Part shown: one piece after another, positions 1 to 46,563 of the stretch | Position numbering within the stretch: the stretch's first letter is position 1 | How the letters are laid out: every line of letters starts with the position of its first letter | IMG/VR virus record: IMGVR_UViG_2721755658_000005 | Coordinates: 1 to 46,563 of that record | Length of the DNA stretch: 46,563 bases | From: a virus | Lineage: Duplodnaviria > Heunggongvirae > Uroviricota > Caudoviricetes | Reading direction: 5' to 3' (one strand) | Translations under genes and position numbers: made by a program | Notes under the pieces: generated by a model | The model's database searches: none | Told to the model about the DNA's origin: nothing | The model's input: the letters and a program-made list of their open reading frames with translations, nothing else

Positions 1-443
1 TGAAACGTAAAACACTGCCTCTGCTGGCACTGGTTGCCACCACTCTGTTTCTGAGCGCCTGCGATGACAGAAGTGATGAACTGAAGGCCATCAGCAAATT
101 CAAGGACCTCACTCCGCCGCGCTTCAGCGATGTGGTCAGCCGCCAGGATGATGTCAGCGAAGAATGGTCACAGGTTGGCTTCTCATCTGGTCTCACCCTG
201 CAGGTCTTACGTACCCGTGAGTCGCCCGATGGCTGCGAGGGCGGTAGTTACTACTACCTCGCGGATATGCAGGAAAAAACCGTCCAGCCGCTGATGAATG
301 CGCTTTGTATTGCCGATAACATCAAACTGGAATACCAGGAGGTGACGGACCCGTATACCAAAGAAAGATACTTTGAGTACGCCCATGACGGCAAACTGAT
401 GGGGCGACTGCTGATACCCTCAAACCCTGAGAACCACGAATAA
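1..443 (+). CDS. yafY: YafY-like lipoprotein (start codon truncated by 1 nt at window edge)
   Basis: Frame 3 reads (M)KRKTLPLLALVATTLFLSAC..., giving a signal peptide with a lipobox (LSAC). It is in the same frame as track ORF 132-443. The full length would be 147 aa. Confidence 0.65.
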   Translation, partial: KRKTLPLLALVATTLFLSACDDRSDELKAISKFKDLTPPRFSDVVSRQDDVSEEWSQVGFSSGLTLQVLRTRESPDGCEGGSYYYLADMQEKTVQPLMNALCIADNIKLEYQEVTDPYTKERYFEYAHDGKLMGRLLIPSNPENHE

Positions 444-466
444 AAACAACGATAAAGGAGACAGAA

Positions 467-934
467 ATGACAATAGATTCACTAAGCCGGTTTGTACTGG
501 CATGTTCACTGTTTACCAGCTTTACAGCCTCTGCGGTTCCCGGATTCTGGCAGCAGGGCTATGGCCAGGGCAATACGGAATACAGCGTGACCGATACCAG
601 TGGGAAGATGTTTACCATCAACTGTACTGGAAATCCTGACCAGAATGGTTTCTACCAGCATTCAGTTTTTCTGACCCTGACGGATAACAGAATGGTCAGT
701 TCGCACGATGATGGCACCACAGTCACCGTGGTGATGGACCATAAGCAATATGCCATTCCCTCAACCCTTGGCTGGCGTAACGGCGATAACGCCTGGTATG
801 ACTTCATTATGGATATCCGTAAGACCGGGCAGTTTGACGTTTACGTCAATGACCGTAAAGCGGGGACTTTCACTGTGGACCTGAAGAACGCAGAGAAAGT
901 TCTGCCCACTCCCGGAGACTGCGGTAACGACTGA
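467..934 (+). CDS. ykfB: YkfB-like exported protein of unknown function
   Basis: 155-aa ORF with an N-terminal signal-like segment, in the CP4-6 gene order. Confidence 0.55.
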
Positions 935-1010
935 AAGCCGTTCCTCCTTACGCAAACCAACCCCGACAGCCATCAGGCTGCCGGGGTTTTCTTTTATCAG
1001 GAGCCCGAAA

Positions 1011-1250
1011 ATGTCCCAATCCGTGTTACTGCCACCGGGGCCTTTCACCCGGAGACAAGCGCAAGCGGTCACTACCACGTACAGCAATATCACCCTCGAA
1101 GACGACCAAGGCAGTCACTTCCGCCTTGTGGTTCGAGACACTGAAGGCCGGATGGTCTGGCGGGCATGGAACTTTGAACCCGATGCCGCTGAAAGTCTTA
1201 ACCGCTACATCCGCACCTCTGGCATCCGTACAGGCACCTCCACCCGCTGA
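1011..1250 (+). CDS. ykfF: DUF905 family protein (YkfF-like)
   Basis: 79 aa. The sequence [43 protein letters not shown] is typical of the YkfF/YpjJ family. Confidence 0.6.
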
Positions 1251-1345
1251 CCGCGAAGCATTTACCCGCACATTTCACCTCCCCGAACACGCTTTATTCC
1301 CCCATTTGCCAGCCATCGCCGCTGGCGTTTTTTATTAACGGAGAC

Positions 1346-1810
1346 ATGCCCATGACAACACAGACGCAGTACGGCCTCGCACCCGCTAACCAATCAGAAT
1401 TTGAACTGACCGTCACGCAGGTACCCGACGAACAGCGTATCGATTTCTGGCCGCAACACTTTGGCACTATCCCGCAGTGGACAACCCTGGAACCGCGTAT
1501 TTTTGCCTGGATGGACCGCTTCTGTTCGACCTACAGCGGTGGTATCTGGTCCTTTTACACCCTCAGCAATGGCGGGGCGTTTATGGCTCCCGAGTCTGAC
1601 AATGATGAGACATGGCGTCTGTTTAATTGCCTGAACGGCAACGATGCCCAAATGAGTGCAGAAGCCGCAGGTATTGCTGTCTGCCTGATTGCGTACAGCC
1701 ATCACGCCTGTCGCACCCAATGCGATGCCATGACTGAACACTATTACCGCCTGCGGGACTACGCCCTGCAGCATCCAGAGGCCCACGCCATTCTGCGTAT
1801 TATCGACTGA
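1346..1810 (+). CDS. yafX: antirestriction protein, ArdB/KlcA-like (YafX-like)
   Basis: 154 aa. Its position and sequence match the YafX/YfjX/YeeS-neighbour family of CP4 islands. Confidence 0.7.
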   Translation: MPMTTQTQYGLAPANQSEFELTVTQVPDEQRIDFWPQHFGTIPQWTTLEPRIFAWMDRFCSTYSGGIWSFYTLSNGGAFMAPESDNDETWRLFNCLNGNDAQMSAEAAGIAVCLIAYSHHACRTQCDAMTEHYYRLRDYALQHPEAHAILRIID

Positions 1811-1825
1811 CCGAAGGAGCAACAG

Positions 1826-2302
1826 ATGAAACAGCTTTCCTTTTTACCCGGCGAGATGACGCCACAGGACCGGTGTCTCATTCAGCGGGCGCTCAGGGCT
1901 CTGGACCGCCACCTGCATGAGCCCGGCGTAGCCTTCACCTCTACCCACGCCGTACGTGAATGGCTGCGACTGCATATGGCCGCGCTTGAGCGGGAAGAGT
2001 TCCGGGTGTTGTATCTGGACAACCAGAATCAGTTGATTGCCCATGAAACGCTCTTCATCGGCACGATTAACCGCACCGAGGTGCATCCCCGGGAGGTGGT
2101 CAAACGTGCTCTGCACTTCAACGCGGCGGCGGTGATACTCGCGTACAACCATCCTTCTGGCGAGACAACACCCAGCCAGGCAGACAAAGCCCTCACGCAG
2201 CGACTGGTACAGGTGCTTCAGTTGGTGGATATCCGCGTCCCTGACCATCTGATTGTCGGCGGCAGGCAAATCTATTCGTTCGCAGAACACGGTTTGCTGT
2301 GA
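1826..2302 (+). CDS. ykfG: RadC-like JAB-domain protein (YkfG-like)
   Basis: 158 aa. The motif HNHPSGETTPSQADKALTQRL is the RadC/JAMM signature. Confidence 0.8.
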   Translation: MKQLSFLPGEMTPQDRCLIQRALRALDRHLHEPGVAFTSTHAVREWLRLHMAALEREEFRVLYLDNQNQLIAHETLFIGTINRTEVHPREVVKRALHFNAAAVILAYNHPSGETTPSQADKALTQRLVQVLQLVDIRVPDHLIVGGRQIYSFAEHGLL

Positions 2303-2310
2303 GGTATGAT

Positions 2311-2532
2311 ATGAAAATTATCAGTAAACGCCGGGCAATGACGATATACCGCCAGCATCCTGAGTCCCGAATCTTTCGCTACTGCAGTGGAAAATATCAG
2401 TGGCACGGTAGCATCTGCCATTACACCGGCAGGGACGTTCCGGATATCGCAGGTGTCCTCGCGGTATACGCCGAACGCCGCCAGGACCGCAACGGGCCTT
2501 ATGCCTGCCTGATGAGCATCACTCTGAACTGA
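2311..2532 (+). CDS. ykfH: DUF987 protein (YkfH-like)
   Basis: The ATG at 2311 (MKIISKRRAMTIYRQHPE...) gives 73 aa. The track ORF starts 12 nt earlier at an alternative codon. Confidence 0.6.
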   Translation: MKIISKRRAMTIYRQHPESRIFRYCSGKYQWHGSICHYTGRDVPDIAGVLAVYAERRQDRNGPYACLMSITLN

Positions 2533-2552
2533 CAATACAAAGGAGAGTCGTT

Positions 2553-2870
2553 ATGACTCACATCACATGGGGCCTGCAGCGGAATATCACGCCGCGCCTG
2601 GGAGCCCGTCTGGTGCAGGAGGGGAACCGGTTGCATTATCTGGCTGACCGGGCCAGCATCACCGGCAAGTTCAGTGACACCGAATGCCGGAAGCTGGATG
2701 AAACATTCCCGCACTTTATCCGCCAGATGGAATCGATGCTGACCACCGGTGAAGTCAGCCCCCAACATGCCCACTGCGTCATCATGTACCACAACGGTTT
2801 CACCTGTGAAGCCGACACCCTTGGCAGTTGCGGTTACGTGTACATCGCCATTTATCCCACCCAGCGCTAA
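2553..2870 (+). CDS. yafW: CbeA-family type IV antitoxin (YafW-like)
   Basis: 105 aa, immediately upstream of the CbtA-family toxin. Typical YafW/YeeU/YfjZ sequence. Confidence 0.75.
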
Positions 2871-2890
2871 TAACTTTCACGAGAGCAAAC

Positions 2891-3232
2891 ATGAAAACTT
2901 TGCCTGCAACAACTCAGCGGGCGGTGAAGCCCTGCCTGTCACCCGTGGCTGTCTGGCAAATGCTACTGACACGCCTGCTGGAACAGCACTATGGTCTCAC
3001 CCTCAACGACACACCGTTCAGTGAGGAACGTGTTATACAGGAACATATCGATGCCGGGATCTCGCTGGCTGATGCCGTGAATTTTCTGGTGGAAAAATAC
3101 GAACTGGTGCGTATCGACAGGAAGGGATTTAACTGGCAGGAACAATCGCCTTATCTTCAGGCTGTCGATATTCTGCGAGCGCGGCAGGCAACTGGCTTGT
3201 TGCAGCAAAGCCGTAGCAACGTAGTACGATGA
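2891..3232 (+). CDS. ykfI: CbtA-family toxin (YkfI-like)
   Basis: The ATG at 2891 ([43 protein letters not shown]...) gives 113 aa. Confidence 0.75.
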
Positions 3233-3619
3233 ACATTGCGTACAACCTTCCCGATTTACATTTCTGAACTTCCTCCCTTGTTTACCTATTGCGTAATGCG
3301 CCTGCTGCTACCCGGCTGGCGCGTTATCTTTTTACGGACAAACCATCATGCAACCAGAAGGTGAAGTATTAACCGATCATAATGAGCTAATTTGTTCAAG
3401 CTTTATTGAACACATTGCCAACACATTGAATTTAGGAGTGGTGTAGACATGGACAACTAAACCTGCAGCCACGGAGGTATAGCGAGTGAAGCCCTATCCG
3501 ACCTTTTTGGTCAGTAGATAAGATTGATCTTCGTTGATAGAATTTACTTACATCAGCAGTTACATGAAAATAATTTTTGGTGGGAAAAAGATAAGACACT
3601 ACGTAACTATTTGATTTCT

Positions 3620-3665
3620 TGGTGCCGATAATAGGAGTCGAACCTACGACCTTCGCATTACGAAT
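3620..3665 (-). repeat. displaced 3' 46 nt of tRNA-Thr thrW = int-distal att junction of the prophage
   Basis: TGGTGCCGATAATAGGAGTCGAACCTACGACCTTCGCATTACGAAT is identical to 45120-45165. Identity ends at 3666 and 45166. Confidence 0.9.
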
Positions 3666-4080
3666 TATAAGAATCCGCTTCTAATTCAAAGCATTACCCC
3701 ATCAACACTGCGCTCACACGTCCCACCACATCAAAACATGTAAAGCCTTGCAAGTCATTGCGAGGCCTTATGTGTCTCAGTTTTGTCCCACCTTGTATTA
3801 CGACTTGCATAGCCAATGAAGATAAATGTGACGACAAACGGCGCAGCAGTCTTCTTTTCCTTCATACTTTCCCCACCCAGCATGCATACCTTCTACCATA
3901 ACTGTAGTTAATGTCTGTTATGAGCGAAAAGCGGTCCTTAAATACAATTTTCATTGATAACGCCGTCTTGTTGCTATTGAAGACATTATCAACATCATTG
4001 TGTTTTTACTTATATTTGAAGGAGGGCTATTCAAGGGATTGCCCCCTTTTAACAAAAATTCCACCAGAACAGTAGGTCTG

Positions 4081-5775
4081 CTAATTGGTCTCTATAATTG
4101 AGCTTAATTCGTTAATGAGCAGGTGAGGGCTCATTTGAGTTAAGTCATACTGCCGCCCCAATTTCTCTTGCATTCCTCCTCGTATTTTCTTTAATAAATA
4201 TTTGCCTTTAATGTTATTAACTGATGTCGGAACTTGGTTTCCAAATAATGTTAGGTGTCGAGGGCATGCTTCCAGTCTCCCCTTATATAAATTATATTTA
4301 ATCACCTCTCTTTTGGATTGAAAATCAGACTGGATGACAACATGATTTTGTGCGGCTATATCAGTAATCCATGTTTGTATATCTTGCACAGAAGAGCCTG
4401 TAACATGAGATAAATGCTCTATTCTGGTAAAATAACTCTCAATATCACTACCTTCAGTAATGAATGGAATGGCGCCACCTCTTTGAATTTCTGCTTTTAC
4501 TATATCTACTTCTTCATCAGTCATAAAATCGCGGTCACGATGAATTATAACCTTGCAATTAGGGGACATTTCCTTAAGAAGGTCAGCAGATACAATTGCT
4601 CCTTGCACATTTGTGCATGTTTTGTAGCTATAGACTGCAGTTCTCTCCATATCAAAACCATTATATTGTAAAAGGGCCTTGAAATATTTTTTATCTCTAT
4701 CTTCAGTGAGAAATATATTCTCCACAACTCCTTCAGTTACTCTATCCAAGTCATTTAAAGCTCCTAAATCTAAGAACATTGATATTTTGTCCAAATCCAT
4801 GCCTTGATTCTGAACATTACCATCTTTCATCCAAATAAAATTTGCCTCTCCATACAATGAATCAATTATATGTTTGCTATGAGTGGAAAGTATAACTTGA
4901 GTTTCTGATTTGTTATTTTCTGATATTAAACTCAATGAGTCAGTGAGAATATATTGATTATCAGGGTGAAGATGAGAATCCGGTTCATCTAAGAGTAATA
5001 ATTTAGGTTTGAAATATACTATATATGCAAATATCTGTAATGTTTGAAGTAATCCAGTTCCCGCCAACTCGATAGGGTAATTTTTCCCACTTGCATTTTC
5101 TTTAAAATTAACGGTTAGATAAGTATCTTTATCCTCTTTGAAATCCACTTCGATTTCTATATCTGGAAATACAACTTGCAGCATGCTATTGAGATTTACC
5201 AAGTGGTTATCTTTGTTCAGATAGTATATGACATTCCTTAAGTATAAATTTGCATCACCACTTGCCACTCCTCTTCTAACTATTGCTGGCGATTTTAATT
5301 CTTCCTTCTGTGAGATACCAGCCAGACCAGGGACATATATACTAAAGAGATTTTTTTCATCGGTGATTACTGAACCGAAGCCGGTATAATCACCGGTTCT
5401 TTCACATGACATATTTCCATGATTTCGTCCCTTAGATATAATTATATTGTATTCTAATTGTCGACCAGCAAGATCATCATATCCAAAAAGACTCAACACA
5501 CTTTGATTGCCAGGCGACCTCGAATTCTTATAAGGTTCGCCGTTCTTTAAAACAGTGAAGTCTGGGGTGATATTATACATTAAAAGTTCAGTAGAGAATG
5601 TTTGTTGACTTTGTTGCCGAGCGGCAATAGCTGCGCATACTGAAAAATGTATAGCTTGCAGAATACTGCTCTTACCTGAACTATTTGCCCCTACTAATAC
5701 ATTTATATCACTAAGGGTGATTTCTGCTGTGTCAATTTTTTTGAATTTACTAACAGACAAAGACTTAATGAACAT
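4081..5775 (-). CDS. ABC/AAA15-type ATPase fused to a Toprim/DUF4435-like C-terminal domain (OLD-family or fused PARIS AriA-AriB-like defence nuclease)
   Basis: ATPase motifs are present: Walker A GANSSGKSS, signature-like LAGTGLLQTL, Walker B LLLLDEPDSHLHP, and H-loop ILSTHS. The C-terminal part carries IFLTEDRDKKYF, IIHRDRDF and SDIESYF, which resemble the acidic Toprim/DUF4435 motifs. The ATG at 5775 has an AAGGA Shine-Dalgarno. The track start at 5793 is a TTG. Confidence 0.6.
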   Translation of the reverse strand: MFIKSLSVSKFKKIDTAEITLSDINVLVGANSSGKSSILQAIHFSVCAAIAARQQSQQTFSTELLMYNITPDFTVLKNGEPYKNSRSPGNQSVLSLFGYDDLAGRQLEYNIIISKGRNHGNMSCERTGDYTGFGSVITDEKNLFSIYVPGLAGISQKEELKSPAIVRRGVASGDANLYLRNVIYYLNKDNHLVNLNSMLQVVFPDIEIEVDFKEDKDTYLTVNFKENASGKNYPIELAGTGLLQTLQIFAYIVYFKPKLLLLDEPDSHLHPDNQYILTDSLSLISENNKSETQVILSTHSKHIIDSLYGEANFIWMKDGNVQNQGMDLDKISMFLDLGALNDLDRVTEGVVENIFLTEDRDKKYFKALLQYNGFDMERTAVYSYKTCTNVQGAIVSADLLKEMSPNCKVIIHRDRDFMTDEEVDIVKAEIQRGGAIPFITEGSDIESYFTRIEHLSHVTGSSVQDIQTWITDIAAQNHVVIQSDFQSKREVIKYNLYKGRLEACPRHLTLFGNQVPTSVNNIKGKYLLKKIRGGMQEKLGRQYDLTQMSPHLLINELSSIIETN

Positions 5776-5822
5776 TTTCTTTTCCTTTTTCAATGAAAGG
5801 TGTAAAACTTTAACTCATCATT

Positions 5823-6107
5823 TTAGTTGTTAACATTCAAAATCATAAACTGATTCTCTATTTTACCAATGAATAGCAGTCCTATCAGAGTAAAAATAGT
5901 GTTAGATATTTTTCTTACATCTGAATCTGAGAAATATTCGGATTCTTTATAGCAATTATTCCATATGTCGAGTTCTCTAAAATCATAAGCTAAATGAGCA
6001 ATTTTTCCCCAATCTTCATTTACTATATGTTCAGCCATTGTAAAAAAATCACTCTTAGTCGGAATGTCTATTCTCATTGTTACTTGGCCTATTTTTTCAT
6101 TGCTCAC
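5823..6107 (-). CDS. hypothetical 94-aa protein with C-terminal hydrophobic segment, probably co-transcribed with the ATPase
   Basis: The gap to the ATPase gene is small (29 nt to its TTG start at 5793, 47 nt to the preferred ATG at 5775). The strand and AT-rich composition are the same. The hydrophobic stretch is ISNTIFTLIGLLFIG. Confidence 0.45.
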   Translation of the reverse strand: MSNEKIGQVTMRIDIPTKSDFFTMAEHIVNEDWGKIAHLAYDFRELDIWNNCYKESEYFSDSDVRKISNTIFTLIGLLFIGKIENQFMILNVNN

Positions 6108-6296
6108 ATATATAACTATATGATATTTATATTAAAACTCCAACATTAAGTTTCGGCTTTCTTCAAGTAAACTACATAGCACGATGTAAGCAACTTCCGC
6201 TTTTGGCACATAGCAGTCCTAGAGATACTGGCGTAAAGCCATGGAGGATCGGTGGGAGGAGGTAAAAATCCTCTCATGCAAAAAATACGCAAAATC

Positions 6297-6386
6297 GATA
6301 ACAGTTGGAAATCATTCAATACTCGCACTATCGGAAGTTCACCAGCCAACCGCAGCACGTTCTTGCATACGACATGCCTGCGGTTT
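6297..6386 (+). repeat. copy A of a ~90-nt structured repeat (ends in hairpin CCGCAGCACG...CATGCCTGCGG + TTT)
   Basis: It aligns without gaps to 8972-9061 with about ten mismatches by eye. One mismatch pair is compensatory: GTTGG/CCAAC in copy A versus GCTGG/CCAGC in copy B. Confidence 0.8.
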
Positions 6387-6407
6387 CAACTCCCGCCAGC
6401 TCCACCA
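6380..6407 (+). other. look-alike of the 3' terminus of tmRNA (ssrA): GCGGTTTCAACTCCCGCCAGCTCCACCA
   Basis: It differs at one position from the E. coli ssrA 3' end as I recall it (GCGGGTTCAACTCCCGCCAGCTCCACCA). This is probably an att-site relic of an ssrA-targeting element. Confidence 0.55.
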
Positions 6408-6531
6408 ATCATGATTGGACGGTTAAGGACAACACCAATAAAAACAGGAAGTTAGCAGTCTCAGCAGGACACCGACCAGACGGTGAGGAGACAAAAAAGG
6501 ATACGCAAAGGAGCCGCGGCTCCCGAGTGAC

Positions 6532-6567
6532 AAAAAAGCCCGCTTATGCGGGCTTTTTTGTTTTTTT
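6532..6567. terminator. bidirectional intrinsic terminator
   Basis: AAAAAA-GCCCGC-TTAT-GCGGGC-TTTTTTGTTTTTTT. It lies 10 nt downstream of the Bro-N gene stop on the minus strand. Confidence 0.75.
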
Positions 6568-6576
6568 CCCTCAAGC

Positions 6577-7338
6577 TCACTGACGTGTTCTTGCCTCAAC
6601 TACTTTCTGGTATATAGCGATAGCTTCATCAACCAAAGCTAATGGATAGCAAGAATTTATATTCAATCCGGAGGGGCACTTAATTCTTTCTGCTCCACGT
6701 TCACTACGCAATTTTTCACACCATTGCCAAAGTTCCTCAACTGAATAGGTATCCAAACCTAACTCCATCAATCGTTGAGGAACACTTCTGAACTGAGACA
6801 AATCTCTTAAACTTTCTAACGAGTTAACTTTTAGTTCAACTTGGTTTACTCTACTTTCTAACTCTTCACGTTTTTCTATTTCCATTACCAATGCTTGAAC
6901 CGTCTGCTGCAGACTGTTAGCAAAAGCACTCAGTTCTGAACGTTCTTGTTTAGGTGGCGGAGGATATACACCAAATTCACGAATAGACGGAAGGACCTGA
7001 TGAAAAAGCCAGCGTTGGAATTTTTTCCCCGCAGCAGTAGTATCCTGAGCAAGTACTCTATATAGACCTGGTTCAGTAAGAAATACCTCAGAGATAGTTT
7101 CACCATCCACGACAAGAGAAACATTCCTAAACTCATCTGGATCTAAAGTTTTTATTACCGCTTTTATTACAGTGAGCAAGCTTTGAGAAGTCTTTCCATC
7201 CAGTTTTCTGTTCTCAGCAGAAAGCGTTCTTAGCACATCTGAAAGTGAAACAAAAATCTGCCCTTTTTCATTCATGCTACGGATATAATTTTCTCCACAC
7301 TCTCCTTCGTAGCATAATTGTAACAAATTCTTTTGCAC
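6577..7338 (-). CDS. Bro-N domain protein (antirepressor-like) with coiled-coil C-terminal half
   Basis: EVFLTEPGLYRVLAQDTTAAGKKFQRWLFHQVLPSIREFG is the Bro-N signature. The start is a GTG preceded by AGGAGG. Confidence 0.75.
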   Translation of the reverse strand: MQKNLLQLCYEGECGENYIRSMNEKGQIFVSLSDVLRTLSAENRKLDGKTSQSLLTVIKAVIKTLDPDEFRNVSLVVDGETISEVFLTEPGLYRVLAQDTTAAGKKFQRWLFHQVLPSIREFGVYPPPPKQERSELSAFANSLQQTVQALVMEIEKREELESRVNQVELKVNSLESLRDLSQFRSVPQRLMELGLDTYSVEELWQWCEKLRSERGAERIKCPSGLNINSCYPLALVDEAIAIYQKVVEARTRQ

Positions 7339-7361
7339 GCCATCCCCTCCTTTTTTTATGG

Positions 7362-7389
7362 ATTATACATCCTATAAACATGTTGTCAC
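7362..7389 (-). promoter_or_regulatory. candidate sigma70 promoter for the Bro-N gene
   Basis: On the minus strand: GTGACA, 16 nt, TATAAT, upstream of the AGGAGG-GTG start. Confidence 0.4.
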
Positions 7390-7616
7390 CGAAAGGGAAA
7401 AGCATAAACCCAATTTATGTTCCACAAGATGTTCAAAAATCAAACAACCATATAGCTGAGGAGCACAAAAGAGCAAAAGTTTACCAACCCCATATATCCA
7501 TACAGCACATAAAATTGACACTACATGTGGTATTTTTTAAGTTACGCCTTGCACCATTTCATGGTTTTATGTAGATTGTCATCACACGCTGAGATTAAAA
7601 AATTCTACAATTTTTG

Positions 7617-7645
7617 TTGATCTTGAGTTTGGTTTTTAGTATAAG
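7617..7645 (+). promoter_or_regulatory. candidate sigma70 promoter for the XRE-ImmA operon
   Basis: TTGATC, 17 nt, TATAAG. A GGAGG Shine-Dalgarno and the ATG at 7672 follow. Confidence 0.5.
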
Positions 7646-7671
7646 TGAGCATGGATTGTAGGAGGCGCAAC

Positions 7672-8022
7672 ATGGTAACTAGCTTTGGTAAGACTCTCAG
7701 AAAAATGAGAATAGACCGGGGTATGGTGCTCAAAAATATGGCTGATCTGTTAGGCGTTAGTTCGGCTTACTTATCCGCCATTGAATTAGGCAAAAGAGCT
7801 ATACCGGACTCATTAGTAAATACGATTGCAACAACTTTTGAGCTTAGCGGACAAGACATCATCAATCTCAAGAAACAGGCAGAGATTTCTCAACCGTCCA
7901 TTAAGGTTGATATGTCGGATGCAAATGAGCAGAACAAAGAACTAATGCTTGTTTTTGCTCGTAAATTTAAGGACCTGAGTCCAGAGCAACTCGATAAGCT
8001 TAATAAAATGTTAAAGGACTGA
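7672..8022 (+). CDS. XRE-family helix-turn-helix regulator
   Basis: FGKTLRKMRIDRGMVLKNMADLLGVSSAYLSAIELGKRAIP is a canonical HTH_3 sequence. The ATG at 7672 has a GGAGG Shine-Dalgarno. The track start at 7645 lies inside the -10 element. Confidence 0.8.
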   Translation: MVTSFGKTLRKMRIDRGMVLKNMADLLGVSSAYLSAIELGKRAIPDSLVNTIATTFELSGQDIINLKKQAEISQPSIKVDMSDANEQNKELMLVFARKFKDLSPEQLDKLNKMLKD

Positions 8023-8025
8023 ATA

Positions 8026-8559
8026 ATGATTGCGAAACGAGAACTTGGCCATCGCGTTTCACCTCTCAGCACCAGCATGATTAAATCATACGCTCATCGT
8101 CTGAGAGACGTTCTTCAGATATCAAATCACACATATCTGAGACTGGATGTATTACTAGAAGGTCTTATGGCCTCAGAAAGCATTGAGCTAGAAATTGTTG
8201 AAGATCATGAACTGCCCAAACGCTATGCAGTGACTTATCCAGATAAGAACAAAATTGTTTTACAGCGATCTGTTTACGATGCAGTGTGCAATGGTGAGAA
8301 CCATGCGAGATTCACTGTTGCGCATGAACTTGGTCATTTAGTCATGCATCGCAATCAAAGTATCTATGCACGTAATAAGACTAGTGGAGGGCATAAAATC
8401 TATGAAGACAGCGAATGGCAAGCAGATGTTTTTGCAAGCCACTTCTTAATTGACTCAAGACTAGTTTTGCCCACAATGACTGTTGAAGATATAAGCAAAA
8501 CATTTGGTGTCAGTCAACAAGCGGCTGAAACCTGGATGAGAAAAAATGCAAAAAGATAA
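8026..8559 (+). CDS. ImmA/IrrE-family (COG2856) zinc metallopeptidase
   Basis: The HEXXH motif is in FTVAHELGHLVMH. The gene starts 3 nt after the XRE gene stop. Confidence 0.85.
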   Translation: MIAKRELGHRVSPLSTSMIKSYAHRLRDVLQISNHTYLRLDVLLEGLMASESIELEIVEDHELPKRYAVTYPDKNKIVLQRSVYDAVCNGENHARFTVAHELGHLVMHRNQSIYARNKTSGGHKIYEDSEWQADVFASHFLIDSRLVLPTMTVEDISKTFGVSQQAAETWMRKNAKR

Positions 8560-8566
8560 CGAAAAA

Positions 8567-8589
8567 GCCAGCGAACCGCTGTCGCTGGC
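8567..8589 (+). terminator. hairpin after the ImmA gene (weak terminator)
   Basis: GCCAGCGA-ACCGCTG-TCGCTGGC is a perfect 8-bp stem, but the trailing T-run is poor. Confidence 0.4.
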
Positions 8590-8684
8590 TTCTCCTATCG
8601 TAAGCAAATACGAAAAACTTGGCGGTTGTGAGTATACGCTTACCTTAGGTTTTGTCAACAGCGAAACTTTACAGGTAACACGAT

Positions 8685-8828
8685 ATGACCATTGAAAAAG
8701 CTGTATCTGAGGAATACATCACAATTTACCGTCCTTTTATTACGGTCAAAGGTAAACGGATCTTTGCTCGTCAAAAAGGCTTGGCAGCCTTTCCTATCAA
8801 AATTCCTGCCTCTAAGTATCGAGGATAA
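8685..8828 (+). CDS. 47-aa basic small protein (below the ORF-track cutoff)
   Basis: The ATG at 8685 to the TAA at 8826-8828 encodes MTIEKAVSEEYITIYRPFITVKGKRIFARQKGLAAFPIKIPASKYRG. It has its own downstream terminator. Confidence 0.35.
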   Translation: MTIEKAVSEEYITIYRPFITVKGKRIFARQKGLAAFPIKIPASKYRG

Positions 8829-8842
8829 TCTTTGCTAATCTT

Positions 8843-8868
8843 AGGCCCTTTTCTAGGGCCTTTTATTA
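8843..8868 (+). terminator. intrinsic terminator
   Basis: AGGCCC-TTTTCTA-GGGCCT followed by TTTATT. Confidence 0.55.
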
Positions 8869-8971
8869 CACTTCTGTTACGCGCACCACAGATAGAGTTT
8901 CAGCTAAAACTTTTGTTCATACCTAGGAGTCTGCTGACGAGTGGTTTGTTCACTAATAAACACGTAAAAAC

Positions 8972-9061
8972 GGTAACGGCTGGACATCATTCAATATTCG
9001 CACTATTGGAAGTTCACCAGCCAGCCACAGCACGTTCTTGCATACAACGTGCCTGCGGTTT
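8972..9061 (+). repeat. copy B of the ~90-nt structured repeat (hairpin followed by TTTTT)
   Basis: See copy A. This copy ends CCTGCGGTTTTT. Confidence 0.8.
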
Positions 9062-9153
9062 TTGAGACCGGTCCGATCATCAAACGAAACATAAAATTAG
9101 CTCACACTATGAGGAAAAGTATCTTTTTTTACTATGTAAATTCAAAGAATTAG

Positions 9154-10023
<870 letters not shown>

Positions 10024-10043
10024 GTCTTTAAGTGATAAGCATA

Positions 10044-10083
10044 AACCGCAGCACGATCTTCTTCCATACGACGTGCTACGGTT
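10044..10083. terminator. partial copy C of the repeat hairpin; bidirectional terminator between the GIY-YIG gene and the invertase gene
   Basis: AACCGCAGCACG-N16-CGTGCTACGGTT forms a 12-bp stem with one mismatch. It is flanked by T-runs on both strands and abuts the invertase stop at 10084. Confidence 0.6.
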
Positions 10084-10638
10084 TCATTTATCTCCGACCG
10101 GAAACTTCTTATACAGTGTCGATATACCAACATCATAGATGATCGCCACCTTCTGGCGAGGGACGCCTGATGCAATTAATCGCCCGGCCTGCGCCCATTG
10201 TTCTGGTGTAAGTTTGGGACGACGTCCACCAATTCGTCCCTGTGCGCGAGCAGCGTCCAGTCCAGCTTTTGTTCGTTCAACAATCAGTTCTCGTTCCATT
10301 TCAGCCAGGGCACCCATCATATGAAAGAAAAAACGCCCCATCGGTGTGCTGGTATCAATAGCATCCGTCAGGCTGCGAAAATTAACGCCACGTTCGCGCA
10401 ACTCCTCAACCAGAATGACCAGATGCCGCATACTACGCCCCAGCCGATCCAGCTTCCAGACAACCAGAGTGTCACCTGCCGATAATGTCCTGAGCAGTTT
10501 TTTCAGTCCCGGCCTTTCGGACTTTGTACCGCTTATCTTGTCTTCAAAAATCAGCTCGCATCCTGCACAGTTCAGCGCATTACGTTGTAGATCTGTGTTC
10601 TGGTCATTTGTTGACACACGTACATAGCCAATAAGCAT
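10084..10638 (-). CDS. serine DNA invertase, Pin/Gin/Cin/Hin family
   Basis: The sequence runs MLIGYVRVSTNDQNTDLQRNAL...VVWKLDRLGRSMRHL...GRIGGRRPKL with a C-terminal HTH. The ATG at 10638 has a GGGAGA Shine-Dalgarno. Confidence 0.9.
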   Translation of the reverse strand: MLIGYVRVSTNDQNTDLQRNALNCAGCELIFEDKISGTKSERPGLKKLLRTLSAGDTLVVWKLDRLGRSMRHLVILVEELRERGVNFRSLTDAIDTSTPMGRFFFHMMGALAEMERELIVERTKAGLDAARAQGRIGGRRPKLTPEQWAQAGRLIASGVPRQKVAIIYDVGISTLYKKFPVGDK

Positions 10639-10664
10639 GGTAGATCTCCCTGACAAAAGCAGGA

Positions 10665-11159
10665 ATGATGCCATTTGCTCGTTATTTCTGCATTTTCATA
10701 AACGTTGGTTTGGGAGAATCGGCAAAACGGAATGTGGGCAACGGGGAAAACCAAATCCCTGATATGTCTTTCTGGACGGTTACTGGTGGCAATGGAAATT
10801 TTGTGATTCGTCAACCTGACGGGCTAATCATTCAGATGGTTACTGTAAGTATAAGCGGCCCGGTGGCGATGAATGGAATGACTGATAATGCTTATGCCAT
10901 TACAGGTTCTAATAAGTCTTATATTGCCACAGCCACATTGCCCTTTGTATTTCCTAATAAGGTGCTGGGCGTTATCCCTCTGGTATCAACAACAGCTTAT
11001 GGTGGTGTATCCAGTAATATTACAGGTTCATACGCGACTGCGGTTTGTTCTTTTGCCGCTGTCAGGGGGAATAATACGATTGTGTTCAAAGTCGACAAAC
11101 CACTGAATGCAGCCTTTCCTTCAGATACCAGCGTCTCAGCGTTAATCATTGGACGGTAA
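10665..11159 (+). CDS. alternative (currently unexpressed) tail-fibre C-terminal segment
   Basis: It shares ..N(V/L)GLGE.. in frame at the crossover site with the active fibre gene, so inversion would fuse it to the constant N-terminal part. No independent start is expected. Confidence 0.65.
   Translation: MMPFARYFCIFINVGLGESAKRNVGNGENQIPDMSFWTVTGGNGNFVIRQPDGLIIQMVTVSISGPVAMNGMTDNAYAITGSNKSYIATATLPFVFPNKVLGVIPLVSTTAYGGVSSNITGSYATAVCSFAAVRGNNTIVFKVDKPLNAAFPSDTSVSALIIGR
10693..10718. other. invertase crossover site (gix/hix-like), left
   Basis: TTTTCATAAACGTTGGTTTGGGAGAA. The 16-nt core TTGGTTTGGGAGAA plus AAAC is shared with the reverse complement of 12677-12702. Confidence 0.7.
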
Positions 11160-11161
11160 GA

Positions 11162-11605
11162 ATGAACTCAGTATTCTTTTCACCCGGAAGTAAAAGTTTT
11201 TATCTGCAAGAATTGTTTCCAGAATATGAGGATGCGGGAACGCTTCCTGATGATGTTATTGAAATTACCAGAGAAACATATGAGCAATTTCTTGGGCTGC
11301 ATCCAGAAGGGAAAGAAATTGGCGCTGACAGTTCAGGACGGCCAGTATGGATTAATTCCCCACCCCCTTCAAAAGAGGATGAGGTGTTGACGGCTGAAAT
11401 GAAAAAAATATCTTTGGTTTCTGAAGTCAATACCTACATCAATACTCATCAGTGGCCTGGCAAAGCGGCGATTGGTCGTCTGAAAAGTGAGGAACTGGCG
11501 CAATATAATTTGTGGCTGGATTATCTGGACGCACTGGAACTGGTTGATACCTCCAGTGCTCCAGATATTGAATGGCCTACGCCTCCGGCAGTTCAGGCCA
11601 GATGA
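11162..11605 (+). CDS. tail-fibre assembly chaperone (Tfa family), alternative copy
   Basis: 147 aa. The C-terminal ...LWLDYLDALELVDTSSAPDIEWPTPP is the typical Tfa/gpU tail. Confidence 0.8.
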   Translation: MNSVFFSPGSKSFYLQELFPEYEDAGTLPDDVIEITRETYEQFLGLHPEGKEIGADSSGRPVWINSPPPSKEDEVLTAEMKKISLVSEVNTYINTHQWPGKAAIGRLKSEELAQYNLWLDYLDALELVDTSSAPDIEWPTPPAVQAR

Positions 11606-12179
11606 CATCCGGCGCGGTGCTGGTATCTGTTGCCGTCACCGTGTCAATGTAATCCAGCACAGCGTTAAGGCGAGTGATTTCTGCTTGCGTCAGCTGCCGC
11701 CCGGCCTGCAATTTCAGCTGAATCAGACTGATGGAAGCCATAGCAGCATCAATCAGCGACTGGCGCTGTGCTTCTGCCACGTCTACTGCGGCGCTATGCT
11801 GTGCCTCAGTATCGGTCACCCATTTCTCACCATCCCATTTATCGAATGGCGTTAACGGGGCGATAGTAGTTGTATTTTCAGAGTAATCACCCGGAGCTGT
11901 GATTTCTTTTGATTCTCCTGTTTCAGTGCTATATACCGTTTCACCGCGATGGTCTGGCACATATTCCCATGAGTTAAAATCTGCAGAACGGCAGATTGCA
12001 TAACCAGCTTTATGTGTGCCGGGCGCATCGGTACAGGAATTGGCAGGAATACCCACCCCCACAGGCAGATACTCAACCGATGAGGATATGTATTCGCGGG
12101 TGTCGCCCCGGTAGTTGTACACAGTGATTTCACCTGCCACGGTGGCAATAAACGCACTGTTTAATTTTGCTTTCGCCAT
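11577..12179 (-). CDS. tail-fibre assembly chaperone (Tfa family), active orientation
   Basis: 200 aa. The C-terminal ...LNAVLDYIDTVTATDTSTAPDVIWPELPEA fits the family. The gene is start/stop-coupled to the fibre gene. Confidence 0.85.
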   Translation of the reverse strand: MAKAKLNSAFIATVAGEITVYNYRGDTREYISSSVEYLPVGVGIPANSCTDAPGTHKAGYAICRSADFNSWEYVPDHRGETVYSTETGESKEITAPGDYSENTTTIAPLTPFDKWDGEKWVTDTEAQHSAAVDVAEAQRQSLIDAAMASISLIQLKLQAGRQLTQAEITRLNAVLDYIDTVTATDTSTAPDVIWPELPEA

Positions 12180-12979
12180 TATGCAGCCCTCACGATATAC
12201 GCAAATGCTAGGTTCCGTGGTCTGGTTTCTTTAATTAAAGAGGAGGCATCAGGTGAACTCACTGATTCAGCACCATTTCTTCCACCAGAGGTATAAGTAA
12301 AAACTCTTTCACTGTTAGACCAGTAATCCACACCAACTGTTTTTGCTGATGAAAAAATGGTTTCATCAGATATAACCTGTTCTATTCCATACGGGATATT
12401 AGTAACTGACCCCACTTTTGTAGGTATTCCATGATTATGAGAAATTACTGCATGCTCTTGATTCGTTAATAAAGTACGACCGCTATCCACTCCACGCCCG
12501 TCATCCCAGCCACGAATAAACTCACCACGTAAATCAGGTAATTTATTTGTCGGATAAGCCTTTGCCAGTTCCGGGTATTCTTCAGCAGAAAAAGCGGCAC
12601 CGTTGCATTTCAGCCAGCCTGTCGGCGGTGTGGCTGAAGGCCACGGAACAGGTACGCCAACGGGTAATGCTGAGCCTTCTCCCAAACCAAGGTTTTCAAG
12701 AGCCGTTTTCACCGTGCCATCCGATTTGATATCGCCAAACGGATTATTGCGGCTTAACAGCAGCGCACGAAGCGCGGTAAGCAGCTGGTCGTGCCGAGTC
12801 TTCTCAAGACTGGCACCGGATGCCTCCACCACGCTGCAAAGCTCCTCCTGCAACATGTCAAAGTAGTCATCATCCAGATCGGTGGCAGGTGTGCCGGTCT
12901 GGGGGTTACCACGGGTAAAACCGTTCTTACCCGCGCCGAACTTATCCTTCTGCGCGGTTTTAGTGTCTATGCGATGCAT
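12179..12979 (-). CDS. tail fibre protein (constant N-terminus + currently joined variable C-terminus)
   Basis: [47 protein letters not shown] is the conserved fibre N-terminus of Mu/e14-type fibres. Confidence 0.85.
12677..12702. other. invertase crossover site (gix/hix-like), right, inside the tail-fibre gene
   Basis: TTCTCCCAAACCAAGGTTTTCAAGAG resembles hix/gix (..AAACCAAGGTTTT..). It encodes ENLGLGE in the active gene. Confidence 0.7.
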
Positions 12980-12982
12980 GGA

Positions 12983-13567
12983 TTACTCCGGATATTTAAA
13001 AATTACGTAGGTATGCGACGGGCAGAGTTTGTTAAGCACACACTCGACAACGGTGTCGCCCCATATACGCAGCGCGGAATCACAGGGATCGCCACATGTC
13101 ATCCAGGTGGTGTTGGTGGTGGCTGGCATGTTGACCTGCCAGTAATACCGCCATTCAGGCGCATTCACCGCGTCAGTACAGGCCGATGAGCAGGTGAACG
13201 TGCTTTTGTCGTATCGCGTGATGGTGGCATCTGGTCTGCCCAGGGCAGCAAGCTGTGCAAGATAAAAATCCTCGTTGATGCCGCCCGCCAGGTTAACCTT
13301 CGCATCCAGCCGTTGCTGACGCTGGCGAAGGGTCTGCGTTCCCGCCGGAATACATTCATCCGGCAGACCGCACAGACGCTCCCAGCGGTTTATCAGTTCG
13401 GTGGTGGTGCGCGGATCCAGCTCCCGCATCAGGGCATCCGCACGCTGATGAACACGGGTTAATGACGGTGCCGCACCGGCAATCGCCGGCTCGCTGGCTG
13501 ACCACGCCGGACCGGGCGGCAACAGTGCCGATAACAGGCGGATGTAATCATCGTTTGTCACGTCCAT
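12983..13567 (-). CDS. Mu gp48-like tail/baseplate protein (DUF2313, YmfQ-like)
   Basis: [15 protein letters not shown]...[12 protein letters not shown] is the family signature. Confidence 0.8.
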
Positions 13568-14616
13568 GAAATCGTCCCCAGAACCGCCAGTTCATTTTTT
13601 GCAATGGAGATATTGTCCGCCGGTGCAAGCAACTGATGGCTGTATTCCCCGTTCGCACCGGAAATCGCTTCACTGATACGCGACACCTTCAGTTCTCCCT
13701 GCGGATAACCATCACGCAGCAGGAACGAACGCAACTCCGCAGTAATGGCGGCTCGTATTTCTGGTGTGTCCGGCGTCACGCGGATATGAAAATCCACCGT
13801 ATGTGCCACCGGCCTGAATACATACAAATCAGAGCCTGCCACCGGGGCCAGTGGCCCGATATGTTGTCTTGCTGCCGTTTCCGTTGATTCTTCCGGAATG
13901 GGATTAATCAGGTCACTGCTGGCAATCATCACACCGACAGTTCCCGTTCCCATCCAGTGACGGTATGTCCATGCGCGGGTAATGCCGGGCACTTCTTTAG
14001 CCCAGACGACATAGTCCCCGTCAGCCCCGCCCTGAGGTGTCCAGTAATACCGCTCAATGACGCGGGCGCGCCACGTTTCCAGCTCTTCAGTATCAAATCC
14101 ACCTGTCAGGGTATCTGCCACGCCGGAAGACGGCAGACCATTCACCGGCGTGACCAGGATTAATGACGTACCGTCGTCAGCGTTACCGACCGCGCCTGCA
14201 CTTGAGCAGGCGATCGGCACGCGCAGGACACCACCGGAGCTGGTTGCATCGGCAGTTGCCGTGTACTGAACCAGGTCATCGCGCTGAATAACACTCCCGG
14301 CAGTCACCTTCAGGCCATCACTGACACCTTCCCAGCGCATATACCCGCTGGCAGCCGTGGCCCCCTTGCGCGGACACCGTTTCATCGCAGCATGTCGCGC
14401 CAGCCAGGACTCATCGCACAGGTCAGGCAGCATGTTCATTGCCAGATAATCGATGTACCCGTAAACCGTATGCAGCGCCGCCGCATACACCTTTGCCCGC
14501 ACGTCTTCATCCATGCGCCGGAGCGTGTCGCTGACGTCCAGCCTGGCGAATAAATCGTTACGGAGCATACTGATATTTTCTGCCAGCGTCGGGCGCTGAA
14601 ATTCACTGTCCGCCAT
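13558..14616 (-). CDS. baseplate J-like protein (Mu gp47-like)
   Basis: 352 aa. Assigned by position and overall sequence character of the baseplate J family. Confidence 0.8.
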
Positions 14617-15031
14617 GCGTTATCGCACTCCACAGATCATCAAAAGAAATCATTACCGGTCCGTCACGACGCCAGAGGGTGATACTGTTACCAAGTTCAT
14701 TAATCCCGGTGCGGCGGATATCCAGATCAATACGGGACACCACGCCGTCATCAATCATCCATTGCAGGCATTCACGGATATACCCCTTTACCGTCTGCAC
14801 CAGCTGATTGGTCAGTTTGCTGCGCTGAAGCAGCCACAGTCGGGAGCCGTAACGGTCATTCTGTACCGCAGGCCAGGTATCCCCCCACCATCCCATCGGG
14901 ACGTCGGCGTTGTCATCAGGCTCCGCCCGCCGCCAGGTAAACAGGGAAATCACCACGGCGCGGGTCAGCGGATCCAGCGGTGCGCTGGCGCAGGTGCGTT
15001 TACCGTTCACCGTCAGCCACAGTTCCATCAT
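14603..15031 (-). CDS. Mu gp46-like baseplate protein
   Basis: 142 aa, in Mu-like synteny between the gp45 and gp47 equivalents. Confidence 0.7.
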   Translation of the reverse strand: MMELWLTVNGKRTCASAPLDPLTRAVVISLFTWRRAEPDDNADVPMGWWGDTWPAVQNDRYGSRLWLLQRSKLTNQLVQTVKGYIRECLQWMIDDGVVSRIDLDIRRTGINELGNSITLWRRDGPVMISFDDLWSAITHGGQ

Positions 15032-15576
15032 GCCTCCATCGCTTTATCAGGTTTGTCGGTGTTACTGCCCTGACCGTTCTCTCTGTGACAATGACCGTTA
15101 TAGGCAAGCCGCATCGCTGACATGGTGGTGCCGCCGGAGTCGCACAGGTCTTTCACCTGTCCGGTCACTTCAAGGTCCATTTCAAAACGTGCTTCAGGTG
15201 CATTGCGAAACGTGATCGTTTTACCTGCACCGTCCACCACGATCCCCTCCCGGGTCAGCGTCACGGACTGCCCCTGATCGTCATAGACAGCCACCTCACC
15301 CGTCTGCAGCCCTTTCAGGCGGTAGCGCCGGTCCGACACCGTAACAACCACCGCATGAGAACGGTCGCCATCCGGAAACAACACCACCGCTTCCGCACCG
15401 CTGTTTGCCCTTGCGGTAAAACCGTAGGGTTCAAGATGTTCAACCCCGGCTTTGGGTTCACCGGCAATCAGGGACACATCCACGGTCTGACATTTCGTGG
15501 CGGCACTGATGCTTTTCACCACGGCCCGCCCAATCAGGCCGAGGAGTTGTCGCTGCATGGCTTCAATCGTCCTCAT
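15028..15576 (-). CDS. baseplate assembly protein V / spike (Mu gp45-like)
   Basis: 182 aa. LEPYGFTARANSGAEAVVLFPDGDRSHAVVV is typical of gpV. Confidence 0.8.
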   Translation of the reverse strand: MRTIEAMQRQLLGLIGRAVVKSISAATKCQTVDVSLIAGEPKAGVEHLEPYGFTARANSGAEAVVLFPDGDRSHAVVVTVSDRRYRLKGLQTGEVAVYDDQGQSVTLTREGIVVDGAGKTITFRNAPEARFEMDLEVTGQVKDLCDSGGTTMSAMRLAYNGHCHRENGQGSNTDKPDKAMEA

Positions 15577-16655
15577 CAGAACGGGTCCTCCTGTACTCTG
15601 GCTTTTTTCTTTTTCCGCGCGCCGGGGGCTTCTGGTTCAGGCAGATAAGCATCAGGTGGGCCGACACGGATTTCCGTCAGGGTGCCGTTCTGGTCCTGAG
15701 TAAACGTGACTTCCGAGACAAGCAGTTCGGTATTGTCGAAACCACAGACCGGATCGAAGACAATCACCCGCTGGTTGGGCTGCCACAGCGTACCGTTACC
15801 CTGTCGCCAGCCCTGCACCACATAGGTGGTTTCATCCGTCCGCGCCGCCCGTTGTCGGGCTTCAAAGTCAGCACGCGCAATACAGCCTGCCCCCGTGGCC
15901 TGCCCTGTCTGCCTGATATACATCGGACGGTAACGGGCAATAAATGCGTCCTCTGTGCGGGCCCGCAGCGCGGTGGTGGTGGCCTCACCGAAATCATCGT
16001 CGTTTCCGGCACGCTGCCCCGCCACCTGGTAAACTGAAAACCGCTCCCGGATACTCTTCTCCGTATCACAGGAAAGGATGTTTTCCCCAAGTACCAGCGC
16101 GGTATGTGCCCGCGTTGAGCCAATACCGCCAATCACCAGCCTGCCGTGCGGGTCGTCATAAGCCAGCGCCTGCTGCTGACCGAGTATTTTGTTGATCACC
16201 TCGATCACCGTTTCACCGTGATCAGGCTGGACATCAGGAATAACACCCGACGGCGCATCGCTGTTCACCACCTCAATGCCGAAAGGCGCAGCAAGCGCCT
16301 GCGCAATCTGTACCAGCGATCGTCCGTTAAACTGTGTCGGTTCGGCTGCACAGTCAATCAGGTCAGCAGTCAGACTACGTCCGGCAATACCGGTGCTGAC
16401 CGAACGGGCATCGTAACGAACGGGGGTCGCCTCCACCCAGCCGGTGATCACCAGCTCATCACCAATTAGCACTTCCACTTTTGAACCATTTTTAATGCGC
16501 GGCTGAAGCGTGGTGATACCCTCATCTCCCGGCCACTGGCGGGTGATCTCCACGTTGAAATCCCGCGCCAGCCGTTCAATACCGGCACCGATGCGCACCG
16601 ATGTCCAGCCATTCCACTCCCGGCCATTTACCCGTAGCGTGACGTTATCGTTCAT
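15576..16655 (-). CDS. baseplate hub protein (Mu gp44/P-like)
   Basis: 359 aa. The N-terminus is VTLRVNGREWNGWTSVRI. The gene is in Mu-like synteny. Confidence 0.75.
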   Translation of the reverse strand: MNDNVTLRVNGREWNGWTSVRIGAGIERLARDFNVEITRQWPGDEGITTLQPRIKNGSKVEVLIGDELVITGWVEATPVRYDARSVSTGIAGRSLTADLIDCAAEPTQFNGRSLVQIAQALAAPFGIEVVNSDAPSGVIPDVQPDHGETVIEVINKILGQQQALAYDDPHGRLVIGGIGSTRAHTALVLGENILSCDTEKSIRERFSVYQVAGQRAGNDDDFGEATTTALRARTEDAFIARYRPMYIRQTGQATGAGCIARADFEARQRAARTDETTYVVQGWRQGNGTLWQPNQRVIVFDPVCGFDNTELLVSEVTFTQDQNGTLTEIRVGPPDAYLPEPEAPGARKKKKARVQEDPF

Positions 16656-17986
16656 TGCACTGGCACCTTCAGAGGGATCACCGGCACAAAGCCGGGATGC
16701 GTAATGGCATTACGCCGGATAATGTCCGCGTCACGCGCCGCGTTATCAAACCAGGTCGCCGCCAGCACCAGCGCGGGTAAAACCTCATCCGGTGTGCGAT
16801 GAATGATCCGTGCAGACTGTTCAAGGCGCGTGTTGATATCCGCATTCAGATCTGCTTTCACCCGGCGCAGCGCCAGAAACAGCGCATCACTGGTTGTACG
16901 GGACAACTCCTTATCAATTGCCGTATTCAGTGTGTCGCGAATGTCGGTCAGTTCTTCCCACGTTGGCAGGTCAACCGTGTTTTTCACCGCAGGTGCATTG
17001 TTCAGTGCCGGATGCGTGACGGAAGGCCAGCCAGTGCTCTGCGCGGGTGTTGTTGACTGCCCCACTGTGGCATTCTGCATCACCGCGGAAGTTGTGGGCG
17101 CAGGCAATCGTGTGACGGCATACGCCGCTTCGCTGATTGCGGTCGTACGAAGGGTGCTGGCAACCACGTTACGCTGCTGCGTAGCCGTGGCGGTGGTTTT
17201 ACTGTCCGTTTTCCAGATGCCGCGGGGTTGCAGATTACTGCCGAGACTGACCCCGGAAAACGTTTTGATCATGGTGACCAGGTCGCTGGCGTTACCATAA
17301 AGGCGTTTCCCGGTACGCCACATTTTCTGCACCTGCTCAACGAAATTTTTGCCTGACGATGGCGGCGACAGAAGTACCGAGATATCCCCCTGCAATAGCC
17401 TGGCGGCATCCGATACGGCAGAATCCACCACTTTCATCGCATCAGAAACATACCCAAGCATTGTGCTGGCATTACCGACGACGTCGTTCTGCACAAAATC
17501 TGCCACGCCATCGATACTGAAACTACTGAAACTGTCACTGATGCAGTCATCCAGTGCAGAACAGGATGACATCAGCGTCTGCGCCGTCGCCGCACCTGAT
17601 GTGGGGTAAGAGAGTTCTCCCGCTTCGACAAACTTCAGGTCAAAGCGGACAATACGCCCTTCACTCTTCGATGTGCTGACCCGAACCTCTCCGTCAACAC
17701 AGACTTTCAGCTCACCGTAAGTCGGATGGACAAGCGTGCCGGGACCGGGTTTATTCAGCGCGTCAATCAGGCGATCGCGCTGGTCAAAGCAGTCATCTCC
17801 CACCACATAAGCCGTGATGGACGGGCGGAAAGTGACTTTTCCCAGATCTTCGGTATAGGGTTTGTCGCGGTTCGGATATTCGTGTGTTTCCACACGACGG
17901 CCGGTTCCCGCACTTTCTTCTTCAACCTTAAACGGCACACCTCGAAATGACGCATCCTGAAGCCTGTCTTTCCACGTCATATACAC
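16652..17986 (-). CDS. DNA circularisation protein N-like (Mu gp43-like)
   Basis: 444 aa. WKDRLQDASFRGVPFKVEEESAGTGRRVETHEYPNRDKPYTEDLG is the family N-terminal domain. Confidence 0.8.
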   Translation of the reverse strand: MYMTWKDRLQDASFRGVPFKVEEESAGTGRRVETHEYPNRDKPYTEDLGKVTFRPSITAYVVGDDCFDQRDRLIDALNKPGPGTLVHPTYGELKVCVDGEVRVSTSKSEGRIVRFDLKFVEAGELSYPTSGAATAQTLMSSCSALDDCISDSFSSFSIDGVADFVQNDVVGNASTMLGYVSDAMKVVDSAVSDAARLLQGDISVLLSPPSSGKNFVEQVQKMWRTGKRLYGNASDLVTMIKTFSGVSLGSNLQPRGIWKTDSKTTATATQQRNVVASTLRTTAISEAAYAVTRLPAPTTSAVMQNATVGQSTTPAQSTGWPSVTHPALNNAPAVKNTVDLPTWEELTDIRDTLNTAIDKELSRTTSDALFLALRRVKADLNADINTRLEQSARIIHRTPDEVLPALVLAATWFDNAARDADIIRRNAITHPGFVPVIPLKVPVQ

Positions 17987-17990
17987 TCCG

Positions 17991-18023
17991 AAAATAAAAA
18001 AGCCACCTATTAGAAGGTGGCCT
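17991..18023 (-). terminator. intrinsic terminator after the tail-operon moron
   Basis: On the minus strand: GGCCACC-TTCTAATA-GGTGGC followed by TTTTTTATTTT. Confidence 0.7.
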
Positions 18024-18041
18024 TGTAATGAATTTTATTAA

Positions 18042-18572
18042 TTAGCGAGTCAGAAACAACGAATCTTTATACTTTTGCTGTTGTTCATTTAAATACTTAG
18101 CTGTTTCATCGCTGGCAAATGGAAATATTACCGTATTTTTAGGCATAGTAATTTCTTTTTTGTCCAGCGTCAGAGTAAACATAGGAACATACTGAGCAGA
18201 GTAACGCACCGCAGAAACGAGCTCTAGTTTAGACTCTTCAATAACACTTAAATTATCCAAGCTAACTTTCTCTTCATCTTTTTTCTTTGACGCATTTAAA
18301 GTTTTTATTACTTTATTTAATTTCTCCTGAAAATCCTCCTTAAAGTTTTCAGGATTGCCGTCGACAACAAGAATCTGTTCACCCTGATTATCTGGAAAAA
18401 TAATCTTTGCACTTATCAATTTATTTTCTTTATAAACATCACCAAGTTTTATGGCTCCTCCAGATAACTGAATAATATGTTCATCTTTAAAGGAGATGTT
18501 GCCAGAGATTATGAGAGATGAAAAAATAGCCGCTGCTCCAAGAATTACACTTGCTGTGATATAGCCTTTCAT
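18042..18572 (-). CDS. AT-rich moron: 176-aa signal-anchored/exported protein of unknown function
   Basis: The N-terminus MKGYITASVILGAAAIFSSLIISG is hydrophobic and the rest is Lys/Glu-rich. The gene has its own AT-rich upstream region and terminator, and its composition contrasts sharply with the flanking tail genes. Confidence 0.7.
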   Translation of the reverse strand: MKGYITASVILGAAAIFSSLIISGNISFKDEHIIQLSGGAIKLGDVYKENKLISAKIIFPDNQGEQILVVDGNPENFKEDFQEKLNKVIKTLNASKKKDEEKVSLDNLSVIEESKLELVSAVRYSAQYVPMFTLTLDKKEITMPKNTVIFPFASDETAKYLNEQQQKYKDSLFLTR

Positions 18573-18663
18573 TTTTCGCCTATTAACATTTTTCTAAATG
18601 TGCATTAATTCTATCACTCTATTTATGACTTACAACCAGCAATACATGTGAGGGGAATCCTGG

Positions 18664-20496
18664 CTACCAAAATCGGGTATAGCCAACATCGTGATTTATA
18701 TCAATGCCACTGGAGCGTGTTTCCGTAACCCGCATACCTGGTGGCATATTTATAAATGATACCTTGATCTCACCATCAACTTTTGACGCGGTAGCTTTAT
18801 TAATCATGAAGGGATTCGAGCCTGTGGCATCGGAGGCGTTGTTTGCCTGAGCCGGATCCACCGCCGGATAAGGCGTGTATCCCCGTGCCGGTATTCCCGT
18901 CCCATAAGCATCATAAGCACCCGCGCCCCACTGCGCCGAGTTAATGGTATCGACCGTGTCACCGGAACTGTCGGTAAACCATTCAATAATCGGCTTCAGC
19001 TTATCCCACATATCCTGAAACCACTTAACAACCGGTCCCCAGTTATTGATCACCATCCCCAGCGGCGACCAGGCAAAAACTTTCTTAAGGAGTTCCCAGC
19101 CAGCCTCAAAATAAGGACCAATGGTTTCCCAGAGCTTCTTGAAATAAGGTCCGACAACATCCCAGTTAGTGATAATTAATCCCGCAGCCAGGGCTATCGC
19201 CGTCGCAATCATGCCAATCGGCGTCATCGACATGATCCTGCTGACAATGCTGATGGCACTGCCCACGCCCATCAATCCCAGTTTCAGAATCGCAAGACCG
19301 GCAGCAAGCCCGACGACGCCGCGAATAACCCGGGGATTTTCATCCGCAAACTTCGTGAATTTCTCCCCCAACTCCCCCAGCCACTGCGTGATGTTCTTAG
19401 CGTCACCAGAAAATGCGCCGCCAATAGCCGCAAGGCCGTTAGTTGCGGTCCCCGTCATTGCCTCCCACAGGTTGGACAGCGTACCAAGCTGAGCCTGAAC
19501 ACGTTTATTCAGGCTGGCCTGTTTATTCATCTTCTGCTGGATCTGATCGTAGCCATCCTTTCCTTTATCGATTAGTGCATTGACCACCTGAAGGGTTTCG
19601 GCATCATCACCAAATATTGCCTTAAGTACACCGGTTCGCTTAACGTCGGTCAGTTTTCGCAGCTTTGCCAGTTGCCTGAACATGTTATCAAGACCGCCAA
19701 AACTCCCTTTGCCATCAGTAAAATCGAGCTGTACCCCGAGTTTCTGGCGGGCCATGATTTTATTGACGTCCCTGATTTTCTTAACGCTTAATCCGGACTG
19801 GATAACTTTTCGCAGGGCATTACCTGCCGACTCCCCGTTCATCCCCATCTGATCCATCATGACACTGATGGGGGCAAGACTCTGTGCAGCCTGAAGACCG
19901 TCCTTATTCACCATCTTCAGAACAGAGCTGGTTTTAGTGAAGAATGACAGCATGTTGGTGTCGTCAACGCCCAGATAAAACGCCTTCTGAATTGTGTCGA
20001 ACAGCCCCATCATGTCTTCTGAGGCCGTTCCGGTAGCATCCTGCATCTTTGCGGCAAACTCGGCAGCCGCTTCCGGTGTTTTTTTCAGTTGTACCGCAAG
20101 ATAAGCTGTCGCTTTACCCACACCACCCAGAATGTTTTCTGCCGGGATCCCCTGACGCACCAGCATCTGCATCATGTTCTGGAAATCAGCCGTTGTACCG
20201 GGTAGCTGGTTACCCAGGCCAATAGCCAGTTTATTGATGTCCTGAAAGCTCTTTCCAACCTCGCCGTTCGCATCCATCATGGCGACTTTCAGCCCGGTAG
20301 CGGCGTTTTCCTGATCGGCATAAGATTTCAGGGAAAGCGTCAGCCCCGCTGCCAGTCCGCCACCAAGAGCCAGCCCACCCTGTGACGCTTCTTCCGCCTG
20401 GCGTTTAAATCCCCGGATTTTCTTTTGCATTTTCGACAGCGCGGGAGAAAGCCTGTCGACACCGGTGATCAACGCCTTAAGCTCAAACTCAGCCAT
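18664..20496 (-). CDS. tail tape measure protein
   Basis: 610 aa. It has the N-terminal TMP-like region, Gly/Ala-rich hydrophobic repeats, and sits after the chaperone frameshift pair. Confidence 0.9.
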   Translation of the reverse strand: MAEFELKALITGVDRLSPALSKMQKKIRGFKRQAEEASQGGLALGGGLAAGLTLSLKSYADQENAATGLKVAMMDANGEVGKSFQDINKLAIGLGNQLPGTTADFQNMMQMLVRQGIPAENILGGVGKATAYLAVQLKKTPEAAAEFAAKMQDATGTASEDMMGLFDTIQKAFYLGVDDTNMLSFFTKTSSVLKMVNKDGLQAAQSLAPISVMMDQMGMNGESAGNALRKVIQSGLSVKKIRDVNKIMARQKLGVQLDFTDGKGSFGGLDNMFRQLAKLRKLTDVKRTGVLKAIFGDDAETLQVVNALIDKGKDGYDQIQQKMNKQASLNKRVQAQLGTLSNLWEAMTGTATNGLAAIGGAFSGDAKNITQWLGELGEKFTKFADENPRVIRGVVGLAAGLAILKLGLMGVGSAISIVSRIMSMTPIGMIATAIALAAGLIITNWDVVGPYFKKLWETIGPYFEAGWELLKKVFAWSPLGMVINNWGPVVKWFQDMWDKLKPIIEWFTDSSGDTVDTINSAQWGAGAYDAYGTGIPARGYTPYPAVDPAQANNASDATGSNPFMINKATASKVDGEIKVSFINMPPGMRVTETRSSGIDINHDVGYTRFW

Positions 20497-20907
20497 GTGT
20501 GCGTTTCTCCTGCTCTATCCTGTTTGCCTGACTGACCAGCAAGGGAATTTCACTGATCGGCATATTCAGCAATTCGAAGGGATTAATGCGCCAGTAGCTG
20601 GCGCAGTCAAAGAAGCGATCAGTGAGGTATTCAGCCGTCAGGCCTGGAGGAAAAAACCAGCCACAAGCCACGCCGCTGCATTCAGGTCTGCCGGAGACAT
20701 CTGGTCGACAGAGCTTTGCGGCACTTTCGCCAGCCGCACAATGTATTTCGACACCACATGCGCCAGAAGTCTGACGGACTCATCCTGATTCATCTGGTAG
20801 GGATACCCCAGCTCGCGGACATCCTTCCCGGTGGGTTCATCAAACTCCAGTACGGAGAGTGTCTCACCATGAGCGATAATCGGTTTCTTTAACTCAAGCT
20901 CTTTCAT
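20489..20907 (-). CDS. tail assembly chaperone, -1 frameshift-extended product
   Basis: The slippery heptamer U UUU UUC lies at 20650-20656 on the minus strand. The -1 frame continues as PPGLTAEYL... to 20489 and overlaps the tape-measure start. Confidence 0.6.
20638..20907 (-). CDS. tail assembly chaperone (Mu gp41-like), short product
   Basis: 89 aa, between the tube gene and the tape measure gene. Confidence 0.75.
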   Translation of the reverse strand: MKELELKKPIIAHGETLSVLEFDEPTGKDVRELGYPYQMNQDESVRLLAHVVSKYIVRLAKVPQSSVDQMSPADLNAAAWLVAGFFLQA

Positions 20908-21263
20908 TACTGGTAATCCCCTTCTTCACCGTGGAACTCAAGATCAACCGTGCCTTCTTCGGCATTATGGTTCGCTTCTCCGTGCAGCCAGGCGGACGAC
21001 AATACATAGACCTGACCGTTCGCCAGCTCGGCAGTGATGGTCATCTCATCAGACGAGGTGATTTTGCTCACCGGAAAATTCTTCGGCACCTTGAAGGTCC
21101 CTTTGACATAAGGCGCACGGTGAGTTTCCTTGCGGTCCACTGAACCGTCCAGGCCGATGATGTCATCATTGACCGTCCTGTTCATGGGCACCTCAATGCC
21201 GCCGGTCAGCGATAGCTGCTGACCGTCAATTTTGAAATAACAGGTTCCCCCGATACGGGCCAT
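20907..21263 (-). CDS. tail tube protein (Mu gp40-like)
   Basis: 118 aa, directly downstream of the sheath gene. Confidence 0.8.
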   Translation of the reverse strand: MARIGGTCYFKIDGQQLSLTGGIEVPMNRTVNDDIIGLDGSVDRKETHRAPYVKGTFKVPKNFPVSKITSSDEMTITAELANGQVYVLSSAWLHGEANHNAEEGTVDLEFHGEEGDYQ

Positions 21264-22759
21264 TATGCAGACTCCTCTGAATACTGAAGACGGAACTGGT
21301 TAACCACGGCAAAAACACGCAACTGGTTAACATAGTCAGGCGGGAACAGCGTGTTCAGGCGGTTCGGATCGCTGGCATCACGCTCCACAACCAGATACTG
21401 CTTAAACAGTTCGTAGTTTTCCACGATCCCCGCACGCTCAAGCTGACGGTAGGTTGCCAGCAGTTCCCCTTTGATTACCGCCGGGGTGACAATCGCCTGA
21501 CCGGGACCAAAGCGGGTACCGTCGCTGGCAAGCTTGTGACGCCCGTACTTACTGGTAATGACGGATTTCAGTTTGCGCAGTACATACGCACTGGTATGCA
21601 GCGTCTCGCTGTCGAGGTAGCTGTTATCCGCAACCCCGTAAGCATTTTTCCTGTACGTGGTGACATCACGCTGAATGCGCAGCACCCCGCTTTCGACATA
21701 CGCCGTTGCCACGCCATGAGACAGCAGGGTCTGCTGCTCGGTCATCGTGAACCGTTTCCCCTTCGGCGCAGGCAGCATACCCACCAGCTCACCGGTCTGC
21801 GTGGGACGTGCCGGATCGTTGCGGATAAACACCGCTGCGCGGGCGGTACGGCTTGCCGCCAGCTCGTCGGCAGGCGTCTGGGTGTCTTTTTCGTACCCCG
21901 CCAGGGTAATGTGCTGCTGGTTAAACTGGTCACCTGCGGTCACCAGTTCTGACAGCGTGCCGATCTTTGCCGTATACACATGACCATACAGCTGACGCGC
22001 ATAGCTCCAGCGACCGCTGGTATCGTTCATCTCGGTCACCAGCGTGTTAACGGAGGCCGTGTCGTTGAACGGCAGGCCGATATAATCAAACGGCTCATCC
22101 GCCATTGCAGCCACCGCGCCGGTGAGAACAGGAGCGCCCGTTCCGGCGTTCCCCGTCGCCACGGCAATCTGTACGCCCGCTGGCAGCACTTCGCCCCCAC
22201 CGAAGCCGTAGTAATTGAGGCTGACAGGAATTTCATTCCCGCAAAGCCCCTTATGACGCGCGGTCAGTGTGACCACGCCAGCCGAAGATGAAGCTGTAAA
22301 CGGCAGAGTCGGAACGGCATTGATGGCATCTTTGATACTGCTGGCAATCGTCGTGACGTTATCGCCGTTGGTCACCGGAGCCTGCACGCGGGTACGTCCC
22401 ACATAGACATTCATCGTGCCGCTTTCGGTTGCTTCCCCGGTCACCGTCAGCGTAACCGTTGCCGCCGCGCCTGTGGCTTCCGGAACGGCAATCACATACA
22501 GCTCACCAAACGGGTCGGTCTGGCGATAAGCCTCGACCATACGCGCCAGCTGACTTCCCGCACCACAAATCTGGCGTGCATAGTCTGCCGACGGCATCAG
22601 CACCAGACTGTTGGCAACAATCTCTGCACCGTTATTGGCATGACCAATCAGCAGCGATGCTCCGCTGTCCTGTGCAGTATTCGCAGCCTGGTTATCCATT
22701 TCCGCATAAAACAGCGGAACCAGCGTATTCGACGGAATGGTGTTAAAGCTTATCGTCAT
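21263..22759 (-). CDS. contractile tail sheath protein (Mu gp39/L-like)
   Basis: 498 aa. The N-terminus FNTIPSNTLVPLFYAEMDN is typical of Mu-type sheaths. Confidence 0.9.
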   Translation of the reverse strand: MTISFNTIPSNTLVPLFYAEMDNQAANTAQDSGASLLIGHANNGAEIVANSLVLMPSADYARQICGAGSQLARMVEAYRQTDPFGELYVIAVPEATGAAATVTLTVTGEATESGTMNVYVGRTRVQAPVTNGDNVTTIASSIKDAINAVPTLPFTASSSAGVVTLTARHKGLCGNEIPVSLNYYGFGGGEVLPAGVQIAVATGNAGTGAPVLTGAVAAMADEPFDYIGLPFNDTASVNTLVTEMNDTSGRWSYARQLYGHVYTAKIGTLSELVTAGDQFNQQHITLAGYEKDTQTPADELAASRTARAAVFIRNDPARPTQTGELVGMLPAPKGKRFTMTEQQTLLSHGVATAYVESGVLRIQRDVTTYRKNAYGVADNSYLDSETLHTSAYVLRKLKSVITSKYGRHKLASDGTRFGPGQAIVTPAVIKGELLATYRQLERAGIVENYELFKQYLVVERDASDPNRLNTLFPPDYVNQLRVFAVVNQFRLQYSEESA

Positions 22760-22913
22760 CGGTGTTCACCTTTTTATTCACGCGCCGGATATCACCCGCT
22801 GCTTCACGGCGCAGCCAGTAGTTGTTCTCATCAACATTTCGCCCTTCGGCGGGCAAAAGGTCGCCGTGGGCAGGGTCAGGCACTGACCGCCCTTTAACAG
22901 GTTTCACAAACAT
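22743..22913 (-). CDS. DUF2635-like small protein (Mu gp38 position), below the ORF-track cutoff
   Basis: From the ATG at 22913: MFVKPVKGRSVPDPAHGDLLPAEGRNVDENNYWLRREAAGDIRRVNKKVNTDDDKL. It overlaps the sheath start by 17 nt. Confidence 0.6.
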   Translation of the reverse strand: MFVKPVKGRSVPDPAHGDLLPAEGRNVDENNYWLRREAAGDIRRVNKKVNTDDDKL

Positions 22914-22921
22914 GATGATCC

Positions 22922-23482
22922 TCAGGAAGGAAGGGGTATTTCGGTGTGATGTTCGATATCGCCGTCAGGCCCGTTACCGGGATCGAGATAATCAACATCA
23001 ATCGCCAGCGTTCGCAGTTCATCCAGACTGTTCAGGTCATCCTGCTGGCGGGTATCGTCTTCGGTCAGCTCGCTGATGACCGAAAAATCGAACTGATAAA
23101 TCAGCTCATGACGATTCAGATCCAGCAGCGTGCCGCCGTCATAGGTAATCGGGTTACCACACGCTTCCGGGTTCCAGCCCAGCAGAGCCTTAAAGAGCAT
23201 CTGCCGGACATCGTCCACCACATCATACGAGGCAAACTGACCGCGCTCATCACGCCCGTTACTCAGTATGACAACCACGGAGAAGCCCTCTTTCAGCTCC
23301 TGCCAGTAGTCGGTCTGGCTTTTGTTTTCTCCCGGAGAGTCATCACCCGGTACCACATATGCCGCCGGGAGCTTCAGCTTTCCGACCTCCGGCAGATTTT
23401 TGAACTGGGCCGCGCCTGCCACCCGGTTTTCAAAATACGGACAGCGGGCACGCAGCGCAGCAATAACAGGAGTCAGTTTCAT
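22922..23482 (-). CDS. Mu gp37-like tail completion protein
   Basis: 186 aa, in Mu-like synteny. Confidence 0.7.
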   Translation of the reverse strand: MKLTPVIAALRARCPYFENRVAGAAQFKNLPEVGKLKLPAAYVVPGDDSPGENKSQTDYWQELKEGFSVVVILSNGRDERGQFASYDVVDDVRQMLFKALLGWNPEACGNPITYDGGTLLDLNRHELIYQFDFSVISELTEDDTRQQDDLNSLDELRTLAIDVDYLDPGNGPDGDIEHHTEIPLPS

Positions 23483-23985
23483 CTGTGTCGTCGCTCCGGC
23501 TTCAGTGATTTACGCAATTCCCGCGCCAGAAAATAGCGTGTCCAGCTGCGGTTCTTTTCAAGCGTTTCCACCATGAAGTTATTACGTGGAGCCAGTCGCC
23601 AGCCGCTGCCACCGGATGCACCACGATGATGGCTGCGACGACGCTTTGCCCCTCGCCTCACGCCATAGAACAAAAAAGCCGGATAAAAATCACCGGTGAT
23701 ACGACGGTTTCCCTCTCCATTACGCTGGTTAGGGGCTATACGTGCCATAAAACCAGGGCGATGTTTACTGGCTCTGGGTACCATGTAACCAATCGAACGA
23801 GCCAGGCGTCCGGTCTGATAACCGGGGTTTTCACCCGGTGCCGACCGCGCACGGCGCATCACCAGCCGACGGGCATCACGCATATGACGCTGACCAATCG
23901 TGACAAACGCCCGCCGGACACGGGCGCGGTTAAAGCGCATCTCCGCAGGCTGCTGAAAATCAACGTGCAAAAAGGAAGTCGTCAT
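23479..23985 (-). CDS. HK97 gp10-family / Mu gp36-like neck protein
   Basis: 168 aa. Basic protein of the gp10 family type. Confidence 0.7.
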   Translation of the reverse strand: MTTSFLHVDFQQPAEMRFNRARVRRAFVTIGQRHMRDARRLVMRRARSAPGENPGYQTGRLARSIGYMVPRASKHRPGFMARIAPNQRNGEGNRRITGDFYPAFLFYGVRRGAKRRRSHHRGASGGSGWRLAPRNNFMVETLEKNRSWTRYFLARELRKSLKPERRHR

Positions 23986-24370
23986 TGTTGCCTCCGTGAC
24001 TCTGCCTACATTCGCCCAGCTCCGTACACTCCAGCAGCAGAAAGCGCCGCGCCCCGTTCAGATCGCGCTGACGTTTCACCCGGTACACACTGTCACCGCA
24101 GACCACCTCATAATCAGCGGTGATCCCCCGGCGGTAACGAATGGTGATGTAATGGGTGATGGCGTCCCCGGTCTGCGCGGTTTCCTGCCAGGTGGTGGCA
24201 CTGGTCTGGATAACCTTCGCCCATGTCCGGAACGTAACCGGGTATTGAGGCTCCACGCCAAAGTTATCCGCGGGCATATCCACCCGCTGGCGGATCAGGA
24301 CGCGTTTATTCAGTTCACCGGGGTCCGGCAGAATGTAGGTTGCGCTGGTCTGCGCCTGACGAATTTTCAT
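23960..24370 (-). CDS. head-tail adaptor / head closure protein
   Basis: 136 aa. LNKRVLIRQRV...ITHYITIRYRRGI is the typical pattern. Confidence 0.75.
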   Translation of the reverse strand: MKIRQAQTSATYILPDPGELNKRVLIRQRVDMPADNFGVEPQYPVTFRTWAKVIQTSATTWQETAQTGDAITHYITIRYRRGITADYEVVCGDSVYRVKRQRDLNGARRFLLLECTELGECRQSHGGNNDDFLFAR

Positions 24371-24690
24371 TGCGGAAAGTACCTGTACGGGCCGACAAGC
24401 CAGCCAAAACTCTGCGGCATGTCGAGTTTCTCCACTTCCGTAACCGACGAGCGGTTTTCGTAAAAATGGCTGATAAGCATCAGCATCCCCAGACGAATAT
24501 CATCCGGCAGGTGCAGCCCGTCCGGATCGCTGTCCGGAATGGTTTCATCCGGTGCATAGAGCTTCCGGTTCAGATACGTTTCCGTCCGCTTTTGTGCCGC
24601 ACAGGCCAGCAGTTGCAGATGGCGGTCATCAGCATCGAAATCCTCATCCAGCCGGAGTTGGGCTTTAATCTCTTCCATTGTCAGAAGCAT
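24367..24690 (-). CDS. gp6-like head-tail connector protein
   Basis: 107 aa. The N-terminus is LTMEEIKAQLRLDEDFDADD. Confidence 0.75.
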   Translation of the reverse strand: MLLTMEEIKAQLRLDEDFDADDRHLQLLACAAQKRTETYLNRKLYAPDETIPDSDPDGLHLPDDIRLGMLMLISHFYENRSSVTEVEKLDMPQSFGWLVGPYRYFPQ

Positions 24691-24692
24691 AC

Positions 24693-24893
24693 TCAGCCCT
24701 CTTTACTGGTCGTGGCTTTTTTCTCTTTTGTCGCTTTACTGCTTTTTGCACTGGTTCCGCGCTCTGCTAACCCGGCCTGAAGTGCAATCTCCTGCACCCG
24801 GGCAGGAAGCGCCCCGTCGTCATACTCACCGGCCCGAATGACCTCAACACGCATACCGTCCGGTGACCATTTCAGATCTTGTTTCAGGATCAT
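24693..24893 (-). CDS. hypothetical 66-aa head-module protein
   Basis: It lies between the capsid and connector genes. The C-terminus is Lys/Ser/Thr-rich. Confidence 0.5.
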   Translation of the reverse strand: MILKQDLKWSPDGMRVEVIRAGEYDDGALPARVQEIALQAGLAERGTSAKSSKATKEKKATTSKEG

Positions 24894-24941
24894 GATTCTT
24901 CACCCGTCAGAACAGGGGCGCGGTTCCGCGCCCCTGAGTGA

Positions 24942-26147
24942 TTACGCCACTGCAATCTTCAGCAGTTTGATGGCCTGCGAATCGACCAGCATGCCGCCGG
25001 TGCGTTTGGTGGTATAAAAACCGACAAACGGTTTATTGGTGTACGGGTCACGCAGAATGCGGGTGCCGATACGGTCAACGATGGTGTAACCCCGTTTGAA
25101 GTTACCAAATGCAATGGCTTTCGCATCAGCGGCGATATCCGGCATCTGTTCGTTTTCAGCGATACCGTAACCCGCCAGAGAGGACGGCTGCCCCAGCTCC
25201 AGCCCCGGACGCCACAGATAGTTACCCTCGCTGTCTTTCAGCAGACGGATGGCAAACAGGCTGTTGTTGTTCATCATGAACTTCGCGCCTGTGCGGTGTG
25301 CCTTACGCAGCGTGTAAATCAGTTTGATAATGGCGTCTGCGGTCACCGCCGTCGCGTCGCCGGATACAATATGCTGAAGTTTGCCGAACGCCCGGACCTT
25401 ATCGGTTTCATCCGTGGATTCATACGCCAGGAACCCTTTCGGCTTCTTGGTACCATCGCCGGTGGTAAAGGCAATTTCTTCCTGTTCGGCAAATTCGGTT
25501 GCCAGCTCGCTGTTGATCCATGCTTCCACGTTGAAAAAGGCATCATCCAGCATTTTCTGGGTGGCCTGCGGGTTACCGTAGATTTCCCCCATGAAAGGTT
25601 CAATCAGGCCCAGTTTTGAGGTGGCAGTCTGGGAGCGCGCGTCAGTCTCGCCAACCCATCCGGAAGCCGTGCCGCCCAGATTCACCAGTTTTTTGTAGTC
25701 GGAACCACCAACGGTGATCACCGTGGCTTCCTGGCGCATCACCACTTCATCTTTCAGCAGGGTGAGAATGTTGCGATCCAGTGCTTCCGGCACGGCATAG
25801 CCGCCGTCTTCATCGGTGCCCACCTGTAATGCCTTGCGCTCCAGATCGCGCAGACCATCTTCACGGCCTTTACGCAGGAAGCCCACAAACGCTTCTTTAT
25901 GCTCGGTGGCCAGTTTATTTTGCGCACCACCTGCCGGACGTTTCAGCTCAAGCAGCTCTTTTTCAAGGTCGCTTTTGAGATTTTCCAGCTCGCTGAGTTT
26001 CCCGTTCAGGGTTTCCACCTGCCCGGCAAGCTTGCCTTTTTCCTGCTCAATCGCATCCACGCGCTTGTCGTTCTTTGCTTTGAAGTCGTCAAACTTCTGC
26101 TGCAGCTCCTGCGCGACCTGTTCGACATCTTTAATATCAACCGCCAT
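24942..26147 (-). CDS. major capsid protein, HK97 family
   Basis: 401 aa with an N-terminal coiled-coil delta domain followed by a capsid fold-like region. It sits downstream of the prohead protease. Confidence 0.9.
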   Translation of the reverse strand: MAVDIKDVEQVAQELQQKFDDFKAKNDKRVDAIEQEKGKLAGQVETLNGKLSELENLKSDLEKELLELKRPAGGAQNKLATEHKEAFVGFLRKGREDGLRDLERKALQVGTDEDGGYAVPEALDRNILTLLKDEVVMRQEATVITVGGSDYKKLVNLGGTASGWVGETDARSQTATSKLGLIEPFMGEIYGNPQATQKMLDDAFFNVEAWINSELATEFAEQEEIAFTTGDGTKKPKGFLAYESTDETDKVRAFGKLQHIVSGDATAVTADAIIKLIYTLRKAHRTGAKFMMNNNSLFAIRLLKDSEGNYLWRPGLELGQPSSLAGYGIAENEQMPDIAADAKAIAFGNFKRGYTIVDRIGTRILRDPYTNKPFVGFYTTKRTGGMLVDSQAIKLLKIAVA

Positions 26148-26161
26148 CGTATTTCTCCTGA

Positions 26162-26812
26162 TTAGAAGTTCAGATTTTTCAGTGCATTCAGTGCAGAGCC
26201 CACATCCTCAGCGTCGCGCAGGGACAGTGCGCCATAGCCCCCGGCCATGAATGCTTTGGCCTGGGTACGGGAGAGTCCGACATCACGCAGGACTCTTTCG
26301 ATTTTTTTCTGTTCGGGGATTTCCCCGCGGGCCAGTGCGTTCTTGACGTCGCTGATCCGCGCCTCGTCGTTAGACGGGAACGTCACCAGGCTGACTTCCC
26401 AGAGGTCGATTTCTTTCAGCAGAAAGGCTTCTTTGCTCCGGTCGTATTCCCAGTCTTTCAGGACGTACCCAATAGAAAGGCCGGTTAACGAACCGGCCTT
26501 CATGTGTGCATGTGCGCGTTTTGCGAGGGGATCATCATCAATAAGCAACCGTCCCCTGACGTAAAGCCCGACATCGTCTTCCTTCATTTCGGTGTAAACA
26601 CCGATGGGTTCATCCATGCGGTGCTGCCAGAGCAGCGCAGGTAACGCTTTTCTGTCACTCCACGCCCGCAGGGAAGCAGCAAATGCCCCGGACATCACCA
26701 CATCATCGTGGCTGTCCTTTACACCAAAGACGGAGCCATACCCTTCAAACTCACCGGAGTCACTGACAGATTTCAGACTCAGCGGTACATCAAGACGTTG
26801 TTTCGTCTGCAT
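26162..26812 (-). CDS. HK97-family prohead serine protease
   Basis: GYGSVFGVKDSHDDVV...LTGLSIGY... fits the family. The start is probably MQTKQRL at 26812. The track ORF extends to 26848. Confidence 0.85.
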   Translation of the reverse strand: MQTKQRLDVPLSLKSVSDSGEFEGYGSVFGVKDSHDDVVMSGAFAASLRAWSDRKALPALLWQHRMDEPIGVYTEMKEDDVGLYVRGRLLIDDDPLAKRAHAHMKAGSLTGLSIGYVLKDWEYDRSKEAFLLKEIDLWEVSLVTFPSNDEARISDVKNALARGEIPEQKKIERVLRDVGLSRTQAKAFMAGGYGALSLRDAEDVGSALNALKNLNF

Positions 26813-28031
26813 TGGCGTTATCCTTCTGCTTACCGGCTTTACTGCCATCGGAGGGTTTCGTGGTCATGTTCATCGGTGTGAGATAGACATCACCACCGGG
26901 ACGCGGATTCATATCTTCCAGGTCGCGGCAGTCATTGGGAGAGTAAATTCCCCAGTTAATCCCGGTGGCGTAGGCTTCAAAACGGGACTTCATATCCCCG
27001 CGCAGTAACGCCCCGGCGTTAAATTTGGCGTAATAAACGCCCTGCTTACTTTTTCGTACCAGTCCGGTGTTGATCCGCTGTTCGATGCGGGTCAGATACG
27101 GCACCAGTGAATAGTTGATAAATCCGAGCCCCAGTTCTTCGATATTGTTGAAGGTGGCGCGATCGGTGTTCTGCACCATGTGCAACGGTACCCGGAACAG
27201 ACGACAGATTTCTTCAAGCTGAAACTTGCGGGTTTCCAGGAACTGGCTGTCCTCGGCGTTCAGCGCCATCGACTTCCAGTCCAGCCCCATCTCAAGGATC
27301 ATCGGGCGGTGAGCATTGCCAAGCCCGGTGTGACGCTCCTCAAAATCTTTCTTCAGGCGCTCGTAAGCCTGATCTGACAGCGTCTGCTCTGTACGCAACA
27401 CACCCGACGTCACCGCGCCATTGCTGAACAGTCTGGCCCCGTGCTCTTCGGTCGCTGCCGCCAGCGATATTGCCTCGCGGGCATAGGCGATGGGATTCAG
27501 CCCCACCAGTCCGTCCAGCGTCAGCGTGCGCACATGCCAGATATCCTCCTGGCTCAGTACATCCGTGGAGCCATCCGGGAATGTGACCTGATAGACCGGC
27601 TCCCAGCTACTGTTAAGCTTCGGTACCACACAGCCGGGATCGACGGGCAGCAGTTCAGCCACTTCGCCAAATGCTTTCACTTTGTAGGCATAAAAGTTTC
27701 CCCGCAGGCACAGACAGGTGACCACCAGCTCCCAGAACTCCTGCGGCGTCATATAGCCATTGGGATGCGTGGAGATCAGCTTATGCAGACGTTCGCCAGT
27801 GGCTCTCTGCTTCAGGCTGCCGTTCAGGCGATACAGGTTGCATGGCAACATCCCGACCGACTCCGCCAGCACCCTGACGCAGGAAAAAACCGCCGTCAGT
27901 CGCATGGCCCTCTGGCTGCTGATCTGCTTTCCGGTATAGGTGTCGTATGACAGCCCGATAGCATCCACCAGCTCTGCTGGCGTGGTCACCGGTGCGTCAC
28001 TTTTTCGTTGAAATAATCCCGAAAAGAACAC
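26790..28031 (-). CDS. portal protein, HK97 family
   Basis: 413 aa, in terminase-portal-protease-capsid order. Confidence 0.9.
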   Translation of the reverse strand: MFFSGLFQRKSDAPVTTPAELVDAIGLSYDTYTGKQISSQRAMRLTAVFSCVRVLAESVGMLPCNLYRLNGSLKQRATGERLHKLISTHPNGYMTPQEFWELVVTCLCLRGNFYAYKVKAFGEVAELLPVDPGCVVPKLNSSWEPVYQVTFPDGSTDVLSQEDIWHVRTLTLDGLVGLNPIAYAREAISLAAATEEHGARLFSNGAVTSGVLRTEQTLSDQAYERLKKDFEERHTGLGNAHRPMILEMGLDWKSMALNAEDSQFLETRKFQLEEICRLFRVPLHMVQNTDRATFNNIEELGLGFINYSLVPYLTRIEQRINTGLVRKSKQGVYYAKFNAGALLRGDMKSRFEAYATGINWGIYSPNDCRDLEDMNPRPGGDVYLTPMNMTTKPSDGSKAGKQKDNANADETTS

Positions 28032-28213
28032 TATTTACCTCCACCAACAGACATCTGTGTACGGTCGAGATATCGCGCCACCAGCCACGACCAGAACAGG
28101 CACAACGCCCCGGCAACAACAAACCCCGCCGGGGGATAAATCAGCCAGGCACCATACGCCAGCAAAAGCACCCCCAGCACGCCCACCAGAGGCGCGAGAA
28201 TCAGCATGATCAT
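28031..28213 (-). CDS. 60-aa two-TM small membrane protein
   Basis: It reads [49 protein letters not shown]. The gene is start/stop-coupled to the portal gene. Confidence 0.5.
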
Positions 28214-28224
28214 AATTACCTCAG

Positions 28225-29958
28225 TTAAAGCGAGCGGATCCCGTAGGACTCAATGTGGTCGGACAGCGTGTCTTCTTTCTCATACAGCATGGCTCTGCCA
28301 ACCGCCATAATCAGCGCAACTGCACCATCGATTTTGTTTTCCGCCTGCTCTTTGACGGGCTTCACCACATCATCGTTACCCGGAATGGTTTTGCCGACCA
28401 CGTTGCCGATACACCAGGTCATGATGGGATTGCCATCATGATGAAAGCGCCCCGATTCAATTGCCGCTTCCAGCTCTTTCATCGGGTCGGACATGTTGGT
28501 GTAGTTCTGAATGATAGTGATGGGGTTCAGGTCTTCATCAGCAAGGTCATGTGACAACCCGGTCGCCCCGAAGGGGTCAATGGGTGACTCACTGACCGGG
28601 CTGATTTTGTTCGCCGCTTTGGCCTCCTCGAGGATGTAGCGATAATCCACCTCCGCACCATCGGTAACGGTCAGAACGCCCATTTCCACCCATTTCTGAA
28701 AGCGTTCGGCTGTCCGTCGATCTTCATTTTTCTCGACGCTGTACACCGTGTCATACGGTACCCAGAAACGCGGGGCCACACTGTAGTAATGCGTTTTACC
28801 GTCAATCTCGCGGGTATAAAGTCGCGCCATGCTGTTCATATCCAGCTTACGCGCCAGGTCAAAGGCCAGAATGCACGGTTGCCCCTCGAACTGCTCAAGG
28901 GTCAGTGATTTATCCTCGCAGCTCTGCCAGCTCACCAGGTTGAAATACGCCGAACGCGCCGACACCCAGATATTGAGGTGTTTTGTTTTAAAGACGTTTG
29001 CCAGACGGGCGTTATTTTTCGCACGCTGCTGCTGACTTAACAAAAATTCGCGATAAACCGACACGCCAATATTCGGGTTAGCTTTTTCCAGCACCTGCGG
29101 GTCGGTCCAGTCATCGCCTTCGTCAACGGTATAGATGATCCCGAACAATTCATCGTTGGGTACCGAACCGTTGAGCATCTCGATAACTTCCCGCCGCTTG
29201 TCGTAGCACGGCCCCTCAATGTTGTACCCGGCGGTGGTGATGGCCCACATCAGTGGCTGACGTCGCGCGCCCATCCCGGTAAGCATCGTGGTATAAAGCG
29301 CATCGGTGGCGTGCTCGTGATATTCATCCACCACGGCACAGTGGGGTGATGAACCATCACCGGGGTTACCGATCAGCGGTTCAAACCGCGCGCCATCCTC
29401 CGGACGGTTCATGTTTGAGGCGTTAACCTCAATCCCGAACGCTTCCGTCAGCATGGGTGTGCGTTTACACATCAGTCGCGCCGGGCGAAAGACTTCCCAC
29501 GCCTGTTTCTCTGTCGTGGCACCGGAATACACTTCCGCGCCAAACTCGTTATCACAGGCAAAACAATACAGGGCAACACCGGCAGAGATTGCCGATTTGC
29601 CGTTCTTACGGGGGATTTCGGTATACACCTCCCTGAAGCGGCGCAGCCGGGAGCCTTTATTGACCCAGCCAAACGCACAGCAGATCACAAAGAGCTGCCA
29701 CGGTTCCAGCGTGATGGGCATCCTCTTGAATGCCCACTCCCCCTTGGTGTGTGGCAACAGCTGAATAAATTTCGCGGCCCGTTCAGCCAGGTCCTTGTCG
29801 AAGCGGTAACGAAACGACTTACTTTTTTCCGCCATCAGGTCATCAAGATGGCGCTGGCAGGCCTGAATCACAAACTGGCAGGCCACAATCTTTCCGCGCA
29901 CGACATCACGGGCATACTGATTGGCAGCATTTACGTTGGGGTAAGATTTCCGGCTCAT
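28225..29958 (-). CDS. terminase large subunit
   Basis: 577 aa. The Walker A-like motif is IPRKNGKS. It has the character of a terminase_1 family protein. Confidence 0.9.
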
Positions 29959-30458
29959 GATTCGATGATTTTCAGAAACGGGTTAGTGGCTTTCTTCTGC
30001 CCCGCCAGGCCAATCAGACGCTGGCGGCTGCTGGGGTCGAGTCCGAGCATTGCCCCCGTGCTGCTCATCTCGGACTCCTGTTCTTTCTTGGCGGTCAGCT
30101 CCGGATTTTTGACCATACCGCCCATTGCACCGGTGATGGTGTTGCCCTGTCTGGCAATATTTTTCACGGCACGTCGCCAGAACTCATAGGCCACGCACCA
30201 CCGCTCAAGTACCGCTAGGTCAGTCACGCACAGCAGGCCCTGACCGCAGAGTTCTTTGGTTGTCAGTTGCCACATGATCGTGGCGAGAGGGAGATCCTCT
30301 TCAGCGAACCACTCCGGTGGCTCAACACCTTTGATGGGCGTAAAAACAGGTTCATCTTTGTTCAGGGCTCGCTTGCCGGGGTTTCCGGACAGCGCCTTGC
30401 GCGCCGTTGGCTTGGGGCGACGCCCGGAACGCCCCGCCGTTCCAGCCATATGCGGCAC
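29955..30458 (-). CDS. terminase small subunit (P27 family)
   Basis: 167 aa. The motif [22 protein letters not shown] is typical of the P27 family. Confidence 0.85.
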
Positions 30459-30574
30459 TCCTGGTTAAATTTCATTTTTCGCGGGTATAAAAAAACGATG
30501 GGGCGGGCAGTCCGGAAGACGTCAGGCCGCAGGGATTTGACCCGCCCCTCCCCTCAGGCAGTTGAGAATCATTA

Positions 30575-30925
30575 TCACTTCAACCGTTCACGGGCCGTCT
30601 TCGCCTTATGACACGGCCAGCACAGACTCTGCAGATTACAGTCGGCATCAGTGCCGCCATGCGCTTTAGGGATGATGTGGTCAACAGTTTTCGCCTCACG
30701 CACCACACCAGCACGCAGACATAGCTGACACAGGCCTTTGTCACGCTTCAGGACACGCACGCGGATAACATCCCACTTCGAACCATAACCGCGCTGATGA
30801 CGAGATTGTCCTGGCTTGTATTGCTTCCAGCCTTCGCTTTTATGGCTTTCACAATAGCCTGACGGGTCAGTAGTGGTATTGCGGCAACCGCGAACGCGGC
30901 AGGCTTTTGGTGTTCGTGGCGGCAT
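30575..30925 (-). CDS. HNH endonuclease (packaging-associated)
   Basis: CQLC...DHIIPKAHGG...NLQSLCWPCHKAKT is the HNH motif. Confidence 0.9.
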   Translation of the reverse strand: MPPRTPKACRVRGCRNTTTDPSGYCESHKSEGWKQYKPGQSRHQRGYGSKWDVIRVRVLKRDKGLCQLCLRAGVVREAKTVDHIIPKAHGGTDADCNLQSLCWPCHKAKTARERLK

Positions 30926-30977
30926 ATCTACTCCAATGAAAAAGCCACCGGTTGATAACCGATGGCTTTGATTGTTC

Positions 30978-31172
30978 TTACCTGTTTTGAAGAATCTCCC
31001 GCTTTCTTACAATACATTCCGTCGTTTCTCTATAGCTGCACACGTGCTCCCGTGAACATTGGTATGTGTGCAATTCGCCGATGGCATCACCGATACCAGT
31101 CAGCACATCTTTTTCATGCAGAATGGTCACCTGCAGACGGTTGGTTGGGCAGATAATGTTTGAATAGTTCAT
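30978..31172 (-). CDS. hypothetical 64-aa Cys-rich protein
   Basis: The ATG at 31172 is preceded by AAGGAGA. The longer 123-aa track ORF needs a TTG start and has atypical composition. Confidence 0.45.
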   Translation of the reverse strand: MNYSNIICPTNRLQVTILHEKDVLTGIGDAIGELHTYQCSREHVCSYRETTECIVRKREILQNR

Positions 31173-31206
31173 TTTGGTGTCTCCTTTGCTTTCGAGACAC
31201 CAAAAT
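31173..31206 (-). promoter_or_regulatory. 12-bp perfect hairpin overlapping the SD of the 64-aa ORF
   Basis: TTTTGGTGTCTC-N10-GAGACACCAAAA. The 3' arm on the mRNA contains part of AAGGAGA and ends at the ATG. Confidence 0.5.
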
Positions 31207-31346
31207 CCCATCACGACACGTTTACCGCCACAAACATTATTGCAGGCACCCATTGAATACCTGCGGGACTGATAAACACAGCCTCCTCCATACGTAGTGA
31301 AACCATTTTCATATCTCCAGTAATGAATTCTTTGAAGAGTCGCAAT

Positions 31347-31369
31347 CAATACGACTCACTAATGGGGAG
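31347..31369 (+). promoter_or_regulatory. T7-class phage RNA polymerase promoter-like sequence
   Basis: cAATACGACTCACTAATGGGGAG compared with the consensus TAATACGACTCACTATAGGGAGA. The 14 nt AATACGACTCACTA are exact. Confidence 0.6.
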
Positions 31370-31373
31370 GCAT

Positions 31374-31389
31374 GTCCAACGCGTTGGAC
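31374..31389. promoter_or_regulatory. perfect 16-bp palindrome GTCCAACGCGTTGGAC (operator-like)
   Basis: The sequence is self-complementary and lies between the two phage-type promoters. Confidence 0.5.
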
Positions 31390-31403
31390 GAGTTGCCTAC
31401 TTG

Positions 31404-31424
31404 ATTTAGGTGACACTTTAGAAG
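31404..31424 (+). promoter_or_regulatory. SP6-class phage RNA polymerase promoter-like sequence
   Basis: ATTTAGGTGACACTTTAGAAG compared with the consensus ATTTAGGTGACACTATAGAAG gives 20/21 matches. Confidence 0.6.
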
Positions 31425-31472
31425 GACAGAATGCCTTCCTCACTCAAATAACATCAATTAAGGAGGTTCAAC

Positions 31473-31595
31473 ATGCTTCGTTCCAAAAATCAGTTGACTG
31501 TAATTATTACTACGTCACCTTATGCCGAAGACCTTTTCCGCTTCACTTTGAGCCTGATTCACTTCTACCTGACCGGCTCGCCTCTATCCTTCTGA
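31473..31595 (+). CDS. 40-codon ORF behind TAAGGAGG-N6-ATG
   Basis: It encodes MLRSKNQLTVIITTSPYAEDLFRFTLSLIHFYLTGSPLSF. The ORF is antisense to the 3' end of the Rz1-like gene. Confidence 0.3.
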   Translation: MLRSKNQLTVIITTSPYAEDLFRFTLSLIHFYLTGSPLSF

Positions 31596-31818
31596 TCCCC
31601 GCTTTATCCAGATTGCACTGCCCTAGCGCCGACAACAGACTGACATTCAAATCTAGGCTACCCGCATAAGTCAGCGGTTCAGAAATGGCTGGTTGCGGGG
31701 TTTCAGCGGTCAGACTCGCCGGTAACGGTATAGCCGGAACTGGCACGTAAACTGTCCGCGTACTTCCGCAACCGGTCAGCAGCGGCGGCAGGCACAGGAC
31801 GTGAAGCACAATCATCAT
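31543..31818 (-). CDS. o-spanin (Rz1-like lipoprotein), overlapped arrangement
   Basis: MMIVLHVLCLPPLLTGCGS carries a lipobox. The protein is Pro-rich. The gene starts inside the Rz-like gene in another frame and extends beyond it. Confidence 0.7.
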   Translation of the reverse strand: MMIVLHVLCLPPLLTGCGSTRTVYVPVPAIPLPASLTAETPQPAISEPLTYAGSLDLNVSLLSALGQCNLDKAGIRRIEASRSGRSESGSK

Positions 31819-32095
31819 CCGCAACAGCCACTTTGATATCTTCCTGGGTTCTCTGTGACTCCAGTGCGATCTGCTGTTTTGCATGCTGGTTAACCTCTAT
31901 AACTGTATTGACGATTTGCAGTGATTGCAGGACGTTACGGGTAATGGCTGTTGCAGATTCAACATTTTGTACAGCCTCATCAGCACGTTTCTTTTCGTGC
32001 TGATATTTGCTGTAGTAGTGGTTGGCAGACCAGATGAAAGAACCGATGACAGTAAAGAAGAATGCAGCGATAACCAGCTTATAGCTCAACTTCAT
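31703..32095 (-). CDS. i-spanin (Rz-like)
   Basis: 130 aa with an N-terminal TM segment and a coiled-coil region, downstream of the endolysin. Confidence 0.8.
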   Translation of the reverse strand: MKLSYKLVIAAFFFTVIGSFIWSANHYYSKYQHEKKRADEAVQNVESATAITRNVLQSLQIVNTVIEVNQHAKQQIALESQRTQEDIKVAVADDDCASRPVPAAAADRLRKYADSLRASSGYTVTGESDR

Positions 32096-32555
32096 TTACC
32101 ACCCCACCAGCCTCTTTAAACCGGGAAATCAGGTCACCGATTTTATGTTCATACTGACCGTAACCTGCACCAGGTAACGACGCCCAGATATTGCTGCAAC
32201 GATCGATAGCCTGACGGATATCACCGCGATCAATCATCGGTAAAGCGCCACGCTCTTTAATCTGCTGCAATGCCACTGCGTCCTGGCTTTTGGGGGAGAA
32301 GTCTTTCAAACCAAGCTGTTTACGGTAAGCATCCCACCAGCGTGAAAGAAGCTGATAACGTCCGGCGGCTGTTGATTTGAGTTTGGGGTTTAACGTGACA
32401 AGTTTGCGAGGGTGATCAGAGTAATCAGTAAACAGTTCGCCGCCAACAATAACATCATAACCGTGATTACGTGTCGGTTGTCGCCCGTTATCCGTTCCTT
32501 CTGACCATGCCACCATATCGAGGAAAGCTTTACGCTGGGAATTTAGTACCTGCAT
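32079..32555 (-). CDS. endolysin, lambda R-type lytic transglycosylase
   Basis: QRKAFLDMVAWSEGTDNGRQPTRNHGYDVIVGGELFTDYSDHPRKLVTLNPKL is nearly identical in pattern to lambda R. Confidence 0.9.
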   Translation of the reverse strand: MQVLNSQRKAFLDMVAWSEGTDNGRQPTRNHGYDVIVGGELFTDYSDHPRKLVTLNPKLKSTAAGRYQLLSRWWDAYRKQLGLKDFSPKSQDAVALQQIKERGALPMIDRGDIRQAIDRCSNIWASLPGAGYGQYEHKIGDLISRFKEAGGVVNEVEL

Positions 32556-32558
32556 AAA

Positions 32559-32885
32559 TTACTCCTTAGAGCCACCAAACTTATTACCGATTACTCTCAT
32601 TGCAGCCCCACGAATAGCATCAACACCGATCAGCCCCACCCCACCACCAATGGCAACAGATAGTGATTTAGGCCATCCGACATACTCAAGAGCGGATGCA
32701 AAAGTCAGCGTCAGAGCGCCACAGAGTAGAATTTCGAGTGTTTTTCGCTTCCAGCCGCCACCACCGCCAAAATAGGCAATACGTAAACCAGCCATAACAA
32801 TCGACATAATCACTGCGCCCAGCGGTGTGTCTCCACGCCACCAGCTCTGGACCAACTCCAGCCAGGTATTTGGGTTATGAGGCAT
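32559..32885 (-). CDS. holin
   Basis: 108 aa with multiple TM segments and a charged C-terminus, immediately upstream of the endolysin. Confidence 0.8.
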   Translation of the reverse strand: MPHNPNTWLELVQSWWRGDTPLGAVIMSIVMAGLRIAYFGGGGGWKRKTLEILLCGALTLTFASALEYVGWPKSLSVAIGGGVGLIGVDAIRGAAMRVIGNKFGGSKE

Positions 32886-33027
32886 TTGTAGTTATCTCTC
32901 ACCTCGCTGATACAGCAGGTGCAAATTGAGGGAACATCATGTACAGCAAATTAGAAGCGGAAACGTCAAAGAAGCCGAACCAATGGATAACTGCGGAATA
33001 GACCAGGACCAACGAATCCCCATCCCC

Positions 33028-33059
33028 AGAAACGACAAAACCCGCTCGACGGCGGGTTT
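33028..33059 (-). terminator. intrinsic terminator upstream of the holin (tR'-like late terminator)
   Basis: On the minus strand: AAACCCGC-CGTCGA-GCGGGTTTTGTCGTTT. Confidence 0.6.
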
Positions 33060-33231
33060 AAGCTGTGTGGCGAAGTAACCACTCTTAACACAGTAATCTA
33101 GAAAATGCGGACCGCGTTAGTGATTTTTATCTGTTTTTCCATTATTTTTTTGCCACACAGCTTAAAACGAAAAATAAAGCAGGCGTTGCCAAACCTCACG
33201 GTGACAGTTGGCTTAGAATGAGGACATATTT

Positions 33232-34251
33232 TTGGATAAGTTTGATGAGATTCATGTAGACATTGAATCTGAGCAGCAAGCCTTCGATTTGCTTGAAAGC
33301 TATCTTGATGGTTATGGTTTACCTGACAGTTTAAGTTTCAACGGATGGCCAAACCTTACCATCAGATTAACCGGTGAAAAATTCAACAGATCGCTAACAC
33401 CTTCAGTTATGAAGGGATTTGTTGAAATGCAAGCTCAAATCAACAAATCATATGCCCTTGCCAAGTACGGTGTCCCTGACGTCCGCAAACTGACCAAAGA
33501 AGAACTTGATGCCCTAGAAATAGAAGTTACGGTAGAACAGGGTTCTTCAATAGTAGAAATCAACATTGATGGCTTTTTAACCAAACTCACACAGGAACTT
33601 GTTGGTAAAATGAACGCAACTGAGATCATGTTTACTGTTCTCGGCGCAGCAGTCATCTGGGGCGGAGTAACAGTATTTAAACGGTTCTTGGACAACCGTA
33701 AAGATATTCGCCTTGCAGAAATTGCTAAGGATGGAGAGAAAGAACATCTCCGGACTATGCAGATCATGAGCGAGCAAGAAACTAAACGCCTGCGGGTTAT
33801 TTCAGAAATGATTGCGGAAAAACCACTTCTCGATAACATGGACCGTATGTCGTATGACGCTAAAACCCAAATGGTCAAATCCTTTGTGCGTTCAGATAAC
33901 GCTCAAATTGATGGCGTTACTATTGATTCTGAAATGGCGAAAGAGTTGGTTACGAATGCTCGTAGACGTTCATCAGAAATGAGGATTGATGGTATTTACC
34001 GAATTGAAGAAGTCAATAATACTGACCCAGAGAGTTTCAAAGTTAAGGTCCGACGCGTAGATACCGACCAACGTCTAACCTGCGTAGTTCAGGATGTTTT
34101 CCTTGATGAATCCGGAAACAAAGAAGCATTGCAGCGAGCTGAGTGGGAAAGAAAGCCTGTACATTTGAGCATTAACGCAAAACACGTCGATGGTGACATT
34201 AAGTCAGCAGTAATTCTCTATGTTCGAGATGTGGAACAAAAGCCCGAGTAA
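33232..34251 (+). CDS. 339-aa single-TM protein of unknown function (moron between Q and the late leader)
   Basis: The start is a TTG preceded by GAGGA 7 nt upstream. The central hydrophobic helix is IMFTVLGAAVIWGGVTVF. The gene is lower in GC than its neighbours and convergent with Q. Confidence 0.65.
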   Translation: MDKFDEIHVDIESEQQAFDLLESYLDGYGLPDSLSFNGWPNLTIRLTGEKFNRSLTPSVMKGFVEMQAQINKSYALAKYGVPDVRKLTKEELDALEIEVTVEQGSSIVEINIDGFLTKLTQELVGKMNATEIMFTVLGAAVIWGGVTVFKRFLDNRKDIRLAEIAKDGEKEHLRTMQIMSEQETKRLRVISEMIAEKPLLDNMDRMSYDAKTQMVKSFVRSDNAQIDGVTIDSEMAKELVTNARRRSSEMRIDGIYRIEEVNNTDPESFKVKVRRVDTDQRLTCVVQDVFLDESGNKEALQRAEWERKPVHLSINAKHVDGDIKSAVILYVRDVEQKPE

Positions 34252-34265
34252 TCGGGCTTCAATAA

Positions 34266-34643
34266 TCAATCTTTAATTTCGGGGTCCATCTCTAGACTAA
34301 TTTCCAGCATCGATAGGCAGCCATCAATAAACCCCTCAGCCATCTGTATCTCAATGCGTATTAGTTTCTCATCCTTTTTACGAGCCTTGGCGAGCTTTCT
34401 TTTAGAGATACCGTATAGGTAATGGGCAACAAGAAGCGAATGTTCGTCCGGCCTTTTTTGCCTTAGACGAGCAAGACAACCTTCAATAATTAATGCATCA
34501 CTATCTGAACATGCCTGACGTGTTTTGCTTGTATAGGGAAGAAGCCCTTTAAACCCAGCAGCTATAGGAGAATAGTCTACTCCTGAACTATCACTCGCCG
34601 CCCATGCTCCCCAACGATCCAGAACCATTTGAATATCACGCAT
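34266..34643 (-). CDS. late antiterminator Q
   Basis: MRDIQMVLDRWGAWAA... fits the Q family. The ATG at 34643 has a GGAGA Shine-Dalgarno. The track start at 34658 is a TTG. Confidence 0.8.
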   Translation of the reverse strand: MRDIQMVLDRWGAWAASDSSGVDYSPIAAGFKGLLPYTSKTRQACSDSDALIIEGCLARLRQKRPDEHSLLVAHYLYGISKRKLAKARKKDEKLIRIEIQMAEGFIDGCLSMLEISLEMDPEIKD

Positions 34644-34660
34644 CAACTTTCTCCACAAAA

Positions 34661-35656
34661 TCAGGCCAGCACGCCAATTGCCAGCGCACGATCGATAAAA
34701 CGAAATATCAGCTCCAACTGAGAGCCATACTTTTCTTCAAATACCACGGTATCCGCATGCAGCTCGTCGTGATGCTTTCTGCACAAAGGCAGCACGAAGA
34801 GGTCATGCGCTTTTGTACCCATTCCACCCTGACCGTGGCCTATCAGGTGGTGGGGATCATCTGCAGGCTTTCCACAACATGCACACGGCTGCGTCTTAAC
34901 CCAGCGCGTGTACTTTTCGTTAACCCAGCGGCGACGTTTGGGACGTAACATAAAAGACTCCGGCGACTCCGGATCCACTTTCAGCGCCAGCACCTTTTTC
35001 GCTTTATCCTGGATGATGCTGGTGGCAGGAACCGAAGGCACAAGGTCACTTTCCCGGGTGACAGACGGCACAACAGGCTTCGGTAATCTCAGTGCCTTAC
35101 GGGCTGCGCTTTCCGGTAAGGCATCCGCCAGGTCATTACGAACCAGCCACCAGCACAGTTCCGGCATTGTCACAACGTGACTGTCATCAAAACCGAGATC
35201 CCGACGCACGAGAGACAACACCCAGCGGGCACAGTTATCCGTTGCCATTGATTCCAGCCGTTCCGTGAATTGATCGCGCAGCTGGTTATCGCAGTGCCAG
35301 CACAGACGGATTGCGCCCGGCGCGTGTCGCATTGTTGTCATGTTCTCGCTGTGCCAGTCGGAATGAGGCCACTGGCAGCCTTTTTCACGAAGTAACCAGC
35401 TTTCAAGACATTCCACGCCACCAGCACGACGGATCACTGCCTCATTGCGGAACACGGCCCGAACGGCAGGATCATCCGCCAGCGGTTGTGATGCCGCCGG
35501 AACGGCACCACTGGCAAAAGATGAATAACGTTCCGGCTCAGGCTCCAGCAGGACACGCCCCTGCATAAACAGGGGCATCAGCTCTGAACCTGGTCTGAAC
35601 AATACGATCCCCATACGCGGGGCAATTTCAGGGGTCAGTAGTGCTCTCACGGTCAC
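34661..35656 (-). CDS. DUF968-domain protein (YdfU-like, C-terminal HNH-like Zn motif)
   Basis: The C-terminus reads CACCGKPADDPHHLIGHGQGGMGTKAHDLFVLPLCRKHHDELH. Confidence 0.75.
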   Translation of the reverse strand: MTVRALLTPEIAPRMGIVLFRPGSELMPLFMQGRVLLEPEPERYSSFASGAVPAASQPLADDPAVRAVFRNEAVIRRAGGVECLESWLLREKGCQWPHSDWHSENMTTMRHAPGAIRLCWHCDNQLRDQFTERLESMATDNCARWVLSLVRRDLGFDDSHVVTMPELCWWLVRNDLADALPESAARKALRLPKPVVPSVTRESDLVPSVPATSIIQDKAKKVLALKVDPESPESFMLRPKRRRWVNEKYTRWVKTQPCACCGKPADDPHHLIGHGQGGMGTKAHDLFVLPLCRKHHDELHADTVVFEEKYGSQLELIFRFIDRALAIGVLA

Positions 35657-35657
35657 C

Positions 35658-36467
35658 TCAATGAACGGTATCGAGCAGCTTTAACAGCTCAGGGAATCGG
35701 GATTCGAAAAAGTGCGGCTGCGTCTCGCGCGGATTTGCGGGACTGGTGATGTTCTTGCCGAACATGCAGCCTTTCGCTGTCAGCGACCAGAATTTTTTGA
35801 TGTTGTTAATCGCGGTACGGCTGTATCGTTCGCGCTGCTCGACGATCCCCAGCTTCACCATCTGGTGATATGCCTGATTAGCCGTCAGGCGGATACCATA
35901 CTGCTTCAGCAGTGCACTCAGTGACAGTGTCGGGCGACTTGAGCCATCGTGTGCATCAGCAGGGGCATCAATGGCATAGCGCGGTGCCAGATTCGGTAAG
36001 CCAACAGCCTCCTGGAGTTTCTGACAGGCACCAAGCACTGATGAGTTAGACAGGTTTAATTCCCGGCGCATAAAGTCCAGCAGGATCACGCCAGCCTGCA
36101 TCTTGTCAGCAGCCTGCCCGGATAATTTTTCGGGTGCGCTGGTTACCATATCGAAAGTACGGATCACCTTCAGATGGAATGCCGGGCTGATCCACATTGC
36201 ATAGGCATACACCAGTTCTTTGCAGACATACGTCCCCTGGTTATTTCCGCCATTAATAACGCTAACTGGTTGATTCTTTTCCAGAGGCGGAATTCCACCC
36301 TCGGTGAAAAGTTGTTCAATCAGTTCACAGGTTTGCTTATTGGAGAGCCAGTATTTCGGGCGGTTTTTTTGTTCTCCCCCGGCAGCCCGATGCAGATCGT
36401 TCAGGCTGTAACGACCATAAGCATCACGACGAACTTCAATACCATCAATGACCATCAGATTATTCAT
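35658..36467 (-). CDS. KilA-N domain protein
   Basis: The N-terminus reads VIDGIEVRRDAYGRYSLNDLHRAAGGEQKNRPKYWLSNKQT. Confidence 0.8.
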   Translation of the reverse strand: MNNLMVIDGIEVRRDAYGRYSLNDLHRAAGGEQKNRPKYWLSNKQTCELIEQLFTEGGIPPLEKNQPVSVINGGNNQGTYVCKELVYAYAMWISPAFHLKVIRTFDMVTSAPEKLSGQAADKMQAGVILLDFMRRELNLSNSSVLGACQKLQEAVGLPNLAPRYAIDAPADAHDGSSRPTLSLSALLKQYGIRLTANQAYHQMVKLGIVEQRERYSRTAINNIKKFWSLTAKGCMFGKNITSPANPRETQPHFFESRFPELLKLLDTVH

Positions 36468-36486
36468 ACTTCGTTTCTCCTCTTAA

Positions 36487-36876
36487 TCAGGCGGCTGCAC
36501 CCGCCGTTTTCTCGTACTTACTGATAGTGATCTCGACCTTCCCTCCCGGGATAACCGGTCCCCACTCAACCAGCATTCTTTTCACCTGACTGTCGTCTTC
36601 CCACACACCCGCGTGGGTCAGGGCGTCAAACAGCGCCTTGTTATAGTTGTCCAGATCGCGGATCCGGTTATCCGGAGGAAACAACACGATCTCCACTGAA
36701 GCAGGTGCCGACGTTGGTTTCGGCAGACGACGTAACTGCTCAACTATTGCTGCGCACGCCGCGCTCTGGAATTTTCGCCCCGCCGTGCTTATCAGGCTCT
36801 TACCAGCAAACGCCCCTTTGTTGGGGTGTCGCCAGTACGTGTTCACACTGGGCGGGAAAGGCAGGATCAGCTTCAT
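36487..36876 (-). CDS. rusA: Holliday junction resolvase RusA
   Basis: LPFPPSVNTYWRH...RDLDNYNKALFDALTHAGVWEDDSQV is the RusA signature. Confidence 0.9.
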   Translation of the reverse strand: MKLILPFPPSVNTYWRHPNKGAFAGKSLISTAGRKFQSAACAAIVEQLRRLPKPTSAPASVEIVLFPPDNRIRDLDNYNKALFDALTHAGVWEDDSQVKRMLVEWGPVIPGGKVEITISKYEKTAGAAA

Positions 36877-37199
36877 ACTTTCAGGCCCCTCTCATGTAAC
36901 CAGTGGGCTGCACGCAGCCTGCCGTTTTCCTCACCGGCAAGCAGTGCGCGGATAATCCCGACCGCCTCGCTGTCGTCGGCCTTCACCGCGGTATGAAGCG
37001 TTATCCCCCGGGCCACGCCACGCTTTATCGTGATGACGCCTTTTTTCTCCAGTGCGCGAAGATGCTCCACTGCTGCATTCACTGAACGGTATCCCAGCAT
37101 GGTTGCCACCTCCTGATTGGTTGGCGGAAAGCCACGTTCTTTCTGGTAAGAAATCAGCATATCCAGCACCTGCTGCTGGCATTGAGTTAACGTCGTCAT
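36873..37199 (-). CDS. LexA N-terminal DNA-binding-domain homologue lacking the S24 peptidase domain
   Basis: LTQCQQQVLDMLISYQKERGFPPTNQEVATMLGYRSVNAAVEHLRALEKKGVITIKRGVARGITL aligns by eye with E. coli LexA residues ~4-68. There is no Ala-Gly / Ser-Lys cleavage module. Confidence 0.75.
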   Translation of the reverse strand: MTTLTQCQQQVLDMLISYQKERGFPPTNQEVATMLGYRSVNAAVEHLRALEKKGVITIKRGVARGITLHTAVKADDSEAVGIIRALLAGEENGRLRAAHWLHERGLKV

Positions 37200-37849
37200 G
37201 CCGCCATCCCCCTGACCAGTTTTTCCGCCTGCTGGCGAACCTGCGCCAGAAACGCCTCACCACATGCCTCAAGTTCATCGCGCCCGATGTAGCTGATTGC
37301 CGGTCCCTTCCAGGTCTTGTCGAAAACAGCAATAGCACCAGCGAAGAAAGCGCCTGTCGGCACCTGCTTCTCATCCTTCGGGATAAACCAGGCAGGCAGT
37401 TCAAAACCAATACGCCCGCGAATAAAAGCAATATGATCTGCATCTTCCGGCCACCACACTTCGCTGGTGGCAGCTTTGATCAGGAAAACATAGCGCCCGC
37501 CTTTATCACGCATGGCACTGGCATGCTTCATGATGTAACGCATGCCGGTGATGTATTGCCCCTCATGCTGACTGGCGCGGCTGTATGGGGGATTACCAAA
37601 GGCAGCACCTTTAAGCTCCGCAAGACGTTCTGACCAGTCATGCGCCAACGCGTTGTCTTCCGCCGTGTAATACGCGGCACATTTGGCGTTATCACCGTCA
37701 GTGAACAGATCCAGAACAAACGGACCAAACAGGGTGTTAATTCCCCAGAAAATGTTATCTGGCGTGCGCCACTGATCGCCCACTTCCTTCAGTTCATGGG
37801 CTGGTTTGTTCCGCAGTTCCACCAGTGCCTGACAATATTTATTACTCAT
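37196..37849 (-). CDS. phage N6-adenine DNA methyltransferase (Dam family)
   Basis: The NPPY motif is in FGNPPYS. The ATG at 37849 overlaps the upstream stop (TAATG). Confidence 0.85.
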   Translation of the reverse strand: MSNKYCQALVELRNKPAHELKEVGDQWRTPDNIFWGINTLFGPFVLDLFTDGDNAKCAAYYTAEDNALAHDWSERLAELKGAAFGNPPYSRASQHEGQYITGMRYIMKHASAMRDKGGRYVFLIKAATSEVWWPEDADHIAFIRGRIGFELPAWFIPKDEKQVPTGAFFAGAIAVFDKTWKGPAISYIGRDELEACGEAFLAQVRQQAEKLVRGMAA

Positions 37850-38337
37850 TAAGCCCCCACGTAATTCCCTGACAGATACCACTCTTCACCCGATGCAGCG
37901 CGCTTGCTGCTTTTCCGTAAGCACCGCTCACGACGCGCCAGAAAATTGTTTCGTTCTGGCTGGGAGTGGCTTTCACGGAATGCCGCCATCCACACCGTTG
38001 CAGCTCGACGGAATAAGCCCCTGGACTCCAGTTCTTCAGCCTGGCGGGTCAGGCACAAAATCACCCGGGGGTCGTTAGTGCCGACATAGAAATTGCGCAC
38101 AGGTCTGGTTTCACAAACTGGTTCCGGCTCCTGCGATATCTCAGCCTGGCGCGGGAAATGTCTGCGTGTATCCTCTTCACAACGGTGAGCCACACGCCCA
38201 CTCTGACGTAACTTGCTTGCTGACTGCAGAACGCGCTGCCGTGAGTAACCTGCAAAAGCATCCGCAATGTCTCCGGAAGTACACCCCGGATGGGCTTCAA
38301 TGAATTTCTGAACGTCATTTAACAGACTCATGATCAC
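37849..38337 (-). CDS. 162-aa protein with C-terminal PerC/Pch-like motif
   Basis: AEELESRGLFRRAATVWMAAF...ARRERCL resembles the PerC-family core (LE..G..RRAA..W ... RR..CL). Confidence 0.55.
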   Translation of the reverse strand: MIMSLLNDVQKFIEAHPGCTSGDIADAFAGYSRQRVLQSASKLRQSGRVAHRCEEDTRRHFPRQAEISQEPEPVCETRPVRNFYVGTNDPRVILCLTRQAEELESRGLFRRAATVWMAAFRESHSQPERNNFLARRERCLRKSSKRAASGEEWYLSGNYVGA

Positions 38338-39275
38338 CCTCTGAATCCTGCCGGGATCTGGCTGTAGTCCACGTTGTCGTAACTGGCTTTGAAGTACGGG
38401 TCCTCGCGTTTTTCGGTGTACGTGCTGACGGACGGCGATAAGCGCAGGGAAAGCTCATCCCATTTTTCCCGCAGCTTCGACGGGCTGAGCACGTTACGGC
38501 ACCAGAACGGATCGCGGCTGACGCGGCTGTACATCTCGCAGATTTGTTTGTGAGTACGCCCATCCTGTACACACATCAGGCGAATTTCGTTTGCCCAGGC
38601 TGTCCAGTTCGGTTCTTTGGGACGAACCACCTCGCCGTCACATTCGGCGGCTTGCTCGTACAGGGCGATGATTTTTTTCCAGAGCCACTGTGCGCAGGTC
38701 AAATCATCCTGCGTTCCCCACTGGCGCTTTTTAGGGCTGAATACAACCGCATCAGGATGGCGAGTTAAAAAATCCTGTTCATCCGTCTGCGTGTCCGGTT
38801 GCGAAGCGTCCGGACGAGAAGGTTTTTTATCTGACGGATCATGTTTTGATTTTACTGACGGATCCCCGCCAGATTCTGACGGGTGAAAACCCGCTTTTTT
38901 GCCAGATTTCGACGCATCAAATTTTGACGGGTCAGATTTTGATGCGTCAGATTTTGACGGGTCAGAATCTGACAGTTGAGAAAATGCCGCTGCCTGAAGC
39001 TTCGCAACGTTAAGCTGATAAACATTCGACGCATTGCGGTTACCCTGGCGACGCGCCTTACGCGTTAACCAGCCTTCTGCTTCCAGCCGTGCGATAGCCG
39101 TCCTGACGGTACTCATCCCCGCGCCAATCTGACGGGCAATAGTTTCAATTGATGGCCAGCACACACCTTCGTCATTACTGAAATCAGCCAGGCGGGCCAT
39201 AATTGCCACGCTGGATAATTTCATGCCTGATGCAGCGCAACCATCCCATACATAGCCGGTTAATTTAGTGCTCAT
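38334..39275 (-). CDS. replication initiator (lambda O-like, N-terminal wHTH)
   Basis: The wHTH is in SSVAIMARLADFSNDEGVCWPSIETIARQIGAGMSTVRTAIARLEAEGWL. The gene contains internal iterons. Confidence 0.8.
   Translation of the reverse strand: MSTKLTGYVWDGCAASGMKLSSVAIMARLADFSNDEGVCWPSIETIARQIGAGMSTVRTAIARLEAEGWLTRKARRQGNRNASNVYQLNVAKLQAAAFSQLSDSDPSKSDASKSDPSKFDASKSGKKAGFHPSESGGDPSVKSKHDPSDKKPSRPDASQPDTQTDEQDFLTRHPDAVVFSPKKRQWGTQDDLTCAQWLWKKIIALYEQAAECDGEVVRPKEPNWTAWANEIRLMCVQDGRTHKQICEMYSRVSRDPFWCRNVLSPSKLREKWDELSLRLSPSVSTYTEKREDPYFKASYDNVDYSQIPAGFRG
38828..38975. repeat. origin-type iterons inside the O-like gene
   Basis: About eight copies of (A)GATTTTGACGG(G/A)TC-like units, for example 38921, 38935, 38949 and 38964. 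They encode the peptide repeat DPSKSDASKSDPSKFDASKS. Confidence 0.7.
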
Positions 39276-39284
39276 GACCGACCT

Positions 39285-39623
39285 CTATTTCCCTGAATTT
39301 ACGACGAAACTGTTCGAGCGGGCTGAAGCACTCATGCTCATAGCCTTCGCGGAGGTAGATAACTCGTTGTGTTTCCGGCTCCCAACGAATGACTCTGACG
39401 GGCACTCCGTAGTGATCTTTGAACCAGCGGTTAACTTGTCGCAAAGGACTGTCTCCTTCTGCCGGTTGAAATCACCCACAGCCCACTCAGCAAAGCTGTG
39501 GGTTACAATTTCCCTGTCACCTGGTACATTAACTGCATAGCAATACTCCACCTTCGCTTTTCCACCCGGTACAGGAAGCGCAATCAGTTGCGAGCGACGG
39601 TAGTGTGTTGTTAAACTGTTCAT
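39285..39623 (-). CDS. hypothetical 112-aa protein
   Basis: ORF in the early-right operon between the CII-like and O-like genes. Confidence 0.5.
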
Positions 39624-40228
39624 GCGTTAGTTTCTCCACAGTCACGACACGCCACGGCGCCCGGAGCTGCACACTCGCGGGCGTCATTACTTTCTGAAAT
39701 GCAAAAGATTTTGTAGACCAGTGCTGCATGCTCCTGCAGCTTCGAAATTGAGAGATACAGCTCGTCGTTAATTGCTGTCTTCTCATGCGGTTCCACTACA
39801 CCGTCTTCGATTGCTGAACGAATCTGTTTTGAATAACTGCCGATCTGTTCAATGACTTCCAGCAGACGCTGGTTAATATCGGCGTTGTCCACATCCTCGA
39901 CGTCAGGAAGAGACACAAAGACGCCATTGGCAGACTGCGCCACAGCGTCAGCAATGAAGTGAGTTCCACCAGCACGTTGCAAAATCATTGCCCATCCCAG
40001 CGGGAAAATCTGATCGCCATCGGCACGAAGGCGGTTAAATAATGCGTTTTCTGTTACATCCAGCCAGTCAGCTGCTTCAGCGTAACCACCCGGCAACGCT
40101 GCGATAGTTTTTCTGACAGCTTTCACGTACCACTCAGGCTGTTTTTCTACTTTCCAGTGATGCTTACCCACGGTTAGCCTCATCGTTCTGTGGTTTCTGT
40201 TAATCGATTTATCCATTAGATTTTTCAT
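39620..40228 (-). CDS. CII-like phage regulatory protein (start uncertain: 40228 or 40216)
   Basis: It sits after cro. [32 protein letters not shown] resembles CII (CP76-type) regulators. Confidence 0.5.
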
Positions 40229-40409
40229 AAAGCTCAGGTTTAAATGGCAACCGTCCGCAAGTTCTATATGCAGCTTCTGCTGCACGTCCTTTTGGAATTA
40301 ACTGGCCCGGACGGTTTCGCCACTGATAAACGGCTTCAGTTGTTATGCCGAAAAAAGCAGCAACTTTCTCAATACTGCCGAAGTAGCTTTCGATATCGTC
40401 AGTTGTCAT
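40209..40409 (-). CDS. Cro-like HTH protein (YdaS-type)
   Basis: 66 aa. The HTH is in IEKVAAFFGITTEAVYQWRN. The gene is divergent from the repressor gene. Confidence 0.8.
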   Translation of the reverse strand: MTTDDIESYFGSIEKVAAFFGITTEAVYQWRNRPGQLIPKGRAAEAAYRTCGRLPFKPELYEKSNG

Positions 40410-40420
40410 ACGCCCTCCAA

Positions 40421-40484
40421 ACTAAGTTTTATTAGATGCTAATTACAAATCTATCTTTGGTCAATAAAAACTAAGATTACTTAG
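40421..40484. promoter_or_regulatory. OR-like operator/promoter region (PR on minus strand)
   Basis: The operators are ACTAAGTTTTATTAG (40421-40435) and ACTAAGATTACTTAG (40470-40484). PR reads TTGACC, 17 nt, TAGCAT on the minus strand (40436-40464). Confidence 0.6.
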
Positions 40485-40506
40485 CAATTCAAGAAATGGT
40501 GCTCCT

Positions 40507-41133
40507 ATGGAAACGGTTGGTCAGCGTATAAAAGCTCTGAGAAGAGTTACCGGAACGTCCCAGAAAGAATTGGGTAAATTTTGTGGAGTAAGCGACGTTG
40601 CTGTGGGGTACTGGGAGAAAGACATCAATACCCCTGGTGGGGAGGCACTTTCGAAATTAGCGAAGTTCTTCAATACGTCAATAGATTACATTCTTTATGG
40701 TGCTGAGTTTGAAGGCAAACTCGTCACAAACATGCGCAGAGTTCCTGTAATATCGTGGGTTCAGGCTGGGCAGTTTACTGAGTGCAGGGCAGCAGAAGTG
40801 TTTAGTGAAGTGGACAAGTGGGTAGATACATCATTAAAGATTGGTGATAACTCATTTGCATTAGAGGTTAAAGGTGACTCCATGACTAACCCTAATGGCC
40901 TCCCAACAATACCAGAAGGCGCAACAGTGATTGTAGATCCAGATGCAGAACCTCGTCATGGAAAAATAGTCATCGCTCGACTTGATGGAACAAACGAAGC
41001 TACAGTAAAAAAATTAGTCATCGATGGCCCTCAAAAGTTTTTAGTGCCATTAAATCCTCGGTATCCCAACATCCCTATCAATGGTAATTGCCTTATCATT
41101 GGTGTAGTCAAAGGAGTTCAATACGAACTCTAA
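40507..41133 (+). CDS. CI-type repressor (XRE HTH + S24 LexA-like peptidase domain)
   Basis: The N-terminal HTH is IKALRRVTGTSQKELGKFCGVSDVAVGYWE. The C-terminal part carries GDSM and VKKL (Ser/Lys dyad). Confidence 0.9.
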   Translation: METVGQRIKALRRVTGTSQKELGKFCGVSDVAVGYWEKDINTPGGEALSKLAKFFNTSIDYILYGAEFEGKLVTNMRRVPVISWVQAGQFTECRAAEVFSEVDKWVDTSLKIGDNSFALEVKGDSMTNPNGLPTIPEGATVIVDPDAEPRHGKIVIARLDGTNEATVKKLVIDGPQKFLVPLNPRYPNIPINGNCLIIGVVKGVQYEL

Positions 41134-41155
41134 GACCTCTCTTCTCTAACTAAGG

Positions 41156-41186
41156 CACCGAACTAAGAAAAGTTTGGTGTTTTCTC
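41156..41186 (+). terminator. intrinsic terminator after cI
   Basis: CACCGAAC-TAAGAAAA-GTTTGGTG (one G-U pair) followed by TTTTCTCTT. Confidence 0.6.
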
Positions 41187-41215
41187 TTGCCATGATAACT
41201 AAGTTAAGTTAGATT
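41187..41215 (+). promoter_or_regulatory. PL-like promoter overlapped by an operator
   Basis: TTGCCA, 17 nt, TAGATT. The operator ACTAAGTTAAGTTAG (41198-41212) lies inside the spacer and -10. Further ACTAAG half-sites occur at 41149 and 41162. Confidence 0.55.
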
Positions 41216-41304
41216 TTATATCAAAGATAACGAACAGGCAGGACGCCCACGAAGTAGCCGCCTGGGGCATATGAAGTCCAGGATGATTCGTTAGCAACAA
41301 AAAA

Positions 41305-41335
41305 GCGCCCTACAGGACGCTTAGCTCTTTAACAA
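41305..41335 (+). promoter_or_regulatory. nut-like site: small hairpin followed by a boxA-like element
   Basis: AGCTCTTTAACAA (41323-41335) matches the rrn boxA TGCTCTTTAACAA at 12/13 positions. The hairpin GCGCCC-TACA-GGACGC precedes it. Confidence 0.5.
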
Positions 41336-41380
41336 TCTGGTCCCCATCAACAAGTAACTGATAACTTGAGGAGATGTGAA

Positions 41381-41587
41381 ATGCACAAAACAGAACCCAA
41401 AATCGTCGCGCCTGGCTACACAGATGAGGAAATTTATGAGTGGATGACAAAGAAGCTGGCAGCTATAAACCAGCTTCGTGAAGTGCTGTCTTATCGACAG
41501 GAAACAATAGACTCCTTAAAAAAACTGGATCAGGAAATCACGGTTTTATCACAGGATGTTACTTTAGATATTGTGCAGACAAATTAG
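41381..41587 (+). CDS. hypothetical 68-aa coiled-coil protein, first gene of the PL operon
   Basis: The ATG at 41381 has a GAGGAG Shine-Dalgarno. There is no Arg-rich N-like motif. Confidence 0.5.
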   Translation: MHKTEPKIVAPGYTDEEIYEWMTKKLAAINQLREVLSYRQETIDSLKKLDQEITVLSQDVTLDIVQTN

Positions 41588-41993
41588 GATCCCATTCATT
41601 TTCGTCAAAATCATCAAAGTGATGAATTTGTGATCTCCAGTCTCGATAATCTAAAAATTTCTGGGCGGTTACGCTTATTTTATCAAGTGTGAGTTCATCC
41701 TGAATTGAAAGAAGAAGTTCATCAAATTTCATCTCATTAATCTGTTTTGGCATCCAGTGATGCTTCATCAGAATAAGGTGAACCAGAGCCTTTTTCCCAT
41801 TCAATTGATTATAGGGAGTGCCGAATTTCTTCCGGTGCTCATGTAAGACAAGGTCCAAAAGAGTAAGTAATGTTGCCCTTGATTCAACTTTGCTTATTTC
41901 GACTGATGACACTACCCCACTGATTTCAATGCCCCGATACTTTCCAACATTTTCACAGTGGGATTTGTACAGCGTATAGATATTACCGGACAT
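41559..41993 (-). CDS. hypothetical 144-aa protein (AT-rich, opposite orientation to the PL operon)
   Basis: The ORF has an AAGGA Shine-Dalgarno and is convergent with 41381-41587, overlapping it. Confidence 0.55.
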   Translation of the reverse strand: MSGNIYTLYKSHCENVGKYRGIEISGVVSSVEISKVESRATLLTLLDLVLHEHRKKFGTPYNQLNGKKALVHLILMKHHWMPKQINEMKFDELLLSIQDELTLDKISVTAQKFLDYRDWRSQIHHFDDFDENEWDPNLSAQYLK

Positions 41994-42133
41994 TTCTTTT
42001 CCTTTTGCGTTGTTGGGGATAACCAGATTAACCGAATCCTTGTTGTTGGGGAATAACTAGGTCCACCTCGCCTGATGTGGCTAAAAGCAGGCACATAACA
42101 GCTAAGTATTTTCAACCAGAGAGAATCCTTAGC

Positions 42134-42420
42134 GTTGTGGTGAATGCGGCTCAGCGCACGCGGGTTAAGGTTGAGGCTGACAGTCGACCTTCTGTGGATA
42201 CCCACCCGCCTGGTGTGCAACCTTCACCCGGCACCACAACTTTATGCTGTGTGTAGTCCTGGCGGTACCAGTTTGTACCCTTGCTTCCGGCTGGTACCGT
42301 CCTTTTTACAAAACAGAGAAGAGCATCACCGGACGACGGGCTCATAACCCAATCCATCCGGGCGGCTGCCACCGCAGGTGTTCTTCTCTGTTTTGTGGAG
42401 AAACTAACCGCCCCTACGGG
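42134..42420 (+). ncRNA. candidate structured RNA or leader (unclassified; strand uncertain)
   Basis: There are long helices. H1 pairs 42134-42142 with 42232-42240 (9 bp). H2, nested inside H1, pairs 42161-42173 with 42218-42230 (12 of 13 bp). H3 pairs 42263-42271 with 42291-42299 (9 bp). H4 pairs 42308-42322 with 42382-42396 (15 bp). A terminal hairpin GCCCC-TAC-GGGGC is followed by ATTT. Only implausible ORFs are present. Confidence 0.35.
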
Positions 42421-42520
42421 GGCATTTATGGAAATGTAATTGACTCAATAATCGCCGGACGGTGAGGGCTTCCTTTTACCCGAATTCAGCGCGGTGCAGC
42501 GCATATACGTGGAGAACAAA

Positions 42521-43057
42521 ATGTCATTTATTAAAACTTTTTCCGGGAAGCATTTTTATTATGACAGGATAAATAAAGACGACATCGTTATTAACGATAT
42601 CGCGGTTTCCCTTTCAAATATCTGTCGCTTTGCAGGACATCTTTCACACTTCTACAGTGTCGCCCAACATGCGGTGCTTTGCAGCCAGCTGGTGCCGCAG
42701 GAATTTGCTTTTGAAGCTTTAATGCATGATGCAACAGAAGCATATTGCCAGGACATCCCCGCACCACTGAAACGACTTCTTCCTGACTATAAACGGATGG
42801 AAGAAAAAATAGACGCCGTAATCCGTGAGAAATACGGGTTACCTCCTGTTATGAGCACGCCAGTGAAATATGCCGATCTCATTATGCTGGCAACCGAACG
42901 CCGCGATCTCGGGCTTGATGATGGCTCTTTCTGGCCTGTGCTGGAAGGTATCCCGGCAACAGAGATGTTCAACGTGATTCCACTGGCTCCAGGCCATGCC
43001 TACGGGATGTTTATGGAACGCTTTAACGAATTATCGGAGTTACGCAAATGCGCATGA
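42521..43057 (+). CDS. HD-domain phosphohydrolase (YfbR-like 5'-nucleotidase type)
   Basis: CRFAGHLSHFYSVAQHAV...LMHDATEAYCQDIP supplies the H..HD..D motifs. The ATG at 42521 has a GGAGA Shine-Dalgarno. Confidence 0.8.
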   Translation: MSFIKTFSGKHFYYDRINKDDIVINDIAVSLSNICRFAGHLSHFYSVAQHAVLCSQLVPQEFAFEALMHDATEAYCQDIPAPLKRLLPDYKRMEEKIDAVIREKYGLPPVMSTPVKYADLIMLATERRDLGLDDGSFWPVLEGIPATEMFNVIPLAPGHAYGMFMERFNELSELRKCA

Positions 43058-43410
43058 ATGTTTTCGAAATGGAAGGGTTTCTTCGTGGGAGATGTGTACC
43101 GCGAGATCTGAAAGTGAATGAAACGGATGCTGAATACCTGGTGCGTAAATTCGATGCGCTTGAAGCTAAATGTGCAGCACAGGAAAACAAAGTAATACCA
43201 GTGTCAACTGAACTGCCACCAGCAAATGAAAGTGTTTTGTTATTCGATGCTAACGGAGAAGGCTGGCTAATTGGCTGGCGTTCTCTCTGGTACACCTGGG
43301 GACAAAAAGAAACCGGAGAATGGCAGTGGACATTTCAGGTCGGGGACCTTGAAAACGTCAATATCACTCACTGGGCAGTAATGCCAAAAGCACCGGAGGC
43401 TGGAGCATAA
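43048..43410 (+). CDS. DUF551-like protein
   Basis: The C-terminal WISVEDELP-type pattern appears as VIPVSTELPPANESVLLFDANGEGWLIGW. Confidence 0.6.
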   Translation: MRMNVFEMEGFLRGRCVPRDLKVNETDAEYLVRKFDALEAKCAAQENKVIPVSTELPPANESVLLFDANGEGWLIGWRSLWYTWGQKETGEWQWTFQVGDLENVNITHWAVMPKAPEAGA

Positions 43411-43715
43411 TGACCACTTTTACCGACAAAGAACTGATTAAAGAAATTAAAGAGCGTATCAGCAGCCTTGACGTGCGAGACGATATTGAGCGCCGTGCTT
43501 ATGAAATCGCACTCCTATCTCTGGAAGTAGAACCAGATGAACGCGAAGCTTATGAATTATTCATGGAAAAGCGTTTTGGTGACTTAGTAGATCGTCGGAG
43601 AGCAAAAAACGGCGATAACGAATACATGGCATGGGATATGACTCTCGGTTGGATCGTCTGGCAGCAACGAGCTGGTATCCATTTCTCAACAATGTCACAG
43701 CAAGAGGTGAAATAA
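43410..43715 (+). CDS. hypothetical 101-aa protein
   Basis: ORF coupled to both neighbours (ATGA / TAATG overlaps). Confidence 0.5.
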   Translation: MTTFTDKELIKEIKERISSLDVRDDIERRAYEIALLSLEVEPDEREAYELFMEKRFGDLVDRRRAKNGDNEYMAWDMTLGWIVWQQRAGIHFSTMSQQEVK

Positions 43716-44065
43716 TGGAGCCATACAGCCTCACACTCGATGAGGCCTGTCATTTTCTCAAGATATCCAGACCGACTGCCATTAACTGGATACGCACAGG
43801 GCGTCTTCAGGCAACACGCAAAGATCCCACTAAGAATAAATCTCCTTACCTCACAACACGACAAGCCTGCATTGCGGCTCTTCAGTCTCCGCTGCATACT
43901 GTCCAGGTGAGCGCGGGTGATGGCATAACAGAGGAAAGAAAATGTCACTCTTCCGCAGAGGTGAAATATGGTACGCCAGTTTCACATTGCCGAACGGTAA
44001 AAGATTTAAACAGTCTCTTGGAACAAAGGACAAAAGGCAGGCGACAGAACTCCATGACAAGCTAA
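43715..44065 (+). CDS. xis: excisionase (MerR-type HTH_17)
   Basis: From the ATG at 43715: [33 protein letters not shown]. The 3' end overlaps int. Confidence 0.65.
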
Positions 44066-45105
44066 AGGCTGAAGCATGGCGGGTCAGCAAACTTGGTGAA
44101 ATACCTGATATAACGTTCGAGGAAGCGTGTGTCAGGTGGCTTGAAGAGAAAGCACATAAAAAATCACTGGACGATGACAAAAGCCGGATCGGATTCTGGC
44201 TTCAACATTTCGCAGGAATGCAACTAAGAGACATTACTGAATCAAAAATTTATTCAGCAATGCAGAAAATGACGAACCGGCGTCATGAGGAAAACTGGAA
44301 ACTCAGGGCAGAAGCATGCAGAAAAAAAGGGAAACCTGTTCCAGAATACACGCCAAAACCAGCGTCCGTTGCAACGAAGGCTACGCATCTTTCATTTATA
44401 AAGGCCCTACTAAGAGCCGCAGAGCGTGAATGGAAAATGCTGGATAAGGCACCAATTATTAAAGTGCCTCAACCAAAGAATAAACGGATCCGCTGGCTGG
44501 AGCCCCATGAAGCACAAAGGCTGATTGATGAATGTCCGGAGCCATTAAAGTCTGTTGTTGAATTTGCACTGGCAACAGGCTTAAGACGCTCGAACATCAT
44601 CAACCTTGAATGGCAACAAATAGATATGCAGCGCCGGGTGGCATGGATAAACCCGGAAGAGAGTAAATCAAACCGCGCAATTGGCGTTGCGCTGAATGAT
44701 ACTGCATGTCGCGTATTGAAAAAACAAATCGGGAATCATCACCGTTGGGTATTTGTGTACAAGGAAAGCTGTACCAAACCAGACGGAACGAAAGCGCCAA
44801 CAGTAAGGAAGATGCGGTATGACGCAAACACAGCCTGGAAAGCGGCGCTGAGACGGGCTGGTATTGATGATTTCAGATTTCACGACTTGAGACACACCTG
44901 GGCAAGTTGGCTGGTTCAAGCCGGAGTCCCGTTGTCAGTGTTACAGGAAATGGGAGGCTGGGAGTCTATCGAAATGGTTCGTCGATATGCTCACCTTGCA
45001 CCTAATCACCTTACCGAACACGCACGGCAAATAGACTCGATCCTGAACCCATCGGTCCCAAATTTGTCCCAGTCAAAAAATAAGGAAGGTACTAATGATG
45101 TGTAA
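43942..45105 (+). CDS. int: tyrosine integrase, P22/SfV type (thrW-specific)
   Basis: [34 protein letters not shown] opens the protein. The catalytic region follows: ...LRRSNI...[38 protein letters not shown]. The gene lies adjacent to the tRNA 3' end. Confidence 0.9.
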
Positions 45106-45119
45106 CTTATTGATTTACA

Positions 45120-45165
45120 TGGTGCCGATAATAGGAGTCGAACCTACGACCTTCGCATTACGAAT
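45120..45165 (-). repeat. int-proximal att junction (phage-supplied 3' 46 nt of thrW)
   Basis: Identical to 3620-3665. Confidence 0.9.
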
Positions 45166-45195
45166 GCGCTGCTCTACCAACTGAGCTATATCGGC
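45120..45195 (-). tRNA. thrW: tRNA-Thr (anticodon CGU)
   Basis: The reverse complement reads GCCGATATAGCTCAGTTGGTAGAGCAGCGCATTCGTAATGCGAAGGTCGTAGGTTCGACTCCTATTATCGGCACCA. It is 76 nt and cloverleaf-compatible, with anticodon loop TTCGTAA. Confidence 0.95.
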
Positions 45196-45309
45196 CCTGA
45201 AAGGACATGTTCACGAACGTGAATCACGGTGGACAAGGTTAAAACTAACCGGGCGATGCGTCAATGGCCTTGTGAATCAAATGGCTACTTTTGCATCACC
45301 CGGTTTTAT

Positions 45310-46563
45310 TTACGCACGAATGGTGTAATCACCAATGCCGATCCACTTGTAAGTGGTCAGTGCTTCCAGCCCCATTGGGCCACGCGCGTGGAGTTTTTGT
45401 GTGCTTACCGCCACTTCCGCACCCAGACCAAACTGGCCGCCGTCGGTAAAACGCGTAGAGGCGTTAACGTAAACAGCGGACGAATCCACTTCGTTAACAA
45501 AACGCTGGGCGTTGCGCATATCGCGGGTCAGGATCGCATCGGAGTGTTGTGTGCCGTGTTCACGAATATGGGCGATGGCATCGTCAAGATCGCTGACGAT
45601 TTTGACGTTCAAATCTAATGACAGAAACTCATCGTCATACTCTTCGGCTTTAACAGCAACCACCTTCGCAGGGCCTGCCTGCAACTGCGCCAGTGCAGCT
45701 GCATCTGCGTGTAATGTCACGCCGCTTTCCGCCATTTGTTTGCTTAATGCAGGCAGGAAGCTATCGGCGATGTTTTTATTCACCAGCAACGTTTCAACCG
45801 TATTACATGTGCTCGGACGCTGAGTTTTCGCGTTGACGATCACTTTTAATGCTTCAGCGATCTCTACACTTTCATCAACGTAAATATGGCATACGCCTAT
45901 ACCACCTGTGATCACCGGGATTGTCGACTGTTCACGGCACAGTTTATGCAAACCAGCGCCACCACGCGGGATCAGCATGTCGATGTATTTATCCATACGC
46001 AGCATTTCACTGACCAGCGCACGGTCAGGATTATCAATCGCCTGCACGGCACCCGCCGGTAAGCCGCAGGATTTCAGGGCGTCCTGAATCACCGCCACCG
46101 TTGCAGCGTTAGTGCGACACGTTTCTTTGCCACCGCGCAGGATCACCGCATTACCGGTTTTCAGGCACAGCGAAGCGACATCAACCGTCACGTTCGGGCG
46201 CGCTTCATAAATCACGCCAATAACCCCCAGCGGTACGCGACGACGCTCAAGACGCAGGCCGCTGTCCAGTACGCCGCCATCGATTACCTGCCCCACCGGA
46301 TCGGCGAGGTTGCACACCTGACGTACATCGTCGGCAATGCCTTTCAGCCGTGCGGGCGTCAGTGCCAGACGGTCAAGCATCGCTTCGCTAAGGCCATTGG
46401 CTCGCGCGTCAGCAACATCCTGGGCGTTAGCGTTGAGGATGATTTCGCTTTGTGCTTCCAGTTCATCGGCGATTTTTTCCAGCACGCGATTTTTTTCGCG
46501 GCTGGAGAGTTGCGCTAATTTATACGAGGCTTGCTTCGCGGCAATGCCCATTTGTTCCAGCAT
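45310..46563 (-). CDS. proA: gamma-glutamyl phosphate reductase
   Basis: 417 aa starting [25 protein letters not shown]... The start codon is exactly at the window edge. This is the classic proA-thrW neighbourhood. Confidence 0.95.

Follow-up and report, generated by a model that had tools for sequence, protein, structure and literature searches.

The window, that is, the whole 46,563-nt stretch of Caudoviricetes DNA analyzed here (IMG/VR record IMGVR_UViG_2721755658_000005), encodes a 564-aa protein (positions 4081–5775, minus strand) that is intact, is carried by a prophage, and most likely belongs to a known kind of anti-phage proteins. With a probability of roughly 60%, it is a stand-alone ABC-ATPase/Toprim nuclease in which a single chain would serve as both immune sensor and effector, and the small ORF upstream lies outside the machine. 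The ATG at 5775 is the start used in RefSeq, where the product is named “AAA family ATPase,” and in the homologues, and a Shine-Dalgarno-like AAGGA (5783–5787, minus strand) can be read 7 nt before it. A TTG at 5793 is an alternative start that would add 6 aa (4081–5793, minus strand; 570 aa). An earlier sequence-only reading of this region had located both ORFs correctly, including the distance between them, 29 nt if the TTG is taken as the start and 47 nt with the ATG.

Residues 1 to about 330 (4786–5775, minus strand) form an ABC-ATPase head with a Walker A lysine (K35), a Q-loop, the signature LAGTG, a Walker B with the catalytic glutamate (D263-E264), an H-loop (H299), and an ABC fold. 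The motifs that had been picked out by eye (GANSSGKSS, LAGTGLLQTL, LLLLDEPDSHLHP, and ILSTHS) are all found, and the key motif residues are invariant among 48 homologues of 43–95% identity. Two inserts in the head, GRNHGN and ASGDANLYLRN, are specific to the family. The head matches AAA_15 (2.2e-28) and AAA_21 (1.2e-23), and a weak N-terminal DUF2813 stretch is the sole OLD-type Pfam match of the whole protein. In the full-length AF2 model (pLDDT 87), the head is structurally nearest to the DNA-binding heads of SMC and Rad50 and is nearer to SMC/PtuA than to OLD; RecF is also among the matches of this part, as is Rad50.

When the full-length model was compared with the PDB by Foldseek, ABC heads dominated the result and nothing was learned about the nuclease domain; the C-terminal domain (residues 328–564, 4084–4794, minus strand, including a helical extension) was therefore modeled separately. 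The resulting model (pLDDT 93) has Toprim topology, i.e., a four-stranded parallel β-α-β-α-β-α-β core with a glutamate after β1 and a DxD after β3. The acidic residues E358/D359, D414xD416, and D444xE446 follow β1, β3, and β4, respectively, and K488, R489, and K525 are conserved basic residues of the domain. The acidic motifs proposed earlier (LTEDRDKKYF, IIHRDRDF, and SDIESYF) are present and family-invariant, and they lie at the ends of these same three strands. The best structural matches of the model are AriB, class 1 OLD, class 2 OLD, and GajA, all of which are immune effectors, and AriB aligns over 181 residues including the helical extension, compared with 127–143 residues for OLD. The domain is thus predicted to adopt an AriB/OLD-like Toprim fold.

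Sequence comparison of the same domain yielded little. The PADLOC AriB profile gave a marginal match (E 0.0056) and the PADLOC mad4 profile a weak one, found in 4 of 21 C-terminal domains of the family (best 6e-5), and these two are the only sequence-profile matches; those to NYN and PIN_10 (E ≥ 0.03) were taken as noise. The approximately 235-aa domain has no Pfam, NCBIfam, or PDB sequence or profile match, including any to an OLD-type Toprim, and DUF4435 (PF14491) is absent at E ≤ 10 for the domain in the window and at E ≤ 1 for 21 family members. The sequence-only reading, which had described an ABC ATPase joined to a Toprim/DUF4435-like domain of the OLD or PARIS kind, is thus borne out by the structural matches and by the weak AriB and mad4 profiles. 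Of the C-terminal homology that it expected, the Toprim fold is predicted, but sequence matches to DUF4435 or to the OLD Toprim are lacking.

Several known systems share this architecture. PARIS consists of AriA and AriB, occasionally fused as AriAB; it is triggered by anti-restriction proteins such as Ocr, upon which AriB is freed from the AriA complex and tRNA-Lys is cleaved. The 564-aa protein resembles PARIS in coupling an AAA_15/AAA_21 ABC ATPase to a Toprim nuclease fold and in the carriage of PARIS by prophages and satellites in cargo hotspots, and AriA has the highest identity (21%) among the structural matches of the ATPase. The acidic layout likewise parallels the AriB site E26/D88/E90/E122 (PMC11464382). 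PARIS has been defined by Rousset et al. in 2022 by AAA_15 at ≥ 32 bits or AAA_21 at ≥ 27 bits together with DUF4435 (PF14491) at ≥ 27 bits, separate or fused (PMC9122126); by this definition the 564-aa protein has the ATPase but not the DUF4435 domain. Moreover, the 694-position PADLOC AriAB model matches ATPase stretches only, the protein is approximately 130 aa shorter and its model is without the long coiled-coil inserts, and the mechanism described for PARIS, in which AriB leaves an AriA hexamer, is not available to a single chain. In a search for an AriB sequence by way of P4-satellite hotspots, the two candidates proved to be an ORC/Cdc6-like ATPase and an IS-disrupted ATPase and were dropped.

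Class 1 OLD proteins (P2 Old and those of Thermus scotoductus and Vibrio cholerae) are likewise encoded by a single gene for about 520–590 aa with an ABC ATPase followed by a Toprim, and P2 Old is also prophage-borne. The gene in the window has this architecture, with no associated helicase or retron. In an hhalign comparison with P2 Old, the ATPase part is aligned at 96% probability, whereas the C-terminus of this one OLD sequence gives 0.3%, and the PADLOC Old model matches N-terminal ATPase stretches only. Judged by sequence, the protein would therefore fall outside both PARIS and OLD in the strict sense. Gabija is a more distant comparison, as the protein is shorter than GajA (class 2 OLD) and the nuclease-domain match is weaker; as noted earlier for the window, no UvrD-like GajB helicase is found beside the gene there, nor in related loci.

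Another single-polypeptide ABC ATPase-Toprim fusion is HEC-04/IbfA, known from E. coli and an IncI1 plasmid, for which defense has been shown experimentally. Mutation validated its EDD site (E319, D375, and D377), and Walker A and EDD mutants abolish defense, which makes it a precedent for the architecture (bioRxiv 10.1101/2024.01.29.577857). The spacing from the glutamate to the DxD (56/58 residues) is identical in the two proteins, here from E358 to D414/D416. However, HEC-04 is about 490–518 aa long and belongs to another family: hhalign with HEC-04 (WP_044502283) aligned 91 columns around the signature and Walker B, the query being the first 399 aa, and the HEC-04 model is absent among the PADLOC matches of the C-terminal domain at E ≤ 1. 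Among split systems that pair an ATPase with a Toprim-like protein, MAD3 of MADS is the top NCBIfam match of the ATPase, far below the cut-off, and the AbiLi and HEC-01A profiles also match this part, but Mad3/Mad4, AbiLi/AbiLii, and HEC-01 (ATPase + DUF4276) are two-gene or embedded systems and score far below thresholds. The 564-aa protein therefore appears, from its sequence, to belong to a separate and nameless family, while its profile matches and predicted fold point to the known kind of ABC-ATPase/Toprim immune nucleases.

As a mechanism, we propose that the SMC/PtuA/AriA-like head is the sensor and would hold the AriB/OLD-like Toprim domain inactive until a phage-derived cue changes its nucleotide or oligomeric state. 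The putative two-metal Toprim site (E358, D414, D416, D444, and E446) would then cut nucleic acid, translation or replication would stop, and the infection would abort, with the 94-aa ORF playing no part. By analogy with AriB and P2 Old (PMC11464382; PMC12445682; bioRxiv 10.64898/2026.07.10.737580), the target would most likely be host tRNA, and DNA is the alternative. An effector of the same architecture that nicks or degrades phage or host DNA in the manner of GajA or Vibrio cholerae OLD, with no tRNase activity, is possible but rather unlikely. In vitro, OLD enzymes have both cutting and nicking activity on DNA (PMC10568477; PMC12392090), and the resemblance of the head to the DNA-binding SMC and Rad50 heads would suit such a role, although in recent reports P2 Old acts on tRNA in vivo, AriB covers more of the domain than OLD does, and AriB and mad4 alone were recovered by sequence profiles.

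The ATPase-Toprim family is large and occurs in many phyla, with members of about 560 aa. Homologues at E ≤ 1e-5 number 1390, and nearly all of the best 120 span the full approximately 560 aa. The distribution is patchy: the family is found at no fewer than 177 loci among 185,579 species genomes, and among 5426 complete E. coli genomes the module described below is present in only 2, at a prophage end. The family is also rare in phages and plasmids: 50,697 deposited phage genomes yielded no homologue, and it was found on only 12 plasmids. No conserved partner gene accompanies the family, as any one family of neighbors is found at 6 loci at most when all flanking ORFs of about 80 loci are clustered, and same-strand upstream ORFs compared by phmmer form no recurrent family. 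ORFs of approximately 85 aa upstream in some loci look like translated non-coding DNA and were rejected as a partner. Neighbors across phyla are mixed, with ordinary metabolic and signaling genes in most of the approximately 34 distant loci examined and defense genes near distant members in scattered loci only.

Such ordinary neighbors, the rarity in phages and plasmids, and the RecF and Rad50 matches would be expected of a non-immune ATPase-nuclease for chromosomal repair or maintenance (RecF/Rad50-type with a RecR-like Toprim) that is in a prophage by chance. We give this reading very little credence, since the patchy distribution, the immune effectors that make up the best nuclease-domain matches, and the mobility of the gene all argue against it. 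A 2.3-kb module comprising the small ORF and the ATPase-Toprim gene (3913–6214, minus strand; delimited by blastn against other sites) occurs with about 95% nucleotide identity at unrelated chromosomal sites in different genera, namely at nrdG/arsP (L092), at yedK/umuDC in Klebsiella (L003/L093), and at a prophage end in E. coli (L001/L002). An 83%-identical homologue of the ATPase is found at the end of a P2-like prophage, and a 64%-identical one lies beside conjugative-transfer genes. The G+C content is low (34–35%).

In the window, the prophage is integrated at thrW and carries the module as cargo at its att-distal end. The left conserved flank of this hotspot (3603–3941; no strand assigned) was delimited by blastn of two other loci (L103 and L104) against the window, and its first 64 nt (3603–3666) repeat 45102–45165 at the tRNA-Thr(CGT) gene (45120–45195) as an att-like repeat. 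In the right conserved flank (6174–6578; no strand assigned), the 3′ end of ssrA is present as a copy, and a 107-nt repeat occurs once. An Rfam scan of the window found the tRNA only. In other strains, the same flanks enclose other cargo or none next to an EcoRII-type restriction-modification system, and in one E. coli strain the module directly adjoins PD-T4-3.

The 94-aa ORF upstream (5823–6107, minus strand; GTG start, with an 84-aa version that begins at the ATG at 6077) is what remains of the 5′ part of a truncated HEPN-like gene and no dedicated partner. Its residues 11–65 (5913–6077, minus strand) correspond to codons 1–55 of an approximately 317-aa HEPN-like/Zn-ribbon family with more than 200 members of about 306–320 aa. 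By tblastn, residues 1–55 of one such protein (P0156) match at 80% and the rest of it is absent from the window, and BLASTP against another (P0127) gave 52% identity (E 2e-17). The HEPN motif and Zn-ribbon are missing, and the ORF ends in approximately 29 junction codons, through which only a loose, unscored family resemblance runs, to about residue 85. The ORF itself is scarce, with 5 close clusters among 5.8 billion proteins and 6 phmmer matches among 1.84 billion representatives, mostly short fragments and one 306-aa protein. Another cargo gene of the same E. coli hotspot, which encodes 321 aa and was considered as the full-length parent of the ORF, is unrelated. The full-length HEPN-like family, with an RNRFMH motif and a Zn-ribbon, adjoins an EcoRII-type restriction-modification system in Salmonella and is itself an uncharacterized candidate defense gene.

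The DNA before the ORF has the same origin. Positions 4853–5167 of the Salmonella locus (L105), which cover 167 nt from the start of the 317-aa gene and the 148 nt upstream of it, match window positions 6224–5911 at 80%, and the non-coding part (6078–6224, minus strand) is probably a promoter or leader that now stands before the module. The ATPase gene would thus have displaced an approximately 317-aa HEPN-like gene, of which the promoter-proximal stump (~55 codons plus the ~29 junction codons) stayed. The remaining role of the stump may be no more than to provide transcription signals from upstream, by promoter capture; promoter and terminator scans returned counts no higher than chance.

A true two-gene system, in which the 84/94-aa product is a partner of the nuclease (as antitoxin, as gate, or as sensor adaptor, and perhaps derived by domestication from the N-terminal domain of the HEPN-like protein), is improbable. 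As the sequence-only reading held, the ORF is a real open frame: wherever the ≥ 95%-identical ATPase was seen, the ORF precedes it, always 47 nt away; it is still uninterrupted in three hosts (E. coli, Klebsiella, and one more) after 6–8% nucleotide divergence, and it has one variant with an in-frame deletion. However, clear relatives cover residues 11–65 only, the upstream non-coding DNA was co-inherited from the HEPN-like gene's locus, and neither start is preceded by a clear Shine-Dalgarno sequence. The proposed pairing also fails on co-occurrence, as the ORF is found with the closest ATPase clade only: neither the 83%-identical nor the 64%-identical homologue has it upstream, and it is lacking at about 70 distant loci.

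Selection on the two ORFs differs as well. Substitutions at the first, second, and third codon positions number 4/6/5 and 8/7/5 in the small ORF, with no third-position bias, against 13/6/43 and 15/12/42 in the ATPase gene (Fisher p = 0.016 and 0.006). The dN/dS of the small ORF (0.45–0.51) is below 1 but indicates much weaker constraint than that of the ATPase (0.11–0.18), and because it is based on only 15–20 substitutions, the ORF may have kept some residual function. The two-gene system is thus not supported. It is also highly improbable that the HEPN stump came, after cassette recombination, to gate or tune the nuclease as an antitoxin-like inhibitor or trigger adaptor within a widespread AriB-like tRNase lineage that present defense-finding profiles miss. 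More generally, caution is due when a conserved small ORF adjoins a defense gene, as it can be left over from a displaced cargo gene and kept through cassette exchange.

If the stand-alone reading is correct, a large family from many phyla, currently annotated only as “AAA family ATPase,” would join OLD, PARIS, Gabija, and HEC-04 among the ABC-ATPase/Toprim immune nucleases. Its nuclease domain is missed by PADLOC profiles and by Pfam DUF4435, and a dedicated profile would improve the annotation of defense genes. The compact 564-aa chain may also be a convenient model in which to study the control of a Toprim effector by an ABC sensor in the absence of a separate partner.

The large gene (4081–5793, minus strand) encodes 570 aa if translation begins at a TTG or 564 aa if it begins at an ATG at 5775, and lies in a module region with a G+C content of 34–35%, compared with ~50–57% across most of the window. 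The ATG at 5775 is the likely start because AAGGA lies 7 nt upstream, the RefSeq annotation is a 564-aa product, and homologous proteins begin at this position. The motifs quoted in the sequence-only reading, which described an OLD-like or fused PARIS-like ATPase-Toprim protein, were all found in the sequence. The N-terminal part, residues 1–~330, is an ABC ATPase (AAA_15, 2.2e-28; AAA_21, 1.2e-23), and in an alignment of 48 homologues (43–95% identity) K35 of Walker A, the Q-loop region, the signature LxGTG, D263-E264 of Walker B, and H299 are nearly or fully invariant. Structural matches to this head rank from the SMC head (20.0) through retron-associated and Septu PtuA (18.8–19.7), AriA (16.2; its 21% sequence identity exceeds that of every other ATPase match), and GajA (15.7) to Retron-Eco8 OLD (15.0). 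This ranking points to a generic SMC-type ABC module, with short inserts specific to the family and no long coiled coil.

The C-terminal domain (residues 328–564) has no match by sequence in Pfam, NCBIfam, or the PDB, either as a single sequence or as a 21-member profile. Modelled separately (pLDDT 93, pTM 0.89), it has a β-α-β-α-β-α-β core followed by a helical bundle. Its top structural matches, each with a match score and the number of aligned residues, are AriB of PARIS (8.3, 181), the Thermus scotoductus class 1 OLD (7.9, 127), the C-terminal region of the Burkholderia pseudomallei class 2 OLD (7.8, 143), and PH0156 (7.6, 148); GajA (6.4, 142) follows, mixed among generic Rossmann-like folds. 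In the alignment and the model, acidic residues invariant in the family occupy the Toprim catalytic positions, with E358/D359 immediately after strand 1, D414-x-D416 immediately after strand 3, and D444-x-E446 after strand 4. The mutated metal-binding site of HEC-04 (E319/D375/D377) has the same 56/58-residue spacing (bioRxiv 10.1101/2024.01.29.577857), and the AriB site (E26, D30, D88, E90, and E122) is comparable (PMC11464382). The PADLOC AriB profile matches weakly across the Toprim core (E 0.0056), and the mad4 profile matches four of the 21 family members weakly (best 6e-5). The proposal of a Toprim/DUF4435-like C-terminus thus holds for the predicted fold and active site, from which the domain appears to be Toprim-like, whereas by sequence it falls outside the DUF4435 and OLD-type Toprim models.

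The small ORF (5823–6107, minus strand; 94 aa from GTG, 84 aa from an ATG at 6077) sits ahead of the large gene, 47 nt from its ATG, and is preceded by no clear ribosome-binding site. It had been proposed as a partner of the ATPase, and it does precede the 95%-identical ATPase genes of Klebsiella and of a third enterobacterial setting. However, it is not kept with more distant homologues: homology to the window begins only 22 nt before the ATG of an 83%-identical homologue, a 64%-identical homologue has only a 107-nt divergent gap upstream, and the ORF is absent in the ~70 distant loci examined. Close relatives number only five in 5.8 billion clusters, and phmmer, run exhaustively against 1.84 billion representatives, gave six matches, mostly short fragments of 45–84 aa. 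The exception is a 306-aa protein (P0127), whose residues 1–54 are 52% identical to residues 11–64 of the small ORF (E 2e-17). The closest member of the protein family to which P0127 belongs, a 317-aa Salmonella protein (P0156), is 80% identical over its first 55 residues to the translation of 6077–5913, and nothing else of it is found in the window. In the nucleotide sequence, homology takes in the 148 nt ahead of the P0156 gene and its first 167 nt, which match 6224–5911 at 80%, and ends there. The hydrophobic C-terminal helix noted earlier lies in the ~29 codons past this breakpoint, a stretch that MAFFT sets against parent-family residues ~66–85 (KLITAFNLILQSIEF...); this resemblance is by eye only, and BLAST and tblastn found no similarity in this stretch.

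Substitution patterns also separate the two genes. Compared with the module copy at an nrdG/arsP site (L092), substitutions at codon positions 1/2/3 are 4/6/5 in the small ORF (dN/dS 0.45) and 13/6/43 in the ATPase gene (0.11); compared with the Klebsiella copy at a yedK/umuDC site (L003), they are 8/7/5 (0.51) and 15/12/42 (0.18), respectively. The third-position share differs significantly between the two genes (Fisher p = 0.016 and 0.006). The partial homology, absence in distant homologues, substitution patterns, and lack of a clear ribosome-binding site indicate that the small ORF is what remains of the 5′ end of a displaced gene and has travelled with the ATPase gene. It probably has no residual function, although the substitution numbers are small.

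The parent family comprises more than 200 proteins of ~306–320 aa in Acinetobacter, Salmonella, Pectobacterium, Proteus, Vibrio, and other genera. Nine aligned full-length members share an LRN(R/K)FMH motif, which fits the Rx4H pattern of HEPN proteins, and a Cys-rich ribbon at the C-terminus; no Pfam family covers them, and a Swt1-like HEPN model matches weakly (E 0.006). Intact genes (L105 5001–5954 in Salmonella; L101 5001–5921), of which the remnant occupies 5913–6077 in the window, adjoin an EcoRII-type restriction-modification system in Salmonella and elsewhere lie in a lambdoid prophage early region. This uncharacterised family is itself a candidate defence gene family.

A word-indexed search with the large protein, in which 8000 candidates were examined, yielded 1390 proteins at E ≤ 1e-5. 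The best 120 of these are nearly all ~550–585 aa with 96–100% coverage, and those with names are mostly "AAA family ATPase". A one-genome-per-species scan found at least 177 loci, a lower bound set by the search patterns, with hosts including Proteobacteria, Firmicutes, Actinobacteria, Acidobacteria, Planctomycetes, Bacteroidota, Nitrospira, and a Methanothrix. Relatives are absent from 50,697 deposited phage genomes and present on only 12 of 72,556 plasmids. When all flanking ORFs of ~80 loci were clustered, no family occurred in more than six loci and none at a fixed position. When 132 nearest neighbours were scanned with Pfam and PADLOC, they proved to be a mixed set, many being ordinary metabolic or signalling genes, with scattered defence genes (type II and III methyltransferases, restriction enzymes, PbeC, ZorE, ShosA, UzuA, PD-T4-6, and PDC-S14). 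The absence of a conserved neighbour argues for a stand-alone unit, as in class 1 OLD. At the Vibrio fluvialis locus (L008 1–5500), four same-strand genes (at least 408, 581, 720, and 135 aa) without Pfam matches lie upstream of the homologue and an HNH protein lies downstream; this could be another defence cluster.

An integrase gene (43942–45105, plus strand) adjoins the tRNA-Thr(CGT) gene thrW (45120–45195, minus strand), which is overlapped by a 64-nt repeat (45102–45165) with a 94%-identical copy at 3603–3666. These copies are probably both att ends, and the ~41.5 kb between them therefore looks like one thrW-integrated prophage containing the ATPase gene, with tail and baseplate genes, a Pin-type invertase (10084–10674), and a cargo end. 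Just outside the att repeat is the end of a CP4-type island (1346–3232, plus strand) encoding an antirestriction protein, a RadC-like JAB protein, DUF987, and a CbeA antitoxin/CbtA toxin pair. The module occupies the att-distal end of the prophage, and its flanks (3603–3941 and 6174–6578) are common to other E. coli strains, where they enclose either the gene of an unrelated 321-aa protein or next to nothing, with an EcoRII-type restriction-modification system adjoining. The 321-aa protein (WP_000049501.1; L103 3456–4421, E. coli USMARC-50748) is related to neither the small ORF nor the ATPase. In E. coli EC16, a P4-like satellite carries a single cargo gene between psu and int, for a 565-aa ORC/Cdc6-like ATPase (L108 7786–9483) that is unrelated to the ATPase-Toprim gene. 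Among 5426 complete E. coli genomes, only two have the module, which recurs at ~95% identity at two further chromosomal sites, in Klebsiella and another host. Given this spread, the hotspot flanks, and the identity at other sites, the module behaves as mobile defence cargo.

The prophage also holds a PD-T4-3 anti-phage gene (9199–10023, plus strand), a LEM-3-like GIY-YIG nuclease matched over its full length (PADLOC E 2.7e-140). Upstream, adjacent genes for an HTH protein (7645–8022, plus strand; PADLOC capH, 6e-11) and an M78/IrrE-type metallopeptidase (8026–8559, plus strand; PADLOC capP, 5e-15) might together regulate PD-T4-3 in response to damage, as a CapH/CapP-like pair; a BRO-N protein is encoded beside them on the opposite strand (6577–7338, minus). 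This cassette is bracketed by a 107-nt direct repeat (6280–6386 and 8955–9061; 87% identical), copies of which occur unannotated in most E. coli genomes, sometimes near pinE. In one of the two E. coli genomes with the module (L725), the cassette is missing and the module directly adjoins PD-T4-3, a difference that suggests the cassette was gained or lost when the repeats recombined. Within the prophage cargo region, a copy of the ssrA (tmRNA) 3′ end (~6380–6420, plus strand; ...GGTTTCAACTCCCGCCAGCTCCACCA) shares 97.6% identity with the true gene over 41 nt and resembles an att remnant left by an element that integrates at ssrA.

In PARIS, Ocr is sensed by AriA, which then lets go of AriB, a Toprim tRNase (PMC11464382); P2 Old combines an ABC sensor with a Toprim effector and cleaves tRNA on activation (PMC12445682; bioRxiv 10.64898/2026.07.10.737580); and HEC-04 is an ATPase-Toprim fusion that needs both active sites for defence (bioRxiv 10.1101/2024.01.29.577857). 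By sequence, the large protein lies outside all three, as it differs from PARIS in lacking a DUF4435 match and from class 1 OLD in lacking OLD-type Toprim homology, and its similarity to HEC-04 is limited to the ATPase motifs. From the observed architecture, predicted fold, conservation, and genomic context, we infer by analogy that it most likely works like class 1 OLD, fused PARIS, and HEC-04. The ATPase head would restrain the Toprim site until its nucleotide or oligomeric state is altered by a cue from the phage, and the activated nuclease would then cut tRNA, or less likely DNA, and abort the infection. Rather than representing a new two-gene arrangement, the unusual pairing of this ATPase with a small ORF is explained by a gene remnant.

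Follow-up and report, generated by a model that had tools for sequence, protein, structure and literature searches.

Few two-gene modules are as common on phages and mobile elements as pairs of an XRE repressor and an M78 peptidase, and the output that these pairs regulate is mostly unassigned. In the ImmR/ImmA systems of ICEBs1 and phage phi105, one operon contains the XRE repressor gene and, after it, the gene of a short HEXXH M78 peptidase (about 170 aa) without an additional sensor domain; the carrier of the pair is a mobile element, and derepression is achieved via cleavage of the repressor. In the CapH/CapP and DdrO/IrrE systems, the peptidases CapP and IrrE sense ssDNA through a GAF-like domain. 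Prophage defence hotspots also carry RosmerTA (RmrT/RmrA) and PD-lambda-2, in which a fusion of an XRE HTH with a Zn-peptidase works alongside a small partner unrelated to it. In the SOS-gated type I toxin-antitoxin loci tisB/istR-1 and symE/symR, the mRNA of a small protein is derepressed by stress, while its leader structure and a constitutive antisense sRNA acting upstream of the ribosome-binding site restrain translation. Classic type I toxins are usually small hydrophobic membrane peptides, but SymE illustrates that they need not be.

The window, the whole stretch of 46,563 nt analysed here, contains a prophage integrated at thrW, with att repeats at 3620-3665 and 45120-45165. The module under study lies within this prophage in an AT-rich, att-proximal hotspot (40% GC in the module region vs 52% across the prophage), which is rich in defence genes, namely PD-T4-3, an OLD-like ATPase and retron Ec48 (PADLOC among the sources). 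The prophage CI, an HTH+S24 protein encoded at 40507-41133, is distant from the XRE-ImmA module, in agreement with the earlier note, which had placed the module outside the prophage's own immunity region; all of its ORF placements (Bro-N, XRE, ImmA and the 47-codon ORF) were likewise confirmed. Comparison with related loci suggests that the interval comprises two independent accessory units, a stand-alone Bro-N gene and a self-contained XRE-ImmA-mini cassette. XRE-ImmA-mini appears to be a widespread three-gene cassette, in which the mini-protein encoded by the 47-codon ORF would be guarded by a structured leader and a predicted antisense RNA.

The features of the XRE-ImmA pair are as follows.

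7571..7608, no strand assigned: candidate XRE operator, an inverted repeat GTAGAnT..N..AnTCTAC in a conserved block, its role being proposed
7617..7645, plus strand: XRE operon promoter TTGATC-17-TATAAG, conserved in relative L014 and phage LLS in the alignment
7672..8022, plus strand: XRE/CapH-like repressor of 116 aa, with an HTH and a C-terminal helical region, preceded by AGGAGG at 7660-7665
8026..8559, plus strand: ImmA/IrrE-type M78 metallopeptidase of 177 aa (Pfam Peptidase_M78, 2.8e-11)

The XRE gene starts at ATG 7672, which follows the AGGAGG motif and is used by RefSeq, while the ORF list has GTG 7645; the inverted repeat stands directly 5' of the XRE -35 hexamer. Two Pfam domains, HTH_19 and HTH_3, were recognised in the XRE protein, which matches DdrOC and CapH (7T5U) in PDB and the PADLOC capH profile across its entire length (6e-11), the profile match hinting at a cleavable C-terminal domain. 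ImmA matches the PADLOC capP profile (5e-15) at profile positions 31-146 of 242 only, and its closest solved structure is CapP (7T5T), aligned over the peptidase core only (chain residues 84-144 of 291). The motif H100-E101-x-x-H104, together with E130, is intact in the stretch aligned to 7T5T. The XRE stop and the ImmA start are separated by 3 nt on the same strand, and the two genes are adjacent in 26 of 26 related loci. The tightly coupled XRE and HEXXH ImmA pair described in the earlier note is thus upheld by spacing, Pfam, PADLOC and PDB matches, and its sequence marks it as a genuine pair of the ImmR/ImmA or CapH/CapP kind, in which cleavage of the repressor is predicted.

Although CapH/CapP and DdrO/IrrE provide the best profile and structure matches, and the defence-associated setting and the divergently transcribed neighbour also resemble CapH/CapP, the cassette ImmA (177 aa vs about 290) is missing the linker and GAF domains from which CapP builds its ssDNA-binding groove, and thus has no GAF-like sensor domain. 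Nor is there a co-conserved divergent cargo operon; the conserved partner is downstream on the same strand. In gene order, peptidase size, lack of an extra sensor domain, carriage by a mobile element and expected mode of derepression, predicted here, the pair is like ImmR/ImmA. Unlike ImmR/ImmA, it is not the master immunity system of its element, since the prophage carries an S24 CI as well; it adds a mini-protein, an RNA leader and an antisense promoter, and shows no visible control of a xis or transfer operon. The PADLOC RmrA profiles match the N-terminal part of XRE and the middle part of ImmA separately, but the membership in RosmerTA-type antitoxins mentioned in the earlier note does not hold, because XRE and the peptidase are encoded by separate genes rather than as a fused HTH-peptidase protein. 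The toxin genes of Rosmer and PD-lambda-2 are also larger than and unrelated to the mini-protein gene, no RNA layer is described for these systems, and neither RmrT nor any other PADLOC family (E<=0.01) was found on the mini-protein or on Bro-N.

The Bro-N gene is divergent from XRE across a gap of approximately 330 nt and has its own signals.

6577..7338, minus strand: Bro-N/coiled-coil protein of 253 aa (Pfam Bro-N, PHROG Ant-like), an independent neighbour gene
7362..7389, minus strand: Bro-N promoter GTGACA-16-TATAAT, near-consensus, with the -10 hexamer invariant in three diverged relatives
6529..6562, no strand assigned: Bro-N terminator hairpin of the bidirectional type, with a 15-bp stem, 7 GC pairs, an A-run and a T-run

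The protein contains a Bro-N domain (PF02498; E=1.5e-7, 32.4 bits against a cutoff of 25.6) and matches the PHROG 'anti-repressor Ant' (5e-17); no C-terminal KilAC/ANT domain was found, Pfam giving weak coiled-coil-type matches only. The terminator hairpin begins 15 nt past the stop codon. The earlier note had suggested that the switch perhaps senses infection or DNA damage to release the Bro-N protein or the mini-protein. In the Bro-N form of this model, XRE-ImmA would act in a CapH/CapP-style manner, with the divergent Bro-N antirepressor or toxin as the cargo set free. The divergent layout resembles that of CapH/CapP-regulated operons (10.1101/2022.04.27.489752), Xre-Bro pairs have been predicted to be toxin-antitoxin-like (PMC2701414), one being reported as toxic in Weissella (PMC11638225), and a Bro-N protein beside an XRE gene is reminiscent of these pairs and of phage Ant/Bro proteins. 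In the described Bro-Xre module, however, the two genes share an operon, with xre 23 bp upstream of bro. In E. coli the Bro-N, XRE, ImmA and mini genes always co-occur, but as one block at least 99% identical, a single recent unit that is therefore not independent evidence of linkage. The second, independent juxtaposition of Bro-N with XRE-ImmA, in locus L129, is tandem rather than divergent, which fits hotspot sharing better than regulation.

Beyond the closest relatives, Bro-N is missing from the ImmA-centred loci, so that most cassettes are without it, and the XRE-ImmA-mini trio is absent near 16 of the 27 Bro-N relatives in the Bro-N-centred loci; co-conserved cargo was thus rejected from both sides. 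In the three-way footprint alignment, conservation between Bro-N and XRE is confined to the promoter block of each gene, the promoters are approximately 230 bp apart, the DNA in between is not conserved, and an operator common to both cannot be discerned. Conservation of the four-gene block, which the earlier note had put forward as a check, holds for XRE, ImmA and the mini gene and fails for Bro-N outside the closest relatives. The effector reading is unsupported because the genes are not co-conserved, an outcome that the earlier note itself had named as counting against it, and we regard Bro-N cargo as very doubtful. On these comparisons Bro-N is a bystander neighbour with its own promoter and terminator, and not cargo of the cassette. 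An antirepressor required for induction of the window prophage is unlikely as well, because CI carries an S24 autocleavage domain. The comparison cautions against treating a divergently placed hotspot gene such as Bro-N as functional cargo.

The place of Bro-N in the grouping is taken by the 47-codon ORF downstream of ImmA.

8685..8828, plus strand: gene of the 47-aa basic mini-protein, the conserved third cassette gene, linked to XRE-ImmA across loci
8843..8861, plus strand: terminator-like hairpin after the mini-protein gene, found by hairpin scan

Among 108 mini genes, comprising loci from a viral-contig search with the mini-protein alone (using the profile of the FRW subfamily) and loci collected earlier, 95 have XRE and ImmA upstream on the same strand, with 66 distinct ImmA sequences and typically 115-170 nt from the ImmA stop to the mini start; about 12% are without XRE-ImmA. 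In the ImmA-centred loci the mini-ORF is still found downstream at 29-49% ImmA identity, and Proteus and a chromosomal contig of 2.5 Mb show the arrangement too. The flanks of the cassette vary (integrases, PD-T4-3, S24 proteins, DUF2971), with no conserved cargo. This co-conservation bears out the ORF as a true gene tied to the pair, and by comparative sequence evidence it is the real third gene. Literature searches that combined ImmA/XRE with a small protein or an antisense RNA yielded no description of the trio. The earlier note had called the ORF unannotated, which is correct for phage LLS, whereas in RefSeq E. coli genomes both it and an overlapping 49-codon ORF at 8546-8695 are labelled 'hypothetical protein'. 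The 49-codon ORF was rejected as a gene; it is probably not one, because it is frameshifted in LLS and in two further relatives (L015 and L016).

The mini-protein (approximately 5 kDa) is basic and non-hydrophobic (pI 10.3, GRAVY -0.13), which together with the terminator-like hairpin agrees with the earlier description of a basic ORF with its own terminator. The family comprises approximately 629 clusters at 50% identity, in which the window protein represents the YITIYRPF type and a commoner 'FRW' subtype carries a GFRW-type motif. No match was found in Pfam, PHROGs, NCBIfam or PADLOC (E<=0.01), nor in PDB by sequence, nor to PDB or viral folds, and the matches in BFVD are to uncharacterised small phage proteins only. 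The AlphaFold2 model (pLDDT 81) has four short strands, predicting an all-beta mini-domain and not a winged helix. Its size fits a classic type I toxin, but its lack of hydrophobicity does not.

The cassette could alternatively be a lysogeny or mobility accessory, with the mini-protein acting as a small DNA-binding excisionase-like factor or antirepressor induced by XRE cleavage. ImmR/ImmA gate xis in ICEBs1 as a parallel case, the mini gene encodes a small basic protein and in many prophages is convergent with an integrase gene, and in phage LLS the cassette adjoins attP and int on the circular genome. However, LLS has a separately annotated putative excisionase, and both elements have a CI of their own, the HTH+S24 protein in the window prophage and an annotated putative repressor in LLS. 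The cassette is also found away from integrases, in defence islands and beside PD-T4-3. The predicted all-beta fold lacks a winged helix, and control by an antisense RNA would sooner point to a toxic product. We consider this explanation unlikely, if somewhat less so than Bro-N cargo.

The spacer between ImmA and the mini gene, whose leader and antisense promoter the earlier note had missed, is more conserved at the nucleotide level than the flanking proteins and, judged by conservation and folding, is a conserved RNA.

8560..8684, plus strand: structured 5' leader of the mini-protein mRNA, approximately 126 nt (folding z=-3.05, conservation, covariation in relatives)
8631..8658, minus strand: antisense promoter TTGACA-16-TATACT, matching 11 of 12 consensus positions, with the hexamers conserved in 8 relatives
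8553..8624, minus strand: predicted antisense sRNA, approximately 70 nt (ends predicted, folding z=-3.8)

The leader contains a hairpin at 8561-8595, a middle stem and an ACCUU segment that pairs with the AGGU Shine-Dalgarno (SD) sequence in in silico folding, so that sequestration of the SD is predicted in the window. For the FRW leaders, which the window leader does not align with base for base, the prediction is an SD/anti-SD hairpin that includes U.G pairs. Paired positions account for 89% of the cells in the FRW leader alignment (A8), compared with 76% in shuffles, none of 500 reaching 89%, and 37-53% in slid controls. Compensatory changes occur in 13 of the 14 pairs of this alignment. 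A covarying helix in this subtype joins the hairpin 2 loop with the segment just 5' of the SD. Mean energies of this loop/pre-SD duplex are -10.1 kcal/mol for cognate and -6.6 kcal/mol for non-cognate combinations (0 of 5000 permutations, a statistic inflated by kinship); minus-strand duplex energies are similar to those of the plus strand, and hairpin covariation alone does not separate the strands. Most of the covariation is found among FRW leaders, those of the window subtype varying too little to show much. Neither the leader nor the antisense RNA matched an Rfam family at gathering or E-value thresholds. In silico, the leader is predicted to sequester the ribosome-binding site of the mini-protein, as in type I toxin-antitoxin systems.

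Of 60 distinct spacers, 58 carry a promoter pattern TTG-N19-21-TAnnnT on the minus strand; the plus strand has it in 6, and shuffled sequences give 7.1. Of the 58 sites, 50 lie 23-40 nt from the ATG. A terminator is found on the minus strand of 54 among 65 spacers, and on the plus strand of 28. A minus-strand promoter followed by a minus-strand terminator leads to the prediction of an antisense RNA of approximately 70 nt, complementary to the leader. The promoter and terminator of this RNA are supported by conservation; its elements would be, in order, a 5' tail ACCGCCAAG, a small hairpin, the terminator hairpin 8595-8561 and a U-run. Within the spacer, conservation is highest at the antisense hexamers and in the hairpin, and in a locus whose ImmA is 46% identical (L020) both are kept, the hairpin substitutions preserving pairing by reading of the alignment. 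A separate plus-strand mini promoter in the 3' end of ImmA showed no enrichment (7 of 73 vs 11.5 expected). The unit of antisense promoter, leader and mini gene is kept where XRE/ImmA are replaced or absent; the replacement in some loci is a Gp49 (PF05973) gene with an HTH gene, a HigB/HigA-like pair.

These observations bear on a further explanation, that XRE-ImmA is itself a two-gene toxin-antitoxin or addiction pair, with a peptidase toxin and an XRE antitoxin or a split Rosmer antitoxin, and that the mini gene and RNA are incidental. Xre-COG2856 pairs have been predicted as toxin-antitoxin systems (PMC2701414), the Xre-peptidase component of PD-lambda-2 is toxic alone (PMC9519451), and RmrA profiles match both proteins. 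However, the association of the mini-protein family with the pair extends over the 66 distinct ImmA sequences, the spacer varies less than the proteins and has covariation and a positioned antisense promoter, and the leader and mini unit transfers as a module to other operons. The status of an incidental passenger is therefore not expected, and we hold this explanation to be improbable.

The best model is an ImmR/ImmA-type switch gating a type I toxin-antitoxin-like unit with the mini-protein as output, for which we see arguments enough to give it an even chance. Compared with tisB/istR-1 and symE/symR, the gate would be a protease-cleavable XRE repressor of the same operon, as predicted, and not LexA, and the mini-protein would belong to a new, soluble, basic, beta-rich family, both its toxicity and the sRNA being predicted only. 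By analogy with the family, XRE dimers would repress the operon promoter at 7617-7645, and a stress or infection signal would cause ImmA to cleave XRE, as in ImmR/ImmA, DdrO/IrrE and CapH/CapP. With no separate mini promoter detectable, transcripts would pass the weak plus-strand hairpin 8561-8595 into the leader, where the SD is presumably sequestered. In the FRW subtype, pairing of the hairpin 2 loop with the anti-SD segment, indicated by covariation, may free the SD, the direction of this effect being our proposal. A constitutive antisense RNA (approximately 70-100 nt), complementary to part of the leader, would block the loop/anti-SD pairing, and convergent transcription may add to the block, so that read-through transcripts would have to outcompete the antisense RNA before mini-protein synthesis. 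The mini-protein would therefore be made only under strong derepression of the operon. The last step is the weakest: as an effector, the mini-protein most likely arrests growth or acts against phage; its toxicity is a guess because no homology or fold match is detectable.

The comparison provides an output candidate for one large XRE-M78 subfamily, in the form of a mini-protein family that annotation pipelines label hypothetical or skip, together with a second layer of control that was not expected, made up of a leader RNA with covariation and an antisense promoter in a set position. It offers candidates for a small effector and an sRNA family, both new, and a model of how a prophage accessory switch sets its firing threshold. 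More tentatively, and with doubt outweighing confidence, the cassette may represent a previously unrecognised, widespread prophage abortive-infection or defence module, a hybrid in which a protease-cleavable repressor, as a type II-like gate, and an antisense RNA, as a type I-like buffer, together control a 5-kDa soluble toxin of novel fold. If true, the cassette would provide the 'unknown third component' that was proposed in 2009 for pairs of Xre and COG2856.

The block is bracketed by direct repeats.

6280..6386, no strand assigned: left copy of the 107-nt direct repeat, abutting a 27-nt ssrA 3' end (6381-6407)
8955..9061, no strand assigned: right copy of the 107-nt direct repeat, 87% identical to the left copy

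The repeats were ruled out as ssrA att sites, the ssrA part being limited to the 27 nt at 6381-6407. Strain 0H26 contains a single copy of the 107-nt repeat, with the block absent. The repeat itself is a lambdoid-phage end sequence, located close to dinI-like genes in other phages.

All four open reading frames described in the earlier note were found where it had placed them. The features of this block, together with those predicted in the 126-nt spacer between the ImmA stop and the start of the mini-protein gene, are as follows:

6577-7338, minus strand: Bro-N gene (Pfam Bro-N, E=1.5e-7; PHROG matches are 'anti-repressor Ant')
7672, plus strand: ATG of the XRE repressor gene, the start used in RefSeq, preceded by AGGAGG
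8026-8559, plus strand: gene of the M78 peptidase ImmA, starting 3 nt past the XRE stop, with H100-E-x-x-H104 and E130
8685-8828, plus strand: 47-codon mini-ORF
8843-8861, plus strand: predicted terminator-like hairpin 3' of the mini-ORF
8658 to 8631, minus strand: predicted antisense sigma-70 promoter, TTGACA and TATACT (11/12 match)
8595 to 8561, minus strand: predicted antisense terminator hairpin (14 bp and a U-run), 3' of the antisense promoter

The ATG at 7672 is most likely the true XRE start. The mini-ORF is listed as a 'hypothetical protein' in RefSeq E. coli genomes and has no annotation in phage LLS, which carries homologous genes; its product is basic, its predicted structure is rich in beta strands (pLDDT 81), and fold-match searches gave no match for it. 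Another RefSeq ORF of 49 aa (WP_001519526; 8546-8695, plus strand) overlies the conserved leader and the antisense promoter, and is frameshifted in LLS and in two related loci (L015 and L016); it is probably a mis-annotation.

The earlier note had proposed a switch in which XRE and ImmA release either the Bro-N protein or the mini-protein. On comparative grounds, XRE, ImmA and the mini-protein form the functional unit, and Bro-N is a hotspot neighbour. XRE and ImmA were adjacent in 26/26 related loci of an ImmA-centred set, in which Bro-N was limited to the closest relatives, and a small downstream ORF homologous to the 47-aa ORF was present even in distant loci, including those of Vibrio and Accumulibacter. 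Conversely, in a Bro-N-centred set (at least 66% identity) the trio was absent from 16 of the 27 loci, and one of the 27 carried a trio with the commoner mini-protein flavour arranged in tandem with Bro-N, not divergently. A three-way footprint of the Bro-N/XRE region showed conservation confined to each gene's own promoter, that of Bro-N being near consensus, with about 200 nt unconserved between them. In E. coli, the four genes always occur together (33/5426 complete genomes), as one block at least 99% identical, and this co-occurrence therefore provides no independent evidence of linkage.

A search of the word-indexed database with the mini-protein profile gave 126 clusters, none of them named or assigned to a Pfam family, and an exhaustive search extended the family to 629 clusters at 50% identity. 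Two flavours were distinguished, that of the window, of the 'YITIYRPFITVKGKRI' type, and a commoner one with the 'GFRWIFCRYRKV' motif (the FRW subtype). Scanning IMG/VR with the mini-protein alone yielded 80 loci; when these were combined with the loci collected earlier, XRE and ImmA lay directly upstream on the same strand for 95 of 108 mini genes, covering 66 distinct ImmA sequences, with a typical gap of 115-170 nt. The flanks of the trio are otherwise unrelated between loci: in Proteus prophages it adjoins an integrase and the divergent gene encodes DUF2971 instead of Bro-N, and it was also found in a chromosomal defence island. The linkage of the three genes is very likely to be real.

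Comparison of the spacers indicates an RNA element here and no gene, and shows the mini gene to be a conserved downstream gene. Its ribosome-binding site is predicted to be sequestered, an alternative pairing shows covariation, and a predicted antisense promoter, with its terminator, is oriented convergently to the gene. In the window subtype, the nucleotide conservation of the spacer exceeds that of the flanking proteins, and the four most conserved positions are the ImmA-stop hairpin, the TTGGCG motif, and the sequences complementary to TTGACA and TATACT. The ImmA-stop hairpin is kept, with pairing-preserving substitutions, in a locus whose ImmA is only 46% identical (L020). The pattern TTG-N19-21-TAnnnT was found on the minus strand of 58/60 distinct spacers, as against 6/60 on the plus strand and 7.1 in shuffles, and 50 of the 58 minus-strand sites lie 23-40 nt from the start codon. 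Terminator-like hairpins followed by a T-run were likewise more frequent on the minus strand (54/65 spacers) than on the plus strand (28/65). The predicted antisense RNA of about 77 nt has a typical sRNA-like fold (z=-3.8); neither it nor the leader matched any Rfam family.

On the plus strand, hairpin 2 of FRW-type loci shows compensatory changes in 7/7 pairs, and the nucleotides of its loop (CCAAGAGG) covary with those directly 5' of the Shine-Dalgarno (SD) sequence, as in the combinations CCGGGAGGA/TCCTCCCGG, CTGGGAG/CTCCCAG and CCAAAAG/CTTTTGG. In A8, the alignment of FRW-subtype leaders, 89% of cells are paired, compared with 76% in shuffles and 37-53% in slid controls, and double changes occur in 13 of 14 pairs. 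Cognate loop/pre-SD duplexes have a mean energy of -10.1 kcal/mol versus -6.6 for non-cognate ones, a value that was reached in 0/5000 permutations. Through U.G pairs, the pre-SD UCUCU of the FRW subtype can also bind the SD (GGAGG), an interaction possible on the plus strand only, and folding of the window leader pairs its SD AGGU with ACCUU. The predicted start of the antisense transcript falls between the two covarying segments, so that the covarying helix would have to form within the mRNA; the antisense RNA would mask one partner of this helix. The leader structure is likely to be real, as is the antisense promoter. Some FRW-type loci (for example L031 4985-5005, L072 and L061) also have an out-of-frame ATG 4 nt before the mini start (ATGAATG), nearer to the strong AAGGAGGTG than the mini start itself, which possibly acts as a decoy start or as a signal for coupling.

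No promoter enrichment was detected in the final 200 nt of ImmA; transcripts of the mini gene therefore probably start at the XRE promoter and reach it by read-through. By analogy with the ImmR/ImmA, DdrO/IrrE and CapH/CapP families (see also Makarova et al., 2009), XRE would repress its own promoter until a signal leads ImmA to cleave it. Only strong derepression would then bring the mRNA into excess over the antisense RNA and make the ribosome-binding site accessible. In this model the antisense RNA would be constitutive, running for about 70 nt from near 8624 to near 8553, and plus-strand read-through beyond 8595 would increase after mitomycin C or phage infection. The output of the cassette would be the mini-protein, whose role as an effector is speculative.

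Judged by its sequence, the XRE and ImmA pair belongs to the XRE/M78 switch class, in which the window peptidase is nearest to ImmA in size. It is a member neither of CapH/CapP in the strict sense nor of Rosmer, and profile and structure matches revealed no GAF sensor of the CapP type in ImmA. The loci tisB/istR-1 and symE/symR are SOS-gated type I loci; the RNA layer of the trio is like theirs, but the trio differs in its gate and in its non-membrane protein. Literature searches turned up no description of the trio. Makarova et al. (2009; PMC2701414) proposed 'a still unknown third component' under the control of Xre-COG2856 and Xre-Bro pairs; the mini-protein is a comparative candidate for it in this XRE-ImmA subfamily.

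The antisense promoter, leader and mini gene also occur as a unit without recognisable XRE or ImmA. In four loci from Pantoea and related bacteria (L035, L097, L098 and L109), the hairpins, the antisense-promoter pattern and the mini gene lie behind a HigB/HigA-like pair composed of a Gp49 (PF05973) gene and an HTH_37 gene; the leader and mini unit is therefore portable between autoregulated HTH operons. In another locus (L058), a P1-type C4 antisense RNA (2489-2575, minus strand; Rfam RF01695, 80.9 bits), located about 300 nt upstream of XRE, is a further RNA-based immunity element beside the trio.

The setting of the block within the prophage is defined by the following features:

45120-45195: tRNA-Thr gene (thrW), with its 3' half repeated at 3620-3665
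43942-45105: prophage integrase
40507-41133: prophage CI, an HTH and S24 protein
6280-6386 and 8955-9061: 107-nt direct repeats, 87% identical, flanking Bro-N and the trio

The thrW gene and the repeat of its 3' half bracket a prophage of 41.5 kb, in which the block lies at the end opposite CI and the integrase, with the invertible tail-fibre region on one side and attR on the other. The GC content of the block is 40%, against 52% for the prophage. The left repeat adjoins a 27-nt 3' end of ssrA (together 6280-6407), yet the prophage is integrated in thrW; in phage LLS the homologous genes adjoin an ssrA attP (PMC12315714), and strain 0H26 (L004) has a single copy of the repeat and lacks the Bro-N/XRE/ImmA block. 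Together, these observations suggest that recombination transferred the block between phages. Considering also its low GC content and the variability of the hotspot, the block is a 'moron', a mobile accessory unit, in a hotspot that is variable and rich in defence genes.

Directly downstream of the block, a GIY-YIG (LEM-3-like) gene (9250-10023, plus strand) matches PD-T4-3 (PADLOC, 2.7e-140), a single-gene anti-phage system, and a near-identical PD-T4-3 also adjoins the FRW-type trio of locus L096. Between attR and the block (4081-6107, minus strand; GC 34%) are genes for an AAA_15/OLD-like ATPase of 570 aa, with best PADLOC matches to NsnB and AriA, and a 94-aa ORF. E. coli SC476 (L003) carries retron Ec48 in place of this ATPase, and the slot is a candidate defence-gene exchange site. 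Left of attR, positions 1-3600 hold the end of a CP4-6-like island with ykfI/yafW-type genes; two elements are therefore integrated in tandem at thrW. In several E. coli genomes (LZSFT34, EC02, ET490 and ET670) the block is split by IS elements, inserted inside Bro-N, at the 5' end of XRE or at the mini-ORF start, which could reflect selection against the block genes or simply IS activity. Finally, a 30-nt unit (CAGATTTTGACGxGT-like) occurs in four overlapping copies at 15-nt spacing (38903-38977) inside an HTH_36 ORF (38334-39275); the arrangement resembles origin iterons located in the gene of a replication initiator.

Follow-up and report, generated by a model that had tools for sequence, protein, structure and literature searches.

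Why does a prophage that encodes no RNA polymerase (RNAP) of the phage type carry, in tandem and antisense to its own late operon, two promoters of the kind that single-subunit phage RNAPs read? The locus lies in a temperate siphovirus-type prophage of 46,563 nucleotides (the window, by which we mean the whole stretch of DNA analyzed). An earlier note, made from the letters alone, had described here a T7-class and an SP6-class promoter, a palindrome between them, a 5' hairpin, a strong ribosome-binding site (RBS), and a 40-codon open reading frame (ORF). All of these elements were found again, at coordinates that were right or within one base, and they are arranged as follows.

31300..31595, + strand: whole cassette, an accessory insertion of about 270 nt that separates the 3' end of Rz1 from the HNH/terS/terL packaging genes
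31347..31369, + strand: promoter for a T7-group (Berlinvirus/T7-type) RNAP, reading CAATACGACTCACTAATGGGGAG from -17 to +6, predicted +1 G at 31364
31373..31390, no strand: inverted repeat TGTCCAACGCGTTGGACG, with the perfect 16-mer GTCCAACGCGTTGGAC at 31374-31389
31404..31426, + strand: promoter for an SP6-group (Zindervirus-type) RNAP, reading ATTTAGGTGACACTTTAGAAGGA from -17 to +6, predicted +1 G at 31421
31421..31438, + strand: stem-loop GAAGG-N8-CCTTC at the 5' end of the predicted SP6-type transcript
31459..31466, + strand: Shine-Dalgarno sequence TAAGGAGG, 6 nt 5' of the ATG at 31473
31473..31595, + strand: 40-codon ORF MLRSKNQLTVIITTSPYAEDLFRFTLSLIHFYLTGSPLSF, the presumed payload, encoding a small, hydrophobic, putatively helical peptide
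31543..31884, - strand: Rz1/LysC o-spanin gene of the resident prophage (Pfam LysC, E = 3.8e-16; RefSeq annotation)

An accessory cassette in natural prophages

The two promoter cores, AATACGACTCACTA at 31348-31361 and ATTTAGGTGACACTTTAGAAG at 31404-31424, were confirmed on the + strand, and the last 17 codons of Rz1 overlap the small ORF on the opposite strand. Each promoter consensus matched the window once when up to three mismatches were allowed, and among 100 dinucleotide-preserving shuffles not one matched the T7-group consensus and not one the SP6-group consensus; a chance origin of the promoter matches is excluded. The inverted repeat also has a single match in the window, and 3 of 100 such shuffles contained one. 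The claim that the window lacks a phage-type RNAP was supported by the sizes of its ORFs, the largest of which encodes 610 aa, and by tblastn with five phage RNAPs, in which the best hit to the window had an E value of 0.3. Since the T7-group site is single-copy and the window has no RNAP, it is an orphan promoter in a foreign genome. A crude scan predicted no sigma-70-type promoter on either strand at 30900-31900 or at positions 2900-3500 of another cassette locus, L003, a negative that carries little weight, since an iss promoter must be present close by in L003 and the scan did not detect it either.

The segment was present, at 79 to 100% identity, in 625 of 5,426 complete Escherichia coli genomes (about 11% of those sequenced) and in phage SfIV, as well as in other isolated phages, at a fixed genomic position. 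Recurrence in natural prophages, which the earlier note had proposed as a check, is thus borne out, and in the form of diverged alleles. The same note had considered contamination, and T7 and SP6 promoter-like sequences no more than 80 nt apart do recall a dual-promoter polylinker of the pGEM/pSP type; CCAACGCGTTGG is a string that we take to be present in the pGEM polylinker too. However, both promoters point the same way and neither is an exact vector sequence, unlike a convergent polylinker, and the flanks are continuous prophage sequence. Given so many complete genomes and isolated phages with diverged alleles at one place, a cloning-vector or assembly artifact is for practical purposes excluded.

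The cassette is accessory. In SfV the gene order is also S-R-Rz-Rz1-HNH, but Rz1 and HNH are a mere 26 nt apart and there is no cassette; the homology of SfV to the window ends at about 31573, and the two Rz1 proteins are 86% identical up to ...AGIR, after which the tails differ. HK97 lacks the cassette and has other genes at that place, and in K-12 prophage DLP12 no cassette is annotated 5' of borD, where different genes (ybcV) are found. Among species-representative genomes, a protein-pattern scan gave 34 candidates, none of which was confirmed, and a DNA-pattern scan gave no matches. Our literature search, which included literal sequence strings, found no published description of the cassette.

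Promoter modules and their phage sources

Promoter sequences were scored with position weight matrices (PWMs) built from real promoters of T7, FE44, SP6, K1E, S16c, KP34, Przondovirus, and K11. Cassette motifs reached 22 to 37 bits, inside each phage's own range, and sites of this quality were restricted to the cassette, the best scores outside it, over both strands of 945 kb of prophage DNA, being 9 to 16 bits. In the first promoter slot, that of the T7 group, the window site scored 31.9 bits against the PWM derived from the 12 annotated promoters of FE44 (median of the real ones, 31.0) and 26.2 bits with the T7 PWM (range of real T7 promoters, 22.0 to 38.7); the runner-up in the window had 9.9 bits. 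The departures from the T7 consensus to which the earlier note drew attention (here -17 C, -2 A, -1 T) are present, although they are not tolerated deviations but the normal form of Berlinvirus promoters, such as TAATACGACTCACTAATGGGAGA of FE44. The G-rich initiation region is there as well, with GGGGAGG from 31364, and FE44 promoters have TGGGAGA or TGGGAAG at initiation. Across E. coli alleles the slot reads CAATACGACTCACTAATGG or CAATACAACTCACTAATGG, the latter identical at 21/21 positions to an annotated FE44 promoter. A CTCGCTA variant of the slot fell to 17.2 bits with the T7 PWM, below the weakest T7 promoter. Variability within the T7-type site was 0.13 variable sites per position, against 0.25 to 0.5 in the flanks.

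In the second slot, the window site scored 32.3 bits with the SP6 PWM (range of real SP6 promoters, 24.5 to 34.9), and its motif, AGGTGACAC, is, flanks included, identical at 31/32 positions to a promoter region of Salmonella Zindervirus GRNsp51. At the specificity positions -12 to -8 the window has GGTGA, the SP6 class, and other alleles have CTGGA, the K1E class. In most E. coli alleles the motif is ATTTACTGGACACTATAGAAGG, an exact copy of the K1E consensus, and this common allele scored 36.7 bits with the K1E PWM (real range, 20.6 to 37.0). The canonical TATA at -4 to -1 is TTTA in the window site; a T at -3 was found in none of 9 SP6 and none of 12 K1E sites, and most other cassette alleles carry TATA. 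The SP6 consensus occurred in IMG/VR only in lytic SP6-like contigs and in the cassette. The SP6-type phages in the database are Salmonella phages, and the SP6-type allele sits in prophages of E. coli and Shigella.

Promoter sets also differed by host genus. The window combines a Berlinvirus/T7-type and an SP6-type site, and cassettes in Klebsiella prophages contain K11-type, Przondovirus-type, S16c-type (20/20), and KP34-type (24/24) motifs. Promoter types of E. coli phages were absent from the Klebsiella cassettes, and those of Klebsiella phages from the E. coli cassettes. To our knowledge, promoters of unrelated phage subfamilies never occur together in one lytic genome; in the cassette they are stacked in a single orientation, 5' of a strong RBS and an ORF. 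Two further motifs, ATTTAATGGACACTATAGAGGG (E. coli class D) and AAGTTACACAATAGAA (the fourth Klebsiella motif), were matched to no lytic phage group, scans of IMG/VR having returned only cassettes or random matches.

The palindrome between the promoters had been described as operator-like. It is instead a repeat of SP6-like phages, with eight copies in SP6, seven in Klebsiella phage S16c, and eight in K1E as the variant TGTCTCACATGTGAGACA, mostly intergenic and in several cases 2 to 14 nt 5' of a promoter. It was not found in T7, FE44, or KP34. Because the prophage holds one copy in 46.5 kb and the repeat is multicopy in SP6, K1E, and S16c, it is not an operator of the prophage, and it probably came in together with the promoter. 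In the common allele, the repeat and its T-rich tail score as terminator-like, which could reduce read-through from the T7-type promoter. A role as a P2 Ogr-type TGT-N12-ACA site, or as a class II activator site for a - strand late promoter, was dropped, since there is no usable -10 at the right spacing and the repeat is a lytic-phage element.

The place of the cassette inside the late transcription unit, from Rz1 to HNH/terS/terL, might also suggest an element acting in cis on the prophage's own - strand operon (in RNA processing, termination, or packaging), with an incidental likeness to promoters. The inverted repeat, conserved and differing between alleles in a compensatory manner, would suit such a role. 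However, relatives with the same gene order do without the cassette, as the short gap in SfV illustrates, and the apparently compensatory variants are the SP6/S16c and K1E versions of the lytic-phage repeat. An Rfam scan of 30400-32200 at E <= 1 gave no match, and matches this good to eight distinct natural promoter classes cannot be put down to coincidence. We consider this explanation very improbable.

Neither predicted leader folds exceptionally. The 5' hairpin and SP6-type leader were not unusually stable (z = -1.2 in the window and -0.2 in the common allele), and the folding of the longer T7-type leader was not significant (z = -2.4 and -1.7). An analogous +1 hairpin of another sequence, GAAGAGGA-ATCG-TCCTCTTC, is found in Klebsiella phage Kp4856-1.

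The small ORF and its peptide

The ORF was intact in 40 of 41 unique alleles. In every intact allele the Shine-Dalgarno sequence is kept as (T)AAGGAGG or AAAGGAG, and this strong RBS, the ATG, and the stop are conserved throughout. Between allele classes, the C-terminal half of the ORF shows three synonymous and no nonsynonymous differences, with variable sites at codon positions 1/2/3 numbering 0/1/4. The synonymous changes alter the overlapping frame of Rz1, and diversity rises from 0.11 to 0.44 directly 3' of the stop codon. Judged by this substitution pattern, the C-terminal half of the peptide is under protein-level constraint. In the N-terminal half, pN was 0.30 and pS 0.15, values that fit diversifying selection and also a lack of constraint.

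Homologues of the peptide were found only in prophages of E. coli, Shigella, and Klebsiella, and none appeared in lytic phages among 50,697 phage genomes. No family in PADLOC, PHROGs, or Pfam matched the 40-aa product, be it a defense, toxin, or phage family. Structure prediction gave a single helix, with a pLDDT of about 90 in the C-terminal half. GRAVY values were 0.4 to 1.3 across alleles, and in E. coli the hydrophobicity of the peptides is only moderate (1.1 to 1.35 for the best stretch of 15 aa). One Klebsiella allele encodes an unrelated peptide of the same design, with 38 aa, hydrophobic character, and an identical stop position. At 38 to 40 aa and with one predicted helix, these products fall within the size and hydrophobicity of type I toxins (hydrophobic ORFs of <60 aa). 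A type I toxin-antitoxin system was nevertheless rejected as a candidate, with no antisense partner, host promoter (in the crude sigma-70 scan), or Rfam match found.

The reach of the identity into lytic-phage flanks, seen with GRNsp51 and in the AATTT that precedes the KP34-type site, points to capture by recombination. The whole cassette might then be a neutral scar, that is, lytic-phage DNA pasted in while lysogens were being infected and carried along by successful prophages, with a fortuitous ORF. This would also accommodate the arrangement of inverted repeat plus promoter, as found in K1E, SP6, and S16c, and the existence of decayed copies. However, several unrelated subfamilies represented within one stretch of about 120 nt, in one orientation and directly 5' of an RBS and ORF, are not what a scar would be expected to leave, and the process would have had to repeat itself independently in E. 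coli and Klebsiella lineages, each time with host-appropriate types. The promoters score at consensus level, with no sign of decay, the T7-type site varies less than its flanks, and only synonymous change is seen in the C-terminal half of the ORF. Moreover, copies that lack the RBS or ATG (the L040 duplicate, L008, and L222) also have decayed promoters, so that promoter decay coincides with loss of the ORF. A neutral origin is in our view unlikely.

A similarly improbable alternative is that genuine promoters fire when a phage infects but serve something other than the peptide, be it antisense RNA to Rz1/Rz/R/S, read-through into iss/bor or into + strand accessory genes beyond the holin, or a polymerase sink. 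Phage RNAPs are highly processive and would continue past the cassette, where no terminator was seen 3' of the ORF. Downstream, iss lies on the same strand in L003, L004, L006, and L007, iss/bor follows at about 180 nt in most E. coli alleles, and a variable slot for + strand genes lies past the lysis genes; the poor constraint on the N-terminal half of the ORF would also be compatible with a different payload. On the other hand, the genes downstream of the same cassette vary (phrog_6191 in the window, a metallophosphoesterase in L001), iss is missing from the window and from SfIV, and the intact alleles conserve RBS, ATG, and stop together with a C-terminal half that appears constrained as protein. 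As for a sink, one site in the chromosome cannot soak up a polymerase that has 12 to 17 promoters to serve in every copy of the phage genome. The proposals in the earlier note of an antisense shut-off of lysis and of a link to the 339-aa gene at 33232 found no support, the slot genes differing between loci that share the cassette.

A putative promoter trap and its known relatives

The explanation that we favor, with moderate confidence and on sequence grounds, is a promoter trap that would express a small membrane-active peptide once an invading phage supplies the polymerase. Two stacked promoters for the single-subunit RNAPs of lytic Autographiviridae would stand before a stem-loop, a consensus RBS, and the 40-codon ORF. 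Because promoters of these types should be readable only by the RNAPs of lytic T7-like and SP6-like phages, the gene should fire only under phage attack. In an uninfected lysogen, with no evident host-type promoter and no phage-type polymerase encoded, the cassette would be silent. A T7-like or SP6-like phage would enter and produce its own polymerase within the first minutes; this polymerase would fire the cassette, and the cell would be flooded with a small, hydrophobic, helical peptide. The peptide would then act against the infected cell or against the infection itself, with the membrane as the most likely site, through depolarization, premature lysis, or a block to genome entry, and the outcome would be abortive infection or exclusion. 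The promoter modules were apparently captured from lytic phages, some with the adjoining inverted repeat, and selection that keeps them would leave each host genus with promoters that correspond to the phages preying on it.

From promoter specificity and host matching we infer that activation would be specific to infection; that the polymerase of the invader transcribes the cassette, that the peptide is toxic, and that lysogens are protected as a population are put forward in the same conditional sense. A trap or sensor had already been suggested in the earlier note, and that part gains from the switching of alleles between exact natural classes (SP6 versus K1E; T7/Berlin versus K11/Przondovirus) and from the match to host genus, although abortive infection is an outcome that we infer rather than observe.

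Such a trap, if real, would be a means of virus sensing not yet described in bacteria. Known antiphage systems use protein or RNA sensors that bind phage components or detect damage, whereas here promoters in the DNA would do the sensing, by responding to a viral enzyme at work; such a sensor would thus be silent by default, free of an antitoxin, and retargetable through the swap of a 23-bp module. Autographiviridae count among the most widely used therapeutic phages against E. coli K1 and Klebsiella pneumoniae, and the cassette might confer resistance to them on its share of sequenced E. coli genomes and on many Klebsiella prophages, the prophage allele predicting which phage is blocked. Phages would escape by changing the specificity of polymerase and promoter, which may help to explain the diversified promoter specificities of T7-like and SP6-like phages. 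The trap would also offer a pointer to the function of the multicopy inverted repeat of SP6-like phages, for which we found no published function.

The cassette most resembles the class II/III promoters of T7-like and SP6-like phages (Autographiviridae) and the leaders of their late genes. It shares their 23-bp promoter sequences, with scores in the natural range, and in both the transcript is predicted to start at G and the leader has a strong Shine-Dalgarno sequence and a 5' stem-loop; the inverted repeat just 5' of some promoters is a further feature in common with SP6-like phages. Unlike those leaders, the cassette resides in a temperate prophage that has no cognate polymerase, mixes classes of different phage subfamilies, and drives a gene that has no lytic-phage homologue.

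In its logic the proposed trap resembles engineered suicide cassettes, in which a silent promoter is switched on by the transcription machinery of the invader and yields a harmful product. One such cassette, for Lactococcus, with a lethal gene under the control of a phage-inducible promoter, was reportedly built by Djordjevic et al. in 1997, and T7-promoter reporters and kill switches are likewise engineered. Those are man-made, whereas the prophage cassette is natural, multiplexed for several polymerases, and evolves by module swapping. A natural parallel is lactococcal AbiD1, for which a phage protein activates translation of an existing mRNA, so that there, as in the proposed trap, expression of a defense gene needs a factor from the infecting phage (PMC2661086). 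In the proposed trap, by contrast, sensing would fall to the DNA itself, whose promoters the viral polymerase would read directly, and no protein sensor encoded by the host would be involved.

Hok, TisB, Ldr, and similar peptides (type I toxins and single-gene lysis peptides) offer another comparison, with a short ORF behind a structured 5' leader; the cassette peptide, at 38 to 40 aa, is hydrophobic and probably a single helix. The cassette differs from them in having no antisense RNA antitoxin, no host promoter (crude scan), and no similarity to toxin families, and its silence would therefore come from the specificity of its promoters. Trans-activation between satellites and helpers is also known, as in the activation of P4 late promoters by P2 Ogr and of PICI/SaPI operons by late regulators of the helper. 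There too, promoters on a resident mobile element answer to the transcription machinery of a different phage. However, satellites exploit the helper to spread, whereas the cassette faces away from the structural genes of the prophage and serves only a tiny peptide, an arrangement that points to antagonism rather than parasitism.

Taken more broadly, temperate enterobacterial phages might keep an evolvable library of promoters, made of 20- to 50-bp modules from T7-, SP6-, K11-, and KP34-like phages placed before a killer-peptide gene and triggered by the RNAP of the invader, a generalization for and against which we see the case as evenly balanced. It would amount to a protein-free DNA sensor and to a heritable memory, in sequence, of earlier predators. 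In concept this would parallel CRISPR spacers, with the difference that the library would be read by the enzyme of the enemy.

Layout of the cassette and identity of its promoters

The two promoters, palindrome, hairpin, ribosome binding site (RBS) and 40-codon ORF described in an earlier note on this DNA are all present, in an orientation antisense to the prophage late operon. The features are as follows.

31347-31369, + strand: T7-group promoter, CAATACGACTCACTAATGGGGAG
31374-31389: perfect palindrome, GTCCAACGCGTTGGAC
31404-31426, + strand: SP6-group promoter, ATTTAGGTGACACTTTAGAAGGA
31421-31438, + strand: hairpin, GAAGG-N8-CCTTC
31459-31466, + strand: RBS, TAAGGAGG
31473-31595, + strand: 40-codon ORF
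31543-31884: Rz1/LysC, prophage late operon
31703-32095: Rz, prophage late operon
32079-32555: lysozyme, prophage late operon
32559-32885: holin, prophage late operon
30575-30925: HNH gene, beyond the lysis genes, with terS and terL

Each promoter consensus has a single match in the 46.5 kb (up to three mismatches allowed), and none of 100 shuffled sequences matched either. The largest ORF encodes 610 aa and tblastn of five phage RNA polymerases against the window gave nothing below E = 0.3, in agreement with the earlier observation that it holds no single-subunit RNA polymerase.

The twelve promoters annotated in Berlinvirus FE44 read (T/C)AATACGACTCACTA(T/A)TGGGAG, one of them being TAATACGACTCACTAATGGGAGA, and the FE44 promoter CAATACAACTCACTAATGGGACA matches the commonest Escherichia coli cassette allele without a mismatch over 21 nt. 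Variants with C at -17, A at -11 and A at -2 occur among T7's own promoters. The deviations from the T7 consensus had been read as functional conservation; the promoter sequence is real, and its apparent defects are natural variants found in FE44 and T7. The second motif of the window and its flanks match Salmonella Zindervirus GRNsp51 at 31 of 32 positions in one of its promoter regions. In most E. coli alleles this motif reads ATTTACTGGACACTATAGAAGG, which agrees exactly with the consensus of phage K1E's 12 same-strand sites.

For each phage, a position weight matrix (PWM) was built on its real sites, with leave-one-out ranges of 22 to 39 bits (T7), 24 to 35 (SP6), 21 to 37 (K1E), 19 to 38 (S16c), 25 to 39 (K11) and 25 to 37 (Przondovirus). 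Cassette motifs scored 22 to 37 bits, versus 9 to 16 bits for the best sites elsewhere in 945 kb of prophage DNA (both strands). By sequence comparison, both cassette motifs are real phage promoter sequences. The SP6-type site of the window has a T at -3 that is absent from real SP6 or K1E sites, and the CTCGCTA variant of the first promoter slot scores below T7's weakest promoter. The SP6-type phages in the database are Salmonella phages, and the SP6-type allele sits in E. coli/Shigella prophages. In allele a21, unrelated sequence stands in place of the T7-type promoter and the repeat's left arm, with the K1E-type promoter and ORF still intact.

Read on the - strand, the leader segment 31436-31458 (ATTGATGTTATTTGAGTGAGGAA), directed toward the packaging genes, weakly resembles the KP34-type motif (12.9 bits in the window and 15.8 in class B alleles; real sites, 18.8 to 24.2), probably by chance.

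Distribution and genomic context

A 321-nt segment spanning the cassette was found in 625 of 5426 complete E. coli genomes at 79% to 100% identity, nearly always as a single chromosomal copy. Shigella phage SfIV and several E. coli phages obtained by induction also have it. Plasmid records held three copies only, phage-like or decayed. The segment thus recurs in independent natural prophages, a check that had been proposed, and because it is natural and widespread, vector or assembly contamination is excluded, its probability being negligible.

The site is constant, between the Rz1 3' end (or an Rz1 relic) and the first packaging gene. SfV has the identical S-R-Rz-Rz1-HNH order with an Rz1-HNH gap of just 26 nt, and its homology to the window ends at ~31573; the alignment therefore identifies the cassette as an insertion of ~270 nt. 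HK97 carries other genes at the corresponding position. A cis-acting role of the cassette in the late operon is very improbable, given its absence from SfV. The ORF of the insertion continues into the ancestral tail of Rz1 for its final ~8 codons.

The interval from the HNH start to the cassette (30926-31299) has an extra ~325 nt in the window and in the 100%-identical locus L001 (relatives, ~50 to 95 nt), with a - strand ORF at 30978-31172 (RefSeq annotation; phrog_31491) and a terminator-like hairpin at 31264-31242 (- strand). On the + strand, the gene found between antiterminator Q and holin (33232-34251 in the window) changes from one relative to the next: phrog_6191 in the window, and among L001, L002, L005, L006 and L007 a metallophosphoesterase, an MBL-fold hydrolase accompanied by hypothetical proteins, or a nucleoid-associated protein. 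The site resembles a typical slot for variable accessory genes, possibly including defense genes; PADLOC gave no match there.

In most E. coli alleles, iss/bor (serum-resistance lipoprotein) lies ~180 nt 3' of the small ORF on the same strand (3477-3770 in locus L003; likewise in L004, L006 and L007), separated from it by a relic Rz1 fragment and followed further on by a second, functional lysis cassette. Read-through by a phage polymerase would transcribe iss as well.

Inverted repeat and host matching

The palindrome, previously proposed as an operator, is instead a lytic-phage element. TGTCCAACGTGTTGGACA occurs in 7 copies in the Klebsiella SP6-like phage S16c, TGTC(T/C)AACGTGTTGGACA in 8 copies in SP6, and the variant TGTCTCACATGTGAGACA in 8 copies in K1E (631, 6804, 6986, 8004, 9572, 10749, 15900 and 32585); it was not found in T7, FE44 or KP34. 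In SP6-like phages this 18-bp repeat is group-specific, with 7 to 8 copies at syntenic, mostly intergenic positions, several of them 2 to 14 nt 5' of a promoter, and is often bordered by extra complementary bases and a T-rich tail. We found no description of its function there in the literature; candidate roles are termination, processing and protein binding. The repeat arms of the cassette alleles (CCAAC/GTTGG or CTCAC/GTGAG) had suggested compensatory change and are merely the two lytic-phage versions.

The window pairs an SP6-type repeat with an SP6-type promoter, O157-type alleles pair K1E-type repeat and promoter, and the commonest allele is a hybrid. Since repeat type mostly accompanies promoter type, the comparison suggests that repeat and promoter were captured together, as modules, from lytic genomes. 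The repeat and T-rich tail of the common allele score as an intrinsic-terminator-like hairpin, with shielding of the ORF from host RNA polymerase or attenuation of the first promoter as possible effects.

Klebsiella temperate phages Kp4864-1, Kp4856-1 and ST13-OXA48phi12.5 and several IMG/VR contigs (hosts inferred by similarity) carry cassettes of the same layout, also adjoining the Rz1 3' end, with different motifs (for S16c and KP34, promoters were inferred from motifs present in several copies on one strand):

TATTAAGACTCACTATAGGAAGA: Przondovirus-type, 35.0 bits
AATTAGGGCCCACTATAGAGACC: K11-type, 28.8 bits against 13 annotated K11 promoters
Inverted repeat: S16c-type
AATAGTGGCGAGTATAGAAC: identical at 20/20 positions to the S16c promoter (14 copies)
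AATTTAATGTTACAGGAGTAGGAA: 24/24 with the site directly 3' of the KP34 RNA polymerase gene
RBS and ORF: AAAGGAG(G), 38 aa

E. coli cassettes scored highly only with PWMs of T7/Berlinvirus-, SP6- and K1E-type phages, and Klebsiella cassettes only with Klebsiella-phage PWMs. Two promoter-like motifs, ATTTAATGGACACTATAGAGGG (E. coli class D alleles of L007 and L006) and AAGTTACACAATAGAA (the fourth Klebsiella motif, L011 2385-2402), matched no lytic phage group and may reflect polymerase specificities absent so far among sequenced phages. Up to four promoter types are stacked in one orientation ahead of a single tiny gene. No lytic genome is known to mix Studiervirinae, Molineuxvirinae and Slopekvirinae promoters.

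Some O157-type loci contain a tandem decayed duplicate with an HNH 5' end fragment (L040, 10430-10570), in which the RBS reads TACGGAGC, ACG replaces ATG and the inverted repeat is disrupted. The IncX4 plasmid copy (p194195_1, 3001-3314) and locus L222 show frameshifts or ATG loss, degraded RBS and weakened promoter motifs. Copies without RBS or ATG, namely these three, also have degraded promoters and repeats. This joint decay, the single orientation and stacking, the consensus-level scores and the match of promoter type to host all make it unlikely that the promoters are neutral recombination scars.

The small ORF and a candidate promoter trap

The ORF is intact, with start and stop unchanged, in 40 of 41 unique alleles, and it is seldom annotated by gene callers. 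Relatives of the ORF occur only in prophages of E. coli/Shigella and Klebsiella, and no Pfam, PHROG or PADLOC family matched it. Its C-terminal half (LFRFTLSLIHFYLTGSPLSF) shows three synonymous and no nonsynonymous differences between the main allele classes (0, 1 and 4 variable sites at codon positions 1, 2 and 3), these substitutions alter the overlapping Rz1 frame, and nucleotide diversity rises from 0.11 to 0.44 directly past the ORF stop while Rz1 coding continues; the substitution pattern therefore places the constraint on the + strand frame. The N-terminal half is hypervariable (pN 0.30, pS 0.15), and ST13-OXA48phi12.5 has an unrelated 38-aa hydrophobic peptide at the equivalent position with a shared end point. 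All versions are hydrophobic (GRAVY 0.4 to 1.3), and AlphaFold predicts a single long helix (pLDDT about 90 in the conserved half).

The most economical reading, which we favor with some reservation, is a promoter trap: the cassette would be silent in the lysogen until an invader's RNA polymerase transcribed it, and the resulting small membrane-active peptide would abort or exclude the infection. The identity of the promoters, their match to the host, the accessory nature of the cassette and the constraint on the peptide are established by the comparisons; transcription, toxicity and protection are proposed. A payload consisting of the RNA itself, or of read-through into downstream genes, has a low probability, as those genes vary between loci and the RBS, ATG and stop are conserved.

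No known defense family matched the cassette, nor did we find a published description, even with literal sequence strings, in a literature coverage that is incomplete, so that earlier publication is possible. Small type I toxins resemble it in payload; a type I toxin-antitoxin system was rejected because neither an antisense partner nor a host promoter was found, the latter in a crude sigma-70 scan. The proposed trap shares its logic with engineered phage-triggered suicide cassettes and with satellite trans-activation by helper phages. Similar logic is found in phage-activated Abi expression, as with AbiD1 (PMC2661086). The parts themselves are ordinary examples of Autographiviridae promoters, but their arrangement is not ordinary: a temperate phage lacking such a polymerase carries them as orphans, with several specificities side by side.

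Follow-up and report, generated by a model that had tools for sequence, protein, structure and literature searches.

A cargo gene between Q and the late leader

The window, a stretch of 46,563 nucleotides, belongs to an E. coli prophage of the lambdoid type that resembles SfII and SfIV. Between its antiterminator gene Q and its late leader lies a single cargo gene on the plus strand. The features of the locus are as follows, with positions counted from the first nucleotide of the window:

32559 to 32885, minus strand: lambda-family holin gene, the first late gene past the leader
33037 to 33132, minus strand: late-leader block, left-hand anchor of the hotspot, containing an intrinsic terminator at 33059 to 33038
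33133 to 34284, plus strand: swap cassette, the variable part of the hotspot, made up of the 5' region, the ORF and a terminator hairpin and delimited by blastn against sister prophages
33133 to 33231, plus strand: cassette-borne 5' region with the Shine-Dalgarno sequence GAGGA at 33220 to 33224; it accompanies the gene in E. coli and Enterobacter
33232 to 34251, plus strand: coding sequence of 339 aa with a TTG start, a member of PHROG 6191
34232 to 34260, both strands: GC-rich hairpin of 8–9 bp across the stop codon of the ORF
34266 to 34658, minus strand: antiterminator Q gene (RefSeq 'antiterminator Q family protein'), right-hand anchor of the hotspot

A preliminary description of the locus, made from the sequence, had proposed this 339-residue, TTG-initiated ORF with GAGGA seven nucleotides upstream of the start, and the gene model was borne out. 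An in-frame TAG lies five codons 5' of the TTG, which is therefore the only plausible start, and orthologues from Enterobacter keep both the TTG and the GGCTTAGAATGAGG block. The product is 100% identical to E. coli WP_000357056.1, and its best homologue matches reach E = 1e-215. Comparison with an Enterobacter orthologue gave a pN of 0.08 and a pS of 0.80, a sign of strong purifying selection; the ORF is a genuine gene. Its GC content is, as first described, low (0.42, where the window as a whole has 0.50 and the adjacent DUF968 gene 0.56), and that of Q is likewise low (0.44). The orientation also agreed with the description: the ORF is convergent with Q, the two stop codons lying 14 nucleotides apart, and diverges from the holin gene across a 346-nucleotide leader. 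The Enterobacter orthologue of Q belongs to PF06530, and the late-leader block includes a 60-nucleotide element that recurs in over 2,500 E. coli genomes and in lambda-like phages.

The hairpin at the end of the ORF folds with a free energy of −16 to −17 kcal/mol and a z-score of about −3.8 on each strand. On the plus strand it closes the cargo gene; on the minus strand it is followed by UUUUGUU and is therefore a terminator for transcripts leaving Q. The 5' region of the cassette must hold the promoter of the cargo gene. A promoter scan of this region revealed no convincing sigma-70 consensus, and the sole match upstream of the gene is implausible because its −10 hexamer abuts the start codon. 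The hexamers TTGCCA and TAGAAT were considered as a promoter; they are conserved, yet stand 22–23 nucleotides apart and were not called.

An interval with exchangeable cargo

Sister prophages were aligned with the locus using blastn to locate the boundaries of the variable segment. The late-side flank is conserved up to 33120–33132 in SfIV and in the prophages L018, L019, L020 and L021, and the Q-side flank picks up again at 34285–34291 in L018 and L019. These flanks are 90–96% identical among the sister prophages, whereas the cargo that they enclose differs in each: SfII carries the PADLOC candidate PDC-M53 A+B, L018 an HNH-endonuclease-like protein of the PADLOC candidate PDC-M68A, and L020 the pair WP_000355468.1 and WP_000150292.1, which is DS-1. 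The DS-1 pair is given as 'defensive TRUE', that is, experimentally validated, in Table S6 of DefensePredictor. With conserved flanks and unrelated cargo, some of it proven defensive, the interval between Q and the late leader is a cargo slot of the defence-hotspot kind. The self-contained 1.15 kb cassette is found in 86 complete E. coli genomes, and in 83 of these the similarity ends at 33037, before the holin-proximal leader of the window.

The gene thus sits where the preliminary description had placed it, as a moron-type gene in a variable slot beside Q and on the opposite strand. Equating this slot with that of the Stx toxin was incorrect. In Stx phages the toxin genes are found downstream of pR'/tR' and share a transcript with the late genes, whereas the cargo gene precedes the late leader, with Q on its other side and the leader terminator (33059–33038) beyond it, and is antisense to the leader.

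A large orphan family, most often beside cI

The protein matches the PHROG 6191 HMM over its full length (E = 1.6e-152; residues 3–337 of 339, profile positions 2–337 of 338), and phi458 Orf11, Pmp14_0057 and the Mcat17 protein AKI27728 match the same profile. The family comprises 1,511 clusters at 50% identity, nearly all of 320–350 aa, from prophages of Gammaproteobacteria and Burkholderiales and from Treponema MAGs. Pfam, NCBIfam and PADLOC assigned no family to the protein, and PADLOC-DB v2.0.0, including its Abi, PD-T4/T7/Lambda and candidate PDC families, gave no family at E ≤ 1. The first reading had recognised no motif in the soluble domains, and these three collections likewise revealed no effector, nuclease, protease or sensor domain of a known type. 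The family profile had no match among PDB sequences. MetS-like matches merely mirror the hydrophobic helix and were set aside. BFVD returned three full-length-like matches (a DUF6575 protein, Q6NE06 of Leptospira phage LE1 and one more) at E values of about 1e-5 and TM-scores of 0.25–0.31; these add no function because all three are uncharacterised. A search of main-text literature for WP_000357056, phrog_6191, gene-level data on phi458 and the concept of T7/SP6-promoter defence found nothing.

[quoted passage not shown] Such members, adjacent to cI/S24 and co-oriented with it, occur in Salmonella, Yersinia, Morganella, E. coli phi458, Moraxella Mcat17, Acinetobacter, two Pseudomonas species and two Treponema MAGs; in the cI slot the distance from cI is 26–240 nucleotides. 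The cI–N interval also holds RexAB and BstA (PMC8585504) and the validated system DS-34 (DefensePredictor). Members in the Q slot were found in Enterobacter, Entomohabitans, Rahnella and Serratia. A few others, in Pseudomonas aeruginosa and Halomonas/Vreelandella, are co-oriented within late structural operons (tail or head), so that late expression is possible in those phages; one P. aeruginosa member lies immediately upstream of the gpJ tail-tip gene, in the same orientation. Tab of JBD26, considered in view of the Pseudomonas tail-module location, is an unrelated protein of 83 aa. Family members are always solo, with no constant partner gene at any locus. A DUF2767-like gene of about 69 aa was considered as a partner; it follows the cI-slot copies of Salmonella and Yersinia but is missing elsewhere.

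A four-part protein with a predicted membrane anchor

The AlphaFold2 model of the protein (pLDDT 84.7) divides into four parts:

33232 to 33615, plus strand: N-terminal alpha/beta domain, aa 1–128, acidic (pI 4.5), an orphan fold
33622 to 33678, plus strand: single central hydrophobic helix, aa 131–149, a membrane anchor predicted from hydropathy and the model, with small-residue (Gly/Ala) motifs
33679 to 33963, plus strand: helical stalk or bundle, aa 150–244, the least conserved region
33964 to 34236, plus strand: C-terminal OB-fold, aa 245–335, with conserved RIDGxYRI and LQxAEW motifs

The N-terminal domain is the best-conserved part and carries the motifs GWPxL...LTGEKFxxSLTPSVMKGF and GSS. 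Structure comparison, as the preliminary description had proposed, found no match for it in the PDB but placed the C-terminal domain in the OB-fold superfamily, as a closed beta-barrel of five strands in which a helix separates strands 3 and 4. This OB-fold, with a median net charge of −1, is not a basic domain, which weakens an analogy with nucleic-acid binders.

The central segment, IMFTVLGAAVIWGGVTVF (aa 132–149), is the only hydrophobic segment of the protein and is kept in 146 relatives. Its hydropathy was compared over 43 and 146 homologues. The segment contains 15–19 hydrophobic residues and has a median Kyte-Doolittle 19-residue score of 1.69 across the 146 homologues, 66% of which reach 1.6; on the Hessa scale a crude sum comes out positive, which is marginal for a membrane span. 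In the model, the helix extends over aa 129–163 with a pLDDT of about 90. The single central transmembrane helix of the first reading therefore stands as a unique and conserved hydrophobic segment, while 'transmembrane' is a prediction, because the segment is only moderately hydrophobic and its Hessa sum positive. Lysine and arginine are commoner on the C-terminal flank of the helix in 105 of the 146 sequences. By the positive-inside rule this would favour an N-out/C-in arrangement, with the acidic domain of 128 aa outside, although the topology is ambiguous.

A defence protein of the lysogen as the favoured reading

We consider, with modest confidence, that this stand-alone hotspot cassette most likely encodes an anti-phage defence protein made in the lysogen, the four-part product being a member of a large orphan family. 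An independent machine-learning study points the same way: Table S10 of DefensePredictor (Science 2026) lists WP_000357056.1 as a 'Predicted novel defense gene' with a mean log-odds of 6.55, against a stringent cutoff of 4. The protein is absent from Tables S6–S8 of that work, which cover tested and validated candidates; only 45% of the predictions cloned there were validated, and the model draws partly on a contextual signal similar to the one used here. Several observations described above also count against the defence reading: the lack of a known effector or sensor domain, the marginal hydrophobicity of the helix, the ambiguous topology, the near-neutral OB-fold, the failure to find a convincing sigma-70 promoter, and the late-operon setting of some members. 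Expression in the lysogen is plausible: in about 10 other lineages a member lies directly downstream of cI and is co-oriented with it, and the window copy is antisense to the lytic operons. The exclusion or defence role suggested in the preliminary description thus remains the best reading, given DS-1 in the same slot and the DefensePredictor listing, while the membrane-acting part of that suggestion is conjectural.

A defence protein of this kind might work as follows. In the lysogen, the window copy would be transcribed from its own promoter, and copies elsewhere would be transcribed with cI from pRM-type promoters. Upon induction, read-through from Q would run antisense across the window copy and switch it off, and the cI-slot copies would be switched off by the loss of cI-dependent transcription. 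The central helix would anchor the protein in the inner membrane, leaving the stalk and OB-fold on the cytoplasmic side if the positive-inside rule holds. The soluble domains would recognise a component of an incoming phage, and the protein would abort infection at the membrane, most probably through helix–helix oligomerisation and a collapse of membrane integrity; PdpSau and RexB reportedly act in a similar general fashion. Binding and membrane action, rather than enzymatic attack, are expected because the protein has no recognisable catalytic domain.

If the gene does act in defence, it would found a very large family that is stable in architecture, has no characterised relative and possesses an N-terminal fold absent from the PDB, and the list of prophage defences would gain a membrane-anchored mechanism that needs one gene and no enzyme. 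The interval between Q and pR' in SfII-like and DLP12-like prophages would then be a defence hotspot with nucleotide-sharp boundaries, beside the classic cI–N interval. The novelty is tempered by the fact that the protein has already been flagged in a published prediction table.

Alternative explanations

The first alternative is superinfection exclusion at entry, in which the N-terminal domain would be periplasmic and the OB-fold cytoplasmic, and genome ejection or translocation would be blocked while the cell survives. The target would be a tail-tip, tape-measure or ejection protein, or the host inner-membrane channel that these use. HK97 gp15, P22 SieA and T4 Imm act in this manner, and SNIPE intervenes at the same step by means of a nuclease, which the cargo protein lacks. 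This is an unlikely but serious possibility. The model has folded domains on both sides of the helix, as in a bitopic protein; the N-out/C-in arrangement favoured by the positive-inside rule is the topology shown experimentally for SNIPE; and the protein has no toxic or catalytic domain. In addition, one P. aeruginosa member adjoins gpJ, and exclusion genes are often tail-linked, as for HK97 gp15 in the account cited by PMC10884400. A weak match to the gpJ FNIII-A domain (FNIII-A_GpJ, E = 0.002) would agree with such a link, but it falls below the Pfam cutoff, occurs in only two of the 146 members and was set aside. On the other hand, export of a folded domain of 128 aa without a signal peptide would be unusual, and a signal-peptide-like N-terminus is found in none of the 146 homologues, some of which instead carry basic N-terminal extensions. 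Most members, moreover, are neighbours of cI, and the cargo studied at that site (RexAB, BstA and DS-34) is abortive-type or uncharacterised.

A further model, to which we give rather little credence, is that of a new class of nuclease-free transmembrane phage sensor-blocker. Its orphan-fold N-terminal domain, exported without a signal peptide, would contact the ejection apparatus of an incoming phage in the periplasm, and the cytoplasmic stalk and OB-fold would plug the entry route or trigger membrane collapse. Were this the case, the family would represent a defence in which one protein signals from the outside inwards, and its conservation would extend from enterics to spirochaetes.

It is also conceivable, although improbable, that the protein is a lysogenic-conversion or host-physiology membrane factor with no defence role, one that changes the envelope of the lysogen, how it tolerates stress, how it forms biofilms or how virulent it is. 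Morons of the Q-to-lysis region include non-defence cargo such as bor/iss, and iss lies just past the lysis genes in L019 and L020. The protein matches no known defence model, and the prophage phi458, which carries a family member, has been tied to biofilm and virulence phenotypes at the level of the whole prophage (PMC9701743). However, the hosts of the family (enterics, Pseudomonas, Acinetobacter, halophiles and Treponema) differ widely in lifestyle, which is easier to reconcile with a function directed at phages than with one tied to the host niche. Validated defence systems also occur in each of the two main slots, and the DefensePredictor score exceeds the stringent cutoff.

A role in the phage life cycle, as an accessory of lysis, morphogenesis or DNA handling instead of cargo, is quite improbable. 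The window copy adjoins the lysis cassette, some phages have the gene in sense orientation within tail or head operons, and OB-folds are common among phage DNA-handling proteins. In contrast, the gene is missing from SfII and SfIV, the nearest sister phages, both of which are viable; unrelated cargo replaces it between identical flanks; the window copy is antisense to the late operon; and across lineages there is no module to which the gene keeps a constant position.

The preliminary description had further connected the gene with T7- and SP6-like promoters at 31347–31424. These sequences are real, highly non-random and on the same strand as the gene, and no significant plus-strand terminator separates them from the ORF; a plus-strand hairpin at 33104–33118, considered as an insulator against upstream transcription, was not significant on folding (z 0.14) and was rejected. 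The link to the gene, however, was not borne out. SfIV carries the element without the gene, and neither motif was found at any of the other family-member loci (20+ loci); the element is therefore independent of the cargo gene. In 83 of the 86 E. coli carriers of the gene, similarity is lost before the element would be reached, at the leader boundary given above, and in L001, the one of these genomes that was examined, the late region differs and lacks the element. The element has a 40-aa ORF of its own at 31473–31595, with a strong ribosome-binding site, immediately downstream. That the polymerase of an infecting T7/SP6-like phage fires this element and reads 1.8 kb along the plus strand into the gene, so that induction is confined to infected cells, is thus very improbable indeed.

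Comparison with known systems

The favoured reading, an anti-phage defence protein of the lysogen, can be set against several known types of cargo. With Stx-type morons the gene shares its status as accessory cargo in the lambdoid Q-to-lysis interval. It differs in lying upstream of the late leader and terminator, in antisense, whereas Stx is in sense, on the Q-dependent late transcript.

HK97 gp15, P22 SieA and T4 Imm are, like the cargo protein, encoded by prophages or phages and devoid of enzymatic domains; they are superinfection-exclusion proteins of the inner membrane, a location that is predicted for the cargo protein. They are much smaller, without large soluble domains or an OB-fold, and no similarity between them and the cargo protein was detected. 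HK97 gp15, as cited in PMC10884400, is further a moron in the tail module, the setting of the P. aeruginosa member.

PdpSau, from Staphylococcus aureus prophages, and AbiP, from Lactococcus, are single-gene defences borne by prophages or mobile elements. Both have a membrane anchor and an OB-fold assigned to the cytoplasm and act by abortive infection (PMC10127798). The cargo protein resembles them in combining one helix, here predicted to be membrane-spanning, with an OB-fold-type domain and no enzymatic domain, and pdpSau is likewise a moron beside holin/lysin genes, replacing other cargo (PVL) (PMC10127798). Their helix, however, is N-terminal, whereas that of the cargo protein is central, behind the orphan domain of 128 aa; their cytoplasmic part is positively charged, whereas the OB-fold here is near neutral; and their hosts are Gram-positive. 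PADLOC detected no sequence similarity, and the AbiP/PdpSau layout of an N-terminal anchor followed by a basic, nucleic-acid-binding cytoplasmic domain is not that of the cargo protein.

SNIPE of E. coli, a nuclease bound to the membrane, cuts phage DNA while it is being injected; it is a single-pass N-out protein whose cytoplasmic part works at the entry site (PMC13190303). Both proteins stand alone, and the N-out/C-in topology shown for SNIPE is predicted for the cargo protein by the positive-inside rule. SNIPE contains DUF4041 and a GIY-YIG nuclease, neither of which was found in the cargo protein with Pfam; its helix lies within the first 70 residues, and no homology is detectable.

RexAB, BstA and DS-34 (cI + AbiZ-like) share position and orientation with most family members and are presumably co-transcribed with cI in lysogens; RexB is a membrane protein, as is the DS-34 protein. 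The window copy differs from this cargo in lying beside Q rather than cI. RexAB consists of two genes, with a 4-TM RexB, and BstA, a soluble KilA-N protein, comes with a DNA element for self-immunity, 'aba'; none of the three systems is homologous to the cargo protein.

A further comparison is with DS-1, which comprises an NdpA-like 'nucleoid-associated protein' and a 404-aa protein. DS-1 differs in having two genes for unrelated proteins and in being validated, where the cargo gene is predicted. It nevertheless occupies exactly the same slot, on the opposite strand, in E. coli E50, between a divergent allele of Q and a holin/leader flank with approximately 91% nucleotide identity to the window.

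Gene structure and neighbourhood

The 339-aa gene is real. The preliminary description had placed a TTG-initiated ORF behind a GAGGA-N7 ribosome-binding site, convergent with Q, and each of these points was confirmed. The gene and its surroundings are as follows.

36487-36876, - strand: RusA
35658-36467, - strand: KilA-N
34661-35656, - strand: DUF968
34266-34658, - strand: Q
34239-34260 (in the interval 34232-34260), both strands: hairpin over the cargo stop codon, -16 to -17 kcal/mol, z about -3.8
33232..34251, + strand: 339-aa ORF, TTG start, GAGGA at 33220-33224 with a 7-nt spacer
33059-33038, - strand: intrinsic terminator in the late-leader block
32559-32885, - strand: lambda-family holin
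32079-32555, - strand: lysozyme
Rz/Rz1, likewise on the - strand

An in-frame TAG lies five codons 5' of the TTG, which is therefore the only realistic start, and in Enterobacter orthologues both this start codon and the sequence surrounding the ribosome-binding site are retained. RefSeq WP_000357056.1 is 100% identical to the protein, whose best homologues reach E=1e-215; against an 86%-identical Enterobacter orthologue, pN is 0.08 and pS 0.80, with synonymous sites saturated. Because the surrounding phage genes are all on the - strand, the ORF is convergent with Q (14 nt between stop codons) and divergent from the holin, from which a 346-nt leader separates it. Its GC content (0.42) is below that of the window (0.50), as previously described, and Q is nearly as low (0.44).

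A swap cassette between Q and the late leader

Cassette boundaries were set by blastn of the window against sister prophages. The late-side flank (holin and leader) is 90-96% conserved up to 33120-33132 in SfIV and in four E. coli prophages (L018, L019, L020 and L021). On the Q side, L018 and L019, with the same Q allele as the window, become similar again at 34285-34291, and SfII and L021, with other Q alleles, at 34597. These limits define a variable piece, 33133-34284, consisting of a 99-nt 5' region, the ORF and the strong hairpin. The hairpin, 6 nt from the Q stop codon and followed directly by UUUUGUU on the - strand, belongs to the cassette rather than to the Q flank, and from its sequence looks like a terminator for transcripts leaving Q. 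Among 5,426 complete E. coli genomes, the gene adjoins Q in 86; in 83 of these similarity ends at 33037, short of the window's holin-proximal leader, and in the one of these that was retrieved (L001) the late region is of another type, encoding a DNA methyltransferase and EssD/RrrD.

The earlier view of a moron site in the Q-to-holin interval held up. The same flanks carry different cargo, in each case oriented against Q and the holin:

SfIV: 356-aa and 108-aa proteins (uncharacterised SfIV_49/SfIV_48 pair)
SfII: PADLOC candidate system PDC-M53 A+B
E. coli FDAARGOS_1262 (L018): 248-aa HNH-endonuclease-like protein (PDC-M68A)
E. coli SCEC020023 (L019): SDH-family Clp-fold serine protease, 4141-5136, uncharacterised
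E. coli E50 (L020) and SC407 (L021): 'nucleoid-associated protein' and a roughly 400-aa protein

The E50 pair (WP_000355468.1 and WP_000150292.1) is DS-1, for which Table S6 of the DefensePredictor study (DeWeirdt, Mahoney & Laub, Science 2026, PMC13092281) gives 'defensive TRUE', and the SC407 pair and the L018 HNH protein are 'predicted novel defense genes' in its Table S10 (PMC13092281). With DS-1 and predicted cargo between the same flanks, the Q-to-leader slot is a genuine defence hotspot, in which the 339-aa gene is solo cargo. Across SfII/SfIV-like and related E. coli prophages, cargo is swapped in this Q-to-late-leader interval, a hotspot whose boundaries are sharp to the nucleotide.

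Q borders the slot on one side and the late-leader block on the other; the block contains a 60-nt element (33037-33096) comprising a GUGG...CCAC hairpin and the intrinsic terminator. This element is 95-98% identical in >2,500 E. coli genomes (K-12 derivatives among them) and in many lambda-like phages (434, Lambda_4C10, mEp332). It is unchanged beside different Q alleles, an unexpected finding should Q need a cognate site. In Stx phages the toxin genes are located downstream of pR'/tR', where they are transcribed as part of the late operon. The label 'Stx-toxin slot' was thus inaccurate, because the 339-aa gene is upstream of the late-leader block and antisense to it.

Positions of relatives

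Family neighbourhoods were compared in roughly 20 lineages. In the position of lambda rexAB, the family gene lies directly 3' of a cI-type repressor, co-oriented, with gaps of 26-240 nt (cI slot).

Q slot, convergent with Q: Enterobacter, Entomohabitans, Rahnella, Serratia
cI slot: Salmonella/Klebsiella; Yersinia (between cI and N); Morganella; E. coli phage phi458 (Orf11); Moraxella phage Mcat17; Acinetobacter; two Pseudomonas species; two Treponema MAGs
Late structural operon, insertion: P. aeruginosa (L002-L005, gene 6001-7002), between gpI-like and gpJ; Halomonas/Vreelandella, between a Mu gpG-like gene and Mu I protease
68-69-aa gene after the family member, - strand: L009-L012, 7028-7234; L025-L027, about 5100-5417

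The cI-N interval is a recognised mosaic hotspot, home of RexAB and BstA, and in lysogeny few prophage genes are transcribed as strongly as cI (Owen et al. 2021, PMC8585504); the validated DS-34 is a unit of cI and a membrane protein (PMC13092281). It is chiefly from this slot pattern of the relatives that the family is read as cargo, probably expressed from the prophage state. No constant partner gene was found across these lineages. The convergent 68-69-aa gene (weak DUF2767) was rejected as a partner, accompanying only Salmonella/Yersinia cI-slot copies; being absent from other contexts, it is probably prophage backbone.

The P. aeruginosa member is directly upstream of the gpJ tail-tip gene, and the gpJ FNIII-A domain is matched weakly, below threshold (E=0.002), by aa 247-291 of the window protein, which may be chance or may hint at entry-protein mimicry. 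In a Vreelandella maris Mu-like prophage (L038 2126-3355), a Mu F-like head protein with a C-terminal PBECR2 (Barnase/EndoU/colicin-like) nuclease domain adjoins the family member.

Protein family, structure and topology

In agreement with the original remark that no motif was recognised, Pfam, NCBIfam and PADLOC gave no family match and no enzymatic domain. A full-length match to phrog_6191 ('unknown function', PHROGs, E=1.6e-152) places the protein in PHROG 6191. When 1.84 billion cluster representatives were searched with a family profile, 1,511 clusters matched at E<=1e-3 (588 of them at E<=1e-30), nearly all 320-350 aa and aligned end to end, indicating a large family of fixed architecture with no named member. 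The AlphaFold2 model (43-sequence alignment; pLDDT 84.7, pTM 0.67) comprises:

aa 1-125: alpha/beta domain
aa 129-163: long helix, its first half the hydrophobic segment
aa 167-240: helical region
aa 248-333: beta-barrel

According to the model, the protein carries an OB-fold. Foldseek against viral models (BFVD) aligned three uncharacterised phage proteins, whole-length, at E about 1e-5 and with low TM-scores; the best structural match is a DUF6575 protein. Another 'predicted novel defense gene', WP_001288169.1 (310 aa, E. coli; Table S5), weakly matches DUF6575 (aa 62-161) and a bacterial OB-fold (aa 235-293) in HHpred (PMC13092281); the two proteins may belong to a wider DUF6575-plus-OB class of prophage proteins.

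The segment IMFTVLGAAVIWGGVTVF (aa 132-149) is the sole hydrophobic stretch of the protein and is conserved as such in 146 homologues, with a median 19-residue Kyte-Doolittle score of 1.69 (>=1.6 in 66%). The crude Hessa-scale sum is positive, making it a marginal span. The central transmembrane helix originally described stands as a conserved hydrophobic segment, its membrane insertion being predicted, and a single-TM protein is a reasonable prediction. In 105 of the 146 sequences, the 15 residues that follow the segment are richer in K+R than those that precede it (mean 3.7 versus 2.0), which under the positive-inside rule predicts a cytoplasmic stalk and OB-fold with the N-terminal domain outside. 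Against this N-out/C-in topology, none of the 146 has a signal-peptide-like N-terminus, and basic N-terminal extensions occur in some. Cysteines are rare in both halves.

Function and alternative explanations

Table S10 lists the identical protein as a 'Predicted novel defense gene', with log-odds of 6.55 (mean), 4.5 (minimum) and 9.7 (maximum) against a stringent cutoff of 4; it is absent from the tables of cloned or validated units, and 45% of cloned predictions were validated (PMC13092281). Overall, we lean towards a defensive role. The most likely form is a stand-alone anti-phage protein expressed in lysogeny and held at the inner membrane by the predicted central helix, with stalk and OB-fold in the cytoplasm; the soluble domains would bind a phage component and the outcome would be executed at the membrane. 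The gene is antisense to lytic transcription in the window, and relatives elsewhere are co-oriented with cI. On induction, antiterminated transcripts leaving Q would cross the window's gene antisense, and cI-slot copies would lose repressor-promoter activity; such shut-off would be a straightforward means of self-immunity.

With its Gly/Ala-rich composition the helix may oligomerise, which narrowly favours abortive membrane collapse, as reported for PdpSau and RexB, over a pure entry block; exclusion at the entry step is judged unlikely. Somewhat less likely again is a conversion factor with no part in defence. [quoted passage not shown]

Least credible is induction of the gene by a T7 or SP6 polymerase, a tripwire suggested by the promoter-like element 1.8 kb upstream:

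31347-31364, + strand: T7-like promoter sequence CAATACGACTCACTAATG, then GGGGAGG, 3 mismatches to T7 consensus
31404-31421, + strand: SP6-like promoter sequence ATTTAGGTGACACTTTAG, then AAGGACAG, 1 mismatch to SP6 consensus
31473-31595, + strand: 40-aa ORF MLRSKNQLTVIITTSPYAEDLFRFTLSLIHFYLTGSPLSF, strong ribosome-binding site AAGGAGG-N6-ATG, directly after the promoter-like sequences

These tandem sequences, 57 nt apart in a roughly 600-nt gap between an HNH gene and Rz1, are real (no match to either in 100 shuffles) and on the same strand as the gene, as first described; the 40-aa ORF runs antisense into Rz1. The element is nevertheless independent of the gene, because SfIV (L013 507-574) carries it with the same spacing and without the gene, and every other fetched locus with a family member lacks it. 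Its proximity is, from this comparison, a local coincidence of two cargo sites. No literature on the element was found; one possible role is as a tripwire or decoy that phage RNA polymerases would act on.

Comparison with known systems

We rate the protein a candidate prophage-borne, single-gene, membrane-anchored defence or exclusion protein. It has already been flagged as predicted in a published list (PMC13092281), and a defence-like moron here would not surprise a specialist; the appeal lies in a large family with an orphan fold that shuttles between two classic prophage slots and can be tested cheaply. Closest in architecture are PdpSau of S. aureus and AbiP of Lactococcus, abortive-infection proteins with a membrane anchor and an OB-fold placed in the cytoplasm; the PdpSau gene, too, is a moron adjoining lysis genes (PMC10127798). 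SNIPE of E. coli, a single-pass defence protein with N-out topology, works where phage DNA enters (PMC13190303). By position, the nearest are DS-1, which shares the slot, and the cargo of the slot that most relatives use (RexAB, BstA and DS-34). The 339-aa protein belongs to none of these systems: it shares no sequence similarity with them, its helix lies centrally and not at the N-terminus, and it lacks nuclease, DUF4041 and KilA-N domains.

Follow-up and report, generated by a model that had tools for sequence, protein, structure and literature searches.

Early-left operon and the gap upstream of the HD gene

The window, i.e., the whole stretch of 46,563 nucleotides analyzed here, is a prophage of the SfII/e14 type with the gene order cro, cI, early-left promoter (PL) with operators, the RNA modules described below, and then xis and int; the same order was found in SfII, mEp460 and e14. 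The S24/HTH repressor gene is located at 40507-41133, and a promoter scan placed a putative PL (TTGCCA-17-TAGATT) at 41187-41215 on the plus strand, overlapped by an operator (AACTAAGTTAAGTTAG, plus strand, 41197-41212) whose half-sites recur between cro and cI (at 40420 and 40468). The modules are located on the plus strand of this repressor-controlled early-left operon, and the scan found no separate plus-strand promoter candidate between the minus-strand gene for a 144-aa protein and the helix H1 described below. PL would, we infer, be the source of a transcript across all modules; this transcript would run 435 nt antisense to the 144-aa gene, with a weak terminator-like site (41662-41677) in its path. 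Upstream of H1, a conserved block (CCACCTCGCCTGATGTGGCTAAAAGCAGGCAC, plus strand, 42063-42094) recurs in phiES15, e14, SfII and the related loci L008, L009 and L018; it represents either a further RNA module or a control region of the 144-aa gene. An rrn-type boxA is present in the window at 41324-41335; such a boxA was rejected as a general feature, being found in only ~9% of loci. The only tRNA gene called by ARAGORN in the window was tRNA-Thr (45120-45195), and the prophage is integrated at a tRNA-Thr gene.

Between the 144-aa gene and a gene for an HD phosphohydrolase lies a gap (41994-42493) that the initial annotation described, from the letters alone, as a GC-rich and ORF-poor segment of structured RNA in the PL operon. 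The composition was as described, i.e., GC was 0.55-0.56 at 42100-42400 as compared to 0.35-0.45 in the flanks, and no reading frame is conserved. The plus strand of 42120-42500 folds at -152.4 kcal/mol (z = -3.98; 0 of 100 shuffles folded as well) and the minus strand with z = -2.57; along with the covariation reported below, the plus-strand value supports the proposed structured RNA for this strand. The initial annotation could assign no Rfam family, and our Rfam scans, which covered the window as well as 19 related loci (by E-value and by gathering threshold), likewise yielded, at threshold, only tRNAs and the true Qin DicF; AgvB, AsxR, C4 and IsrK gave no match in the window or in these 19 loci. 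A weak 18-bit match to ftsZ-DE was seen on the minus strand. The Pas sRNAs and AgvB/AsxR were also rejected as the identity of the element, as the published ones are late-region sRNAs. Literature searches with the element sequences, with "RprA-like" and for lambdoid tRNA-like elements found only the RprA sequence to be relevant; an earlier description may exist in Faubladier and Bouche 1994, on dicF-like prophage sequences, or in Papenfort 2015, on RprA.

Structured modules of the plus strand

Module A (plus strand, 42134-42240) was identified by a check of its helices, by compensatory changes and by homology as a closed multi-helix domain. Both helices proposed for this part were found, H1 with 9 of 9 pairs (42134-42142 with 42232-42240) and H2 with 12 of 13 pairs (42161-42173 with 42218-42230). 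The domain also contains a conserved 5' hairpin, UGCG-GCUCAG-CGCA (42145-42158), and H1 shows three compensatory double changes, in phage P1, phiES15 and Qin. Folded alone, H1/H2 reached a z of only -1.9. A 27-nt block (GTGGTGAATGCGGCTNAGCGCACGCGG) is common to module A, phage P1, phiES15 and Qin, where it is located between dicF and dicB; by sequence comparison, module A has homologues in the STnc100 scaffold and in the Qin dicF-dicB spacer. With the Rfam model of STnc100 (RF02076; gathering score 47), phiES15, Qin, phage P1 and e14 scored 40.6, 34.4, 33.4 and 29.2 bits, respectively, i.e., values that are significant but below the threshold, and the window copy gave no match even at E<=10. 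The window copy has an 18-nt deletion and has lost the hairpin CCGGGAGGCACCCGG, which is kept in SfII, e14, ST64B, phiES15, phage P1 and Qin.

Module A is followed by a predicted DicF-type sRNA of ~65 nt with an RprA seed (plus strand, 42241-42307), for which the evidence consists of seed identity, fold and terminator swaps. In this unit, an AU-rich linker is followed, from 5' to 3', by the seed UGCUGUGUGUAGUC (42245-42258), the H3 stem-loop (42261-42301) and a U-run (TTTTT at 42303-42307). H3 was recovered as first drawn (42263-42271 with 42291-42299; 9 of 9 pairs) and extends to about 11-13 pairs; it precedes the U-run and is the intrinsic terminator of the sRNA unit rather than an internal helix of a larger fold. 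Because the H3 loop has 19 nt and is followed by only five U residues, the strength of this terminator is uncertain. The predicted sRNA folds with z = -2.6, and among 75 unique copies the seed is kept before at least 4 unrelated terminator hairpins. We predict that the sRNA is of the Hfq type; the complement of its seed showed no better-than-chance match elsewhere in the window.

Module B (plus strand, 42308-42396) is a three-way junction supported by covariation, a covariance model and its fold. Its long stem P1 contains the 15-bp stem H4 of the initial annotation (42308-42322 with 42382-42396; 15 of 15 pairs) and extends to 20 pairs, including 2 G-U (42308-42327 with 42377-42396). The branched interior that had been drawn within H4 held in part: CCGGA/TCCGG (arm P2, 42329-42333 with 42357-42361) and GCGG/CCGC (arm P3, 42362-42365 with 42372-42375) are present, but the CACC/GGTG register is unsupported by covariation, which instead places CAUC with GGUG at the top of the long stem and leaves 42328 as a variable junction base. 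P2 ends in GGG (42338-40), the loop CUCAUAA (42341-47) and CCC (42348-50), and also contains the conserved stretch AAUCCA. H4 alone folds with z = -7.3 (0 of 200 shuffles). Absence of covariation among homologues had been named beforehand as grounds for abandoning a structured RNA; in our alignment of 73 unique junction sequences (alignment A1), 95.6% of cells are paired, 11 pairs are changed on both sides, and the covariation score was reached by 0 of 500 shuffles. The junction, which had no match to any Rfam family, is a strongly covarying and widespread RNA motif absent from Rfam.

Directly after P1, a conserved Shine-Dalgarno-like tail, GGAGAAAC (plus strand, 42397-42404), is near-invariant in alignment A1; as read from the sequence, it has no start codon at a usable distance. 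A hairpin that had been noted near the end of the segment is present as GCCCC (42410-14)-TACG-GGGGC (42419-23) and then ATTT, 98 nt upstream of the HD-gene ATG; nearly all relatives have a hairpin at this position (plus strand, 42410-42423), with differing sequences. A further hairpin, GCGC-GGUGCA-GCGC, can be read at 42489-42502 (plus strand), and in relatives, hairpins with the same UGCA-type loop immediately precede the first gene's ribosome-binding site. The HD gene itself, which has a weak YfbR-like match, starts on the plus strand at ATG 42521 behind a Shine-Dalgarno sequence, GGAG (42511-42514).

The segment immediately precedes the HD gene and, taken whole, folds better than shuffles, as would be expected if it were a single large structured RNA or a ligand-sensing leader controlling this gene. 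We nevertheless consider such a leader very unlikely. In other phages, module A (H1/H2) and module B (H4) are found separately, and in other orders, and the segment is therefore not the one large RNA that had been proposed. The downstream gene also varies among relatives, where the modules lead up to yfdP, an rdgC-like gene, xis, kil, dicB or tciA; the HD gene adjoins them here only because yfdP and yfdQ are missing, which argues against its proposed leader, and comparison among relatives thus lends no support to a riboswitch that senses nucleotides. Moreover, the U-run terminator is located in the middle of the segment and upstream of the junction, i.e., in the wrong order for an expression platform, and the 120 nt leading up to the ATG show no unusual degree of structure (z = +0.1 for 42405-42525).

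Annotated ORFs of 103-113 codons in several records, including ymfH (K-12 e14) and SfII_35 (phage SfII), could indicate that the region encodes a small protein, and a ymfH clone came up in a genetic screen as a trigger of the retron-Sen2 toxin (bioRxiv 10.1101/2020.06.22.160242). This result could equally come from the RNA, and the sequences behave as non-coding: among 78 unique homologues, the conserved ATG opens an ORF of anything between 7 and 140 codons, the variable columns are spread over the three codon positions without third-position bias (38/39/41), and indels are not multiples of three. In addition, the length of the junction varies (104, 105, 106, 107 and 108 nt), the ORF would cross two independently occurring modules, and its predicted products show the abundance of Arg, Cys and Leu that GC-rich helices would give when read as protein. 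We thus regard a protein-coding function as highly improbable, in agreement with the initial view that no plausible protein is encoded before the HD gene; the ymfH and SfII_35 proteins, which overlie the RNA, are probably spurious. YmfH and many other "hypothetical proteins" are probably annotation artefacts, and the phenotype published for the ymfH clone may be due to the RNA.

The region contains long perfect inverted repeats, and the borders of the modules fall on joints of the mosaic between phages, so that the repeats might act as DNA, i.e., as protein-binding sites, cruciforms or recombination hotspots that generate mosaicism. There seems little chance of this, as the compensatory changes keep pairing and not sequence, and as the signals are directional. 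The U:G pair 42326/42378, for example, is kept in 68 of the 73 sequences, and this upkeep of G-U pairing is specific to the plus strand (the pair would be A-C on the other strand); the covariance model of the junction scores 121.7 bits on the plus strand as compared to 43.9 bits on the minus strand, and both the U-run of the terminator and the single-stranded seed have a direction.

Overall, these data establish the conservation, plus-strand structure, non-coding nature and independent mobility of the modules, and the gap at 41994-42493 is a mosaic of independently mobile plus-strand RNA modules. The interpretation that we favor, with moderate confidence, is that the gap represents the untranslated, processed front of the repressor-controlled early-left transcript, built of freely recombining modules with an sRNA cassette and the junction. 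The sRNA cassette and the three-way junction were found in about half of the complete E. coli genomes, including e14 of K-12. In E. coli genomes the elements are often mis-annotated as protein.

Distribution and possible roles of the three-way junction

The P2 loop is conserved in 252 junction copies, of which about a quarter carry CUCAUUC; these copies were gathered by patterns outside the loop, as first sets that were based on the loop itself made its invariance circular. Phage P1 has two junction copies, and UCAU is kept in both. Junctions with the long stem are carried by the window, e14, SfII, ST64B and phage P1. In Klebsiella and Raoultella phages, a short form with an RCCA end stands last in tRNA gene arrays; this form is 70-71 nt in length, is located 6 nt after the last tRNA gene, and shows a 6-bp helix followed by A or G and a CCA end in 15 of 15 copies. 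It was found by our class-A covariance model with E ~1e-7. A hammerhead or other small ribozyme and a K-turn were rejected from the junction sequence alone, a boxA in stem P1 was rejected (the window has GUUCUU, which is paired), and an attP remnant was rejected as the match to tRNA-fMet covers 14 nt only and the prophage is located at a tRNA-Thr gene.

One possible role for the junction is that of a tRNA mimic, in which P2 would imitate the anticodon arm of initiator tRNA and titrate or engage a factor that reads this arm; candidate partners include the 30S P site with IF3, MetRS and a VapC-type anticodon nuclease. The P2 hairpin CGGGCUCAUAACCC is identical over 14 nt to the anticodon-arm sequence of the E. 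coli initiator tRNA, and in both, three G-C pairs close the 7-nt loop CUCAUAA. The short form is tRNA-sized, spaced like a further tRNA gene and RCCA-ended, is detected by the class-A model, and retention of UCAU in the phage P1 copies also fits such mimicry. On the other hand, the junction has no D arm or T loop and is three-way (with a 20-bp stem in the long form), whereas tRNA forms a four-way junction; below the three G-C pairs the stem is irregular, a CCA end is missing from the long form, and the approx. one quarter of copies with CUCAUUC therefore have no purine at the position equivalent to 37. Neither did ARAGORN call the short form, nor did the Rfam tRNA model (RF00005) match it at E<=10. 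We consider it possible, if rather unlikely, that the junction is an undescribed, widespread phage RNA whose conserved hairpin mimics the initiator arm and would act as a decoy to, or compete for, a host or defence factor that reads this arm. Delivery of the mimic could occur in two ways, i.e., by excision from early-operon leaders via the long RNase III-type stem, or as the last unit of a late-operon tRNA array with an encoded RCCA (in the Klebsiella and Raoultella phages). If true, the junction would represent a novel type of phage RNA for counter-defence or translation control and could serve as a phage tool against translation or tRNA-directed defence. Mimicry would apply to the junction alone and does not conflict with the favored interpretation of the remaining segment.

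The put RNAs of HK022 are two stem-loops that are located just downstream of an early promoter and act in cis on RNA polymerase. A junction that modified RNA polymerase in a similar manner, allowing read-through of terminators or Rho sites, might explain why it is always located in an early operon before the first translated gene, in one case (locus L011) ~30 nt after a promoter-like sequence. No N-like protein was found in these phages (a 68-aa ORF had no Pfam match), and conservation of the loop across different immunity regions suggests a host partner and not a phage-specific protein. However, the junction usually follows the sRNA terminator and therefore cannot act on it, the RCCA-closed short form at the end of tRNA arrays has no antiterminator context, and the window has its own rrn-type boxA (41324-41335). 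We regard antitermination as a quite improbable role.

RNase III helices punctuate the early transcripts of phages, e.g., the T7 early mRNAs and the lambda N leader, and stem P1 resembles these helices in being ~20 bp long, near-perfect and located between early cistrons. The T7 and lambda N sites are simple hairpins with an internal loop, whereas P1 closes a branched domain. By analogy only, the junction may thus be a processing site; this role would be incomplete because a pure cleavage signal needs no conserved hairpin loop.

Proposed processing and comparison with RprA, DicF and STnc100

For the favored interpretation, i.e., an untranslated and processed front of the early-left transcript, we infer both the processing steps and the function from sequence features. 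Inactivation or leakiness of the S24 repressor would lead to PL transcription through the region. RNase III would cleave module A at its closing helix H1, as it does with the homologous helices on either side of DicF in Qin (dicBF operon), RNase E would cut the AU-rich linker after H1, and the RNA would end at terminator H3, yielding Hfq-type sRNA forms of ~170 nt and ~65 nt. Read-through of H3 would lead to transcription of the three-way junction, where the 20-bp stem P1 could serve as a second RNase III-type helix that parts the sRNA from the downstream mRNA and would release or display the anticodon-arm-like hairpin P2. H1 has 9 bp in the window, which is short for RNase III unless the helix is stacked on the inner helices.

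The seed UGCUGUGUGUAGUC is identical in 14 of 14 positions to the core of RprA and to processed RprA, and is located within the invariant part of the Rfam RprA consensus. As in RprA, where the conserved seed AUUGCUGUGUGUAGUCUUU is located directly 5' of the terminator, the seed of the window sRNA immediately precedes H3, and the predicted fold shows the same two-part architecture as the 47-nt processed RprA. This processed form, i.e., the last 47 nt of RprA, was found in vivo and is active (PMC9262595; PMC6202311). Since the seed is that of RprA and of its 47-nt form, the phage sRNA should act on host mRNAs, or on partner sRNAs, with which this seed pairs. Relatives from Enterobacter/Buttiauxella-type prophages (L016-type) share 27 nt and an RprA-like terminator with RprA; with the Rfam RprA model (RF00034; gathering 70 bits), relatives scored 40-41 bits and the window copy gave no match at E<=10. 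The window sRNA differs from RprA in its terminator and has no counterpart of the first 58 nt, including the rpoS-pairing region; in addition, it is phage-borne and presumably part of a polycistronic transcript, whereas RprA is expressed from an Rcs-controlled promoter. As approx. half of the complete E. coli genomes carry a phage-borne copy of the RprA seed, the network read by RprA and its processed form may receive input from prophage induction or from leaky early transcription, and effects assigned to RprA could have a second, phage source.

DicF in Qin is processed by RNase III as well as by RNase E and has terminator-defined 3' ends (PMC5069750; bioRxiv 10.1101/2023.04.14.536235). When we mapped the offsets of 137 nt and 19 nt for DicF onto the Qin sequence, the cuts would fall in H1-type stems. 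Both the dicBF operon of Qin (E. coli K-12) and the window contain, in a repressor-controlled early operon, a terminator-bearing sRNA between domains closed by helices of the GUUGUGG/CCACAAC type, and the terminators of both sRNAs start with GGCGGUAYCAG. The Rfam DicF model (RF00039; gathering 48 bits) gave 15.7 bits for the window (at 42248-42302) and 28.5 bits for e14, as compared to 76.7 bits for the true Qin DicF, which served as a positive control. The DicF seed, UUUCUGGUGACGUUU, differs from that of the window, the order of modules differs between the two operons, and Qin has no three-way junction.

STnc100, to which the PasD sRNAs of prophages are related, shares with the window element a closing helix (UGGUGAAU...CACCA) round a branched domain, for which H1 provides 9 of 9 pairs, followed by a single-stranded stretch and an intrinsic terminator, the place that H3 takes in the window. 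The STnc100 hairpin CCGGGAGGCACCCGG is present in relatives of the window element but not in the window copy. Both elements are prophage-borne and occur in several positions and copies; they differ in the sequence of the 5' hairpin and in the seed, and the window element is located in the early-left operon, whereas STnc100/PasD were described in late or stx-adjacent positions. Overall, DicF, STnc100/PasD and RprA, which have so far been treated apart, appear as one modular system with a common scaffold and exchangeable seeds and terminators, which bears on the origin of core sRNAs such as RprA.

Gene order and coding status of the segment

The window is a lambdoid prophage of the SfII/SfV/e14/ST64B type. 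Its S24/HTH repressor gene (cI, 40507-41133 (+)) is separated from cro by operators AACTAAGNNNNNNTTAG (40420 and 40468 (+)), and a promoter-like site downstream of cI (TTGCCA/17/TAGATT, 41187 / 41215 (+)) is overlapped by an operator AACTAAGNNNNNNTTAG. The non-coding segment lies 5' of the HD phosphohydrolase gene (42521-43057 (+); weakly YfbR-like, a yfdR homologue), which is followed by DUF551, xis and int and then by a tRNA-Thr gene (45120-45195) at the junction of the prophage. As the repressor, operators and promoter-like site precede the segment and xis and int follow it, this gene order places the segment in an early-left, PL-type operon, as the initial annotation had proposed. In As1/ST64B and mEp460, yfdP-yfdQ-yfdR follow the same non-coding modules; the HD gene is the neighbour of the segment here because yfdP and yfdQ are absent from the window.

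Between the putative PL and the RNA modules lies a 144-aa gene (41559-41993 (-)), whose 3' end overlaps a 68-codon ORF (41381-41587 (+)) and for which a terminator scan identified terminators at 41477-41452 and 41322-41303 (-); neither the gene nor the ORF had a Pfam match. Minus-strand genes at this position differ among relatives (SfII_36, ymfI, mEp460_037), i.e., it is a typical moron slot. An early transcript from PL would run antisense to the 144-aa gene.

All four helices described initially were recovered at the coordinates given for them, i.e., H1 (9 of 9 pairs) and H2 (12 of 13) in the domain at 42134-42240 (module A), H3 (9 of 9) in the terminator stem-loop at 42261-42301, and H4 (15 of 15, extending to 20 pairs) in a three-way junction at 42308-42396. 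GC content was 0.55-0.56 in the segment versus 0.35-0.45 in the flanks. Compared to shuffled sequences, folding was more stable on the + strand (z = -3.98) than on the - strand (z = -2.57); most of the signal came from H4 (z = -7.3), and the last 120 nt 5' of the HD gene start folded ordinarily (z = +0.1).

Several records carry a protein annotation over the segment (SfII_35, ymfH in K-12 e14, and a "hypothetical protein" in many E. coli genomes). Among 78 unique homologues, the ORF from the conserved ATG (42144) ranged from 7 to 140 codons, variable alignment columns were evenly distributed over codon positions (38/39/41), and indels were not multiples of three; the junction alone measured 104, 105, 106, 107 or 108 nt. 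Because of these patterns, and because the would-be ORF crosses two modules known to occur independently, the annotations probably represent artefacts of GC-rich helices; the ORF-length, substitution and indel tests thus support the initial view that no plausible protein is encoded here. The stretch annotated as ymfH in e14 (3018-3329 of that locus) covers this sRNA unit together with a degenerate junction, the loop of which is UUAAUAA. One study reports that a ymfH clone triggers the retron-Sen2 toxin RcaT (bioRxiv 10.1101/2020.06.22.160242); if ymfH is not a protein, this phenotype would be an RNA effect.

Independently mobile modules and an RprA-like seed

Homologues were collected by a pattern scan of representative genomes and viral contigs and by BLAST against phage and E. 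coli collections. Several hundred homologous loci were found across Enterobacterales, with matches in 2814 of 5426 complete E. coli genomes. A recurrent series was observed, i.e., a domain closed by GUUGUGGUG...CACCACAAC, a short single-stranded stretch, a terminator hairpin with U-run, the three-way junction, GGAGAAAC, a hairpin, and the ribosome-binding site of whichever gene comes first. Phage phiES15 and the Qin prophage carry module A without the junction, and most loci carry the junction without module A. The single large RNA envisaged initially thus gives way to separate modules. The analysis showed that these are conserved and do not code for protein, that their structure is on the + strand, and that they move independently of each other; the operon in which they lie is under the control of the prophage repressor.

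Upstream of module A, at 41994-42130 (+), we also observed two direct repeats GTTGTTGGGGA (42009 and 42042) and a conserved block CCACCTCGCCTGATGTGGCTAAAAGCAGGCAC (42063-42094) that recurs in phiES15, e14, SfII and several Enterobacter, Kosakonia and Mixta loci; in one locus (L018) it lies directly 5' of the RprA-like seed, without module A. This block may belong to the control region of the minus-strand 144-aa gene, or it may be one more module of the RNA.

The 5' part of module A, GTGGTGAATGCGGCTNAGCGCACGCGG, is common to phage P1 (between upl and tciA in the ban operon), Cronobacter phage phiES15 (upstream of kil) and the dicF-dicB spacer of Qin in K-12, and H1 shows three independent compensatory double changes in these three elements. 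The Rfam model for STnc100, whose consensus has the same closing helix plus a hairpin CCGGGAGGCACCCGG, gave significant but sub-threshold scores (phiES15 40.6 bits, Qin 34.4, phage P1 33.4, e14 29.2; threshold 47) and no match at all to the window copy. The latter has lost the hairpin CCGGGAGGCACCCGG, kept in SfII, e14, ST64B, phiES15, phage P1 and Qin, through an 18-nt deletion (42209-42226 relative to its relatives) between the short direct repeats CACCCGG and CACCGGG; the scaffold may therefore be partly disabled here, with seed and terminator intact. A weak Rfam match to ftsZ-DE (RF02985; 18 bits, threshold 72) at 42102-42161 (-) falls on the minus strand of conserved 5' module A and aligns a hairpin plus CACCACAAC; it is probably due to chance, though odd, since ftsZ is a target of DicF.

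A full-text literature search with the single-stranded stretch before H3 retrieved the RprA sequence: UGCUGUGUGUAGUC (42245-42258) has no mismatch to the stretch of RprA that is most conserved in the Rfam consensus, and in both RNAs it lies immediately 5' of the terminator. Prophages of the L016 type have 27 nt in common with RprA plus a similar terminator (ATTGCTGTGTGTAGTCTTTGCCCATC...) and score 40-41 bits with the RprA model (threshold 70). Among 75 unique module A copies, the seed is kept before at least four unrelated terminator hairpins, which suggests that the seed itself is under selection. The predicted 65-nt RNA is modelled to fold like the 47-nt processed RprA, which is made by RNase E and active in vivo (PMC9262595; PMC6202311). 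As the start of H3, GGCGGUACCAG, resembles DicF, the DicF model also matched weakly (15.7 bits in the window, 28.5 on e14). No description of a phage RprA-like sRNA was found in the literature searched, the coverage of which is incomplete. In phiES15 (1569-1669), the RprA model aligned end to end with the 3' half of the STnc100-like element (41 bits), with the RprA middle hairpin falling on CCGGGAGGCACCCGG; the whole of RprA may share ancestry with this prophage scaffold.

The three-way junction and its other forms

An alignment of 73 unique junction sequences supports helix P1 (20 pairs), P2 (5 pairs plus three G-C pairs at the tip) and P3 (4 pairs), with 95.6% of cells paired and changes on both sides in 11 pairs. 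The covariation score was reached by 0 of 500 shuffles, a statistic inflated by relatedness of the sequences; the slid-register control (all slid registers fall to 39-54% paired) and the number of pair types nevertheless argue that the structure is real. Only the + strand is compatible with a U:G pair that 68 of the 73 sequences keep and with additional G-U variants, and the covariance model scored 121.7 bits on the + versus 43.9 on the - strand.

The P2 tip reads CGGGCUCAUAACCC, 14 nt identical to those of the E. coli initiator tRNA anticodon arm. As the first homologues had been found through the P2 loop, 252 further copies were taken with the 3' strand of helix P1 and the GGAGAA tail only; GACGGGCUCAUAACCCAAUCCA was still dominant. 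About a quarter of this set has CUCAUUC in place of CUCAUAA and a minor type is one G short, so that the firm core is GGG-YUCAU...CCCAAUC.

A short form (70-71 nt; E ~1e-7 with the covariance model, whose E-values are rough) occurs in lambdoid phages of Klebsiella and Raoultella after the last tRNA gene of a late-operon array, with a 6-nt spacer like those between the tRNAs. All 15 copies finish with a 6-bp helix, then A or G, then CCA, and differ in sequence beyond this point; neither ARAGORN nor the Rfam tRNA model called the short form as a tRNA, and Rfam scans gave no matching family for the long or the short form. One of the two main alternatives for the module, that the junction is a tRNA mimic, is in our judgement unlikely.

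In phage P1, the covariance model found two junction copies (tips GGGGUCAUAUCCC and GGGUUCAUAUCCC), at 1144-1256 of the collected locus, antisense to annotated plp, and at 1429-1507, abutting module A (1500-1627). The ban operon leader there (215-2432) is a chain of RNA elements beginning with an annotated dicF-like region, tRNA-Asn and tRNA-Thr; tciABC and tRNA-Ile(CAU) follow module A. It may be worth re-examining the plp and upl annotations, which lie on the opposite strand.

In several loci (42489-42502 in the window; mEp460, L007, L008 and L021), the first gene 3' of the junction has a hairpin with a (G/U)UGCA(G) loop a few bases ahead of its Shine-Dalgarno sequence. This loop type is also frequent in P3 (e.g. 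GCGA-UUGCAG-UCGC), and such hairpins could be a shared protein-binding or 5'-stabilising element.

Proposed processing and relation to known RNAs

By analogy with Qin/DicF and RprA, RNase III would cleave the early transcript in H1, RNase E would cleave it in the AU-rich linker, and its 3' end would lie at H3; the product would be an Hfq-type sRNA (42241-42307) whose RprA seed would act on host RNAs. From mapping the reported 190-nt and 72-nt species onto Qin, we infer that both RNase III cuts fall in H1-type helices. Transcripts reading through H3 would carry the junction, and its long stem offers RNase III another candidate site, at which cleavage would release both the P2/P3 core and the mRNA downstream. 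That the junction hairpin is invariant implies a specific partner; since phages with different immunity regions share this hairpin, the partner probably comes from the host. A perfect rrn-type boxA (GCTCTTTAACAA, 41324-41335 (+)), approx. 100 nt 3' of the putative PL and just after the hairpin at 41303-41322, suggests Nus-factor antitermination of a long untranslated early transcript; GCTCTTTAA was present in the 2 kb upstream of only approx. 9% of loci with a junction, so boxA is a feature of this immunity type rather than of the RNA modules. The other main alternative, that the junction itself is a put-like antiterminator, appears quite improbable. Overall, we hold the account of a processed early transcript, an RprA-seed sRNA and a junction in the read-through RNA with moderate confidence, and the sRNA unit more confidently than the role of the junction.

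The module A scaffold belongs with STnc100/PasD and the DicF precursor, and the seed with RprA; the window copy falls below the thresholds of all three families (STnc100, DicF and RprA). In the literature searched, we found no earlier description of an STnc100-type scaffold combined with an RprA seed and a DicF-type terminator in a PL operon, nor of the three-way junction, which may represent a module new in kind.
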